A stretch of 64,000 nucleotides of DNA from Rhynchobatus australiae (lineage: Eukaryota), in contig JAUZTB010000071.1 of NCBI GenBank assembly GCA_034780895.1, positions 14,313,467-14,377,466 of the forward strand, read 5' to 3'. The notes under the pieces are model-generated. The model was not told the DNA's origin, made no database searches, and was given only the letters and a program-made list of their open reading frames with translations. The position numbers and the translations under genes were made by a program. Of the stretch, positions 1-64,000 are shown piece after piece. The stretch's first letter is position 1, and every line of letters begins with the position of its first letter.

Positions 1-944
1 AGTGCAGTACCAAGGTCCGTTGCTCTGTCTGTGGTACAGTCATTTAGATGAAATGTCAGATCTCTAAAAAGTAACACCTGCCCTATCACTTGGATGTAAA
101 AAAACAGCGTTGCATCTAATCAGGCGAGACATACATTCATGTTCCATTCATGTGCTCGTCAATCAAGCATTAATCAGCAAAAGGTGGTTTATGTCTAGGA
201 ATGTGCCTAATATTAATCCAGTTTGAAGGAAAATGAATCTCCGGTTAATCATTGTTTTTATTACCAAAATCACATAACTTTTTCTCAAATATAGTTTATC
301 ATTATTATTTATTGACCAGAGTAAATTTACTGTTTCTTAGGTTTGCATTGACTGTATCTGGAGTGTTGTAGAAGCAGGTTGGAGAGGCATTAAACAAATG
401 CCATATAAAGGAAGAGCTCTGTAGCCCATTATACAGATTAAAGAAGGTTGATTAAAGAAAAGTTATTAATTGTTGTGAAAAGTATAAAATTGTGGACTGA
501 CGTTCATGAACTATCTCACCACCAATCCGGCCATTGAAAATTAGCTAAAATTACCAGGAACAGCCAGATCTATACAATCTACAACATAGTTTGACAGGAG
601 AGATGCAGTTGTATCATAGATTTAGCTTTTTATTTCAGGCTGAGCACTTCTCCTTTTCATTTATTTTCCTGTTAGGCATAATAAGGATGCAGAACCCAAA
701 TATGTACCTTAAAAGCAGTTATAATTGTGGACAAAATCACCTGATGTTCTTTCTTTAGATGGTTCATGAGGGATCAAAATTTTGAGAATACAACTATTGA
801 GAGAAAGCATATTGAGCCCACCTCTGAAATCGCAATATACCACCTAAACTCTAGATGGCTGATGTTGTTCATTAGTGGGTAAAGTTCTTGTCAACAATTG
901 CCTCTTGCTTGTCAGCTTGTCTCCTCATTAACGCACAATCATGA

Positions 945-1095
945 GACTGGTTTATTTGTTACTGCACAAATGTTAGACTGATTCAGATGTTGTTGTACAA
1001 ACGTGCAACTGACCCACTTATTCATGAACACATGTGAAACTGATCCACTAGCTTTTATGCAAATGAAGACTGGTCCACTATCTTGTGGACAAATT
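945..1095. repeat. Degenerate 31-bp minisatellite (about 5 units)
   Basis: g/aactg unit starts at 945, 976, 1007, 1038 and 1068. Confidence 0.7.
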
Positions 1096-1171
1096 CTGGG
1101 CCATTTTGCCCACTCATATCTAAATACAGGGTACGACCAAGCAAGAGTGATAGCCTGATTACTCACTTGTA

Positions 1172-1500
1172 CACAAGAATATAAGAAATAGAAGCAGATG
1201 TAGACCAATTAGCCCCTGGTGCCTGTTCTGCCATGCAATAAGACCTTAGCTGATCTTTGACCACAGCTCTATATTCCTGAACTAATTCCTTGATTTCATA
1301 AACATCTAAAAATCTACTGATGTATATTATAAATATACTTAGTGACTGAGCCTCCACAGCTCTTGTAGATAGATAATTCCAAAGATTCACTACGCTCTGG
1401 ATGCAGAAATTTCTTCCCATCTCTTTCCTGAGTGGCCAATCCCTTATTTTGAGACTGTGACTTTCTGGCACTAGACACCACAGTGAGGTGAAACATCAAC
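1172..1500 (-). mobile_element. CR1 LINE 3' fragment
   Basis: HSLKIRDWPLRKEMGRNFCIQSVVNLWNYL..AVEAQSLSIF, the CR1 ORF2 end, followed by a CR1 3' UTR. Confidence 0.85.
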
Positions 1501-4500
1501 CCTGTAAGAATTTTGTACACTTCATAAGGTGAGGCAATCAAGTGTTAAATTGTTTTAGGTGTTGCATAGTTATCCAGCATTTAAAAAGCAGCCAATGAAA
1601 ATTCTCTCTGAGTTTAATTTCTCAAAAGTTGTATTCAATACCTGATGGGTAAGGAAGGGATCACCTTAACTTTTACACCAACATTTCTTATGAACTACTG
1701 CCAACTTAAAAAAAATCTTGGTACTCCATTGAGTATGTAATAAGAAGAATGTTCATAAAACTCTGGAGAAAATGTCGATAGTTGGTACAGATTTTAATTC
1801 CAGGCCTTCTAAACTGAAAGCTAATCACTGTAGTCTCTGTTCCTGTCAACAGTATCACTAAGGCAAGCTCCTTTCCAACCTATCTCCGCTCCAAAAACAA
1901 TCTTGCTGTCGTCAGCTGATCAGGCATCTCTAAGATTTATTATTTCCACCAAAAAGTAATAGACCGTGTCACTGAAGCTAATTTCCTTCCGTTCTTTTGC
2001 CACTGCAAGTAGATTTAATATACCAGTTATAGCCAAATGCTTCTGTTCCTATTCCAATGTCGAACCTTCGAGCAACAGAGGAGAAAGGGTTTCTGATTTC
2101 CTTCCAGGCAATTTTCCAGTGTTTCAGAATCAGTCTTAAAGTGGAATTGTGACAAAGGCTTGGTCACATGAGATCTGACATCTGCTTTATATTAGGCACA
2201 GAGACGACATACAGCGGCTGAAACAAATCGAAGCAATAGACTAATATGTTGAAAAAGAGACGTAACGAATGGAGTGTTAAAATCAGAGAGCTCAGCAGAT
2301 CTCTATGCCATCATATCAAGACTTGAGCTGCTGTAGCCATCCAGACTTTTGAAAAGTGAATTGTGCTGAACTAGCGATTCACAGTTCTATAGGAAAGAAA
2401 ATGCAGTGGTATATAAAGTGAATCTAGAATTACTGGAAATCTAAAATTGAAAAGAAGTAGAAAATGTTGGCAATGCTCATCTGGATAGCTGGCAAATGAA
2501 AGAGGAATGATAGCTTAAGGCTTAATGTTGGACCCTTTTGGAAAATGTGGATCAATTGTCTGCCAGAATGTGGCACATTAATCATCCAACACATGTATAA
2601 CTGAGTTCAAGAATTAATGGAGGATACAACTGAAGTTTCTAGAAATTGACTAAAAACCTGAAAGATGCTGACTTGCTGTTTTCCACAACTTAATTAACTG
2701 GTCCTCGAAGTAAGTTATCTTTAATGCCTTTCAAATAAAATGCCTTTAAAGCTCCTTATTTTTTGCTACTTTCCAAAATCAAGCAGGAGAGATTTATTTG
2801 GAATTTAACCACTTATATGTCTAATGTGTTGGATTCTGCAGTTAGAGCTAAAACTTGGCTCATGTCCTGAGTGTTTAGTCCCTGGGGCCCTGTGGGATAT
2901 ACCATACCTCATATTCTATGTGATTGAGCAATAAGAGTCTCTAACATCTTATTTTGTCCCATGGACTATTGGCCTGAAAGTTCTCGTCAGCGATGAGCCA
3001 ATAACTTTCACCGTCGATCTTGAAGAAAACTCCCCACAAAGAGCCAGTAATCTCGATGAACGTCCTCTTTTCTGATATTGGTTGCTGTTAGGTGTTAATT
3101 CAAAGGAACCCCTGACACCCAGCATTTGTGATATCATCAAGCTGGCTACACAGTCAGTCATGTCAAAGGAATCCCATAGACTGCAGAGCACATTTTTAAT
3201 GAGTATTTTAATCAATATATCAAGTACTAAATAAAATTGGAATGTACAAATACAATTAGGGTAGAAGCTGAAAACTTCAAAAAAAACATTTAAAATTCAC
3301 TGGCCTTGCAGGAGCATGTTAAGCAATCACTGTGAGGCAAGCCAACAAACATTTTGATTGTAAGCTTGCTGCTGTTAAGCTTTGTGTACTACTGAATTGG
3401 TCATAAGCTAATTCACATTTTGCCAGAATGAGGTTCATTCAGAGCAACAAACTGAAGGAACTCAGCAGGTTTGGCAGCGTCTGTGGGAGGAAAGGAATTG
3501 TTGATGTTTCAGGATGAGACCCTGCATCAGGATTCTGCATCATCACTGTGAAGTCTCTTCAAGGTACGCTGACTTTGAAGGAGTTTTCTTCCTTTGTGTT
3601 TCCATTGTATTTACTCCACTGCGAGGTATGGTCACAGTTGAATATTCAAGTCTTGGGCTGGGAGGTGGTCAGAGGGTGTGAAGGTCAGGGATTTTGCTGG
3701 TAGCTAGAAGAATCAGTATGAGGGTTAGTGACAGGTACTCAGAGTTGCCAGGGATTGATTGAGATGATAGAGACAGGCGTTGTAATTTATAATTGGGTGA
3801 GATGGGGACAGGGGTTGCGATCAAAGGTCAGTGGTGAGCAGTTGCGATCAGCAGTCAGGAGATGGGTGTGGGGGTTTGGGGGGAAGTATTGGGTGTTGGA
3901 TCAGTTTGTGCAACAGATTGACTGGTGGGGAGAGATGGGCTGCTGGTTGAAGGCTTGGTGGGAGGTGTGCGAAGCTAGTATAGGGGGGGATGCGGGTGTG
4001 GGTTGATGAGAGACCCAAAGGACAGCCAGATAAGTAAATTCTCTTAAGGTGATCTGCGTGAGTCATTTTCTAAGCTCTGGTCTGGGCTTTGTTCAGGGAA
4101 ATCCCTTCAAATAAAATGAAGCAGGATCAATGAAAACCAGCTTAAGGATGAGTTACCTTCAGGTAGTTCAGGCCATCCGCACTCCAATGAAGACCGCAGG
4201 AATAACAAACAAACCAGAACTACACATTCTCCAATGTCACTGCACCCATCTAGTGAATACCAATTGGTTTTAACAGTACTTCTGCTGCAGAATCTAGGCC
4301 ATTAAGACCCAGGAGCCTAGAAATGGGATTGATCATGAATCAAGGAGTGATTTTAATGTAGCTCACGGCTGTATGTGCTTAATAAAGCTGATAACAGTGC
4401 AGGGAGAAATTAGTCTCATGGCTGCATTTGTTTATTGCCTGCACCTCACAGGAGACCCACTACTCCTGGAAATCATGAAGATGAGATCTGATCCAGAGGA

Positions 4501-6029
4501 GTGGGGGGGGGAGGNNNNNNNNNNNNNNNNNNNNNNNNNNNNNNNNNNNNNNNNNNNNNNNNNNNNNNNNNNNNNNNNNNNNNNNNNNNNNNNNNNNNNN
4601 NNNNNNNNNNNNNNATCTGATCCAGAGGTGTGGGGGGGGGAGGGCGGTGGCAAAAAATAGTCAGTGGAGTCTCACAAATTTAAAGTTAGAAAAGCATTCC
4701 TCTCTTAACAGCATCATAAGGCAAGCATAAGAAGGTGCTATTGAGGTACAGTCTCGTGAGAAATGGTTTGACTGGCAAATACTTGGAGATACTGGTCACT
4801 GCTTATATGGCACAAACCACAGTCAATCACTAACACTTTCCGTAAATTGTCAGTTATTAGCAATCAGTCCAATGTCAGTTCATCCACTGATCTTCAGGAG
4901 CCTTTATTATAATGGCAAGTGATGCCAATTTGTGTGTGGTCTAGCCTCCTACCATATCTGAGCCTAAGATGGAAATGAGTTTCAAACCCTAATGCCTTGC
5001 CAGCCATAGTGAGGAAAGCAGCATCCTTATTAATGTTTAAGAGGAAAACAGATAAAACCTTGATAAAGAGAAAGGTATGAGGTGAGAGGATGTCAGGATT
5101 AATGAACACAGATTGTATATGTCTGAGCTTTGTCTGTGCTGTTAGATAATTTTGAATCCCATTGGGTATTAGATCTCATCCATCCAGAATAATAATCCTC
5201 TCATTGTTCCATTACAGCATCTAATTGTTTCTTAAATGAATCCAGTGCTCTGGCCTGAACCTTACAGCCCACTCTAACGGTTGATTATCCTCTGTGTAAT
5301 GGCTTCTCAAGTTTTCCTAAAGCTGGAAAAGTGAAGTATAGCCGACTGTTGGTTGAGGCCTCCAGAGCATTGTTAGTACAGAGACATAGAAGATAGGCCA
5401 ACCAAGGTCACATCACAAAAGGCTCACTGCCATTCCAATTCATTGACAGTTTATATTTGTTTTATGTTTGTAACATTTTATATCCATTCGGAAGAAAAAT
5501 ATTATTCCCCTTCTCCCATCTTTTTTACAGTAAGGAATGTCCCTCGCTAAGTGTAGGGCTCAGACCTTGCTCCCAGACCTCCATCAGATCGATGCTGGAA
5601 GAAACACAAAAGCCTGTCCTCGGTGTCTGGCCTTTCAGATGTTCCCTCTGCCTGTGAGAGAATTTTCCTGAGTCTTAAAATTCTGCGGCTCTCTCACCCA
5701 CACAACCAAAAAAAATGTGAAATCCCAATAGAAACAAAATCTGCTTCAATAATCAGAAGCATGTGTCTGTTTTCAAAACATGATCAACACTTGGAAAGGA
5801 CTTCTGTACAGAACAGAGGGGGCAAAAACATTGGAATCATTTAAGGAACCGTGGTTGCTGAGAGAATTTTTGTAGGAGTAAGCTGTAGAGGGTAGATCTT
5901 AATTCTGCATGATAAATGGAAATGGGTGATAGCTGACAGGCAAACCACTATGCATCTTTCGTGAATTTATTTCATGAAATTACCAGTAGATCAGACAGAC
6001 TCTGAACTTTGTCCACATTGTTACGCTTG

Positions 6030-6375
6030 CCACTAGATGAACCAGGATCTAAGGTGGATAACTCAGAATATTAGCTACATTGGCTACTAGATCATGCATT
6101 ATTTGAGATATGTTCACTGCTAAATCACTCAGGATCTGAGATAAGCCCACCACTAGATCAGATAGGTTTGAAAGGATGCTCACTACAGGATCAACCAGCT
6201 TCTGGGACATGCTTGCTACTAGATCATCTAGAATCTGAGATACTCCTAACATCAGACCACTCAGGATATATTTCCTCCAGATCTCAAATGATTTCAGTTA
6301 TGCTAGATCACCTATGAGGTATTCTCATTGCCAGATCACTCAGGATCTAAGCTATGTTGACTGCTAGACTACTCA
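6030..6375. repeat. Degenerate 33-bp minisatellite (consensus near ctagatcactcaggatctgagatatgctcacca)
   Basis: Unit starts at 6087, 6120, 6153, 6186, 6219 and 6252 (exact 33-nt period), with looser units on both sides. Confidence 0.85.
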
Positions 6376-8444
6376 ACACTGTTGCACAAAACCAAAAATC
6401 AACTCCTAATTAGTTTTGTGGAGGAATGAATCACAATGGTCTGAACGGCCTTTGTATTAATTGTGCAATTTGTGTGGTCTAAGGCATTCTGCATTCAAAA
6501 GGCCAAGCTGTTTTATTCCTAATATGGGAATCTTAGTGAACTCTGCACGCTGTCAATTATTCTGCCAATGATTGCATCCAAAATATATGGTATAGTGCCC
6601 TAGAAAAATACTTTAAAATCAAAGTAGCTATTTTAGGTTTATCTATTCAACAATACCCAAATATGGATGCAGTATTTCTTTTGTCCTGAGTCGACTACTC
6701 TTAATCATTAATTACTTGAAGTCAACAACAATAAACTCCAAAATGTCATCATAAAATTGAATTAGATATGTCTAAATGTAACATCCAAAGTATAGTTGTA
6801 GGACTTGAATCATAGCATTGCTAACACTAATAGCAGTAAGCATTCAACCCACACAGAGAGAACTCTGAACATAAATGTAACCTTATATAAACTCTTATCT
6901 TGTAGAGATTACATTTATGTGATATCAGGGGAAAGCCAGTGGTAAATTTTGAGAAAGTTAGTATGAGGTCTCCAATGNNNNNNNNNNNNNNACTAAACAC
7001 TTTGTAAATTCCGTTTCATCCCAAATGAAGCTCTATTTCAGGTGATACCAATGGCCTTATGGAACTAGTCTCTACCACTTGATGTTGGTGTGCTCAGAAA
7101 TCAGATCAAGAGTTGGCTTGGGATAATAATGACACTGTTGTGGTACTACATATAATCAGTGCAAAAGTGTTGGTGTAACCACAGCACAAAATAATTTCAT
7201 TCCAAAGTTCTGATGTAGTTCGGCTATAGGAAGAGGCAGAGTGATATGCCTAAAAAAAACTATTACAATGGCTCACTCTCCATTGTTTAGAGTGGCCACA
7301 CTCACAGCACTCTGTGTGTTATGTGAGCCGCACCCTAGACAACTTACTTCCCATTTAAAATTATTTTTAACATCTCGTTACAAGAGCCGCATGCTGATTG
7401 GGTCATAGGTGTTCTCTAAGCCATGGGATGAGAAACTTGATTGTCTCATATTGTCTTGAACACCACTAAGCTTTGTCACTGAAGGGAAGTATGGAAGACT
7501 TGTGAGTGTTGTGGAGGGTTTCATCAGGTGATGTTGTCTCTAGGCACTGAATCAGATCACCAGCTAATGCTTAAACAGGAATAATCAACTCCAGCTTCCC
7601 ATGTTAGCTATTAGAGTGTTATGGCCTGTTTCCATTTTTGTTTGTGGGCTATATGTTCCCAGACAGACCACTTCTGCTTCTGCATCTCTGGGGAACCATA
7701 ACCTTGTGTGCCATTTCCATTGTTTCCTTGTACTGTTATTTGAGCATCTTAACAGAACAAAAATGTAGTATTTGTGTGTTTTTTATTATGACCTTTGTTC
7801 AGCATTTTCAATGCTACATTTAGTGGGACCTCGGGTATGACCTTTGCATTTAATAGAGTCACTGATTAAATCCATAATCTTGATTTTAGCATAAAATGTG
7901 CTAATCATACTTCATCCTCAAAAGTATCTTTTGAAAAGTGGACAAAAAGGCAGGATGTACAAGGGCCAGAGAAGGCGGAAATACTTTGTAATGCCATGGG
8001 GGATGCAAATTTAGGCTCAGTCTGAATCTTCTGGGTCGCTCCCCCAGTGTCACAAATTCTGTCTCAAAAGTGACAAGCATGCACTGGGCATATAAACAAT
8101 CAGCTGGAACTCAGCAGGTCGAACAGCATCTGTTGGGGGGGGGGGGAAAGAATTATTGATGTTTCAGATCAACATCCAGCATCAGAACATTTCCTATTCC
8201 TCCCCCCCAACTCCCCCCCTCAAAAGATGCTGCTCCATCCCCTGAGTTCCTCCACCAAATTGTTGTTCTAGAGTCCAGCATCTTCAGTCTCTTGTGTCTC
8301 CACGGGCGCACCCTGTTTCAGAAAGCACCTTCAGGTGGGATGTTTGCAGACTATCTGGGAAATTTGCCCCAACTTGTCACTAGGCAGGGCCAGCAGAAAT
8401 TGGTTTCTGTATTGAGCTTTAAGAAGGCCCAGGAAGAAAGAAAA

Positions 8445-8830
8445 TATTAAAGATTTTTTTAATACAGTATCGTTCACAACTTCAGGGCATTACAAAGAGT
8501 CTTACAGCCAAAGAAGTACTTCTTGGAGCGTAGGGCAGGAAATGTAACAGCCAATTTGTGCACAGCAAGTTTCTACAATTAGCAATGTAAAAACAAGCAA
8601 TTATTGAAAGCAAATGAGCAAGGTATGTTGGCTAAGGAATAGATAACTACCAGGACACTGGATATACTTTACCTTCTCTTCTTCAAAATAGTATCCTGGG
8701 ATCTGACCTGAGATGGCAGGTGTGGCCTCATTTTAATGTCATACAAGAGGTGGCATCTCAGACAGTATAGACTTTCTCAGCTCTGCCTGGAGTGGGGGAA
8801 AATCTACATTTTCTTCAATGTAGTGGGATT
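8445..8830 (-). mobile_element. Deu-domain SINE (SacSINE1-like)
   Basis: Reverse complement of Deu-domain/L2-tail motifs (cagccaatttgtgcacagcaag, ccaggacactgg, ctcttcaaaatagt, ggcatctcagacagt). Confidence 0.7.
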
Positions 8831-9744
8831 GGCACCCTGCTCCTTTGGAGTTGTTAGAGGCAAATGAAAACAGAACTTTTCTCTGCCATTCCCAGATGCT
8901 AAGTTGTTCTTTTTGGAGTAACAAGGTGATTGATGACACTACCACCATTAGGTTGGAGGCTGCTATTACACTTCCAGAGGCAGGGGTCACCCTCCCTGAG
9001 CATTGTACTTCACACTGTGTGAAATGGGACAATTCACTCTGCCCCCTTCGATGAATCCATATGATTTCTTAACTACAACCTTTCTGTGCTGATCTTGTCA
9101 AACTTTGCCAGAAATTTTCCCACCCCATCAGTAATTAATTTCCAAATGAACTTAGACCTTAAAGACAATGGACATTTATGCAACATTGCATCTTAACATT
9201 CCACATTTAAGTTTGTTTAACACTGCTACAGTTATCAAACACCTTATCAGTAAAGTATATTGTGAGTAATGACACAGCAGTTTAATTTTGAATCTATGTG
9301 CAAACCGACAGAATTCTTTGGATGAGTTTTCAGAGATGTTGCTGTTTTTCTGTGAAAGAGAAAACATTCTGATCAACAAGACACTCTGAGTGTAATTGGA
9401 ATCTTTGGTTTGGATGAATGAGACTGGGGGTAAAGAGACAGGGTTTGTGACCTTGGGTGGGGAGGAATGGTTGGGGTTCTGGCTGAAACCGAGTAAGTTA
9501 ATAAATAGATAAATACATAAATAAATCAATTAAGCACGTCTGAGCTGGAATCTCAAAGCTGGGCTGGCAGCTACCCAGGGAGGTCCCCTCTCAGTTGTGA
9601 GGCTGGAGAGCAAACAATGTCATGAAAGCGCAGTTATTTGTCTGTGTCTGGTTATAGGAGAGGCACAAAGTCACATGATGTAGTTTCTCCTGACAAAGTT
9701 CAGAAAGAGCTTCACATGGTGAATGATGCATGCAGCAAACAGTT

Positions 9745-9935
9745 AGAGTCAAAGAGTCATCACGTCATACAGCACAGAAACTGGCTCTTTGGCCCATTGG
9801 TCCATGCCGACCTAATTTCTCATCTAAGCTAGTCCCATTTGCCTGTATTTAGCCCATATCCTCTGAACCTTTCCTATCCATGTACCTGTCCAAGTACCTT
9901 TTAAATGTTGTTAATGTACTTGCCTCAGCCATTTC
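9745..9935 (-). mobile_element. CR1 LINE 3' tail
   Basis: Close similarity to 13325-13500 (catacagcacagaaac..cctttcctatccatgtacctgtccaagtaccttttaaatg). Confidence 0.75.
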
Positions 9936-12544
9936 CACAACTAGAGAAATTCCATATGAAGCCATAAAACATTTGTCCTACTCATGCTACATGATTNNNN
10001 NNNNNNNNNNNNNNNNNNNNNNNNNNNNNNNNNNNNNNNNNNNNNNNNNNNNNNNNNNNNNNNNNNNNNNNNNNNNNNNNNNNNNNNNNNNNNNNNATTA
10101 ACATGCTTCTCTCCAAATGTGATTTAACTTAAGTTGCTATATGTACCCCTGTTGACTCTTAATGCCCTCTGAGTTACTGAAGCAGGACACTCATTTCTTA
10201 TGAATTGACCAATGAAATGTGGTATCCCAATTCTGAGAATATGTATTGGATCACAATGATGCACATTTTGTACATGCTGCAACAGCAAAATACTGTCGAT
10301 GCTGGAAATCTGAAATAAAAAGAAGAAAATGCAGAAAATACTCAGTAGGTCAGATAGCACCCATAGAGGAAGAAACAGAAAGGTTGATGGCCTTAAATCA
10401 GAACTGAAAAAAAATTAGAGGTAAACAGGTTTTAAGGTGCAGAGAAAGTGGAAAGGGAAGGATGGGGCAAAAGGGAAAGTCTATGATGGGGTGAAAGGGA
10501 AGAGAAGTTGGATGACCAAAAGCAATAATAATACAAGATGGGAGAGGTGATAAAGGGATATGTAAAGAAAAAGCAGTCTCTTCCTCAGAAGAATAAATGG
10601 AAGAAGCAGAATCATTAACTGATATTGCTGAAGGAAAGTACATGCCAGTTTGATGCTGTTCAATTCTGCAGCATCATGAGAAAAGCAATGGTGTACCACA
10701 CCCTGGTTTCATTCTAAGCTGCACTGTTGGACGGAGATCTAAGGAACTGTTTGTGCCATGTCTGACTCAAGCACTGAATTTTAAACATCTAGTTAATCAA
10801 CTTAAAGCAAAATGATGTGTAGATTGCTGGCAATGTTGACATTTATTCCCTGTCCCTAACTGCCAAGAGACATGTCAGTGCACAGTACCAAAAGGTAGAT
10901 CAGAGAGGCAGGTAAGAACCAAGATGGTGCTGGAATTCCCTGGCAACTGAGCCTTGTACAGACAAAGGATTTCTTTCCTTGAAGAGCTTGGTCAACCAGC
11001 TGAGTTTTAAGCATGAATTTGACAACTTAATGGTTACATTTTAGCTGCTTTTTCAGTTTATGCTGTTTTAAAAACAAGGTTAAATTCCCTGGCTGGTGTA
11101 GTGTGATCTTAAAAATGTGGCTTTGTGTGAGACAATGGCCCGGATTTTGTAACAGAGTTTTTCCTGCACTCATTGGTAACACATCCCACTGTGTTCACCT
11201 CCCTAGGCTGCCCAATATTCAGCTCTGAGGCTACACACATAAATCCAATCACAAAGGAGGGAGAGGAGTCAGGAAAAGATCTGCCCATGAACATAAGGAA
11301 TACCACAGTGGTTTAACAGTTTTGACAACCAGATAAACCATTATCAGGCTGTCAAAGCTGTCTAACCACTTTGCCATTCAGACTTTCAAAAACATTTCAA
11401 CACTATTAAACTATTAAAATGATTTTTAAAATGTTCAAAAAACACATAAATACACTTTAAGATTTAAATAAGCCAAAACAACTCATAAAATGTAAATTAA
11501 CTGAAACCTTCCATGGTTGCTTCCAGCACATGAACAGTGACATGGTTTTTACAGCATATCTAACCTGTTGCTGGATATTTGAGGGCATTCCCTCAGTGTA
11601 AGAACTGGGGATCCTTCATGACTTTGTACTTCATCACTGGACTCAAATCCAACATTGGGGCACATTCTTGAAAAATGCCACAAACAGCCAACAGCAACTT
11701 CAGGATATTCACAGTTGCACCAAAATCCTGAAGTTGTAGCAACCTTTGTAGTGAACCGTGGGCTGTTATGTGGGTTACTGCCAACAATTCCCTGAAAAAC
11801 TTGGGCCATTAGCTTAATCCTACCTCCAAGAACTACAACACATTATCAAGGCTTTCTATCAAGGTGTATTTGAGTGAGAACTATGTCCTCATATGAAATC
11901 CCTCAGCCATATTCTGTGATATCAAAAAACTCCAAAGATAACAATTTGTTCATTTATTTAACTAAAGATTTCTCGGAAACAATCAGATGGAGTAATCAAA
12001 CAGATTGCAAGCACATTGCAACTCCCAATCAACAGCAATGACTTTATCTGAGGCCTGTGATGCTGCCTCAGCTGACAGCTACAATTTCCTCTTGAAGAGG
12101 ACTCCCAATCCTGCTCTTCTTTGCTGCAGCGAGCATGGAATTTTGCGCCTGATCCACTCAGCCACACTGTGAAGGAGGTTTGTGACGCTTTCCCACAGTG
12201 GATCAGGGATTATTGGAGGGAAAGTGGTCCTTGGCTACTCTCATGTGCTCCCAAGAGATCAACTGTAAGCAGAGGCCAGGGAATAGATCCCCTGTTTTCT
12301 CTGTGGAGATAGTATAAGGCTTGACTAAGGCACAGAGCTTAAGTGAAGAAAAATAAATACCTCAAAAGCACCATTTGCAGCTGCCAGGAGTTTCTGCTTT
12401 CTGAAAGAATTTCTCTGGCTTCAGATATTGCGTTGGACATGGAAATAGGATTCTTTCAGTAATATCCATTTTATAAACTTACATTATGGTACTAAAATAG
12501 TCACTAAACCAACATAATAGTTCCAACAACAAAACTGTGTTTAG

Positions 12545-12850
12545 GCAGTATAATTTTCATTTTCCATCTGCTCTGAAGTTGCTTGTTAATTACTGAAGGT
12601 AGAAATTACTGTTGGCTCTAAGACTGAATAAACACTTAGCAGCTCCGTATGAACTTAGCAGCTCCGTATGACATTACTATGTCTTCTATTCATATAATTC
12701 CAAGTCACAACAAATCTATTGATGCAGGATAATGTATATTTTCCATCTCCTCTGTGCATTAGCCTGTTAATTACGTAAGTCTCAAATGACTGGTGGCTGC
12801 AATACTACATGAATACTTAACACCTACCTATAGCATTCCACCTCTATTTT
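12545..12850. repeat. Old tandem duplication (about 180-bp period) containing a recent 19-bp duplication
   Basis: ttttccatct..tgttaattac..ggct..cttagc/cttaac recurs at about 12560 and 12740; acttagcagctccgtatga occurs twice at about 12634-12671. Confidence 0.65.
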
Positions 12851-13324
12851 AATGGACTCATTAACCTGTTTATTTTAAATGGGTTAATATTTCAAATAAA
12901 ATACTGCCAGAGAAATTCCATATGAAGCCATAAAACATTTGTCCTACTCATGCTACATGATTTCCAAAGGGTCTCAGATCACTGTAAACATTTATGCTTT
13001 TTACTAAAATACTTAACTCGCATAGTACTAAGGTTCAAATAGATCAAAGTGTTGTGCTAAAATAGATGTTATAATTTTATTTTTTATTTTTCTGTTTTGC
13101 TTTAGAACCTCCTTTCACCCTTTTTCTTCCCCTGAAGATGGTGAATCTTGCTTTCACTGGTTAGAATCCTATGTCCACTTTTGTGTTCACACACCGCAAG
13201 GGATACTGGGACTTTGGAAAGAATGCAAAAGGAGCGCCACAAGAAATAAACACAAAATCATTCCAATTGATTGTGCTAAACAACATAATAGTAGCTCCAT
13301 ATTGAATAGAACCACATTTTAGAT

Positions 13325-13780
13325 AAAGTCATAGAGTCATACAGTACAGAAACGAGGCCTTCAGCCCAACTGGTCCATACCGACCAAGATTCCCATCTAA
13401 GTTAGTCCCATTTGCCGATATTTGGCCAATATCCCTCTAAACCCTTCCTATCCATGTACCTGTCCAAGTACCTTTTAAATGTGGTTAATGCACCTGCCTC
13501 AACCACTACCTCTGGCAGCTCGTACTGTACACTGACCAATCTTCTAGGTGAAAAAGTTGCCCCTCAGGTTCCTATTAAATTTCTCCCCTCTCACAACCTA
13601 TGCCCTCTAGTTCTTGATTCCCAGCCCTGGAAAATGATTGTATGCATTGACCCTATCTATGCCCCTCATAATTTTATACACCTCTACGAGATCATCCCTC
13701 ATTCCCCTATGCTCCAAAGGAAACAGTCCCAACCTGCTCATTTTCCCTCCATGACTCAGTCCCTCAAGTCCTGGAACGTG
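13325..13780 (-). mobile_element. CR1 LINE 3' fragment
   Basis: Reverse complement of the CR1 ORF2 end and 3' UTR with a gtcataga tail. Confidence 0.85.
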
Positions 13781-14244
13781 ATGTGAATTCTCATGTAAAG
13801 GTTGAGAACTTAGATCACATAGCTCTGTTTAGTTCAACGTTATGCAACTGAAAATAAACTTTGGAAGGCACGAAATGTGATAAAGTCGATTTCAACCATT
13901 TTGCATTCCTCTGGAAATTTAATCAGGTGTAATTTTGCCATCAGATTGCAAGTAAAACAGCTTTGATTTTTTTTTAGTGAAGACATTTATAAATAAGCAC
14001 TCCTAGGACAACTCTGCTTTAATAGTAGAGCACCAGAAGAGGAACCCATATAAATAAAGCTTCCTCCCATCAATTCCCCATTAGTGACTGAGAAAACCCC
14101 AGCGCCCCAGTTCCCCGATTGTCCAAGGTTCCTGACCCAGTGATCTCGTAAGGCCCACTGCACCAATCTCCCCATCCTCGATCATGGCCATAGCCCACCT
14201 CTCACACTTTGGTGGTTTTAGAGTTAATGTTTACCTCTGTGTGG

Positions 14245-14270
14245 GTGTGTGTGTGTGTGCGTGCGCGCGC
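14245..14270. repeat. (GT)n(GC)n alternating purine-pyrimidine tract
   Basis: gtgtgtgtgtgtgtgcgtgcgcgcgc. Confidence 0.9.
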
Positions 14271-15656
14271 AATATATATCATGGGGCTTCAGAATTTTAT
14301 CATATGTTACCTGCTTTCTTTATTGCCCAGGAAGTGAAAGAGTTGAAGGGTGGTATATGAAAGGCAAGTGCCTTCTTTTCACATATGTAGAAGTGTTGGG
14401 TGTTGGGTGAGGGAGCAATCAGTTTTTGTTATCTACAAGTTCAATAAAGAACCCCTGGCCTGTGGCTAGAAGCTTTTGGTTTGGAAACAGTATCAAATTT
14501 CTCTTATTAGTTTTAAGGTAAGTCTATTATTGATGAAAAATCTGCTCCAGTTTCCAGTTCCAACAAAGTTTCAAAATTGAACACATTTCTAAAAATGCCA
14601 TGAAACATTATCAATTTATGTATTAGTTCTTAAAAATAATATTATTTGGAACACTAAAGCGCACATTATAACATTTTTAGGGGTTAGTTATTTTAATTTA
14701 GATTGGGAATAGAAATGACATTTCTTAGTGCATCCACCACCCACAAAGCGTGCAATGGATTATTGACTTATCCACTGAGTTGCATGTATGAAAAATAGAT
14801 TCCCAGCCAAATTTATAATATTGAGTTGTCTCTTCTTCTCAAAAACAAGATTATCTGGCCAGCATGAATAGGAAGTGGTTCAGTGTTTTGAATTTGATTA
14901 TAACAAGCTGAAAATGACATAGAGTAAGACATTTGGTTGTTTTTACTCCACAGTCTTCATCCACGGAGCCAGATCTGAAACTCATACATCATCAATCAGC
15001 CTCTCAACCCAGCAGAACAATGAGGTAAAACAAAAAAAGTCTCAGTTTGAGCAAGCCGTGATCTATGACCTTGACATCACTTGGGAACCTAGTTAGAGCA
15101 ATCTCCAGCCGTAACTTCACTGCTTTATGTATGTGTGGTCGTGTTCACCTGTAAAGTACAAATCTTTAGTTACAAGATAGTGCTGGGCTGTTTCATNNNN
15201 NNNNNNNNNNNNNNNNNNNNNNNNNNNNNNNNNNNNNNNNNNNNNNNNNNNNNNNNNNNNNNNNNNNNNNNNNNNNNNNNNNNNNNNNNNNNNNNNNNNN
15301 NNNNNNNNNNNNNNNNNNNNNNNNNNNNNNNNNNNNNNNNNNNNNNNNNNNNNNNNNNNNNNNNNNNNNNNNNNNNNNNNNNNNNNNNNNNNNNNNNNNN
15401 NNNNNNNNNNNNNACTGAATTAGCAATTTATATACATATTTCAATTTTTTTCTTTATTTGTACATGGGATGTGGATGTCATTATTGTCTATCCCTTGTAA
15501 CCTCTGAACTCATAAGGCTGTTAAAAGTCAACCACAATAATAGGTCTGGAGTCACATAGTGGATAGCCCTGATTTACATGGCTGATTTCCTTCCCTGAAG
15601 GACACCTGTTAAACAAATGGTTTTTATGATAATCTGACAGTTTTAGAATTCTTGTT

Positions 15657-15658
<2 letters not shown>

Positions 15659-15694
<36 letters not shown>
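15659..15694. repeat. (TG)18 microsatellite
   Basis: Read directly from the sequence. Confidence 0.95.
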
Positions 15695-15697
<3 letters not shown>

Positions 15698-16409
15698 ATT
15701 TATATGTGTGCGTGTGTTCATAACTCAGTGCATAAAGACATGCTTGTTATGCAACAATGATAGAATCTCAATATTGTACCATTAGGGTTAGCGTTAGGAT
15801 TAGCAATAAGATTAGAATTTGGGATACCTGCCTTTATTATTCAGAAAATGAAGAGTGGTGTATAAAAAGCAAGTTCTTTCTTTTCAGGTGTGCAGATGTT
15901 GCGTGAATGAGGGATCAATTTTTTGTACTTGGTCCAACAAGTTCAATGCTTGGACCTATTGGCAATCTAAAATAGGCTTAAATAGCCATTGACTATAATG
16001 ATGAGGTGCCTAACATCTGCTTAAGACTCCCTTCCAGAACTTGTATAATGGTGAATGACCAAGCCTGGCTTGTTTTATTGGCATTTACTGAGGCACGAAA
16101 GGGATTTTTTTCTTCATCTGGAGCAATTGAGTGCAACAGAACTTCTTGTTTTGTGCCTGCATTTTAGTTCACTTAATGACCTTTAAGAATGTTTGCAAAT
16201 TTCCCTTCACTAGAATATTTTATGAAGACATTTACACAAGACTTCATCACAATGTGAAGACATTCTTTTAATTTAATTATCTGTGATCTTTAAACTTACC
16301 AAATCCTGGCTTACCCATATACTTACCAAATTGTCTCAGCTACTCTGCTCTATTTCCTTCAAAGATACAAACTCTTCCCCAATAGACTCTTTTTAGTTTC
16401 CAAATTCTA

Positions 16410-16830
16410 TTCCCTTCTTTACAGGAAAGAAATGAGGCACTGAAGAAGGTACGGAAGAGATTTACAAGGAATTTGCCAGGCCTGGAACATTTTAGGAATG
16501 AGGAAAAATTGGATAAAGTGAATTGTTTTCTTCAGAACAGAGGAGGCCGAGAGGAGACTTAATTGAAGTGTTAGAAGTTATGAGGGGCCTAGATAGAGTA
16601 AACAGTACGGAAACTATTTCCCTTGGCAGAGGGGTCAAAAAGTAGGGGGCATAGATTTAAAGTAATTGACAGGAGGATCAGAGGAAAGATGATGTAGGTC
16701 TGGAACCTATTGGAAGGGTAGAAGACAAAGAAATTCGTCTCACATTTAATTAGGATGAGTTCTGGAACTGGAGTGAGCTTCAGAGCTATAGATCAACCAC
16801 TGGAAGATGGAGTTAGGCTGGGTAGCTCTT
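16410..16830 (+). mobile_element. CR1 LINE 3' fragment
   Basis: gaagagatttacaagg..gagaggagacttaattgaagtg..gggcatagatttaaagt, CR1 ORF2 C-terminal region. Confidence 0.8.
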
Positions 16831-18629
16831 TTACATTCTGTGTTGTAAATTTTTTGTGATTTTAAGAAACCAATATTTGTTTTGCCGTGAGTTATGGGGA
16901 GGGTGTGGCTATTTGCACAGTCATTGGATGATAGGCTAATGACAGGCGATTACACTGTACATTCAGAGACGTATGTGTATAGCATGGATACAATGGACAG
17001 AATGGGCTCCTTCTCGACTATATTCTCATACACTGGATTCTCATCCTCTCCATGACCAGCTTAGTTTTTGTAACTTCCTTTGTAGTGGAATTCACAAATA
17101 ATTTGTCAAGATAAAGAAACTCTGCAGGACTAAGACACATCTGTTGATTCTCTGCTGATGCTGAAATTCAGGATATCAGAGCAATTTTATTGTCTCCTTG
17201 TCTCACCCCCTCTCTTCCCTTTCCTTCTGAACATAAACCTGGTAATTGCTCATTTCATCACTGGGGACAATATGGAAAAACACTGAATTCTCCAGTCCTG
17301 TTTCTGTACACCATGTGGAAGACACATGCTCTCAAAAAATAGATTGAATTAGATGTTACACAAGATTTGGCATTTAAGGGGCAAGTTAACTGCAGGAAAC
17401 AAGGGCTCTGTTTTCTCAGAGGTAGCTGGGTCTGATCATCGCCTGTTGAATGGAACAGCAGGGAACCGCAGCCCACTCCTCAACAAATGCTGGACCATGT
17501 TCAGATTCTCTTTATCCATTGTATGGGCCATGAGGAGGTGGCTGTTTGAATGCGTTTTGAATTAAAACACTTAGAGCTGAGAGATTTATATCTTTGCATT
17601 ATTGCCTTTGTCCAAACCATATTGGCAAATAACCTCAAATCTAGGTGCATTTTCTAATTGTCACGAATTGTAAAATGGAACAACTGATCTATTCTACAGC
17701 ACTGTAATTTTTCACCATAATTAAGCAGAAAACCTGGTTTATCTCGAGAGAAAGAAAGAGGGGGTGTAGTTGACTCAACACATCACGGCTATTGCCAACC
17801 TTTCCCACATTGTTTAGTTTCCACTATCTGTTCCAAGATATGTTCCCAAGGGATTCCTAGATATCCAGCTGTTTGAACTTGGATGATGGCTTGAGCCTGG
17901 TATAAGGCCTCCCTTCACAGACAAATTGAAACAATATGACCTTGTGTGTGACTGAGCTGCTGAGAGAGGAAACAAAGGATTACTGACACTCACAAAAAAA
18001 GGCACCTGCATAGAGCATTGCAATGGATACTGCTGTTTAAACCGCTGCTCCACTATAACTCACATATACAACCTGTAACCTGATAGCCTTCCACTCATTT
18101 TTATGTGCAGCTAGCTTCTCATAGGTAGAATTAAGACCACAGGCAAAATGGTATTATTTAAGAAATCTTTTCCAATATAGTTGATTTCTGTTTGCTGTTC
18201 ATTAGTAATTATTTTGATATCTCAAACTTCTTTCCAATCAAATAATCATTAAATATTTGCTGTTAAATAATGTAACCTAGTTTTAATAATTTTTGCATTT
18301 GCTATCTCTTTCCCTTCCTTCTGCAATTAAAATGAAGCATTCCAAGTCTTGCTACTCACTGTGAACAGGGAAAATCTCTGCTTAATATTGTTAACAGAAG
18401 ACAGCTATGGCTTAAATCTTCCAATTGATAGTTGTTCCTGATCCAACAACCTCCTGGAGAAAGAGACATAACCTACCCATCAGTAATGTTCAATAGTAAT
18501 TGATTGGTAATTGTTTTATTAGCTTCCATTTGGCATCAAACCCAATAAAGAATCCAGTCTTTAGGACCTGCTTTAAGTGTGACATTTCTGACATCAGAAT
18601 AGAAGGTTTGAGGTTGTACTGTTTCATCT

Positions 18630-19180
18630 TGGTTGATAAGGCAGTTGAAAAAGCAAATGGGATTCTTGCCTATGTAAAAAAAGGATGTTGCATACTTAAA
18701 CCATGAAGTTGTATCACACCTTTAAGCCCTAACTAGAATAGATTCTGGACATGCCCACAATTTAGAAAAGATGCCAATTCCTTGGAGAGGATGCAGCGAA
18801 GATTTACCGGTTACTTCAGCTATGTGGAGAGGATGAAGGGACAGTGATTGTTTTCGGTAGAACAGAGAAAATTAAAGGGGCACCCAAAAGAGCATTCAAA
18901 ATGACAAGGGATTTTAATGCAGCACAAAGGTAGACTCTGTTTCCTCCTTAGCAAATGGGCTGGTAGTTAGAAATAAGGACTTAAAATAACAGGCAATAAA
19001 AAAAAGAACTCGAGGAGAGTTATGTTATGATCTGCAAAAGCTATCTGAAAGAGTGTGGGAATCGCATTTCATGGATTTGTCACAAGCCATTGGACATGTA
19101 TGTGACAAGAAATCATTTACAGATTTAAATTGAGAAAGCTAGGGTGTAGGATTAAACTGGGCAGCTCTGTTGAAGAACAG
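18630..19180 (+). mobile_element. Old CR1 LINE 3' fragment
   Basis: VDKAVEKANGILAYV.. and ttggagaggatgcagcgaagatttacc (LERMQRRFT). Confidence 0.75.
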
Positions 19181-19199
19181 GCACAAATACAAACATCAA

Positions 19200-19790
19200 T
19201 ACCAATTTCCATTTATATAGCTCCTTTAACATAGGAAAATGACTGAAGGCATTTTGCAAGAGTATTATCAAGCAAACTAATTAATGCTGAAACATGTAAG
19301 GAATTATTAGGCTAAATGACCAAAAGCTTGGTGAGACAAGAAGCTTTTCGTAAAGAAGAAAATAGGTAAAGGCGTGGAAAGATTTATGGAAGGAATTGCT
19401 GAGTTTGGGGCCTTGGCAACTAAAGACAAATTCTTCAATGGTAGAGCGATTAATTGGGAGATAAACAATGGGCTAAAATTGGAGGAGCATGGATATCTTG
19501 AAGGGTTGTAGGGGTGGAGGAGATCACAGAGCTAAGAAGGAGCAAGACCATAGAGATTTGAAGCTAATTTGTCAATGTTAAAAGCAGAGTGATAGATGAT
19601 GGATACACAGTACTGGGTGCACTTTAGGACAAGGACAGTAGAGTTTTGGGTGACCTCAAATTCACAGAGAGTAGATTGGGGTGCCAGCCAGGACAATGTT
19701 TGAATAGTCAAGCCTAAAATAACAAAAGGGATGGTGGAGGGTTTTAGCAGAGCTTCAGAGTTGGAATATGTTGCAGAGATGGACTGTTTT
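19200..19790 (-). mobile_element. L2-type LINE 3' fragment
   Basis: Begins catttatatagctcctttaac..gaccaaaagcttggt, the reverse complement of the tail shared with the Deu-type SINEs in this window. Family assignment from recalled consensus. Confidence 0.65.
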
Positions 19791-20309
19791 AATTGTGACA
19801 CAATGTATGTTATNNNNNNNNNNNNNNNNNNNNNNNNNNNNNNNNNNNNNNNNNNNNNNNNNNNNNNNNNNNNNNNNNNNNNNNNNNNNNNNNNNNNNNN
19901 NNNNNNNNNNNNNGTTCCTGTGATTACGGTGGCTACAAGTATCAGCAAACACAATCTACTTTTGGATATCTCCTGTAGGAATTAGATATAATTTTTAAAA
20001 TTGCTACAGTTTTGATGAAGGGCAGAAGTTTAAACTGAGTAGTTCATCTTCAAACCATATGACTGGGGCAATGTAGTGAAATTCCAATATTTTCTACAGC
20101 ACTTTGCCAGTATTTATTGACAACACATCAGCCAATGAGTTGGCAGTGGGGCGAGGCATAGGACACAGCAAATAGAAACAAGTTAAGCTTTCCTTGTGTA
20201 ATTTATGATTGGGTGGCACATTTGCAATTCCTTTCCACAGATTCACTATTGTGCTTGGACATGATCTCTTTTTCATTTCTTCTTAAATTCCAGGAGGAGA
20301 GTCACAGTA

Positions 20310-20660
20310 AGGGCAGTATTTATTTCCCATCCCTAGTAGCATTTTAGGTAAGAGTCAACCACATTACTGTACGTCAGGAATTAAATAGAGCCCAGGTGTG
20401 GTAAGATTTCCTTTTCTGAAGGATATTTGCAAACCAGGTGAGATCTTACCACCGTTTCATAACCACCATTTCCGACCAACTTTGAAGGAGAAAATATACT
20501 GCCTTAAAGAGCTGGAGTAGAGAAATATGCAACCTGGGAGCGTGAGGCTGGAATGAACAGCTTTTCAATTCCGGATTATGTAATTAACTGAATTTAAATT
20601 CTCCTAGTTGTGGGATTCGAACACACATCTCCGGATTACCAGTTCAGTCATCACTATTCT
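20310..20660 (-). mobile_element. tRNA-headed SINE, same family as 38935-39605 (other copies at about 10825-11110, 15450-15655 and 30330-30560)
   Basis: Shared aagagtcaaccacatt..atttcctt..gaaggatatt..tgggattcgaac (B box GTTCGAATCC on the minus strand). Confidence 0.7.
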
Positions 20661-22099
20661 ACTGTTTTTAGTATCCCATTGTTGCATATTCTAAACCTGA
20701 ATTGAAGAATTACTGCATTCTCTGATTTAGTGTATATGGCCCAATGCCACCTCAGTAATGAAGATATGCCCATAACATGCCAAACACACACTTTGCTATA
20801 AATAACATTGAGGTTTGAAACTATACTATTGTGGTTCTGGAAGAATTAAGAGTGAATCAAAGGAGAGAAGAAAATAAAGGCATGTTTACCTCGACATCTT
20901 TTCCAACATAAGAACTCCCAGCTGGTGGCAACAGCTGTTCATGTTGAAGAGTTAACTGTTTAGTTTGTAAGGAAATATTGAGGCCAAACATTTAACGGAG
21001 GAACCGAGAAACATAAAATTTCCCAAAAATCTGACAGCAACCATAAAAAATAAACCGTGAAATGAAGAAAATATAGAAAGGTAGGTTATTTAATGTTGTG
21101 CTCCATAAATGTACCCCATCTAGTGTGATGGGATGGGTGGAAATGGATGATTTATTTTTCCCTTGGGGGTAGTAAATTCTGTCCGAAGCAGACCCTGCCT
21201 TTCAGTTCACTCGAGCCTCATGCTCTCAGGCTGCATTCTTCTCTTTCCCAGCTCTTTAAGGCAGCATATTTTTCCTTCAAAATTGGTGCCATGGGAGGAT
21301 GTGTAGAAGACATCGCAATCCTTAGTGCACCCACTCCTGTGAACTTCCCAGGTTTTTGTAGTGGAGGAAAGAAACAGTTCATTCATAAAAGCCAGCATCC
21401 AAGGCTGGATGGCAGGTGGCTAAAAATAACAGTAGGATGCAGATGTCGACAAAAGTAGGTTTTATGTAGTATTAAAGTGTTTATTAAAGAGGCATTGTCT
21501 GGATCCGAATGGCTTTTGCTAGATAGGCAGGCTAACCAAAGAGTTTTCACCTTTTTCAAATATGTTTCTAGTAGTCTGATTACAATTACTTCTCTGCCAA
21601 ACAAATTGAGGGCTGAGCAGATGTAACTGGACCACTAAGCCCCAAGGCCCAGCAATATTGCCAATACTCAGCTGTGTATTAATGCTGATTTTTTTTAAAA
21701 TTAGTTGTTTTACTCTCTCCCTTCCCCCCTCTATTTGTTTTTAATACATTTTCCTCACCTCTGACAATGCCATGCATCACTAGTTACTAGGCAGGTGACC
21801 TCCAGGTCTCTGGGAATGATGCACCTGAACATGATTAAGTGTGGCTTGGAATGTTTATTGGCAGTTAATTGCCCCTCCTTTGATGCAGAAAGGGTTTTAA
21901 ATCTGTGCTTCTTATTGGCATGGCAACCAAGTCTGGGATCTTGCTGTGCAAAATCTTGCACTCCCTGGTACAGGTTCCCCAATATACATCTTTATGATAG
22001 GGCAGCAAATGGACAATATGGTGATCAGTTTATCTGATTCCCAGCATTACACTCTTTTCTGTCCCAATATAAGAACTCCCAATCACAAAAAATGTATCT

Positions 22100-22535
22100 A
22101 TTTTGTTTTGCTTAGACCTCGCTTACAGTAATGCATGCAGTTCTGGCCACCATATTATAAAGAAGGTATAATGGCATCAGAAAGGAGGTGGAGAAGGTTT
22201 GCAAGGATGGTACTTGAAATACAAGTGTATAAGTATCAGGGAAGAACAAGTAGACTGGTTCCCTTTTCCACGTGTTTGAAAAGCAAAACTAGGGGCCACC
22301 ATTGTAACACAGGCACCAGGAGGTCCAATGGAGAATTCAGAAGAACGTTACCCAAAGTGGGATGAGAATGTGAAACTTGCTCCCAGAGGGAGTGGATATA
22401 AATAATATAAATGCATTTAAGTTGAGGTTGGACAAGCCAACAAGGGAAAAGGAAGAGCTAGATTTAGAAGAGGAAAGACAGGAGGAGACTCAAATGGATT
22501 GGTTCAGCCAAATGGCCTGTTTTGGTGCCATATAT
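22100..22535 (+). mobile_element. CR1 LINE 3' fragment
   Basis: RPRLQ..QFWPPYYKEGIMASERRWRRFARMV..SKTRGH, then a ccaaatggcctgtt tail. Confidence 0.75.
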
Positions 22536-25500
22536 TCAGTGTAAATGAGATCATATTTGAGCGAATGTTGTAAGTAGAAATGGAAGTAGAAAAGTGACAT
22601 TCCGGCTAAGTTTGAACATTTTTAAGATCACAGATTGGATCATTCTCGTCTGATGCTTGGTCACAGACTTCCATGTTCTCACTGCTGCCTCTTTCTACAC
22701 TTTTAGAGTTTGTGATCAGCTTTATAGTGTCTAAGCTGCAATGCAATTATGTTGAAAATGGCAGTTGTTAATAAAATAGATTGTCTGTGGAGGTTATATT
22801 TGCCAAGAAAATGGAAGATGTGGCTTTGTGTTTCTGTGTGTCAGGCACTCCATTTAGTATGAAAAATAAAACATGATCAAAAATCATCTGTTTTTTGATC
22901 TTCTGAGCAGATCAAAAGTTCAATGATTTTCTTCCAGGGTCTTCAGTACATCATTTGAGTAAAGCATGAAGGACCTTAGACCGATACATTGGTATTCAAT
23001 GATGTACAAGCACATCTGAATGCTGCTTCCAGGAGTTTCATTTGCTGATGTAGGGCCCATGCCATCTGTCTGCTGCTCATGCAGAAACAGACTTCCAACT
23101 CACCATGTGAGGTATGTCTCTTCATGACATAAGGTAGACTCTTTGGGCAGTGCTGTGGAACGGAATCAGGGAGGCTCACTTTAAGTAATCTCTCTNNNNN
23201 NNNNNNNNNNNNNNNNNNNNNNNNNNNNNNNNNNNNNNNNNNNNNNNNNNNNNNNNNNNNNNNNNNNNNNNNNNNNNNNNNNNNNNNNNNNNNNNNNNNN
23301 NNNNNNNNNNNNNNNNNNNNNNNNNNNNNNNNNNNNNNNNNNNNNNNNNNNNNNNNNNNNNNNNNNNNNNNNNNNNNNNNNNNNNNNNNNNNNNNNNNNN
23401 NNNNNNNNNNNNNNNNNNNNNNNNNNNNNNNNNNNNNNNNNNNNNNNNNNNNNNNNNNNNNNNNNNNNNNNNNNNNNNNNNNNNNNNNNNNNNNNNNNNN
23501 NNNNNNNNNNNNNNNNNNNNNNNNNNNNNNNNNNNNNNNNNNNNNNNNNNNNNNNNNNNNNNNNNNNNNNNNNNNNNNNNNNNNNNNNNNNNNNNNNNNN
23601 NNNNNNNNNNNNNNNNNNNNNNNNNNNNNNNNNNNNNNNNNNNNNNNNNNNNNNNNNNNNNNNNNNNNNNNNNNNNNNNNNNNNNNNNNNNNNNNNNNNN
23701 NNNNNNNNNNNNNNNNNNNNNNNNNNNNNNNNNNNNNNNNNNNNNNNNNNNNNNNNNNNNNNNNNNNNNNNNNNNNNNNNNNNNNNNNNNCCATGATAAA
23801 TGCAAGTCATAACCTTGGCATAGATTCTGTCCTTTCTTTCCAAAGTCACCAAAACAAGGCGGCTCCCTGGAAACACATGTATTGCATGATTTGATGAGAT
23901 ACCTGACCTATGGAGAATGCGCTATTCCTAAATTTCTTTTATTGACCCGTTCTTTTTCACTCTCTTCCTCATCTGCTGATTTCTTGACAATATTTTAATC
24001 ATGGTTGATTTTCCAATTAATCTGCAGGCAACATTCAACTGTTTCCATCTTTGCACTGAGGTTTCTTTTTTTCAGTACCATGGCAAAAAAAAGAGAAAAA
24101 CATCGATAAAACTTCACTGAAAAAACAATTACAAAAAGAAATTACTCCAAAGCCATTCTCTTTTAAGGGTTCCCCCATGTGCAGAGCTTTCCTCTACATC
24201 CACTCCAGATGGGCAAGACGACACAACATGATCCCTGCCCAAATCAACAGGAAATTGCACAAGGGGTCACTTCCATTTATTAATGAGGTCCTTTCTCAGA
24301 GCACTTTAGGGCCTTCTAACAGGCAAAATGAATCCCCACTCTCACATGTTTGTAACAGGCCAATGAGACCAGCACAGCTGGCCAGAAATCTAGCCCTTCC
24401 GATTCGTAACAAACAATGTGTAGACATTTCAGGACTTTGGTCTGCCAAGATTTGAGTTGTTGGTTTCCAGTTATCAATGTATCTAATAATCTTCATTGCA
24501 TTATTAAGGAAAAGCGTCCCAAATTAGAAGAAGCATTTTGTAGGAGTATTATTTGAACTGCAGTCAAATTACTTATAATTTCATATTGTCTTTTTAAGTA
24601 TTGATTGATCCCTAATTTACTTGTAATTAATATTAGCATTATGTTAATTAATACAAAACAAAGTTCATTGAATTTCATTTAATATTTGACATTATTTCTG
24701 GCAGTGGCAAGTGTGACAACTTGGAATTTGTGGCTGGAATAGGAAAATGCTTGTAACCATTAAACGGTGAAATTTTGGGACTGCCACACATATGCAGTTT
24801 TACATGGGAATCCCAAAATTTGCTGCCTATGGGTCATCCTCCTCCATAGGTGGTCCTCTGCAGACAAGGGAGATTAGCGACCAGTCAAGAAATTGAGGAA
24901 TTTACAAATCCTCGCTCTCTAAAATATCCTCAAATTGCCACATTTTGTGGCATGGTATGTGAATTTTTAATGTCCTACTAAGACAAAATTCTCACTTCCT
25001 AGCAAAACCCAGTATTTTGTTTGTGAAATTTAATTCTCAAACATTTCGAAATATGATATTGAAATAATGTATTACCTATTTTTACTTTTTAATAAATTCA
25101 CTTTGGGTATCTCTGCTTCTTTTGATTCCACTTATTTATTTTGCACTCTGTAAAATACTTAATATGTTAGCTGTCTGTGAGAATTCTTTAATTGATTGGT
25201 TTTCAGCCAGCTTGGTGACTTTACTAAATTTCTGTGCACCATATATCCCTTTGAAGTGACTGAAGTAACAAAAGGGGAAGCTCACACCACAGAGACTGCT
25301 TGATGATCAGAAATGGAAATGTCTGCTATGCAGTATGGTAGCTGTTGTGAAATTCCAGGAAACAATGACATGAGAGAGGCTAACAAATCCAAGCTCTTCT
25401 GAACTTTTTTCCAACCAAAAACATCGAATGAGTGTTATAGCAGTCATTGTTCTTTTCATAGGGAACAAATATATTTATGGTCAACTTACCATAAGGTTGG

Positions 25501-28259
25501 GAATGGATCACAAAGACTTCACATTAAAATTAATCAGTCTTTGTTTAATTAAGTATGTAGGTTAAAGAACAATTTTTATTGTGACAGAATTTTGAGGATA
25601 TCTCTCCTTGTGGTGTCATCAGCAATGAGTAGGATCTGTAAAGTGATCATTGATTAAACAAGAGAAGAATGGGGCCTTGGCTCACAGTAATGTTGAATTC
25701 TAAAAGACTAATTGCAAGTTTAAATTAGCCAGCTGAGTATTTATTATCACAGCTGTAAATAATTGGAGAAAAGTACTTTTAAATAGGGCCAGAAAAACTG
25801 GATGACGTCACCCGGAAAGGTTTGTATGGTGTTGATCACATCTGCATCTCTTTTCATAATGGCACCTCCTTTCTTCAGTCCAGTCTATTACTGTCATACT
25901 GGATGAATCAGATTTGAACTCCACAATGAAGCAAGTTTGTCAGCATGACCACTGACCCCAATCATATTGTTGTAGAGGTGTATAAAACTAATATTTTCAT
26001 TTCGAAGTGTTTCGCATCTGCTACATGTGAATCAGACATGGATTGTCTTTTGAGTAAATCTTTAATCTGGATTATCCACCCATTAATTTTTGAATGCCAT
26101 TCAGTAATGTCAAGCTGTCACACTAGTGAATATGCCTTAAATTAGCAAATATTTGCACCAATGTAAAAACTGCTACGGNNNNNNNNNNNNNNNNNNNNNN
26201 NNNNNGTAGCAAGATATTAATCTTCAGTGCATCATCATACTTACTACGATATTGTATTGTTCAATTGATTCTAAATTAATGGCTAATTTAGATGAGGCAT
26301 TAAGCATATGCAATAGATTGACTGAGATTGAATCAATATGTGTTACTACTCCATGCACATGGTTAGATTTACTCCGTTGGCCTTGAATTAATTTAGGTCA
26401 AACCATGTAAACATTCGAGCTGACTTATGCAGAATATCTTCCACGGAAATCAACATCTAAGCTTGGGAATTAATGTGGAGTATGTTCATTTGGATTCAGT
26501 TTGACTTCTTGTGTCGCTCATCACTTGTGCAACTTGTTTAGTTCAGCTTTTTACTTTTGCTCTCTTTCACATCATCGGAATCATAATTTTTGCCATGAGA
26601 ACTTTTCTCTGTGCGACCACAGTCCTTAACACTTTCAATTTTAAAGGCAGCCACATCCAGGAAGAATAGTTTGTTGCTATGACAGTGAACTTCATCACCA
26701 TTTTAAAAAATGTTATCACAAACCTAATCAGCAATTCAGAAACACAGGGAACTACTCTATAATTTGCAATGTAGATTTCAATCATTATGAAACTTTCTGT
26801 GAAGCAAGTTACCAGTTTAATTCAAAAGCTGTAAATTTGATGTATGATCATTTAAGATTCAAGAGCCCTTGCTTTATTTTTATGATTGAAAATCAAGTTA
26901 TAAATGACTATAGTAGTCTCACATCCATTGACATTAACAAAATCTCATTAGATCTGGGAATGTATGGGAACATTCTGTTAGTGTAAGGATCAGGAAAAAC
27001 CAGCTGGAAGTCTGCTCTCCAGATCTTACCGAAGAATTCAGACCAGAAGAAGGTTGACTCACTTCCACATTGTGACACAGCCCGGGATAGAATATGCTTG
27101 GAATTATTGAAAGATGCTTTCTTGTTCACTAAAGGTGACATGACCAAGAAATACTTTTCTACCATATTCAATGTAAAGTAATGCTATAAATTTCTACAAT
27201 TCCATCATTGAACATTTGGCCCACAGTTATAAGATAAAAATCCAATTTATCATTACTATAAAAGCAAATTATGCTGATGGAAAATTGACCTTGATAAAGT
27301 GCTTGTATCCAAAAGCTACTGCACACAACTGATCCGTGTAACCCCTCTCCAACCTCACTCATTAGAACTAAATTCTAACTTTGAAATTGAATTGATGTAC
27401 CCATTTCAGATTGAGTTTTTATTCATTGAATTTTCAGTTTGCTATGTAAATTAATGCTGAAAATAGCAACCAAAGTCAGTGATAAGAAAGCTTTCTACAT
27501 CAGGATGGTTATTCACAGTCAATATCCAGATACAATAATCTGTCAAGATAGTACTAAAATTGGTGGTGTCTTGTCCATCTTCATGTTGCATTAAATACTG
27601 TTTCCTCAAACTCTGTATTTTACAGTAGTGAGCTATGATTGAAATATATCATCTGTGATGTTCCAATTGGAATAAGTGGATAAGGAACCTGTGGAAGATA
27701 CCTTTCAGATGAAATGATTCCAAACAGTTTCTTGCTTCACGCCACCAGCCTTGATAGTCCTTTAGCCCATTTATTACTCCTCGGCTATCTATCTTTTTAT
27801 CATAAGATTGAAGATTTCTGCTAACACTGGAACTCCATAATTGGGTTAAACTGGTTAGCTTGAGGGGATGAGGAATTTTCTAATTATGTAATATTTGGGT
27901 GTAATTCACTAAAATAAAGCACTGTAAAACTAACCAACCTCCCATGGTTTGGCTTCAGAATAATATGGAATCAAGTTTGGTTGTCAGGTTTATTGTACCT
28001 GGTTCATCCCTTTAAATTCACAACTCGGTTGCCCCCTGTGAAAACAGTGTAGAGAGACACATCCTGACATCAGTTACTGGCTAAGTACTGTGGGATGTTT
28101 CTCTACCTGGTCAGATGTTCTCCTTGAGGAGAGGTCACATTATCCAAATATCAGAAGAAAGAGCTACAAAATGACTAATTTTCTTTCTTTTCAAATGTAT
28201 ATTTTAAAATGTAGTTATTTTTCATAACCTTAATACAAAGTTTTGCATTTAAAGTATCT

Positions 28260-29200
28260 GAGACCCTAAGTTCTTTCTATAGCTGGACCCAAATGGCAGC
28301 ACGCTCATGTTCAAATCCAAGCGTAGTTGGTTCAAGACCCTCTTCCAAGGGTGAAACACAAAGATCTGGGCTGTTGCTTTAATACAGGACCATACACATC
28401 CTGCATTGTTAGAGCTGCAGTCTCTCAGATAAGATGCTAAACTGATAGATGTAAAAGATTCCACAGTGCTTTTTGATGAGGAGCAGTGGATTATCCCTGC
28501 TGAAAAGTTTTTAAAAAACTGCAGATGCTGGAAATCTGAAATAAAAACAGAAACTGCCAGAAACACTCAGCAGGTTAGGCAGCATCTATGGAAAGAGGTA
28601 CAGAGTTAACATTTCAGATACTTCATCAGAGCTGGGGAAGATAGAAAGCAAGTTAGTTTTAAGCTGCAGAGAGGGTAGTGTGTGATATGGACAGGGCAAA
28701 GAGAATATCTCCAATAGGGTGCGACCAGGGTGGCTGTGGAGATAGGCTGTAAGAGGTCACCCAGCTGTTGGGTTAATGGGGAGAGTTAGAGAGTGAAAAT
28801 ACAAACAAAGGAATGTAAAAATTATGAAATGCAGGATTGTAAAACATGCCCAGCTGGTCAGCTTGTGCTAAGAAAAGAGGAGAGAGAAAGGCTGAGCCAA
28901 GATCACTGCCAACTGACTTACAGCGGATAGCCAGTTCTGATAGAAACAAAGAAAGCTGACTTTGAAAGAGTCAATATTTGAGTCTGGCAGGTTGGTGTCT
29001 AAGACAACATGTATCATTTAATCAATATCATCAACAGATTATTTGTTCATTATCACATGACTCCTTGTGGAAACTTGAGGTGGGTGAATTAGATGCTCCA
29101 TTTCCTGCATATAAAGTATGACTGCATTTCAGAAACACTTCATTTTGGAGGGTTTTGGGATATCCTAAAATGGGTATTAAAGGTTCTATGTACATTCAAG
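28260..29200 (+). mobile_element. Deu-domain SINE split by a Penelope-like insertion (28515-28995)
   Basis: 5' half ends at gaggagcagtggattatccctg (about 28500). 3' half resumes at about 28995 (ggtgtctaagacaacat..aacagattatttgttcattatcaca). Confidence 0.7.
28515..28995 (-). mobile_element. Penelope-like 3' end (other copies at 3441-3545, 8090-8301, 10290-10560, 29225-29415, 60272-60458)
   Basis: ctgcagatgctggaaatctgaaataaaaacag..ctcagcaggttaggcagcatct block. Minus-strand ctgatgaagtatctgaaatgttaact near 28604-28629. The copies at 8090, 29225 and 60272 are fold-backs. Confidence 0.7.
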
Positions 29201-32200
29201 TGGAACCAAAGTGCTAAAGCTGCTAATTTCGGAAATCTGAAATAAAAGCAGATAACACTGGAAATACTCAGCAGGTCAGGCAGCATCTGTGGAGAGAGAA
29301 ACAGAGATAATGCTTCAGTTGCTGGCCATTCATTGGAATTTTCATCAACCTGCAATGCTAACTCTGGTTCTCTCTCCACAGATAGCTTGCTGATAATTTC
29401 CAATATTTTCTGGTTTCATTAATCTAAATTCATGTTTTTCTTACCATCTTTAAACAGAAAAGGTTTCAATGCACTTACTTTATACTGACTGTTCAAAAAT
29501 TTCTTGATAATATTTTCATTTTACTACCTTGCAGCAATAGCCTCAGCAGTCAGTTTATGAAAATCCCCCTGAATCCCTTAAATCCTATGAAAATACCTTA
29601 GGTAATCTTTCCATTCATTTTTACACATTGATACAGATATTCTTTCTCTGGCACAAATCTCTACTATCATTTGATTGCTTCCAAGAGCAATGGTCCTATT
29701 ATGTAAAGACAACCCCAGTCAGTACTGAAATTAATGTCATCATAGCTGTAGTCTTCCACAATAATTGAGAACACATTTGGAGATCAGTTTCAGCTCCCTT
29801 CCCCTATCTAACTGTCTGGACACATAGTGTTATTAAACAATTTCTATCAGGAATGAAAACCTGCAAAGAACTTATCATTCTAATTTAATTCTCCCTAGAT
29901 TTTATAGCCATCAATTGAAGTAATTGTCCATTGTCTTGGGTTCTTGCTAGAAACTGTAGAACATCTTCAGATTTGTGGATCTTCTATTCCAGTTTCAGCC
30001 CTGCAACTCTGGGCACTTTTACAGTTTTCCCTTTGGTCTAAAATTTTGGACAAACTTAATTTAGTTACATTGTAAGGAATTTAAATGTGCTTTTTCTATT
30101 ATTTGTTATAATTGTCCAGTTTAAGGATTGTTTTTTATTTATTTCTTCTCTGCTAGTAATGGAAGTGATATAATTGTTCATGCTGAATGTTGAATTAAGG
30201 TTCCTAACTCCTTAGACAGATAAATGGGATTCTTCTGGACATTCTTCCTTGTCAGTCGCGAGACTAACATTTTCCCCATCCTCAGAGAGGTTTACAAAGA
30301 CAACTCAGAGACTTAAGAAGGGCATTTGAAGTCACATTTTAGCTGGATAAGAGAGTCAGATCTCCTTCTTTAAAGGACATTAGTGAACCAAATGATTTTT
30401 TATGAGAATCTGATACTTTCATGATACTAGCTTTTTATTCCACATTTACTTAAACAGTCAAATTTAACTTCCCCATCTGCCATTGTGGCAACTGAACTCA
30501 AATCATCAATTCATTTGACCAAGTGTCTGGATTATTAATCCAGTAATTTTACCAGTGTATTTCTGTATTCTATAATAGGGCAGGAAATGAAGGTTTAAGG
30601 TAAATAATAATAATTAAGGAATAGTAATACTGGAATTTTAATCAAAACAAGCATTTTCTTCACAAATAGTACAATTAACAAAACTATCCATTCACTATAA
30701 ATGAATGGGACACTTTTAACATAAACAAGAGTGCATACCAGATTAGAGCAAATGAAACATTAAGTCTAACAATGGAGATAATCAATGAGATATCAACCAC
30801 AAAAGAAACTTAAATTAAGATAATAATTACAGTAGAAGATTAATGAGGCAATTACTCTCCATGCAAAAACATTTAAACAGTGTGTGTACATAACTGAAGC
30901 CTGTGCTTGCAGGAAAACATTACATAGGTATAAAGTTCACAGCCAAAACTGTGAACCCAAACTCTTCAGCAAAGGCAAGTCTTAAATCGCTGGAGTAATA
31001 CTTCCATTTATCACAACCAAATGAGCAATTGAAATCATGACTCTCTGTAGGCATAAGTTGGTGCAATGGTAGGGATGAGGATATTATAGAGTAGTTTTAA
31101 AAAAACAGCTGACAATTTCAAGCTGTGAATCCACTCACATTCTGCTAGAGGGATGGTATTTCTCAATAGGAAACTTCCATAAGTTCCTCCCAAGTTAAAC
31201 ATTTGAATTGCGCTCAGCCGGTGAGTATTCAGGATAGGAAGTGTATATTATGCCCTTACTGTGAACTGGGTTTCAGTTCATCTGCATTCTTAATACCTTA
31301 TGGCAGTGGAAATCAGAAGGGGCCCTGCAGTGTGGGGCCAACATTCCTGGTGGAAATATTAAACAGAGGTTCTGTCATCTTCTTCTGCTCAATGATAAAG
31401 GTCTCATGACACCAATCGTAAAATAAGATAGACTGGGTATCTGTAATCATCCCACAAAAACTTTTCCATTTGCTTCCAGTCCTCATTCTAAATGTGGTGN
31501 NNNNNNNNNNNNNNNNNNNNNNNNNNNNNNNNNNNNNNNNNNNNNNNNNNNNNNNNNNNNNNNNNNNNNNNNNNNNNNNNNNNNNNNNNNNNNNNNNNNN
31601 NNNNNNNNNNNNNNNNNNNNNNNNNNNNNNNNNNNNNNNNNNNNNNNNNNNNNNNNNNNNNNNNNNNNNNNNNNNNNNNNNNNNNNNNNNNNNNNNNNNN
31701 NNNNNNNNNNNNNNNNNNNNNNNNNNNNNNNNNNNNNNNNNNNNNNNNNNNNNNNNNNNNNNNNNNNNNNNNNNNNNNNNNNNNNNNNNNNNNNNNNNNN
31801 NNNNNNNNNNNNNNNNNNNAGCCATTGGTTTCTTGAATATAAATTACTAGTTATTTTTCAAATGTGGATTTTAATTTACATCATTTATATTAGACAGAAA
31901 ATATGTAATTGCTCCTTTTCCTTTAATGTATCAGTAAAATATGAAATATCTCTGGTCTCATTTCCCTAATGAATCTCTGATAAAATACTTTAATATATTG
32001 CATGACCTTTATCCTTACTTGTTACAGATAAGTTACAGACATTCGTGGTACAGTATGGGCAGACCATATGTTTCAGTATGGAGATTTCACTGCCTAGTTT
32101 CCCACATGCAGTCATAATGACCTGCTTTTCACAGTTACCACAGCATTTGCAAGTTCAAAGGTCACACTGCTTTGATGTCAAGCACGAAATGTTTCCTCAC

Positions 32201-32759
32201 AAAACAATAACATACAACTTCAGCATGGACAGATGGTCCAAACAGCCTTCGTTGGGACACGCTTTAATTTAAACAGTCATTGTTCAACCTGGATTTAATC
32301 TGTGGCTTGTTAAACGGACCCATTTATCAAACGCAAGTACTGATGTACAAAACCAGGGTGAGCAGCTGTTGATATGGCAATTTCAATCCTTTAACCTATA
32401 GGAGAACCTTTTGACACCTTGGTAATATTTCCATAGAAATTCCTCCAGACACCCTCTGTGCAGCAGCCTCTTGCCTAAACACTTGATGCCATGACCTTTG
32501 ACATAACACACATTGGGTCACTGTGATACACTGATCGTACCATTATAAATGCTACTTCTGCCAGCCAATTATATAAACAGCAAAGCATCACTCTTGCCAC
32601 TTCTCTCAACTCCCAACCAGTGTCGGTGACCAAATAAATATAGCTATCCATCTCTCTATCTCCATCGATCTATGCCTCACTCCATCTTCTATTCCCTTTT
32701 TCTTTAGTCTTCATTTTTCTCTCATTTGCTTCTGTGTATTTTTCTTCCCAATTTCTCAA

Positions 32760-33275
32760 GTACCAGCTGTGGTAACATTCTCACTTTCGAAAGAAAAAAT
32801 TGTGTGTTTTAAATCNNNNNNNNNNNNNNNNNNNNNNNNNNNNNNNNNCACTCCAGTTCAGCACTGAAGGGATACAACCCTATTAGGCAATACCTTTCAG
32901 TTGAGATGCTAAACCAGTTGAGATGCCCTCTTAACTGAAAGATCTACAGAAATGTTTTTGAGAAGCAATGGAGTTCTCTGCAGTGTCCTGGTGAATATTT
33001 GTGTCTCAAGATTAGTGGGTTCTTACTACCTTGCTGTCGGTGAGAAACAGTATTTTGTTTTTTTTTGTGCATGTAAATACTCAGAGAAATGACAATAAAG
33101 TAAATGTTGAATCTTGAATCTTCAGTTTTGAATCTTGTTTGTAGGACCCTGTGTTATGAATTCTGACTGCTACTTTTCTTATATGGTTGGGACGACACTT
33201 CCAAAAAGTACTTTGTTAACTCTAAGGGGCTTTAGGATTGTGAAAGGTGCTACGTAAAAACAATCACTTCTTTAT
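32760..33275 (+). mobile_element. Deu-domain SINE
   Basis: ctccagttcagcactgaaggga..gagatgctaaacc..gtgtcctggtgaatattt..gtgaaaggtgctac. Confidence 0.65.
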
Positions 33276-33299
33276 ACTTTAGGATAAGATAGATAAAAT

Positions 33300-33845
33300 C
33301 CCTCAGGACTCAGCAATGAATTCAGAAATTTCAAACAACAATTCTTTTCAATTTGTTTCAGAATTGGCTAGTCTGATGAAAGGTCTTCAACCTGCAACGT
33401 TAATCCAATTTTTCTCTCTCCATAGATGCTGCCTGAACTGTTGACTATTTCTAGCATTCTTTTTAGTTGCCAGTTTCCAGTAATTTCAGTATTCAGTATC
33501 TTATTGTTCCAGTATTGCCTTTTTTCTCTCTCCTCTGTCTTCTTTCATCTCTTTCTATTTATGTCTCCTCCAGTCAAATCAGTAGGCCTTCACCATCCTC
33601 TCTTAGCTCATGCTTCTTCCATCACATTCTCTTGAGATCTGCACCCTATCAGACACATTCCTTCGATGCTCTCCATCCTTTCCCTTTCTCTTAAAGGATA
33701 TTCGTTTCCTAACTTTGCCTAATTCTGATGAAAGGTCGCTGAAAAGGTCACATCTTTCTCTCTCCACGTATTCTGTCTGAGCCATTAAGAATGTCCAGTA
33801 TTTTCTATTTTTATTTCAGATTTCCAGCATCCACAATGTTTTTAC
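33300..33845 (+). mobile_element. Penelope-like element 3' end with two tandem hammerhead-like cores
   Basis: 33300-33335 encodes PSGLSNEFRNFK, resembling the PxGLN end of Penelope GIY-YIG ORFs. CTGATGAAAGGTC occurs at 33373 and 33725, each followed by the ctctctccat/cagatgctgcctga terminal block. Confidence 0.65.
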
Positions 33846-36800
33846 TTTTTGTTTGTTATGGGCATAAAAAAGCTGTCCTCTCCTTGCAACTGAGATATTC
33901 TTTAGAAAAAAATCTGAAGTACATGAAATAGGCAAGGAAGGAAGTCAAACTATCTCTGAAGTAGGATTTGAGTGAAAAATGTACAACTTGTAAAACAAAA
34001 TGCCAACCAAGTTACAACCTAGCCATTCCCCTTCCCAGATACATTTACACTAATGCACCAGTATATTACCGCAAGCAAAGTCCAACCATACATTGGTTAA
34101 AGTGCTCCATGCTTCCTTTGTGGAGTGGCAATTGTTTTTCTCAAACACAACAGAATGTAGCATAGAAACTGTGTGAAGACTGGCTGAGAAAAAAGTCAAG
34201 AACATTGTTTATAGCTTCCTAACTAATAGGGAACACATGTAAAACACCCTTTTCATAACACAACCCTCGGTATAGTATGCTTTTATTGGTCCCAAAGGCA
34301 GCACTTTAGAGAGAGTCTACTTTCCACGGATACTGCCTTTGACCCCATGGCACTGTTATAGTTTAACTTCCTGACACATATTTTCTTGTGTGTAGAATTT
34401 GATAGAATATCACCAATTCAGTCAAAATAATGTACATTTATTTAGAACTAAATATTGGTATTTGGAAGGTATAGCGAGCATTCTCCCCATAGCCAAATGT
34501 ACATAGTTTTGCCAAACTTACAGAAGACTAGGTTAGCTGATTACCACTTCTATATGTTTCAAACAATTGTAAAAATCAAAAATAATTAGTAAGGCAAAAA
34601 CGATCTTCTTGAATTAAAGGTTTCCACCCATTGATTCAAATGTTGTGTTCTTCAACGCCATTTTGCTGGACATTTCAGTGACATGCATCTCTTGTGCAGA
34701 AAGTTCATTTGAATCTTATGAACGAAATTGTTGTGAGAAGAAACTTCAGAAGTTTAAATGAGACCTGGCGTGCTCATGGGACTGGGTGGCTGAGCGGGTC
34801 AGACCATTCATCGCTGGGCATGTCCTTTCCATTCAGCTCAGAGGGATACAATGGCATATTCAGTGTAAGTGGGCTGACTGAAGTTAGTTTGAGCTGAGCC
34901 TGCCTTGATCTTGGGAGAAAGAAAAGGCTGCAGAACTTGGCATTGATTAACACTTTTTTCATTTAGTTTCACAAATCATAACTGTCCTACACAGATGAGT
35001 TTTAAATTTGAAAATTAAAGCATCTGTCAGCTATTGCAGTGTCCTTACAAGACTGATTCAATTCAATTACAAAATGCTTTTATCAGGGATGTACAGTTGA
35101 AAATTGATTTTTTTTCCAGAGTTATGATTTGCTTCCCACCAGAAATTCAAGTGGGCACTTCCATTCTTCCCCCTCAAATATGATTTTCATGCTGGGATGC
35201 ATCATTTTTCTGACACCATTCCTTTTGTCTTGGGTTTTGGAAGCAACTGTAGTTTGCTGCAGCAAGCCAATGACTGAAATTGTCATTGGCTGCTCTTCCC
35301 ATTTCGCACACTAAGTGCCCTAGAATGTGCGCTAGAATATCCAGGAACATATTCTTTGCTTTTGGTTGAGAATTGGAAGAAAAGTTTCATCACTGGGCAT
35401 AATGAGTCATTTGACCACAAGGTGCACTGGATTTCAGAAGTGAATTCTTCCTCAAGGTTCTGCTCAAAGCAATTTTGGTGTAAGTTTTTCCCTCAGTTAC
35501 CACATTCTGGCAATGTTTTAGAATTCAGCTTTTTTTTAAGCTTTTGAACTGAGGTGTGCTTAGCTGAAGCACTTTTATTTTAGAGCTGAAAATGGAGTCA
35601 TCGCAAAAAATACATTACAATCTTAAATAACAAAAAAGACTTTAAAAATTATGTGGAAACACCACTTTCATTGATGCATGACATTCCATACTTTTAGAAA
35701 TTTATTGATTTGTTAAAGTCTAAAGTGTGTTATTTGTGTCCCTGCCCCTAAAATGTTTAATATTAAGAACTCCTTTGGAGGACTATCAATGACCTCAATT
35801 AATAGAAACTCCTGATTGTTAATTCATTTTGGGAATGTGGGCACTTTTGTCATCAGGAATAAATCAATTTAATGATTCTTTTAAACAGAACCAAAAGGTT
35901 GTGGAATCCCAGTTTGTGCTGGATACAATTTTTACTTGCGATTCCTCTATTTAGTGTGCTAGTTTTAGTTCAATCACCAGTAAGACCTCAGTGAAACTGC
36001 ATTTGTTGTTCAGTTGAGGTAGAGCCTTACACAATATCAACACTGAACTTTGAAAGCTTGTCTAAAATTGGAAGAAAATGCTGCATTTGTGGTGTACAGT
36101 ACTTAATGAGCATTGCTCTCCAAAAGTTAGCACATGAGAAACCCAGCACTTCCAATCCAAGAAGGCAAGTTATATTGGTACGGTTATACATAAACAACCA
36201 AAACAAGGCAAATGTAAGGGTTGCATAAAATGGGTCAGAAGAAACCTACTAGCTTAAAAAACAGGATCAGATCAGATCTACTTTGGAAGTAGTCAATGTG
36301 ACTGCAAGACAATATTGTCATTGTTTCACCCATCTAACTTGTTGGACAGTTGATCATTTTCAAATGGGTTTAAAGACTGCATTGGAGACAATAATTTGCA
36401 CTTGGGATTTCCATTTGAAAGGCATTACTGCTATATGTGGGAGATTTTGGATAAACTGAAACTTTGGAATAACTAGTTGTATGTGGTAAATTTGATGAAG
36501 GTGATAATTCTAGAAGTTGTTAAGGTTCTCTATAAATTGTGGGATGCACTTCAAGATTTGCAGACAAGACAGAAAAAATTGTGAAAAGTAATATTTTCTT
36601 TTATTAACTGTGCTAATCTGTAGAAATCAGTAGGCATGCTCCTTTCTGTGGGTGGGGTGGAGTTAGGCAGGGGCGGGGAGCAGCTTAAACTAAATCAACA
36701 CACTTAAAACTAAATCACATCTGTGGAATGTTTATCTAAGTAACTATTATTTTTTCCCTTTGGGCACTGCGGTCCCATTCCAGGAACCTGATTGGTTTGA

Positions 36801-37394
36801 TTCATGGGGTCTACCGCAGCAAAAGGTGAGTCAGAGATCTGGAATTGGATGGGTAGAGGGCAAGTCCTGGGAGTGGTTAAAAGGGAGATCAGAGATCATC
36901 GGAGCAGCCCAGCGAGAGGCCAGAGAGTCCAGGAACAGTCAGATGATCAGGCCCATAGCGATAGAGGCTTGATATTGTTGAATCTGCATCTTCTGTAATA
37001 TTGTTTTTAGGTAGCACCTCGGCAGCAACATTAAAATAAAGATGAAAAGAGTAAATTANNNNNNNNNNNNNNNNNNNNNNNNNNNNNNNNNNNNNNNNNN
37101 NNNNNNNNNNNNNNNNNNNNNNNNNNNNNNNNNNNNNNNNNNNNNCTACTTTGTAAGAACTCTTAAAAAAGCATACATCCATTGCCACAGCTACTTAATA
37201 TTGTGCTGTCTAGCAATTCAATGTGTGGGTTCCATTATGAGCTCTTGTGATGTTAAACAAATACCAGCGTAACAAGATTTAATACTTTAATATAACACTC
37301 TTCTGTAATCCATTTAACTGAACAGGATTAATGCCTCCATTAAAGGAATATACTAGTTTGAATATGAGTGGAGGAGGTAGGGTTGTTGAAAAAA

Positions 37395-37560
37395 ATTGAT
37401 TATCTGACCATGCATCTCATTGCTGCTTGTGGGAGATTTTTGGCTGTTTTGCTTTCTGCATAAAACAGTGACAACAGTTCAAAAATATTTTTATTGGCAA
37501 AGTATTTTGTGAGGTTGCAAAAGGATCATGAAAGGTGTTATATAAATACAAGGGCTGCTT
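37395..37560 (+). mobile_element. Deu-type SINE 3' half
   Basis: gattatctgacc..ctcattgctgcttgtggga..catgaaaggtgttatataaatacaag. Confidence 0.6.
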
Positions 37561-37607
37561 TTACTTTCTAACTAGGAACATGAACACCACGTCTCCTGTT
37601 CCAAGTA

Positions 37608-37928
37608 CGGGCCATCGGTGGGTTAAGAACACCCATCTTAAGTACACCCACACATACAAACGAACTCCCACAAAATGATTAAATCCAACGTTCCGACGTA
37701 CATACATACATTTGTTCATACGAACAACAGAACTAGTTTCCTCTCTCTTTCCACTTTTTGTAATTATTTTTTATATATGTCTTATTTACTTTTGATGCCA
37801 TTCATCACAATACTGTGGAGGTATAGTTACCATATTGAGTAATTTTTATGTACTTTCTGACTTACAGACAAAATTTACTTCAGGACACCCATAAATATAG
37901 AACCCATCCGTTATCTGGAGATGGCCTG
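37608..37928. mobile_element. Tigger/pogo-like (Tc1/mariner superfamily) MITE
   Basis: TA|CGGGCCATC ... GATGGCCTG|TA terminal inverted repeats flanked by TA, with subterminal acttac/ttaag repeats typical of Tigger-derived MITEs. Confidence 0.7.
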
Positions 37929-38029
37929 TATTAGGGAATATGAACCTCATGGGCCTTCAATGATGTAAGCCTTCATTCCGGTCTGGACTCTTTACTTTCC
38001 TTCTCTGGTCCTAGAGTCAACCATATAAA

Positions 38030-38290
38030 AGAACATAAGACAATATCTGCAGAAGGAGGCAACTTGGCGCCTCAAACCTGCCCCCTGCCCCTCACATTCA
38101 ACATCATCGTGGCTGATCTGCCCCAGGCCTCATTTCCTCATCTGTGACAGTTCCCCATATCCCTCAATTCTATGACCTTTCAAAAATTTATTTTTACTCT
38201 TTAACTACCCCTAATGAATCACAACACTCCAGGGTAGAGAATTCCAGAGGTTCACCACTTCTTTGTGAAGAAGTTCTTATGCACCTCAGG
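38030..38290 (-). mobile_element. CR1 LINE 3' tail
   Basis: aagaacataaga..ggctgatctg..ggtagagaattccagaggttcaccac..gaagaagttc. Confidence 0.75.
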
Positions 38291-38934
38291 TTTCTGCTTG
38301 TTTAGGAATGATATTATGCTTCTTTTAAAATATATATCTCATATCTCAGGACACTATTATCCACAGCAGTTCATCCAGTTTCTGGTTACCGTTATTTTTG
38401 ATGTGCCTTGTGAATTTAATTGCTTGCTTTGTACATGTAAACTTTAATTGCCTGTCACTGAATTTGAAACAAACAGTACATGTTTTTAGGGAATACACAA
38501 GTCTATATGTCCCAGAAATAATTATAATTGTAGACTGGCTGTTCTACAGGTTAGAAAGTAATGCTTTCTCCTATGGGTTCTAGAGTGATGAGAGACAAGT
38601 CAGTCAAGATTCTTTAGGGCAAGTCACCCAGCTCCTGGTTGGAGTAACTCCACATCACTAAGCGGCTAGTTATCTGATGCTGGGCGTACTAGGGAAGATT
38701 TTTTTTTCTTGGCCTTTGTGCAACAAAGTCATCAAGTTGAAATTTCCTCATGACTGTTCCTGGAAAATGGAGTTTCTTCATTGGAAGTGTGGTGGTATCT
38801 CCTTAACACATGCAAATGATGTTTCTGTTCCACTTCAGGTACATCAGATTGGCAGTGAGAGATAAAAAGAGGAATATTCTGGGCATTAAGCTTTTTTTTT
38901 CAAAACATGATTATACTTTTACAACTCAAAAAAT

Positions 38935-39605
38935 CTTTATGGGATCTTGGCATCAGGGTTAGGCCAGCATTTATTGCCCATTCAAAATTAACTTGATAGT
39001 ATGGTGCTTAAGTTAGTGCATTGGCAGCCAGAGGTCTGGACTATTGATCCAGAGACATCACTTCCAATCCCACCAAGCCAGTGGGACAATTTAAATTAAA
39101 CTAAACTGGTCTCAGTTCTGGTAACCATGAAACTACTGGATTATTGTAAACACGAGTGTAGGGAAATCTGCTGATCTATTTGTGACTCCAGGCCTACTGA
39201 TATGATTGAGTCTTGACTGCCTCTTCAATTAAGGGGCAATTAGGGATGTACAATAAATGCCAGCATTACCAGTGATGTCCACATCCTGTGAATGATTTTT
39301 TTTGAAAAAGCTGTGACCCAAGTGATTTGTTCAATTAATTCAAAGAACAGTTAAGAGTCAACCACATTATTGTGGGAGTAGGATCACACCTAGGTAAGGT
39401 TGGCAAGTTTCCTTCTCTGAAGTATATTTGCAAACCGAATAAGGTTTTTAAATGACAGGCCAATAGTTTCATGGTAACAATTATTAATACTAACTTCTTT
39501 AATTCCACATATATTTAATTTAAATTCTCCAACTGTCATGGTGGGATTCAACCTCTATTGCTTCTATATCAATTGCCTTGAAACTTGACCATTATGTTAC
39601 CACAC
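38935..39605. mobile_element. tRNA-headed SINE (minus strand) with a second copy of the same family nested in the opposite orientation (39000-39305)
   Basis: The outer copy has ccagcatttattgccca at about 38965 and gttaagagtcaaccacatt..gtgggattcaac at 39350-39555. The inner copy reads the same motifs on the plus strand and ends gggcaattagggatg..caataaatgc. Confidence 0.7.
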
Positions 39606-40215
39606 CATAGCCAGCCCCTAATGTTGCATTTATCCCATGCTATAATTAATCTGGGCAGACTTGCTTCTGATTTTGACTCCAAAAAATATTCCCTTTGTCC
39701 AGTGTTAGTATCTCTCATCTTTGTAGGTGCTAATTTGACTACCACCAAATACCAATATAACTCATTACTTACATAATTTTATTAATTTAAATGCTTTGAT
39801 ACAAGAAAGAGTGAATATTTATCTGTTTCCATTTATATCAAAAAGTCTTAAACATTGGAATAAAATTGTTATAATTTAAATTTTATTCTAAATGATCTGT
39901 CTGATATAATCAAAAGATAAATGGTTAGTTAGAATTGCAAAAGCCAAGGGTGATACATAAGTTTGAAAAATATTTATTCATCAAATATAAAACACTGGTG
40001 ATCTTCACCTGAGGATGCACAATCACACACTGGCTGAATTTTGTCAAGAAGGCTTACAAGTTGAATGGGTACAAAGTTTCAGCTGGGATCTGTTTTCTTT
40101 CACGTACTCTGGAATCTCAACGGAATTCCTAATCAGATTATAACAGGCAGGGAGCAATAAGGGTGGGGGTCCAGGGCTTTAACGCCAGGTTTGGAACAGG
40201 CTGCTGCCTACTGGG

Positions 40216-40901
40216 GAGATACAAGCGACTGCAGATGCTGGAATCTGGAGCAACAAACAAACTGCTGGAGGAGCTCAGAAGGTCGAGCAGCATCTATGGG
40301 AGGAAAGGAATTGTTGATGTGTTGGGTCAAAAACTTGCACCAGGACTGAGAGGTAAGAAGCAAGATGGCCAGTATAAAGAGAAGGGGAGTGGTGAGAACG
40401 GAGTCTGAGGTGACTGGTGGACTGAGGAGGGGTGTAAGATGACAGGCAGGTAGTGCCAGGTAGGGGAGGGGAGCAGGGGTGGAGTTGGGAGACACTGGCA
40501 GGTGAATGATAGATGGAGGCAGACAAGAGTCTAGCATTGTGTTCCTGCTTATCTCCTTCCACCAGCTGTCTCCAAGCTTCACACTCCCCTCCTGCCACCT
40601 TGCGCCATCTGCCTCTCCATGTACCTACATTTCTTTTCTCTCTCTCTCTTTGTCTGCCTCGGTCTATCAATCATCTGCTACCCTCTGCTACCTGGCACAA
40701 CCTGCCCATCATCTTTCACCCCTCCTCAGTCCACAAATCACCTCGGACTCCTTCCCCACCCCTCCCCTTCTCCTCCTTATGCTGGCCATCTCACCTCTCC
40801 ATTCCAGGTCCTGAGGCAGGGTTTCAACCCAAAGCATCGATAATTCCTTTCTTCCCACAGATGCTGCTCAACCCGTTGGGTTCCTCCAGCAGATTGTTTG
40901 T
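40216..40901. mobile_element. Fold-back Penelope-like terminal element (about 690 bp) with target-site duplication
   Basis: The left arm (about 40249-40527) is the reverse complement of the right arm (about 40648-40905). The 14-nt direct repeat tgctgcctactggg lies at 40202-40215 and 40902-40915. Confidence 0.8.
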
Positions 40902-41629
40902 TGCTGCCTACTGGGAGCTTGAAGGGGAAGATTTGAGCCCCAACTGGGTTGGATCTTTGGATGGAGTAATGGTCTGATAAGGAGATTGAGTGATGTCTGG
41001 GCATCAGGTAAGTTTTTAGCTGTGGGAGGTAGAATACCTGTTCCTCCTGCTCCGCAAGCAGGGATATACCTCTTCTTTTTCCTGAAACTATCCTCTCATC
41101 CCCTGAGTTGGCATGTCACCCAAAGCTTGAGACAGTAGCCAATAATCAATTTCAGCTGAACCTCAGAGACTGATATTTTAATGCTGAGATTAATCAATGT
41201 AAAATGGGTGGATTAACAATCATTCCAAATTACTTTACTGAGGCATCTCAGAGAATTTGTTAGTATTTGCAAGTTATTTTGATGCATAATTTCATAGCCC
41301 AACATCTGATGAGAAATTTAAATATATTCCTGTGATTTGCAGGATTGGACTTGTGGATAAGTGAAAGACCATGCATACTTAAATGCCTATTTACAATGTT
41401 CTGTCTGAGACTGGGTCACAGCCAAACAGTTCCTGCCTGCTTGGAACACTATCGTGTGGAAAATTCAACTGGTGCCTGGAAATGGAGGACAAATTCCCAA
41501 TAGAGTAAAGGTACGGGGAAGGCAGACTATGTACTTTCCACATATTTATTCTCATGTTTCCTTACAAGGAGTCTAACGCAACTCTCAGAGAAATCCCAGC
41601 ATTCCCATTCCCACACTTATTTTCTCCCT

Positions 41630-41835
41630 AACCAAAGCAACTGGATGAAATCCTTGCTGTCACAGGGAGAATGTACAAATTCCACATAGAAAGTACCAGA
41701 GGTCAGGAGTAAATGCAGATCACTGGGGTTGTGAGGCAGGAGGATCACCTGCTGTGTCACTGTGTTATCCTACCAACCAGCACGTCCTTGTGATGTGGGA
41801 GAAAACCAGAGACCCGGGGAAATCCCATGTGGTCA
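41630..41835 (-). mobile_element. V-SINE (HE1-like) fragments
   Basis: cacagggagaatgtacaaattccaca..gtgaggcag..tgtgtcactgtg and tgtgggagaaaaccagagacccggggaaatcccat, the reverse complement of the V-domain and tRNA head. Confidence 0.7.
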
Positions 41836-42239
41836 CTAAGATTAGAAGGCAATTATCTGAGAGGCAATCATAAGCTTTATGCAAATTAGAGTTAGCCCTA
41901 CATTGGGTTTATAATCAGTGAAGCGAGGGTCCTGATTCTAAATTTACACTGCCATTTTTGCAAAAATGCAAAGGTAAAAATGCACCTATGAAACAAGGAA
42001 CTCTTTGCTTTGTTCACAGCTTTGAAGCACAGTGGTCCTATAGCGATCATTTTCCAATTACACTGCAGATGGAATTTACTAATACACAAGGAAGAAACAT
42101 ATAATGCTCTGCTGCTTATGATCTGTTCTGCAAAACATCAAAGAGTGTTGAAATAAACTGGAATGGCAAAGGCTAAGAGTTTTAAAAAATGTATGCACCA
42201 ATAGATTTTCCAAATAGATGCACCAAATGCAAAAAGATT

Positions 42240-42560
42240 TTCATTAGTAGTTATTCACAGCCCTTCCAGGCTGTTTTGACGTGTTTTGTGGTCNNNNNNN
42301 NNNNNNNNNACTGCAGTTAGCTTGCTGCAATATAAGAAATGTATCAGTCAATTTATGCACAGCAAACCCCCACAAACAGAAGTATAATAAATAATCTGTT
42401 TTAACGATGTTGACTGGGGGATAACCATCAACCAGGAATAAAGATAACTTCCCTGCCCTTCTTTGGTATAATATCTTGTCATCCATTACACCCAACTGTA
42501 TGAAAACCTTTAACATCTGGTTTAATGAATCATGCCAAGGATGGCACCTCTATCTGTGCA
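42240..42560 (-). mobile_element. Deu-domain SINE
   Basis: caatttatgcacagcaaacccccacaaacag..ataatctgtttt..ggatggcacctc. Confidence 0.65.
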
Positions 42561-43849
42561 GCATCTATACTGCAAAAAGGATGAATACTGAGTGTCATAT
42601 GTTTCGTGGCACAGTTACATGGCAATATATTGACACTGAGGGGACAGTTCTGGCAGTGGAAACTCCGGAACGGTAAGTTAATATTTCTATTTCACTCACG
42701 TTCAATCGACAAGGCTTCTCCAAGAAAACCCATTTACTTAGCACCAATTATTTTCTAGATCTGGGTAGCCGGAGTGTTCTGAATGTCTGTCTATGTGAGT
42801 TAGACTTAAACTGCCGAAACACATTTAACCTGTGGATCAAAACACCCTTAGATAGAGGAGCCTTTCAGAACCTCCTGTCTGGACTGAACTTCAGCCTCAG
42901 AGGTAAAATAGCAGTGCTGTTTCTCGCCCACTCTGCCACATTGTACCCCCTGCTATGTGCAACCTTATTAATCAGATTAATTAGTCCAAAACAAAGACCT
43001 TGCTTTCTCCCACATTGCAATGAGCTACCCTTATTATACCACAGCTGAACAGGATATGTTACAATAACAGAGCTATAAGATTAGCTGCAAGACAGATCTA
43101 GTAATTAGATCACCTGGGAATCAATATTAACAGTCAGGTTGGCTTTGGTGGTGTTGAAAATGTTTTCTACCACTCATTGAAATTTGAATTGGAATTTTAA
43201 TTTTGTCTTGTGTGTGCAATTGTCTGTTGCTCTTGGTGGATAACACGAGATGAGGTTAATGACATGTTAAAAAAAATCCTATGAATGCTGTACTTATATT
43301 TGTATTCTGGTAGAGATGGTGACGTTTCATAAGAACATCTCCAACATTTTGCTTCTATATGACTTTTTCCTAAAACAATCGCTGGCTCAATATCGATTTG
43401 TATCCATTTACCCTTCCAATGGGAACTCTTTTTGTGCAGTAAAGACATAGCAGTAGAAATTTGTCTTTGTTGGCATGCAATATGGTGGTGAATGCACACT
43501 GTACTCTGCTTCTGAAATTCTATTGGATTCAACAGAACAGAATTCCCGGAGTGGTGGACAACACACAAATGTAACCTGGACACATGTTTAGTGCAAGTGA
43601 TTGGGGACGAATACCTCTCCTGTCATATGAATGACTATCAAATAGTTTAGTGAGTAAAGACCATGCTGTCCTTACTGGAAGCTGATTTCTAATTTAGCCC
43701 CAAAGGCATTTAAATCAGAGAAGGATATTGCTATAATCTTGAATCTACNNNNNNNNNNNNNNNNNNNNNNNNNNNNNNNNNNNNNNNNNNNNNNNNNNNN
43801 NNNNNNNNNNNNNNNNNNNNNNNNNNNNNNNNNNNNNNNNNNNNNNNNA

Positions 43850-44945
43850 GCCTGATGCAAGTGGTGGAGGATATTCTGAGAAACAGGATCTATCTGTATC
43901 TGGAAAGACGAGGACTGATTAGGGACAGTCAGCATGGCTTTGTGTGTGGGAAATCATAACTCATTTGATTTTTTTTTGAAGAGGTGATCAGGAGTTTGAA
44001 GAGGAAAGGCTGATAAGAACCATAGAGCAATACAGCACAATACAGGCCCCTTGGCCCACCAGGTTGTACACACCTCACACCATCTAACCCTGTCCTCCCA
44101 CAGTGGCTATGTGGACTTTAGCAAGGTCCCAAATGGGAGGCTGGTCGTGGCATCCAGGGTGAGCTAACCAAATGCATACAAGATTGGCTTGGTGGAAGGA
44201 GTCAGCTGGTGGTTATTCAGACCAGTGGAGTACCACAGGGATCGGTGCTCCACTGTTGTTTCTCATCCGTACTATTTGGATGAGAATGTAGTTGGCATAG
44301 TTAGTAAATCTTAGCATTATCTAAGATTTCAGCGGGAGATTGGGCCAGGGAATGGCAGGTGGAATTTAATTTGACAGGTGTGAGGTATTGCATTTTGGTA
44401 AGTTAAACTAGGGAACACAGCCCAGGAAAGTGTTGCAGAAAACAGAGACGTAGTTCCCTGAACATGGTGCCAGGGCAGTGAAGGTGTATGGCACGCTTGT
44501 CTTTGTCAGTCTGGGCATCGAGTACACGAGTTGGGACATCACGTTACAACTGTACAAGACATTGGTGAGACCACACTTGTGTGCAGTTCTCATTGTCAAG
44601 CTACAGGGAGAATGCCGTAAACTGGAAAGGGTGCAGAAAAGATTTACAGGGATATTGCTGGGACTGGAGGGTTTGAGTTGCCAGGAGATGCTCGATAGGC
44701 TGAGATTGTGTTCCTGAGGGGTGACCTTGCAGTGGTGTAAATAAGGTGGATGGTCACAGTCTTTTTCCCAGGGTTGGGGAGTCTAACTAGAGGGCAAAGG
44801 TGAGGGGGGGAAAGATTTAAAGGGGACCTGAAGAGCAAGGTTTTCCACAGAGGGTAATGTGGAACAGGCTGTAAAGTGGAACTGAGGCCAATCAGACATT
44901 GAATGGTAGGTCATGTGTTAACTCCTACTCCTATTGCTCATGTTG
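43850..44945 (+). mobile_element. CR1-clade LINE, decayed reverse transcriptase and 3' region
   Basis: EDILRNRIYLYLERRGLIRDSQHGFVCGKS, YVDFSK, SGVPQGSVL, LQLYKTLVRPHL..LERVQKRFT. Many stops and deletions; a small inverted CR1 tail is nested at about 44015-44100. Confidence 0.9.
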
Positions 44946-45959
44946 TTCTGGTGTAACTATTCCCCAACGTCAGCAGGATTTATAGGGTAGCTCTATCAAA
45001 GAGTTTAAAAAGGCACAATGGGTCAAATGCTCTCCTCACACAATGCAAGATCCGATTATTTAATTTGCCTTATGAAGGCTTAAGGAATACAAACTTGACC
45101 TTTGGCTGTCAGTTAATTATACATTTTCCTTGGTTTGCCACCATGTTGGTAAGAGAGGTCATGAGGGTGGAAAATAAAAAGATTATGCAATAGACGGCTT
45201 CCCTTAAATTGGAATTGGGCCAGATAATTGAGGCAAAATGAATTTTACCCTGAATCTAATTTATGCTCTGTGCAGCTTGAATATGCTCAATAAAATGACA
45301 AATAGGTTACAGTTTAATGCAATGCCATGTGGAGAGAATGTTATAAAGAACTAGCAGGGCGCATTGGGATGAATGACCTCCATTGGCACGATGACCCTGA
45401 GTGGTTATAAATTGATTGTGCACTGTTCAATTCCTTTGTCTTTCATTTTAATGATAAATGCTTGTCTGGAAATTGGATTCATGGGCAGCCATTTCTCATA
45501 CACAAATCAAGTATCAACATGATTTAACAGGTTAGATCCTGTATGCAGTTATTTCCAGGTGAAGTTGTGCCCATTGCCAAATTGGACTTGGCACTTCCAG
45601 GTGTTATACATGCGGTTTCCAGCATCAGACATGCACAGTGTGACCAGAAAAAAATTGCACTACTTTGTTTCTCTTTCAGTGATTAAAGGAACACTGCTGA
45701 CTTGGGGGGACTTGACCAGACAGCTTTAGAGAATCTCTCTGAACACATTCCACAATCGTTAAAGACATTCCACAATGTGACCGACAGTGAACATTTTTGA
45801 GCATCCAGCTGCTGAGGTACCATTCAATTGAGCCTCAGTGGTGACACAGCTGTCCCTCACTGGAGGTGTGGTTATGGCCAAGACTATTTGCTCAAGGTGA
45901 ATCAAGCACCTCAGGTCAGGAGGCAAAGACATGCCATCAATGAAGAGCTTACTCCCATC

Positions 45960-46625
45960 TCCCATAGTCACCACATCCGACCTGGATCTCAATGATGAAC
46001 AATTTAATCACAAGGTCAGGTTTTCCAAGGCTATCTTCACTGAGATACGTAAGTGTTGCAGTAAGGTCCGCCTGCCAGACTTCATGCCTGGATTGCCCCG
46101 ATACAGGTCAATGTCACATTGACCCTCAACTTCCTCAGTGCAGGGTCTTTCCAGTTGGCCACAGCATAGCTTTGCTGGCTCCCACAAGTGCAGGTAGCCA
46201 CTGTCTGCACTCTCGTGTCCCTAAGGGCTCCCATTAATAACCTGCAGCTTTTCATCAACAGAAAAGAGTTCCATTCCCTAAATGGTTCTGGATCATTGGA
46301 ATAGTTTCCTTGTAGAGAATGTTGCATTATTTGGTAGTACACATGATACATTCATCTCCAGGGAGACTGAACCACCAGACATTTTCTGTGGCTAACACTA
46401 CCTGGAGAGATTGATCCTGGGGGACAACGGTATCCCAAACTTCACTGTCTCCTGATACTTTTTTGCAGTCTGACCATACCTTCTTTGAGCACCACCACAA
46501 TGAGAGTCATGCAAGCACCAGAATCGTTGGACGTGCCATTGATATTCTGAAAATCAGATTCTGGTGCCCAGTTCCCAGTGGGCAGACAGAATTCATCACA
46601 GTGTGCATTGCGCTCCCCAAGCCAG
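45960..46625 (+). pseudogene. Decayed PIF/Harbinger (DDE_Tnp_4, HARBI1-like) transposase
   Basis: Frameshifted collinear motifs: DLNDEQFNHKVRFSKAIFTEI; VTLTLNFLSAGSFQLATA*LC; VQVATVCTLVSLRAP..FINRKEFHSLN; GSTHDTFI; LILGDNG; HNESHASTRIVGRAIDILKIRFWC. These match the Harbinger pattern LxFxAxGSFQ / GAIDCTH / NRKGFHSLN / PGSxHD / LLGDxGY / YNxxHxxTRxxIExxxGxLKxRFRC. Confidence 0.85.
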
Positions 46626-47334
46626 GCAGTGGGTGGGCAGAGCACCTGCTGGAGAAAAGGTAGCCTCCAGACCCATTGTCAGAGTAGCACAAGGCACAGG
46701 CAGAGGAGATGCAAGAGACTGAAGAAGGCGCCCAGAGGAGAACCCAGCAGAACAGCAATAGCCTCATTTTCCAGTAGAGCGTGGAGGAGGAACCACTTGC
46801 ATGAACAATATGGGCCTCACAGACAGAGAAAGTTTTCATACAGGGCATGCAAAGTCATAACGCAAAGAGTCCCATTCCTCACTCCAATCCTTGATACCAA
46901 CATAGTACACCAATAATCAACTGAGAAGCCCAGGAGACATGCAATCATTTCTTACTTTCTCCTTTGCAGATCCATCGTCACTGATCAAAGCACATTGATG
47001 GTTGAATCTCAGATCCATATGCTGATTGGCTCTCCACAACTATTTTCAGTGGTGTCTAGCTCACCCTGACAAACCTTGTAAGATCATAAGGTTTATTTTA
47101 TTGATTGCTCAAACAAGTGAGAATTCTCACACTTGGAGGAGACAACTCCTGCTAGACCTTTCTTAGGTTTACCCGATAAGATAATTACTGACAAAGGTCT
47201 TCCGTCTGAAGCAATGATGACCTGAGAGAAATGCTACCTGACCTGCTGTCTTTAACTGCAAATTTCCAGTATCTGCAGGTTTTTTTTCTATACTTAACTC
47301 ATCGATAAGAATGTCCAAGTCTCTCTCAATATAT

Positions 47335-47772
47335 CCACAGTTAGCAGTTAGGACGGCAAATGTATGTTGGTTTTCAATGGAAGGGAATTTGAGTAAAAGA
47401 GTAAAGACTTCTTACTTAAATTATATATGGCCCTGGTGGGACCACATCTGGAATACTTTGTACAGGTCTGGTCTCCCTAACGAAGGAAGGATATACGTGC
47501 AATAAAGGGAATGCAAAAAAACCATCAGTAAATCGATTCTTAGGATGGGGGTGGAAATGTTCTACAAAAAGAGATTAGGAAGACTGGGACTTTACTCCCT
47601 GCAGTTTAGAAGAGTGAGGGTGACCTCAATGAAATGTACAAAACTCATACAGGGTATGACAGGGTAAACATAAGGACAATGTTTCCCTTAGCTGAATGCC
47701 AAGAACCACGGTTCAGAGTGGAATAAAAGGTTGGGCATTCACAGATGAGTTGAGAAGGAATTCTGTCACTTA
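47335..47772 (+). mobile_element. CR1 LINE 3' part (left half, interrupted)
   Basis: CR1 ORF2 C-terminal remnants (ccctggtgggaccacatctggaatact..tggtctcc). Continues at 48544 after a nested insertion. Confidence 0.8.
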
Positions 47773-47774
47773 GA

Positions 47775-48543
47775 CTGTATTGGTATTGACACATGTATTG
47801 AGACACAGTGAAAAGCTTTTGTTTTGTGAGCCATCCAGACAGATCAAGCCATACATAAGTACATCAAGGTATTAAAAAGAAAACAGAATGCAGAATATAG
47901 TATTGCAGTTACAGAGAAAATGCAGTGCAGGTAGACAAATAAAGTGCAAGGGTCACAACAAGGTAGGCTGGGAGATCAAGAATTCAAAAGTTCATCTTTT
48001 AGCCTATGAGAGGTCCATTCAAGAGTCTGAAGACAGTGGGATAGAAGCTGTCCTTGAGACTGGTGGTTCATGCTCTCAGGGTTTTGTATCTTCTGCCTGA
48101 TGGGAGAGCAGAGAAGAAGGAATGACTGTGGTGGGAGGGGTCCTTAATTATGTTAGTTCCTGTCCCAAGGCAGTGGGAAATGTAGCTGGAATCAATGGAC
48201 TGGAGGTTGGTTTACATGATGGACTGGGCTGCATTCACAACTCTCTGCAATTTCTTGCTGTCTTGGGCAGAGCAATTACCATACCAAGCTGTGGTGCATC
48301 TGGATAAGANNNNNNNNNNNNNNNNNNNNNNNNNNNNNNNNNNNNNNNNNNNNNNNNNNNNNNNNNNNNNNNNNNNNNNNNNNNNNNNNNNNNNNNNNNN
48401 NNNNNNNNNATTACCATACCAAGCTGTGGTGCATCTGGATAAGAAGCTTTCTACAGTGCATCTATAAAAATTGGTGAGGGTCATTGGGGACATGCTGAAT
48501 TTCCTCAGCCACCTGAGGAAGTAGAAGTGTTGATGTTCTTTAC
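47775..48543 (-). mobile_element. Rex1/Babar-type LINE 3' fragment nested in a CR1
   Basis: MSPMTLTNFYRCTVESFLSRCTTAWYGNCSAQDSKKLQRVVNAAQSI is the typical Rex1/Babar ORF C-terminus. Same family as 63494-64000. Confidence 0.8.
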
Positions 48544-48712
48544 TAGTGAATCTTTGGAATTCTTGCCCAAGAGGTGCATGAGAGGCTCATCTGATGATTA
48601 TATTCATGACAGAGATTGATAGATTTTTGATTATGAAGGGAATCAAGAGATACGCGGTTAGTTCAGAAAAGCAACACGAAGGTGAAAGATCAGCCATGAT
48701 TGTACTGGGTTG
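48544..48712 (+). mobile_element. CR1 LINE 3' end (right half)
   Basis: gtgaatctttggaattct..gagattgatagatttttg..gatcagccatgat resumes the CR1 sequence interrupted at 47772. Confidence 0.8.
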
Positions 48713-49112
48713 ATAACCACTTTAAATTGGATGCGCCCAACTGAGTACATGTTTTTATGTTTAAATCACCATAATGCTGCTTTGGACATGTTTCTCTCCA
48801 ACTATATGTTTTTTTTTTGCTGGTGATCTGAATGGACGTTAGTACCAAACACAGCTCTGGTTCAGCAAAAGCAAAAAAGGATGAAATCCAATTTCTAAGC
48901 AACTAGTCCTTAAATTAATTCATTTTTCTGCTAAAAGAATTTCATACAAAGACATGAAAACAATTGCATGACNNNNNNNNNNNNNNNGATATATTATAAG
49001 CTTAAAATGCCACTCAAAAATAAATCCCTTGAAAACACATGCTTTATAAATCATTTTGACAAAGGTTTAATGATAATAAATGAGTATTTAACATAGTGTT
49101 TTACTGACTTGG

Positions 49113-49118
49113 TTTATT
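49113..49118 (-). terminator. Candidate polyadenylation signal AATAAA for MEOX1 (3' UTR about 0.45 kb)
   Basis: tttatt on the plus strand, about 440 nt past the stop codon, followed on the minus strand by U/GU-rich sequence. Not necessarily the site used. Confidence 0.45.
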
Positions 49119-49558
49119 TTACATATGCCTAATATATGGTGGAAAAATTGCTACTACAGAACTATCCACTTCCATTTCTTGGTTTTATCTCCGTACGTCT
49201 TTATGCTGTTAATTTAATGTGGTTTGACCCAATGTTTTTTCTTATTATGTATGCAACAAACCTGCAAGCTAAGTTTTCTTAAAAAAAAAGCAAAATAAAT
49301 GACAGTTTGTTGAAATGATTAATGAAACCATAGATTTCAAATCAGATTCTTTGCTATAATACAGAAACAAAATGTTCATGGTCGAGAATTGGGGATCACT
49401 GAACTTTGGTTTCAAAGCTGAATGAGCCTAAGCTGACGTTCCAAGATGTTCAAAGTTTCCTTTGAGGTTGGTCAAGTTGACACCTGATATTAAATAGGTG
49501 ATATCATCCAACTTAAGCGCACTTTAGAGTCCAAATCTGATGGATATGGCCAATGGAT

Positions 49559-49753
49559 TTATCTAATACTGTCCTGCATTGTTTCCTTACTGTCCACTAA
49601 GCCCTCCAATTGGCTCTTTCCATCTATATTCCTGAGATTTGCATCAGGAGTCACGCAGTCCACATCGTCTGGTTCTTGACTCTGTGGTGAAATTGGTTGT
49701 CCACCTTTGACACGCTTCCACTTCATTCTTCTATTCTGGAACCAGACCTTTAC
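49559..49753 (-). CDS. MEOX1: MEOX terminal coding exon 3 (homeodomain helix 3 plus C-terminal tail, 64 aa plus TAA)
   Basis: Acceptor tcttttttctgtag|GTAAAG. Translates VKVWFQNRRMKWKRVKGGQPISPQSQEPDDVDCVTPDANLRNIDGKSQLEGLVDSKETMQDSIR*, joining exon 2 in frame (ERQ|VKVWFQNRR). GGQPISP is the MEOX1-type motif. Not listed in the ORF track. Confidence 0.93.
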   Translation of the reverse strand, partial: VKVWFQNRRMKWKRVKGGQPISPQSQEPDDVDCVTPDANLRNIDGKSQLEGLVDSKETMQDSIR

Positions 49754-52700
49754 CTACAGAAAAAAGAATCAGAAATTATAGCTGCTCCTGTTGCTTCCCA
49801 CATCATTCCCCCGCCCCCTTACATACCATCCCAATCCCCAATAAATCACAGCTCATCAAAATTCCCCTCAGCCAAAATGTTACCAGCCACTGTGATAATC
49901 ACTCCATAATAGGGTGACTTACAAGCTGAACCATCAGAAAGTAACTTACCAGAACAAAACTTTCTGAACTTCTATGATCGTGGAGAAATTGAGATTTCAT
50001 CAGGATCCCTGCTCTCAAACTTTCTTGCTTTCATTTCTATTTTCTTGCACTATCTTTTAACTTCCTTCTTGAAGACACAGACTTGTCACAGGGCTACAGG
50101 TCTGCAAGTGCTGGTCATGTTGGTAATTATTCATATATGATTAGAAGATCCTGAGGGCAGGGATCTGGATTGGAAATATTGTCTGATTTCTCCCTCTGCC
50201 CCACTCCAACATATCCAATTGCTAATTTAAGTGCTATCACAAGAGCCATATTGTCTTCCAAGCACCAGTTAATGCTGCAATAATTGAATCTGACAAATTC
50301 CAAAGCTTAAGGACCTCTGTTCCAGTCAGTACAAAGGAATAGCAAGGACAGGAATGAAATGTGGGCTCCATCATCATGATTGTTTTTATCTTTTTATTGA
50401 TGGTTTACTTCTTTATTGTTGTTATTCTTTAACAAGTGTGGGGGTAGGTTGAGACTGGTGGGGGGAGCAGGAGAGCTCTCTTACCTTGTGAGCTTGTGGC
50501 AGTGTTTCAGTGCCTTGTTTAGAGAAGGCAGTCGATGGAAACGTATAAACGCAGAAACCCATAAGTGTTAGCAAATACTACAGTTGTGTTGCATTGTGCT
50601 TTGGCGTGTGAATACAGTAACAGTGTGCACTGCATTCCAAACTAATGACAGAGTGGCAGAATTTTTTTACTTATTGCTTCATATTTTGAAAACCAAAGCA
50701 ACACCAGCTCTCTGGTTGAGACATCATTTCTTAATTATGGGGATGCACCATATCAAACAGATGAACTGCCCTCAAATTATGGTTTCAAATTAATTTGGAA
50801 TTTAATGGGTTAATTCTTACGTCCGTGACTACATAGGGACTACATACCACTGGAACAACAAATGCCATAACCAGCAGCTAGAGGTTTTGTAGAGTGATTA
50901 ATCTGTAGTTTGCACAATAGTGTACTTATAAAACCAAATTCCTATTCCATGAATAACTACTTTTCCACAAAACTCTTCACTTACCAGAAATTCATAGACT
51001 TCGTATGGAAGCAATATCATTATGGCATCTCCTCCCAGCTTGATGCTGGAAATGATAGTGCAACAAAGAACTTTATGGTACCTTAAAAGCTATTGGACTG
51101 GCAAACACTAATGTCTGCAACTGAGTTAAAAATTGTAGTAGGGGCAGAGAGCAATGTGAGAGGAAAAAATAGACTCAATTAATAGGAATTTGCACCTACA
51201 GAAATAAACAGAGCCAGTGCAAACAGGAAGCTGTTCCTGTTCTCCAATTCATTCAAAAGAGGTCTGGATTGGTCCACTGTTCAGAACAAATATAAGTTAA
51301 TGTTTCTGGCGACTGGTCATGTTGTTTTCAATTTAGGAATTGCAACTCAGGTTCAAATTCCTGACTTCTTCTAAGAAGTTTCCCGTCTTCTGTTTTATTT
51401 TGTTGTTCTTACGGAATGGCAATTACCCTGAAATCTAATATGAATCTCCTTTTTTTCTCGTGTTCACAGTTGTTGCTGTGAACTTACAGGTCCACACAAT
51501 TTGGATAACATTAATTTTAAATGCCTGTGATTCACAAGGGATTCTTAAACACAGTTTTTCAAGAATTTTCCATGCGAATCTTGACATAAAAGAATAACAG
51601 GTGGTGGAAATGGCTTTGAAAATACTTTGTGAAGTGTCAAAAGAAAATTCTCTTGTGATAAATACAAAGCTCTATTTTCCTTATGATTTCTCTGAAGAGT
51701 AGCTCTCCTTTCCCTCTTTGCTCATCAGGGTAGCAACAAACCCTCTTTAAGCCAGGTCTCATAGTCAAAGAATCCATATTTTTTAAACAGAAAAAATGTG
51801 GGACTTGAGATTCACGTTTTTCCACTTCTCCAGTCCAGCTGTTGCTCACTCACACAGAGCTGTTCACCCATTCAAATGATCTAACTGCAAATCACAACCA
51901 GTATTTAAAAATAAAAGAGCTATTTCTCTTAAAATGGGCAGAAGGTTATGGCCTGTTTTAGGAGGAATCAATTGTAACCAGATGCCACTCAAATGAGGTA
52001 CAGCAGGTTTTATGTTGTTTTAGCACTTTTACTGCTGTGTATTGTTGGAGAAGTCGAATGTTTGGATGCAAACGTTTTTCACAAATGTCCTTCCTCAATA
52101 ATAACAAATGTCTCAATCACTTTATTAACTTAAATCAAAATAGCCTTACATTTCTTTTGGCATTCTGTGTGCATTTTTCTCCTATTGCTGGCATCCTGGA
52201 AACTATTGCTTGTATAGATGTGAGGGCAAGTTCTGTTGGTTACCTACTTTCTTGACCACACACTTTTCTTCAGTTTACCCTTGGTTTCAGCCTTTCTCAG
52301 GTTAGATTCAGGAAAAAGACACTTTGGTGCTGTTCCAAGGAATGTAGTTCAGCACTTCAAAAATTTCCATTGCTAATCCTCAATATGAAGCCCAAAAATA
52401 ATAACATTTGACATACCACATGATTACTGAGTTAGACTTGTACACTGTGTTGCTCAATCCCATTATGAGAGTGATATGGTAGAACATTCACCATTCTGCT
52501 CCAGGAACTGGATTTGAACTGCCTCTTCATCTGAAAAGGGACCAATCTCCCTTCACCTTTACCTACAAGAATCCTACTCAGAACTAAACCCAGGCAGTCT
52601 TGAACAAGGTCTCTTGTGGCCATGGGCTCTCACTGTGAAACATGTAATTCAGAACTAATTGGCTGTCTTAGACAGATGCTGGGGTAAAGTAAGGGAATGC

Positions 52701-53069
52701 CACACTTGTACAGTGTTCTACATCGTTGACCTTTCCTCACTTTGATTAACACAAATTTGCTCCACCACATATCACATACAGGTTCCATTGTACTATCTTG
52801 GTAAACATAGAAATCAGGCTCAAGGCCTTCTCTATGGGCGGCACAACTCTTGTCAACTTGTTTATCCCTGACATGCAGAACTCGGACATTCTCTGGCCAG
52901 AGAGAAGGCTCGTGCCCGCAGCAGCCAGCAACTGTTTCAGCAGCAGTTTGGGAAGGTGAAGATGAAGGGAAGATTTGAATATACATAAAAAAGATAGAAT
53001 AAATAAAACAAAATAAGATGCTTGTTTATTGGGTAGATAGATGAATATTCAAAGAACTAAAATATTTAC
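49754..53069 (-). other. MEOX1: MEOX1 intron 2 (GT-AG, 3316 nt)
   Basis: Canonical GT..AG ends between the two exons; phase 0 at the Q|V position typical of this homeobox class. Confidence 0.9.
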
Positions 53070-53242
53070 CTGTCTTTCTGTAAGATCCAAGTTAACTGCT
53101 ATCTCATATCGCCTCAGTCTGGTCAGATAATTATGATGAGCAAATTCAGCCTCCAGTTCTCGAATCTGTTCTTTAGTGAATGCTGTCCTTTCTTTCCTGG
53201 CCTTGTTGTTGGACTCCGACTTGTAATTTGAATCTTGAGTTT
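53070..53242 (-). CDS. MEOX1: Mesenchyme homeobox (MEOX) exon 2, homeodomain helices 1-2 and start of helix 3; 173 nt, phase 1 to phase 0
   Basis: Translates (E)[57 protein letters not shown], the MEOX-specific homeodomain. Acceptor ttgtggcag| at 53243-53244 and donor CAG|gtaaat at 53068-53069 on the minus strand. MEOX family identity is near certain. MEOX1 rather than MEOX2 rests on KARKE here and GGQPISP in exon 3. Confidence 0.93.
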
Positions 53243-53659
53243 CTGCCACAAGTTATAACAGTGTATGGTTACAAATATTATCCATGCTTCCTTGAGTCCT
53301 GTGCTGTTTATGTATAAAATTCAACTTTGTAGATGTTAAAATGAGGTTCTCTCTGCTTGTTTCATTTATTAAGTAACAAAATTCAAAATAACAGCAGGAA
53401 ACCATCAGGGTCTCCTGGACAACATTCCACCCACAATTATCTTCACCACTGCAATATATAGGTTAATTGCAGTTTGTAAGATGGTATTAATATTTGTTTA
53501 CTCAACATCTCAACACTTCATAAGCAATGTGTTGCCTGAAATCTTTGAGACAATTTGATCTTATAAGGTGCTGAATCAATGGTTAAATTATTACTCGTAA
53601 TTGCAGGTTAAACAACATTACAAAGTTAATTTAATTTAATGGTTCAAATAACCACAGTA

Positions 53660-54040
53660 ATTGGCATTTATGCAGTGATCTTTTGCATCCTCAAGATGTC
53701 CCAAGGTATGTGAAAGTAAATGACTTATTTTTAAAGTACTGTCCTACTGAAAAATGGTGGCAGATTGTGCACAGTAGGCTCTCAAAAAACCTATAACCTA
53801 AAACTGCCACGACAATCCATTTGGAAACTGTTGGTTGAAGGATAAATATTACACTGCAGCTTGGGGAAAAATATACTTGCTCTTCTTCAAATGTTTTCAT
53901 GGGATTTTAAAGTATTTTGAATGAACATTATGAGAGCACCCTCTCTGTGGTGCTCTCATAATGTTCATTCAGAATACTGAACTCCAACAATTCAGCTGTA
54001 GAATGGAGCTCAAAGCCTCAAAACACAAAGATGAGAGTGA
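53660..54040 (-). mobile_element. Deu-domain SINE in MEOX1 intron 1, head-to-head with the next copy
   Basis: gcattttatgcag..tcaagatgtcccaagg..ttggttgaaggataaatatt..tgctcttcttcaaa. Confidence 0.7.
53911..53978. repeat. Near-perfect inverted repeat (30-bp arms, 8-nt loop)
   Basis: agtattttgaatgaacattatgagagcacc-ctctctgt-ggtgctctcataatgttcattcagaatact; 29 of 30 positions complementary. Confidence 0.95.
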
Positions 54041-54054
54041 GCAAATCTGTTACT

Positions 54055-54440
54055 TAAAGTGGCTCAATTGCTAATACTCAGTCAGAAAGTTGTGGGTTCA
54101 ATTTTGCTACCTCGGCTTAAGCACAAATTCTCAATGGATGCTCCTGTGCCATGCTGCGGATGTCCTGCATAGTTGGAGGTGCCATCTTTCAGATAGGAGA
54201 TGGCAAACCAATACACTATCAGTTGTGAATCTCATATAATGGCCTGAAGAAGTGCATAGTTGGTATGCCCATGGTCCTGCTCAATGTTTATTCCTCAACC
54301 TTACCAAAACAGATTATCTAATCATTATCACTGTTTGTGGGAACTCACTGTGTTCAAATTGGTGCTCCCTTCAATGTAAAAGTGAGTGCACTTTAAAAAA
54401 GCACATCACTGGCTGTAAGGCACTTGGGATGCCCTGGAAA
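54055..54440 (+). mobile_element. Deu-domain SINE with tRNA-like head
   Basis: gtggctcaattg..gttgtgggttcaa (A/B-box-like), ggaggtgccatctttcagat (Deu core), aaaacagattatctaatcattatcac. Confidence 0.75.
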
Positions 54441-55339
54441 AGATGGTGTTGAATAACCGAAGGTTGTTCTCTTATTAATCTGCAAGCATAATTTTATAAT
54501 AATTAATTTGACTAATGAATCAGATTAATCAGATTGGGTGAATCAGATTAAAATTGTTCCCATTGTTGGTTAACATGGAGATGAGCCTATTTTGGGGCAA
54601 TGTCTCCTGGCACTGAATTTCATGTCAGATGCTAATGGGTGTTGCTTGCTTCACTCAACAATGATTTCAGTGCTGAACCTGGTTACATATCAAATGATGT
54701 TCAGCAGTTGATTGCAATATGGGACTAATTTTTGAATTATGGTGCAATTAAGATTGGGATTGCTTTGGCAATAGTCCAGCACAGACATCATGGGCCAAAG
54801 GGCCATATTCTTGGATCTAAACATCTATGTGATTTTTATTTACTTTTTCCTATTTGCAATTAATGAGCAGATGGTAATATAATGACAGCAGTGGGAGAGC
54901 TCTGATTGCACCTACAAAAATAAAAGAGCAATGTCATTCTCATTATATATAAGATAGAAACAGAAGAACAATCTGAATTAATTTGGAGATCACATCCTTA
55001 GGAACAATCAATGTACTTCACAGCAACATAGCACTTTATTCAGAACCGAAGAAAATTTAAAGTTATGGTTCTTATAACATTTAAAATTATTTCACATTTA
55101 CTAATGGCTATGAAAACCTATCCCAATTTCTTAATGTGAGGGCAATTCCCCCATTATCCAAAGTTATTGATCTCCATTGCCAATACGTTCTAACTTTTTC
55201 TTTTCTGAAACATATATGGAAACATTTACTTGGCATCTGGCCATCTTGTNNNNNNNNNNNNNNTGGCTATTTGACTGTTGCCAGCTGTCGTCTTCATGAG
55301 GTCTATGCACCTTTCACCAGATCTTAATTTTACCCTTAA

Positions 55340-55545
55340 AACATAACAGAAATGCTAGAAATGCTCAGCAGGTCAGGCAGTATCAATGGAGAAAGAATCA
55401 ATTAACGTTTCAGGCCAATGCTCCTTCATCAGATCTTCAGTGCTGAAGAAAAGTAATTGACATGACACATTAACTCTGCTTCACTCTCCACAGATACTAC
55501 CTGATCTGCTGAATATCTAATACATTTTTTGCTTTTATTTCAGCA
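55340..55545. mobile_element. Short fold-back Penelope-like terminal element with an intact hammerhead-type core on the minus strand
   Basis: Arms ctcagcaggtcaggcagtatc..ggag / ctccacagatactacctgatctgctga. Minus-strand CTGATGA-AGG..CCT-GAAACGTT at 55404-55432. Confidence 0.75.
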
Positions 55546-55859
55546 TTTTTTTTGGCTTTTTGATGATTTTACCCTTTCCCAGACCAAGTGTGCTGAAACC
55601 AATTATTGTAACCCTGTCACCTTAGGCTTTAACTTGGATCAGTGAATTAAGCACAACCATAACCGAGGTTCTCCTGATCTGTAAGGAGTATCATCAAGCT
55701 GGAGAGTTTGCCTAGCTTTATTCATGTCTGAAAACTGCCTTGGCTCAACTTGAAGCACTCTTGCCCCTGACTCAGAGATCTGTGGAATCCACAAATCCTC
55801 GGAGATTTCAGCAGAAGTTCTAAGCAGACACTCCAACACAGTACTGAAGAACTGCTCCA

Positions 55860-56122
55860 CTGCCAGTTACATCTAATTTTTAAGGTGGTCATATTGTATC
55901 CGTATTCAGAGTTCTCCCTAATACCCTGGACAATGTACTTTACACAACGTCTATTACTAAAACATTATCTGGTCTTCAGCAGATTGCTGTTTGAGGGGCC
56001 TTGCTGAGATTGGTTGCACTGCACAACGACCACTTTCAAGAGGTTTTTTTCATTGGCTGTGCAATGCTTTGAGACATCCCATGGTCGTAAAAGGCAACAT
56101 AAAAATGCAACTTCCTTCTTTC
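55860..56122 (+). mobile_element. Deu-type SINE 3' half
   Basis: attatctggtc..ttcattggctgtgcaatgctttgagacatcc..aaatgcaacttccttcttt. Confidence 0.6.
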
Positions 56123-57779
56123 TTGCCAGCTGAAGATATACAAAGATGTTGGAGTTAAATGTTTAAATCCATAAAGCAGCAGGCTATTTGAAGTATAGCT
56201 TTAGTACTGTGGGCAAAAGCCAGAATCCCCAAATAAGGAGCAATCCATATAGTTCCATACTGCACAGAGCATGTGGAAGAATGGCATTGATTAAGGAAGG
56301 CATCTGTGTCCAGAAGGTGTAAAAACAATAGACTTGTAATGCCAAACGTAGCAAGGAAGAAATTTATCTTAATTGCGATGACCTCAATCATGGCAGCATT
56401 CCAAATGCCATCTGCTTTAAAAAAAAATCATGCTATTTCCTCCATCAGTCCTTTTTGAAATCCACACTCCAAGTTACACATCTCCAGCACAAATAAAAAA
56501 CAGAACTAAAAGGTGCAGCATGGCCCCGACGCACTGAACCATCAATATATTGACTCACTGACTTGTTACAGAGGAAATCCACCTTCAGAGCTGTAAGAGG
56601 TTTTATGGTAAGCGTTACTAAATCTCCCATATGGAAAAGGAACTCTGATTGCAACAATACAAACTTGGCAAGAACAGTACCAAGCGAAAGCCAGGCTTCC
56701 TCTTGAATTGGAATAGGAAAAAAATTGGACAATCATTCTTTTGTGGACGTGTGCACAAATGTAAATGTGACCACTTTCAGAAGGGCAATTAAACACACCA
56801 CATATTACATGTAATAGCACATACGCACGTACGTCCTTAATATTCTTAATGATTATGGGGGGCATGTATATGACTCTGGATGTAACACCTGATTACTAAT
56901 CTGCTCTAAATTTTACAAGCTAGAGGGAAACAGATCAGTCTATTGTCCCCTCACCCACCAATGATGAAAGGATAGAAATATAGAAACATAGGAGCAGATT
57001 CAGGCCATTCTGCCTTTCAATATGGTCATTACTGAACATCCATCTTAATACCAAACCCACTCCCTCTTCACACCCATGAAGCCCTTGTTGTCTGGATCAG
57101 GAACACTCACCGAGCCAAGAAACAGATGGAACATTCTTTGTTTCTCTCTCCACAGGCACTGCCTGATCTGTCAGGCACCCCCGGCATTTTCTGTTTCAAT
57201 TAGGGGTAAAATCATTCCCTCTCAAGATCTCCAGCTGGTGATCCCGGTGAAAGATACATGAGGTCAACACTGTCATCAGTCAAGAGCAAAGAGATAAGAT
57301 GAAAGAAGGCTACCAGGTCCCACGGTTCTGCTTCCATTTAGGATTCAGAAGGTGAAAAGTTAGAAAAAAGTTAAAATTGGAGGCTGAGGAAGAAAAAAAC
57401 AAGTCAAAAATTTAAAAGGATTCTACCTGCATAAAAGTCTTTATAAAGCAGAGATGGTGTGAGAGCTGATCTAGCTGGAGACAAAAATTCTATATGTTAG
57501 CAATTATGTCAATGTTACCATGTGTGGAAAGGAAACTGTATTATTTCCCAGGCTGACATTTTCAATTATTCGGTATAATGGACTGTCTTGTGAGTCTTTG
57601 TATAACTTGTCACAAGTACAGCAGAGGCTTTTTCCTAGGTGTTGCTCATTAATTGTAGCATAAGCCAAGCATCAAAGAAGAAAATGCCTTTAGACCTCTT
57701 CCTCCATTGAAGATAAATAAAAAGAATCTTGCTTAGCTGTAATTCATTTATTTTACTGAAATTAACCAAAATCCTCTTT

Positions 57780-57950
57780 TCCAGAAATCTACCTTCAAGG
57801 TGAACAAGATATCTGGATAAAAAGGGAATCAAGAGACATTAGGTTCTGGTGAGAATGTTGACTTGAGGTAGAGGAGCAGCTGTGATCCTATTGAATGGAG
57901 GAAGTAGTTCAAGGGGCCCTGTGACATAATCCTGCTTTTTTAATATTCCT
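57780..57950 (+). mobile_element. CR1 LINE 3' tail
   Basis: Similar to 48590-48712 (aagggaatcaagaga..cagctgtgatcctattgaatgg). Confidence 0.6.
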
Positions 57951-58369
57951 ACATATTGCAAATACTTTCCACTGAATGTTAGGCTTCAATGGTTGGTGAA
58001 ATTGGACAGCAACGATCAGAATCCTATCATCACATGAACTGCAGTAGGATACAACAGAAGCCCATCACCACCTCCAAAGAATGACCAGGAGATGGACATT
58101 GAAATGTACTTTGCCTTCATGCCCTTATCCCAGAAACAAATGGAACGAACGATCCAAAGTGCAGCTCCTACTACACCAACTCTAACCATGCTTTCGTTCA
58201 ACAACGTTCCTCAGGCCCCAACCCCAACTTCTAATGAGCACTTTCACTCTGCACCACAGTAACAAAATTTCCATACTGGCTGTCTTTTGTCTCTCTGAAT
58301 GGCATTTCCAATCAGCACCAGCATATAGATGCTTCTCTCATCGTCTTAGATTCAACTAGATTTGAACCC

Positions 58370-58415
58370 AAGTCCTCTGGGACAAAGTCCTCTGGGACAA
58401 AGTCCCCTGGGACAA
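58370..58415. repeat. 15-bp tandem repeat x3
   Basis: aagtcctctgggaca x2, then aagtcccctgggaca. Confidence 0.9.
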
Positions 58416-59197
58416 TCTCTGATCGAGATTGCTCATTAATACAATGGAACAGATTCTCAACTCTAATAGAGGTGTTGAGCTACTCATATTATAATATTTC
58501 CACCGAAACAGCAAGGAGAAAAAAATGCTGTGGACGCATTAATCTTCTAAATGACAACAAGGATGACAATTATTTCCAGGACTGTAGAGGGGAAATGATT
58601 TCCACAATGTCCATTAGCTCATGAATTGTTCTTCATTCCTTCAGATGCTAACAAGATACAATTATGAAAAGTCCAATCCTTTACCAATGGATATCAGTGG
58701 TCTGCTCCACCAGTCATATCTTACAAATAAAAGCATATAAACACCATGCAGTAAAAATTTACAATGTAAATGTACATCTGTCCTGAGGATGAACATAAAG
58801 TATTTCAAAGCATGAAATTCACAGCTAATCCAGGACAGTAGCCTATTAATANNNNNNNNNNTCCACAACATTTAAACTTGGATTAGGAAAATATTACACT
58901 TTTTTCACAGACTTGATCAGAAATTGTTACCAGATTACAAGTTCTGCAGTCCCACTGCCCTGTCAAATGTCATTTACTGAGACCGATTGCAAGCCATTAA
59001 TTCGATTTTGTTCCATGTGGTTACTTAGCCAGCAGTAGGACACACTTCTGTGGATCATTCACTTCCCTCTTGACATTTCTTCAGGTCAACGAGGATACCA
59101 CTTTAACTTGCATCCACAAAGCAGTGCTGATTCAGCAAGGAATGCAACCATTAACAGATAAATGCCACTCCAACAGAAATGGGCAATAATGAGGGAT

Positions 59198-59401
59198 GAG
59201 CAACACGCAAGATGCTGGAAGAAGTCAGTGGGTCAGGCAGCATTTATGGAGGGAAATAGACATCAATGTCATCTGATGAAGGGTCTCAATCCAAAACATT
59301 GGCTGTCCATTTCCCTCCATAGATGCTGTCTGACCCACTGAGTTCCTCCAGCATATCATGTGTTGCTCCAGATTCCAGTATTTACAGTCTCTTGTGTCTC
59401 C
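59198..59401. mobile_element. Short fold-back Penelope-like terminal element with a hammerhead-like core in the loop
   Basis: Arms gagcaacac..ggagggaaat / atttccctcc..gtgttgctc; loop ctgatgaagggtctcaatccaaaacatt at 59273-59300. Confidence 0.75.
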
Positions 59402-59599
59402 AGTTATGAGTGACAGTCCATTTTATATCCGATACCTGGCTCTCACCTCTAGTTACTGTAGAAAGGATTTGAATGAAGAAGTAAACCAAAACTGTGCAAA
59501 ATGCATTGCTAATTCCTGATCGCCAATTTGCCCAGGGTTAATATTACCCTCAGGACACGCCATGTATTATAACCTCAGATCTCTACCTTCAAGCAAGTA

Positions 59600-59842
59600 G
59601 AGATCCCACATCTCCATTTCGAAGAGCAACAGCACTGTTTTCCCTGGTGTTTTGGACAATATTTTTCCCTCAAACAACACCTAAAAACAGATTACCTGGT
59701 CATTATCGCATTGAGAACTTGCTGTCCTCGAATTAGCTGCAATGTTTCCTAATTACACTAGTGACTACACTTCAAAAGTATCTAATTGGCTGTGAAGTGC
59801 TCTGGGATGTACTGAGGTAAATGCAAACAAGTCCTTTCTTTT
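59600..59842 (+). mobile_element. Deu-type SINE 3' half
   Basis: tttcgaagagca..ggtgtttggacaatattt..aaaacagattacctggtcattatcgcatt..gtgactacacttcaaaagta. Confidence 0.75.
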
Positions 59843-62800
59843 TCAAAGAATCAAGTGGAAAATTCAAAAGCAGACAAAAAAGGTTATAATAATTACAATT
59901 TAATACCTAGAATAACTCAACTGCACAACATATAAACTTCCTCACTTCACTGTTTGCTGATCTTATTTCAGGAGCATTCTGCTAAAAAGTCATACAAAAA
60001 TACATCTGGAGAATGTGTATATTTATTGTAAGCTGTAAATATGAAGTACTATTGACTGACCAGAGTGACTTTCCACAAAATTCTTCAATCTCTCGGTCAG
60101 AATCAGTGGCTATTTTCGTCAGAAACTGAAAAGTTAATGGTCTAATCACAAGATGCAAGATCATCTGAAAATTCAAATACGAGGACTGCCAAAATGACCT
60201 ATTCTTTAGCATTGACTGAAATGAAATCTTCATTATCACGAAGGGATAATACTCACGATTAAACAACAAAAAAACTACAGATGCTGGAAATCGTGAATAA
60301 AAATGGAAAATGCTGGAAATAAAAGATCAGGCAGCATCGGGAGAGAAAGAAACAGAGTTAACTGTGCAGGGCGGTCTCCATTAACATTGTCACTCTCTCC
60401 ACAGATGGTCCCTGACCCAATGAGTACTGCAAACGTTTTTTGTTTTTATTCAGATTTTAGAACAAGAAGCACTTGCACTGGTTTCTCTCCTGAAGTCAGG
60501 GTTATGTAAAATTTACGATTCTGCAAAAGCTGTCCAGTCTGTATTGCAATTTATTTTTCATTTCAGCCCACTTCAAATGCCGCCAAATGTCTTTCCTCCC
60601 ATCCTAATCTATTTTTAAATGTTAAGATAATCTAATATTATGTTCAGCAGTGCATTCCACAGGCTAAATATTAAATGTAATCTTGTACTTCATTCTGTTG
60701 TATATTATGAATCTACACTTATAAATTTAACTCCATATGGAAATGTATGGCCTTTATGGAATGGGAGATTTTCTCAAAGATATCGCCATCAAATTCTTCT
60801 CAAGGGCAGCTTGCAATGATGTGGTCCATTGTTCAATCTGGTATCCTTTGTCCTTGGAAATAATCTAAATAATTTTTGTCCCATTTCTTCGTAATTTTAA
60901 ACATTTCATTTAGATGACCCTGATAGCCCCTCATTATAACATTACTCACTGCAATTTTTCCGTTAGTATTTCCTCAGGTCAAGCAACATCTTTGTAAATC
61001 TATGCTCCATTCTTTCCATTACTTCCACATCTTCCTCACAGTGTGAGGACCCAAACTGCATTCAGTGCTACAACTACGTTCTAATGTTGAATGAATGCTT
61101 TTTGCTCATTTAGAAATTATTAGCAAACTACACATCAGATTTAGCCACTTGCAATTATAACACAGCATTGCTGAGCTTTCCTCAGTGTTCACTCCACATA
61201 CTATCATCTATCAAGCCTTGCATGCACTTTAAGCAAACAGAATAGACCAGTTGTGCCAAATGATTTGTTTCTGTCCTGTAAAATTTATGTAATTCTGTCT
61301 GACTTGGGAGTGCCGACCTTGACTACAAAAGTTATAGATGGAAAATCATTTTCCAGCAACTTGGGTTCTCACCTTGATGCAAAAATGTCATGTTTTTATT
61401 CTAAAAAATGTAATTGAGGAAACAAAAGAGACAAAGCATTGACATATTGAAAGGCTAGTCTGCAACAATAGCACTTCCCCTGTACAATTAGTATCTCCTC
61501 TATTAATGTTGGCAGAGAGAGTTTCTCAGTTGCGTACAGCCAGGAAAGACTCAAATGAATTGATCCATAAACAAAGTGGATTGTGATTTATTATAACCCT
61601 CCTTGCCGGATTTTTATGTCATTGTCAGAACAAATGTAGTAAAAGTCACTCTTAAGACTTTACGCTATGAAACCCAAAGATGTCTTCATAATATATGGAA
61701 GTACTCCTGAAAGAAAAGTCCAGAGCAGTTTCTCCTGTTTCATCATCTAGCGGAAGTTAATGATAAAGGAGATGTGTTTTTTTAAAAGCCCATTTATGTC
61801 TAGATACAATGTAAACCATTCAAGTTAGATCAGATTATTATTTCAAGTCATCTTCTAATTAAGAATTTTCAAGTCTGCTGAGTTTTGTGTCTTGAGAAAT
61901 CGGGACACGTAACATTTCCAGATTGTGTCCAGGCAGAAGTTTCACTGAATATAAAGCCACGTAAGCAACAGATATTTTGCCGTGTGAAAGCTACACAGTT
62001 AAAACACAGTAAGTTTTTTATATTGGCATTGTAAGCAAAAAATATTACACTTGCGATGGTTTGAATGAGTATCGTGAAAACTTTTTGTAGGTTTTATTTT
62101 TAATTAACAACTACACTGCTTAGTCGATCCCACTGACATCCTGGTTAGTCTTTGTTTCTGAATCTGCATTAACTATTGAATTTGGTCAAAAACCAGTACC
62201 AATGAAAAAGTATTATTACTTCTGTTATCTGCCTAACTTTACAGATATTAGGGCCAATATAACTGCCATGTTTTGCTTCAAGCGCACACAGCTCAATTAT
62301 TCATATTTTCCCAGATCTGATGCTTTGTGCATATAATTCCATAAAATGTTTTCATCTGCTTTTGAGGGATCTGCTTGCACTTTCAGACAGTCACTTAATT
62401 AAAATATTTAACAAAACATTTGAATTCTGTTAGTACATTGACACTGGCTTCTTACTGTAATGAATCAATAGAAGAAATATTAACTAAAATAAATATGCTG
62501 ACAGTTGTCTATAAAGTACACAATATCTAAGAATCCCATCGGCTCTCCAAACCTTCCTACTAACCATATATCTAAAGAAAGTTTGGATTGGGTCCAAACA
62601 ATTTTATCCAGATGTTACACTGATTTTTAAATAAAAAGTCATTTTATTGTTAATAAACACATCACATGGATTACTTCAAGACATGTATTCAAGTATAATC
62701 CAATCAATAAGTATAATTGTTTTCATAAGTATTATGCCATTCAATTAACATAATTAGATCCTAAAATTAGAAGACACTTNNNNNNNNNNNNNNNNNNNNN

Positions 62801-63149
62801 NNNNNNNNNNNNNNNNNNNNNNNNNNNNNNNNNNNNNNNNNNNNNNNNNNNNNNNNNNNNNNNNNNNNNNNNNNNNNNNGAAAACCTGAATGGGCAACAG
62901 TTTTGCAGATCATTCATCCCACAAGCATGACGGATTCCAGATTAGAGAAGAATGAATAACATGATATTCAGATCAGCAATAAGTTGAATGCAATCCTTTG
63001 GAGAATGCATTTCTTCATGTGTTCACAAGACATAATTGCTGTTTACTTCTTTAAAAGTTTTAGAACAATTAACTTCATTTTGGGTTGTGATCAGATTATT
63101 TACTCACTTTTGCTGAAATAAACCTTGTTTTGTGTCAATATTCCTTAGA

Positions 63150-63493
63150 CATCCCCAGGAGCATGCCAATCTTTGCAAAGGATTCCCAGGACTGAAAAAA
63201 TATTTGCAAAGGATTCCCAAGAGTGTGTCAGTATTTTTAAAGGGACCCTGGAAAATGTCATTTTCTCAGAAGGTCCCAGGAGATGTTGTGAAACATTCGG
63301 GAAGGTGACCAATATTTGTTCAAGCTTCCTAGGGGTATATCATCACTTCTGGAGGGTTCTGGGAATATATCCATACTTGTAAGACCTCCCAGGGGGGTAT
63401 AAATATTTCTGGAACATTCCTATGGAGTGTGAATATTCTCAGAGGACCTCAGGAAGAGGTCAATATTGCAGAGAATCATGGGAATTTGTCAAT
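63150..63493. repeat. Degenerate 29-31-bp minisatellite (about 11 units)
   Basis: ccc(a/t)gg-type anchors at 63154, 63185, 63216, 63246 and 63275, with recurring caatatttgca. Confidence 0.7.
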
Positions 63494-64000
63494 ATTGGTA
63501 TTGGTATTGGTTTATTGTTGTCACGTGTACCAGGATACAGTGAAAGACTTTGTTTTGCATGCCATCCATACAGATCATTTCAAAATATAAGTACTTTGAG
63601 GCAGTACAAGGGATATAAGTAATAACAGAATGCAAAATATAGTTTTACAGTTACAGAAAAAGTGCAGTGTATATAGACAATAGGATGCTCGGGTCATGAT
63701 GAGGTAGATTGTGAGGTCAAGACTTCATTTTTATTGTACAAGTGGTCCTCTCAAGAGTCTTATATCAGTGGGATAGAAGCTGTCCTTGATCCTGGTGGTA
63801 CGTGCTTTCAATTTTTTTGTATCTTCTGCCCGATGGGAGGAGGGAGAAGAGAGAATGTCCGGGGTGGGTGGGGTCTTTGATTGTGTTGACTGTTTTCCCG
63901 AGGGCAGAGGGAAGTGTAGACAGATTCCACAGAGGGGAGGCTGGTTTCTGTGATATACTGAGCTGTGTCCACAATTCTCTGCAGTTTCTTACAATATTTG
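63494..64000 (-). mobile_element. Rex1/Babar-type LINE 3' end with (ATTGGT)n tail
   Basis: IKDPTHPGHSLFSLLPSGRRY motif on the minus strand; clear similarity to 47780-48270. Confidence 0.85.

Follow-up and report, generated by a model that had tools for sequence, protein, structure and literature searches.

A decayed Penelope-like element end in Rhynchobatus australiae whose extra hammerhead ribozyme probably arose by insertion of a stub into the parent's 3′ UTR

Two hammerhead motifs at a truncated Penelope-like 3′ end

We analysed 64,000 nucleotides of Rhynchobatus australiae DNA (GenBank assembly GCA_034780895.1, contig JAUZTB010000071.1, positions 14,313,467 to 14,377,466 of the forward strand), a stretch called the window below and numbered from its first letter. 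Between 33288 and 33850 the window carries, in this order, C-terminal codons of a GIY-YIG protein, a hammerhead motif, a tail, a spacer, a second hammerhead motif and a second tail, with the following features:

33288..33338, plus strand: final codons of the ORF of the Penelope element, encoding the GIY-YIG C-terminus (PSGLxxEFxNFx), and 5′ truncation point; relatives continue into GIY-YIG coding DNA.
33336-33338, plus strand: position of the family stop codon, CAA in the window copy, from family comparison.
33354..33359, plus strand: left copy of the putative 6-nt target-site duplication bounding the module, TGTATC in the family and TGTTTC in the window copy, from family comparison.
33357..33377, plus strand: 22-nt palindrome of the family majority, made of an inverted 5′ piece, a stem I strand and CUGAU; degraded in the window copy; a hairpin covering the beginning of core 1 is predicted.
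33368..33406, plus strand: hammerhead 1, probably an insert and likely vestigial; C3 lies at 33373 and the cut-site base at 33401, and position 13 (33395) is C in the window copy, U in the family majority and A in canonical cores.
33402..33487, plus strand: tail 1, the block found downstream of each hammerhead in the family, probably brought along by the insert; from similarity and profile.
33495..33500, plus strand: right copy of the putative target-site duplication, AGTATC in the window copy, from family comparison.
33501..33719, plus strand: the spacer, which is the element's original 3′ UTR; in the sister subfamily with one hammerhead it directly adjoins the stop-codon side.
33720..33755, plus strand: hammerhead 2, the normal terminal ribozyme, with canonical GAAA in the family; the window copy has lost the 3′ strand of stem II and G12.
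33756..33850, plus strand: tail 2 and T-rich end, the 3′ end of the insertion, from profile and copy ends.

Inspection of the sequence bore out the two motifs of a preliminary description, core 1 reading CUGAUGA-A-AGGU-cuuca-ACCU-GCAACGUU at 33373-33401 and core 2 reading CTGATGAAAGGTC at 33725, with a start-to-start distance of 352 nt. The same description had reported codons for PSGLSNEFRNFK ahead of core 1, which lie at 33300-33335, and a common block downstream of both cores, which was recovered as an alignment of 33351-33480 with 33700-33827 (65% identity, E 1e-7). A profile built from genome copies scored the two hammerhead-tail blocks at 96.6 and 60.7 bits. The hammerhead heptamer by itself occurred at chance level (13 observed, 14.3 expected), and a loose core pattern was present twice against 0.26 expected, a count of two being reached in 1 of 100 simulations. 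A search of 30000-37000 with Rfam returned no hammerhead match at E≤10, a silence that would be expected for minimal cores. The main support for the hammerhead call is the family context and not motif counts. The majority sequence of the terminal core in the family contains CUGANGA and GAAA, stems I and II and the palindromic 15.1-16.1, from which the terminal core of the window departs by loss of G12 and a stem II strand. In agreement with this, an intact-core pattern gave 94 exact matches in the genome and none for a control. Among 51 distinct cores, one-sided changes keep the pairs (1.1/2.1: U-A 36, U-G 10; 10.1/11.1: G-U 27, A-U 15), and two-sided covariation was non-significant (Fisher p 0.54 and 0.62). 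The claim of minimal type-I hammerheads with a palindromic ACGU stem III in a decayed copy of an abundant family was right.

Contigs of sequencing run X1 match 33076-34200 with zero differences, and the two-core arrangement is therefore no assembly artefact. The same locus was found in the runs of two other organisms, with 10 differences in 409 nt (33415-33823) in run X2 and over 33107-33440 in run X4, so that the insertion is old and shared. Run X3 holds an identical contig of 159 nt whose RNA nature is only a guess, and it was not used as evidence; neither were the many joints in run contigs that skip about 350 nt, which come from copies with one core that align to both tails. A single T-rich candidate of 10 nt with one mismatch was found as target-site duplication of the whole copy. 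Directly upstream, 33039-33125 holds the 3′ end of another repeat, one of very high copy number with a run-contig depth of ~20,000.

With 33365-33845 as query, 45 matches were obtained in the species' own genome, and 30 of them were fetched as loci. In these 30 loci similarity extends upstream for a variable length, up to ~700 nt, into coding DNA, and the window copy holds only the last 12 codons of this ORF; it is therefore a 5′-truncated 3′ end that starts ~50 nt before the stop. The translations of the relatives contain a GIY-YIG domain that ends in the same PxGLNxEF motif and is preceded by a CX4CxxC linker, which was seen in L171, L174 and L068; the window copy starts downstream of it. 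PF01541 (GIY-YIG) was matched in two of five relative proteins, with E values of 2e-4 and 5e-4 that lie under the curated cut-off of Pfam. None of six more decayed frames matched GIY-YIG in Pfam, and 15 of the 34 stop-to-stop frames of the window gave no match. Motifs resembling reverse transcriptase were seen by eye in L068 only, which belongs to a related family outside group A, and they had no Pfam or PDB match. A search for full-length copies recovered none; eight long open frames taken up as full-length candidates were rejected, being runs of N. In the accessible text of PMC8557442, a CX2-5CxxC linker before the endonuclease marks Neptune/Nematis elements. Judged from sequence, the window element is the end of a Neptune-type EN+ Penelope-like element (PLE), the GIY-YIG and linker criteria resting on the relatives. 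The proposed Penelope-like terminus held; the end of the GIY-YIG ORF lies upstream of core 1, and the relatives have GIY-YIG coding DNA further upstream.

Copies of the family and state of the two cores

Copies of the hammerhead-plus-tail block are very common: the profile matched 20 times in the window and 72 times in 40 blind stretches of 10 kb with 322,732 called bases in all. Strong spacer matches numbered three in this blind sample, ~1 per 100 kb, which by extrapolation puts two-core copies in the order of 10^4 genome-wide. Core pairs 286-519 nt apart, most of them at 343-376 nt, were present in 26 loci, one of which (L059) has a different arrangement. Group-A copies diverge from their majority by 19.8% (sd 2.2, n=47), the window copy by 22.2%; no young two-core copy was seen among the 47, the closest being 15.6% diverged.

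Ends were surveyed in 80 loci found by the spacer alone, 75 with a readable 5′ end and 70 with a readable 3′ end. The 5′ ends fell in the ORF (30), between stop and core 1 (9), in core 1 (1), near the cut site (3), in tail 1 (18) and in the spacer (14), spreading over model positions 12-752, whereas 52 of the 70 3′ ends lay at 925-993, the last 70 nt of tail 2. Forty of the 75 5′ ends were located upstream of the core 1 cut site and three within ~10 nt of it, and no pile-up at this site was found. Such a pattern of ends is that expected of reverse transcription that would initiate in the tail and continue through core 1. Tail-initiated reverse transcription has been demonstrated for an anole PLE, as described in the available part of PMC11167929.

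For position 13 we took 51 group-A copies spanning stop to spacer from 59 hits, after excluding seven hits of sister subfamilies and one with a foreign insert. In core 1 this position was U in 30 copies, C in 10, A in 4 and a gap in 7 (44 called of 51), while in core 2 it was A in all 33 copies that covered it (18 did not). A looser set gave T35, C11, A2 and two gaps among 50 first cores and A in 40 of 44 second cores. The remaining positions of core 1 are canonical in the group-A majority. Among 28 copies not found with the window as query, core 1 had U in 15, A in 4, C in 2 and a gap in 7, and both ORF-linked first cores of the blind 323-kb sample read GTAA. Because most copies carry GTAA, the defect of core 1 is mostly inherited and not decay specific to the window copy. 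C at position 13 was enriched only in copies found with the window as query (7/22) and elsewhere equalled the background T to C rate of 8%; the GCAA of the window therefore likely reflects a change from A to U in the master followed by U to C. A13U would be expected to abolish hammerhead cleavage. Our literature search for A13U, A13C or A13G with hammerhead found nothing relevant; Perreault 2011 required the core, A13 included, to be intact and took any change in it as disqualifying. GAAA was kept in core 1 by four of 21 called copies in the set without window-query copies, compared with a background T to A rate of 4%, so that a master with two intact cores probably existed. Three of these four copies have a core-2-like tail end, and the four may come from an early master.

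The first core fared worse in other subfamilies. Subfamily B kept the palindrome and has a scrambled core 1, subfamily C has lost CUGAUGA and shows AUAU at the palindrome, both with a canonical terminal core, and D and E retain no trace of core 1. Over shared columns with CpG excluded, divergence of the ORF was 0.237 in the no-insert subfamily (n=12), 0.188 in A (19), 0.139 in B (8), 0.119 in C (18), 0.112 in E and 0.052 in D; it thus falls as decay of core 1 advances (no insert > A > B > C), with the caveats that the groups were defined by motif and hand corrections, that they are best hits of different queries, which is a bias, and that n was 5-19 per group. Core 1 is likely vestigial. As had been described, both cores are broken in the window copy, which from its letters is inert, and core 2 has indeed decayed; GCAA is, on the other hand, no simple decay of GAAA, given that the family mostly has GTAA. 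The expectation that activity would reside in younger copies failed for core 1, whose defect was inherited from the master and is worse in the less diverged sister subfamilies.

Origin of the first core and alternative readings

In the group-A majority, hammerhead 1 and its tail form a 141-nt module between two TGTATC boxes that are 142 nt apart. A second element in locus L030 continues from the stop side straight into the spacer, without the module. With this no-insert element as query, 30 loci were obtained (one being the query's own), 26 of which read across the module site uninterrupted and have one terminal core. The no-insert majority aligns to the group-A majority with a single gap of 141 nt and is otherwise 91.5% identical over 306 positions. 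At its 5′ start the module has a short inverted piece, which together with the stem I strand and CUGAU makes up the 22-nt palindrome, and its 3′ limit is the tail end, a form like that of free stubs (inverted 5′ piece, core, tail). The accessible passages of PMC8557442 and PMC11167929 describe inverted 5′ pieces and insertion into the own terminal region as habits of PLEs. A module bounded by TGTATC, together with a subfamily that has the empty site, makes it likely that a ribozyme stub inserted into the 3′ UTR of the master itself.

We propose, with a probability of roughly 0.78, that the window holds a decayed, 5′-truncated Penelope 3′ end whose extra ribozyme came from insertion of a stub into the 3′ UTR of the parent and was probably silenced. 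The insertion would have generated the 6-nt duplication, and the free-stub form suggests that the insert was made by the endonuclease and reverse transcriptase of the family. The new master would have kept transposing, with reverse transcription that began in tail 2 and ran across core 1. Core 1 would have been inactivated through A13U and the predicted hairpin over CUGAU, and subsequently eroded and, in later masters, deleted, the terminal core staying intact. In the majority UTR this hairpin had a predicted pair probability of 0.80-0.92. Shuffling of the left arm hardly altered the cost of the double hammerhead (19.5 kcal/mol versus a mean of 18.5), and the hairpin effect is therefore a prediction only; single copies folded no better than their shuffles (z from -0.04 to -0.67, and 0.28).

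L030 (G000:C2:59918953-59922206) also presents a two-core element inside the tail of the no-insert element, in the same orientation and ~50 nt past its hammerhead, which is a further insertion into the terminus of a relative. The no-insert subfamily itself has tail-like words in the first 100 nt of its 3′ UTR (L239-L268), hinting at still older stub insertions.

An unlikely alternative to silencing is that core 1 was retained to serve the element as its own dimer partner, core 2 cutting site 1 in cis with no need of a tandem neighbour. Minimal PLE hammerheads require a partner, as stated in the available sections of PMC4209133, and in the group-A majority the substrate half (ACGU palindrome, U17 and AACU) and the stems are intact and complementary to core 2; the predicted probability of a stem III between the two cores is low but non-zero (0.04). 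However, relative to the free fold, placing core 2 on site 1 is less favourable by 9.4 kcal/mol and forming the full double hammerhead by 19.5 kcal/mol, in a model without tertiary terms, group C spread despite AUAU facing the ACGU palindrome of core 2 and the loss of CUGAUGA, and 5′ ends form no peak at site 1. We likewise regard as improbable the extended form, in which a Penelope lineage built its own dimer partner, with the enzyme half of core 1 off and its substrate half cut in cis, and in which the earliest master with two intact cores released a circle of ~376 nt. If true, this reading of a dimer partner and a ~376-nt circle would be a snapshot of the birth of a retrozyme from Penelope ends.

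The order of events could also be reversed: an old two-core master would have lost the stretch between the TGTATC boxes by a precise deletion and so founded the single-core subfamily, core 1 being a relic in this case too, but an older one. A tree rooted on D/E does place the no-insert subfamily next to A as its sister, inside the B and C part of the tree, and on this topology the module would have been precisely lost. The root is uncertain, since D and E themselves show lower divergence. Against this order, the no-insert subfamily is the most diverged (ORF 0.237 versus 0.188, UTR 0.238 versus 0.198), and in our judgement a master would more rarely lose the module precisely by way of a 6-nt repeat. 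We give such a deletion little credence; the insertion-first order that we favour rests on the divergence proxy and the anatomy of the insertion.

The preliminary description had taken the 352-nt stretch from core to core for a retrozyme-like unit, that is, a non-autonomous monomer that is excised, circularised and re-inserted. Its size matches vertebrate non-LTR retrozymes, which in one chondrichthyan have a mean of 363 bp (bioRxiv 10.64898/2026.07.22.740005), and the minority of copies with GAAA in both cores implies that an early master could have released a piece of ~376 nt. However, no core was flanked by spacer on both sides, and core 1 is preceded by the ORF and not by the end of a previous unit. 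The search for tandem arrays that had been suggested as a check covered 300 loci (1.27 Mb, duplicates included) and found none: 168 spacer matches in 153 of these loci gave no tandem unit and no same-strand pair at 300-450 nt, the closest same-strand pairs being 603, 698, 1151 and 1190 nt apart, plus one match split by an N run. The 94 exact intact cores are dispersed, with the nearest pair at ~24 kb, and none of the 30 inspected was part of an array. In addition, 30 of the 75 spacer-found copies begin inside the ORF, whereas retrozymes have no coding part. With core 1 an insert in the 3′ UTR of an ORF-bearing element, the retrozyme reading is largely refuted within the assembly examined and strikes us as very improbable; as about one fifth of the sampled genome reads N, collapsed arrays in such gaps are possible. 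A gutted element, with two pLTRs joined by deletion, was rejected because the spacer joins the stop-codon side in the no-insert subfamily.

Relation to known elements and other observations in the window

Minimal type-I hammerheads in the pseudo-LTRs of metazoan PLEs were described by Cervera and De la Pena (2014, PMC4209133). As far as the available text of that paper goes, the cores studied here resemble those in having CUGANGA, an extra base after A9, short stems I and II, no helix III and a 15.1-16.1 palindrome, and the PLE hammerheads reported there are mostly single motifs in truncated copies, found in fish Neptune/Poseidon elements. The same text places pairs ~3 kb apart, or close together on opposite strands, and mentions U3-A8 as a variant, whereas the family of the window has two same-strand cores in one 3′ UTR, the first of them nested and with A13U throughout the subfamily. 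The element is like EN+ Neptune/Nematis PLEs, in the accessible portions of PMC8557442 and Frangieh 2024 (PMC11167929), in its GIY-YIG domain after CX2-5CxxC (in the relatives), 5′ truncation, 3′ ends at a tail past the ribozyme and insertion into its own terminus. It differs from the elements in these portions in that the self-insertion was taken up into a master that spread successfully and passed it on to three or more subfamilies, and in that the tail lies ~100 nt past the core. Animal non-LTR retrozymes, in the consulted extracts of PMC7229834 and Li, Clavereau, Pollet 2026, share type-I cores a few hundred nt apart and derivation from PLE termini; they are tandem, with one core per unit and no ORF, whereas the unit in the window is single and ORF-linked and has two unlike cores, the first of which is defective. 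Tandem retrozymes from PLE ends, including those of one chondrichthyan, are known (bioRxiv 10.64898/2026.07.22.740005 and PMC7229834). A nested or duplicated hammerhead in PLE UTRs was not found described in the literature searched, nor was an inherited and probably silenced extra core of this kind; minimal PLE cores and the retrozymes derived from them were already known.

The locus itself is an inert fossil, and its element a small variation on a known Penelope type. The two-core family nevertheless offers a natural control on whether PLEs need hammerhead cleavage; in vitro, one PLE inserted without needing it, according to the accessible part of PMC11167929. The terminal core is canonical across successive masters, whereas a near-identical internal copy a few hundred bases away was mutated and then deleted, a contrast that hints at selection acting on the terminal ribozyme or on signals that overlap it. 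For the internal ribozyme it would suggest no selection in favour, or some against. Scans for hammerhead pairs ~350 nt apart can miscall PLE ends of this kind as retrozymes.

Further hammerhead-tail sequences were observed in the window. At 40215-40905, two ends of another family stand in opposite orientation, with arms of ~230 nt that are 76-86% complementary, and form an inverted pLTR pair. Inverted hammerhead-tail stubs lie back-to-back at 55343-55544, 29222-29414, 59206-59385 and 60278-60457, and the minus-strand core at 55432 retains CUGAUGA...GAAACGU. In the family tail, two pyrimidine tracts ending in CAG (33408-33425 and 33800-33825) look like splice acceptors, and in the majority an ATG comes after the first; they could possibly mark an intron end and an ORF start. 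A repeat with a period of 33 nt and six diverged copies, possibly coding, occupies 6071-6368 and does not appear in the output of Tandem Repeats Finder. Exact duplicates beside runs of 100 N (9943-9996 and 12909-12962; 48275-48309 and 48410-48444) are likely assembly overlaps.
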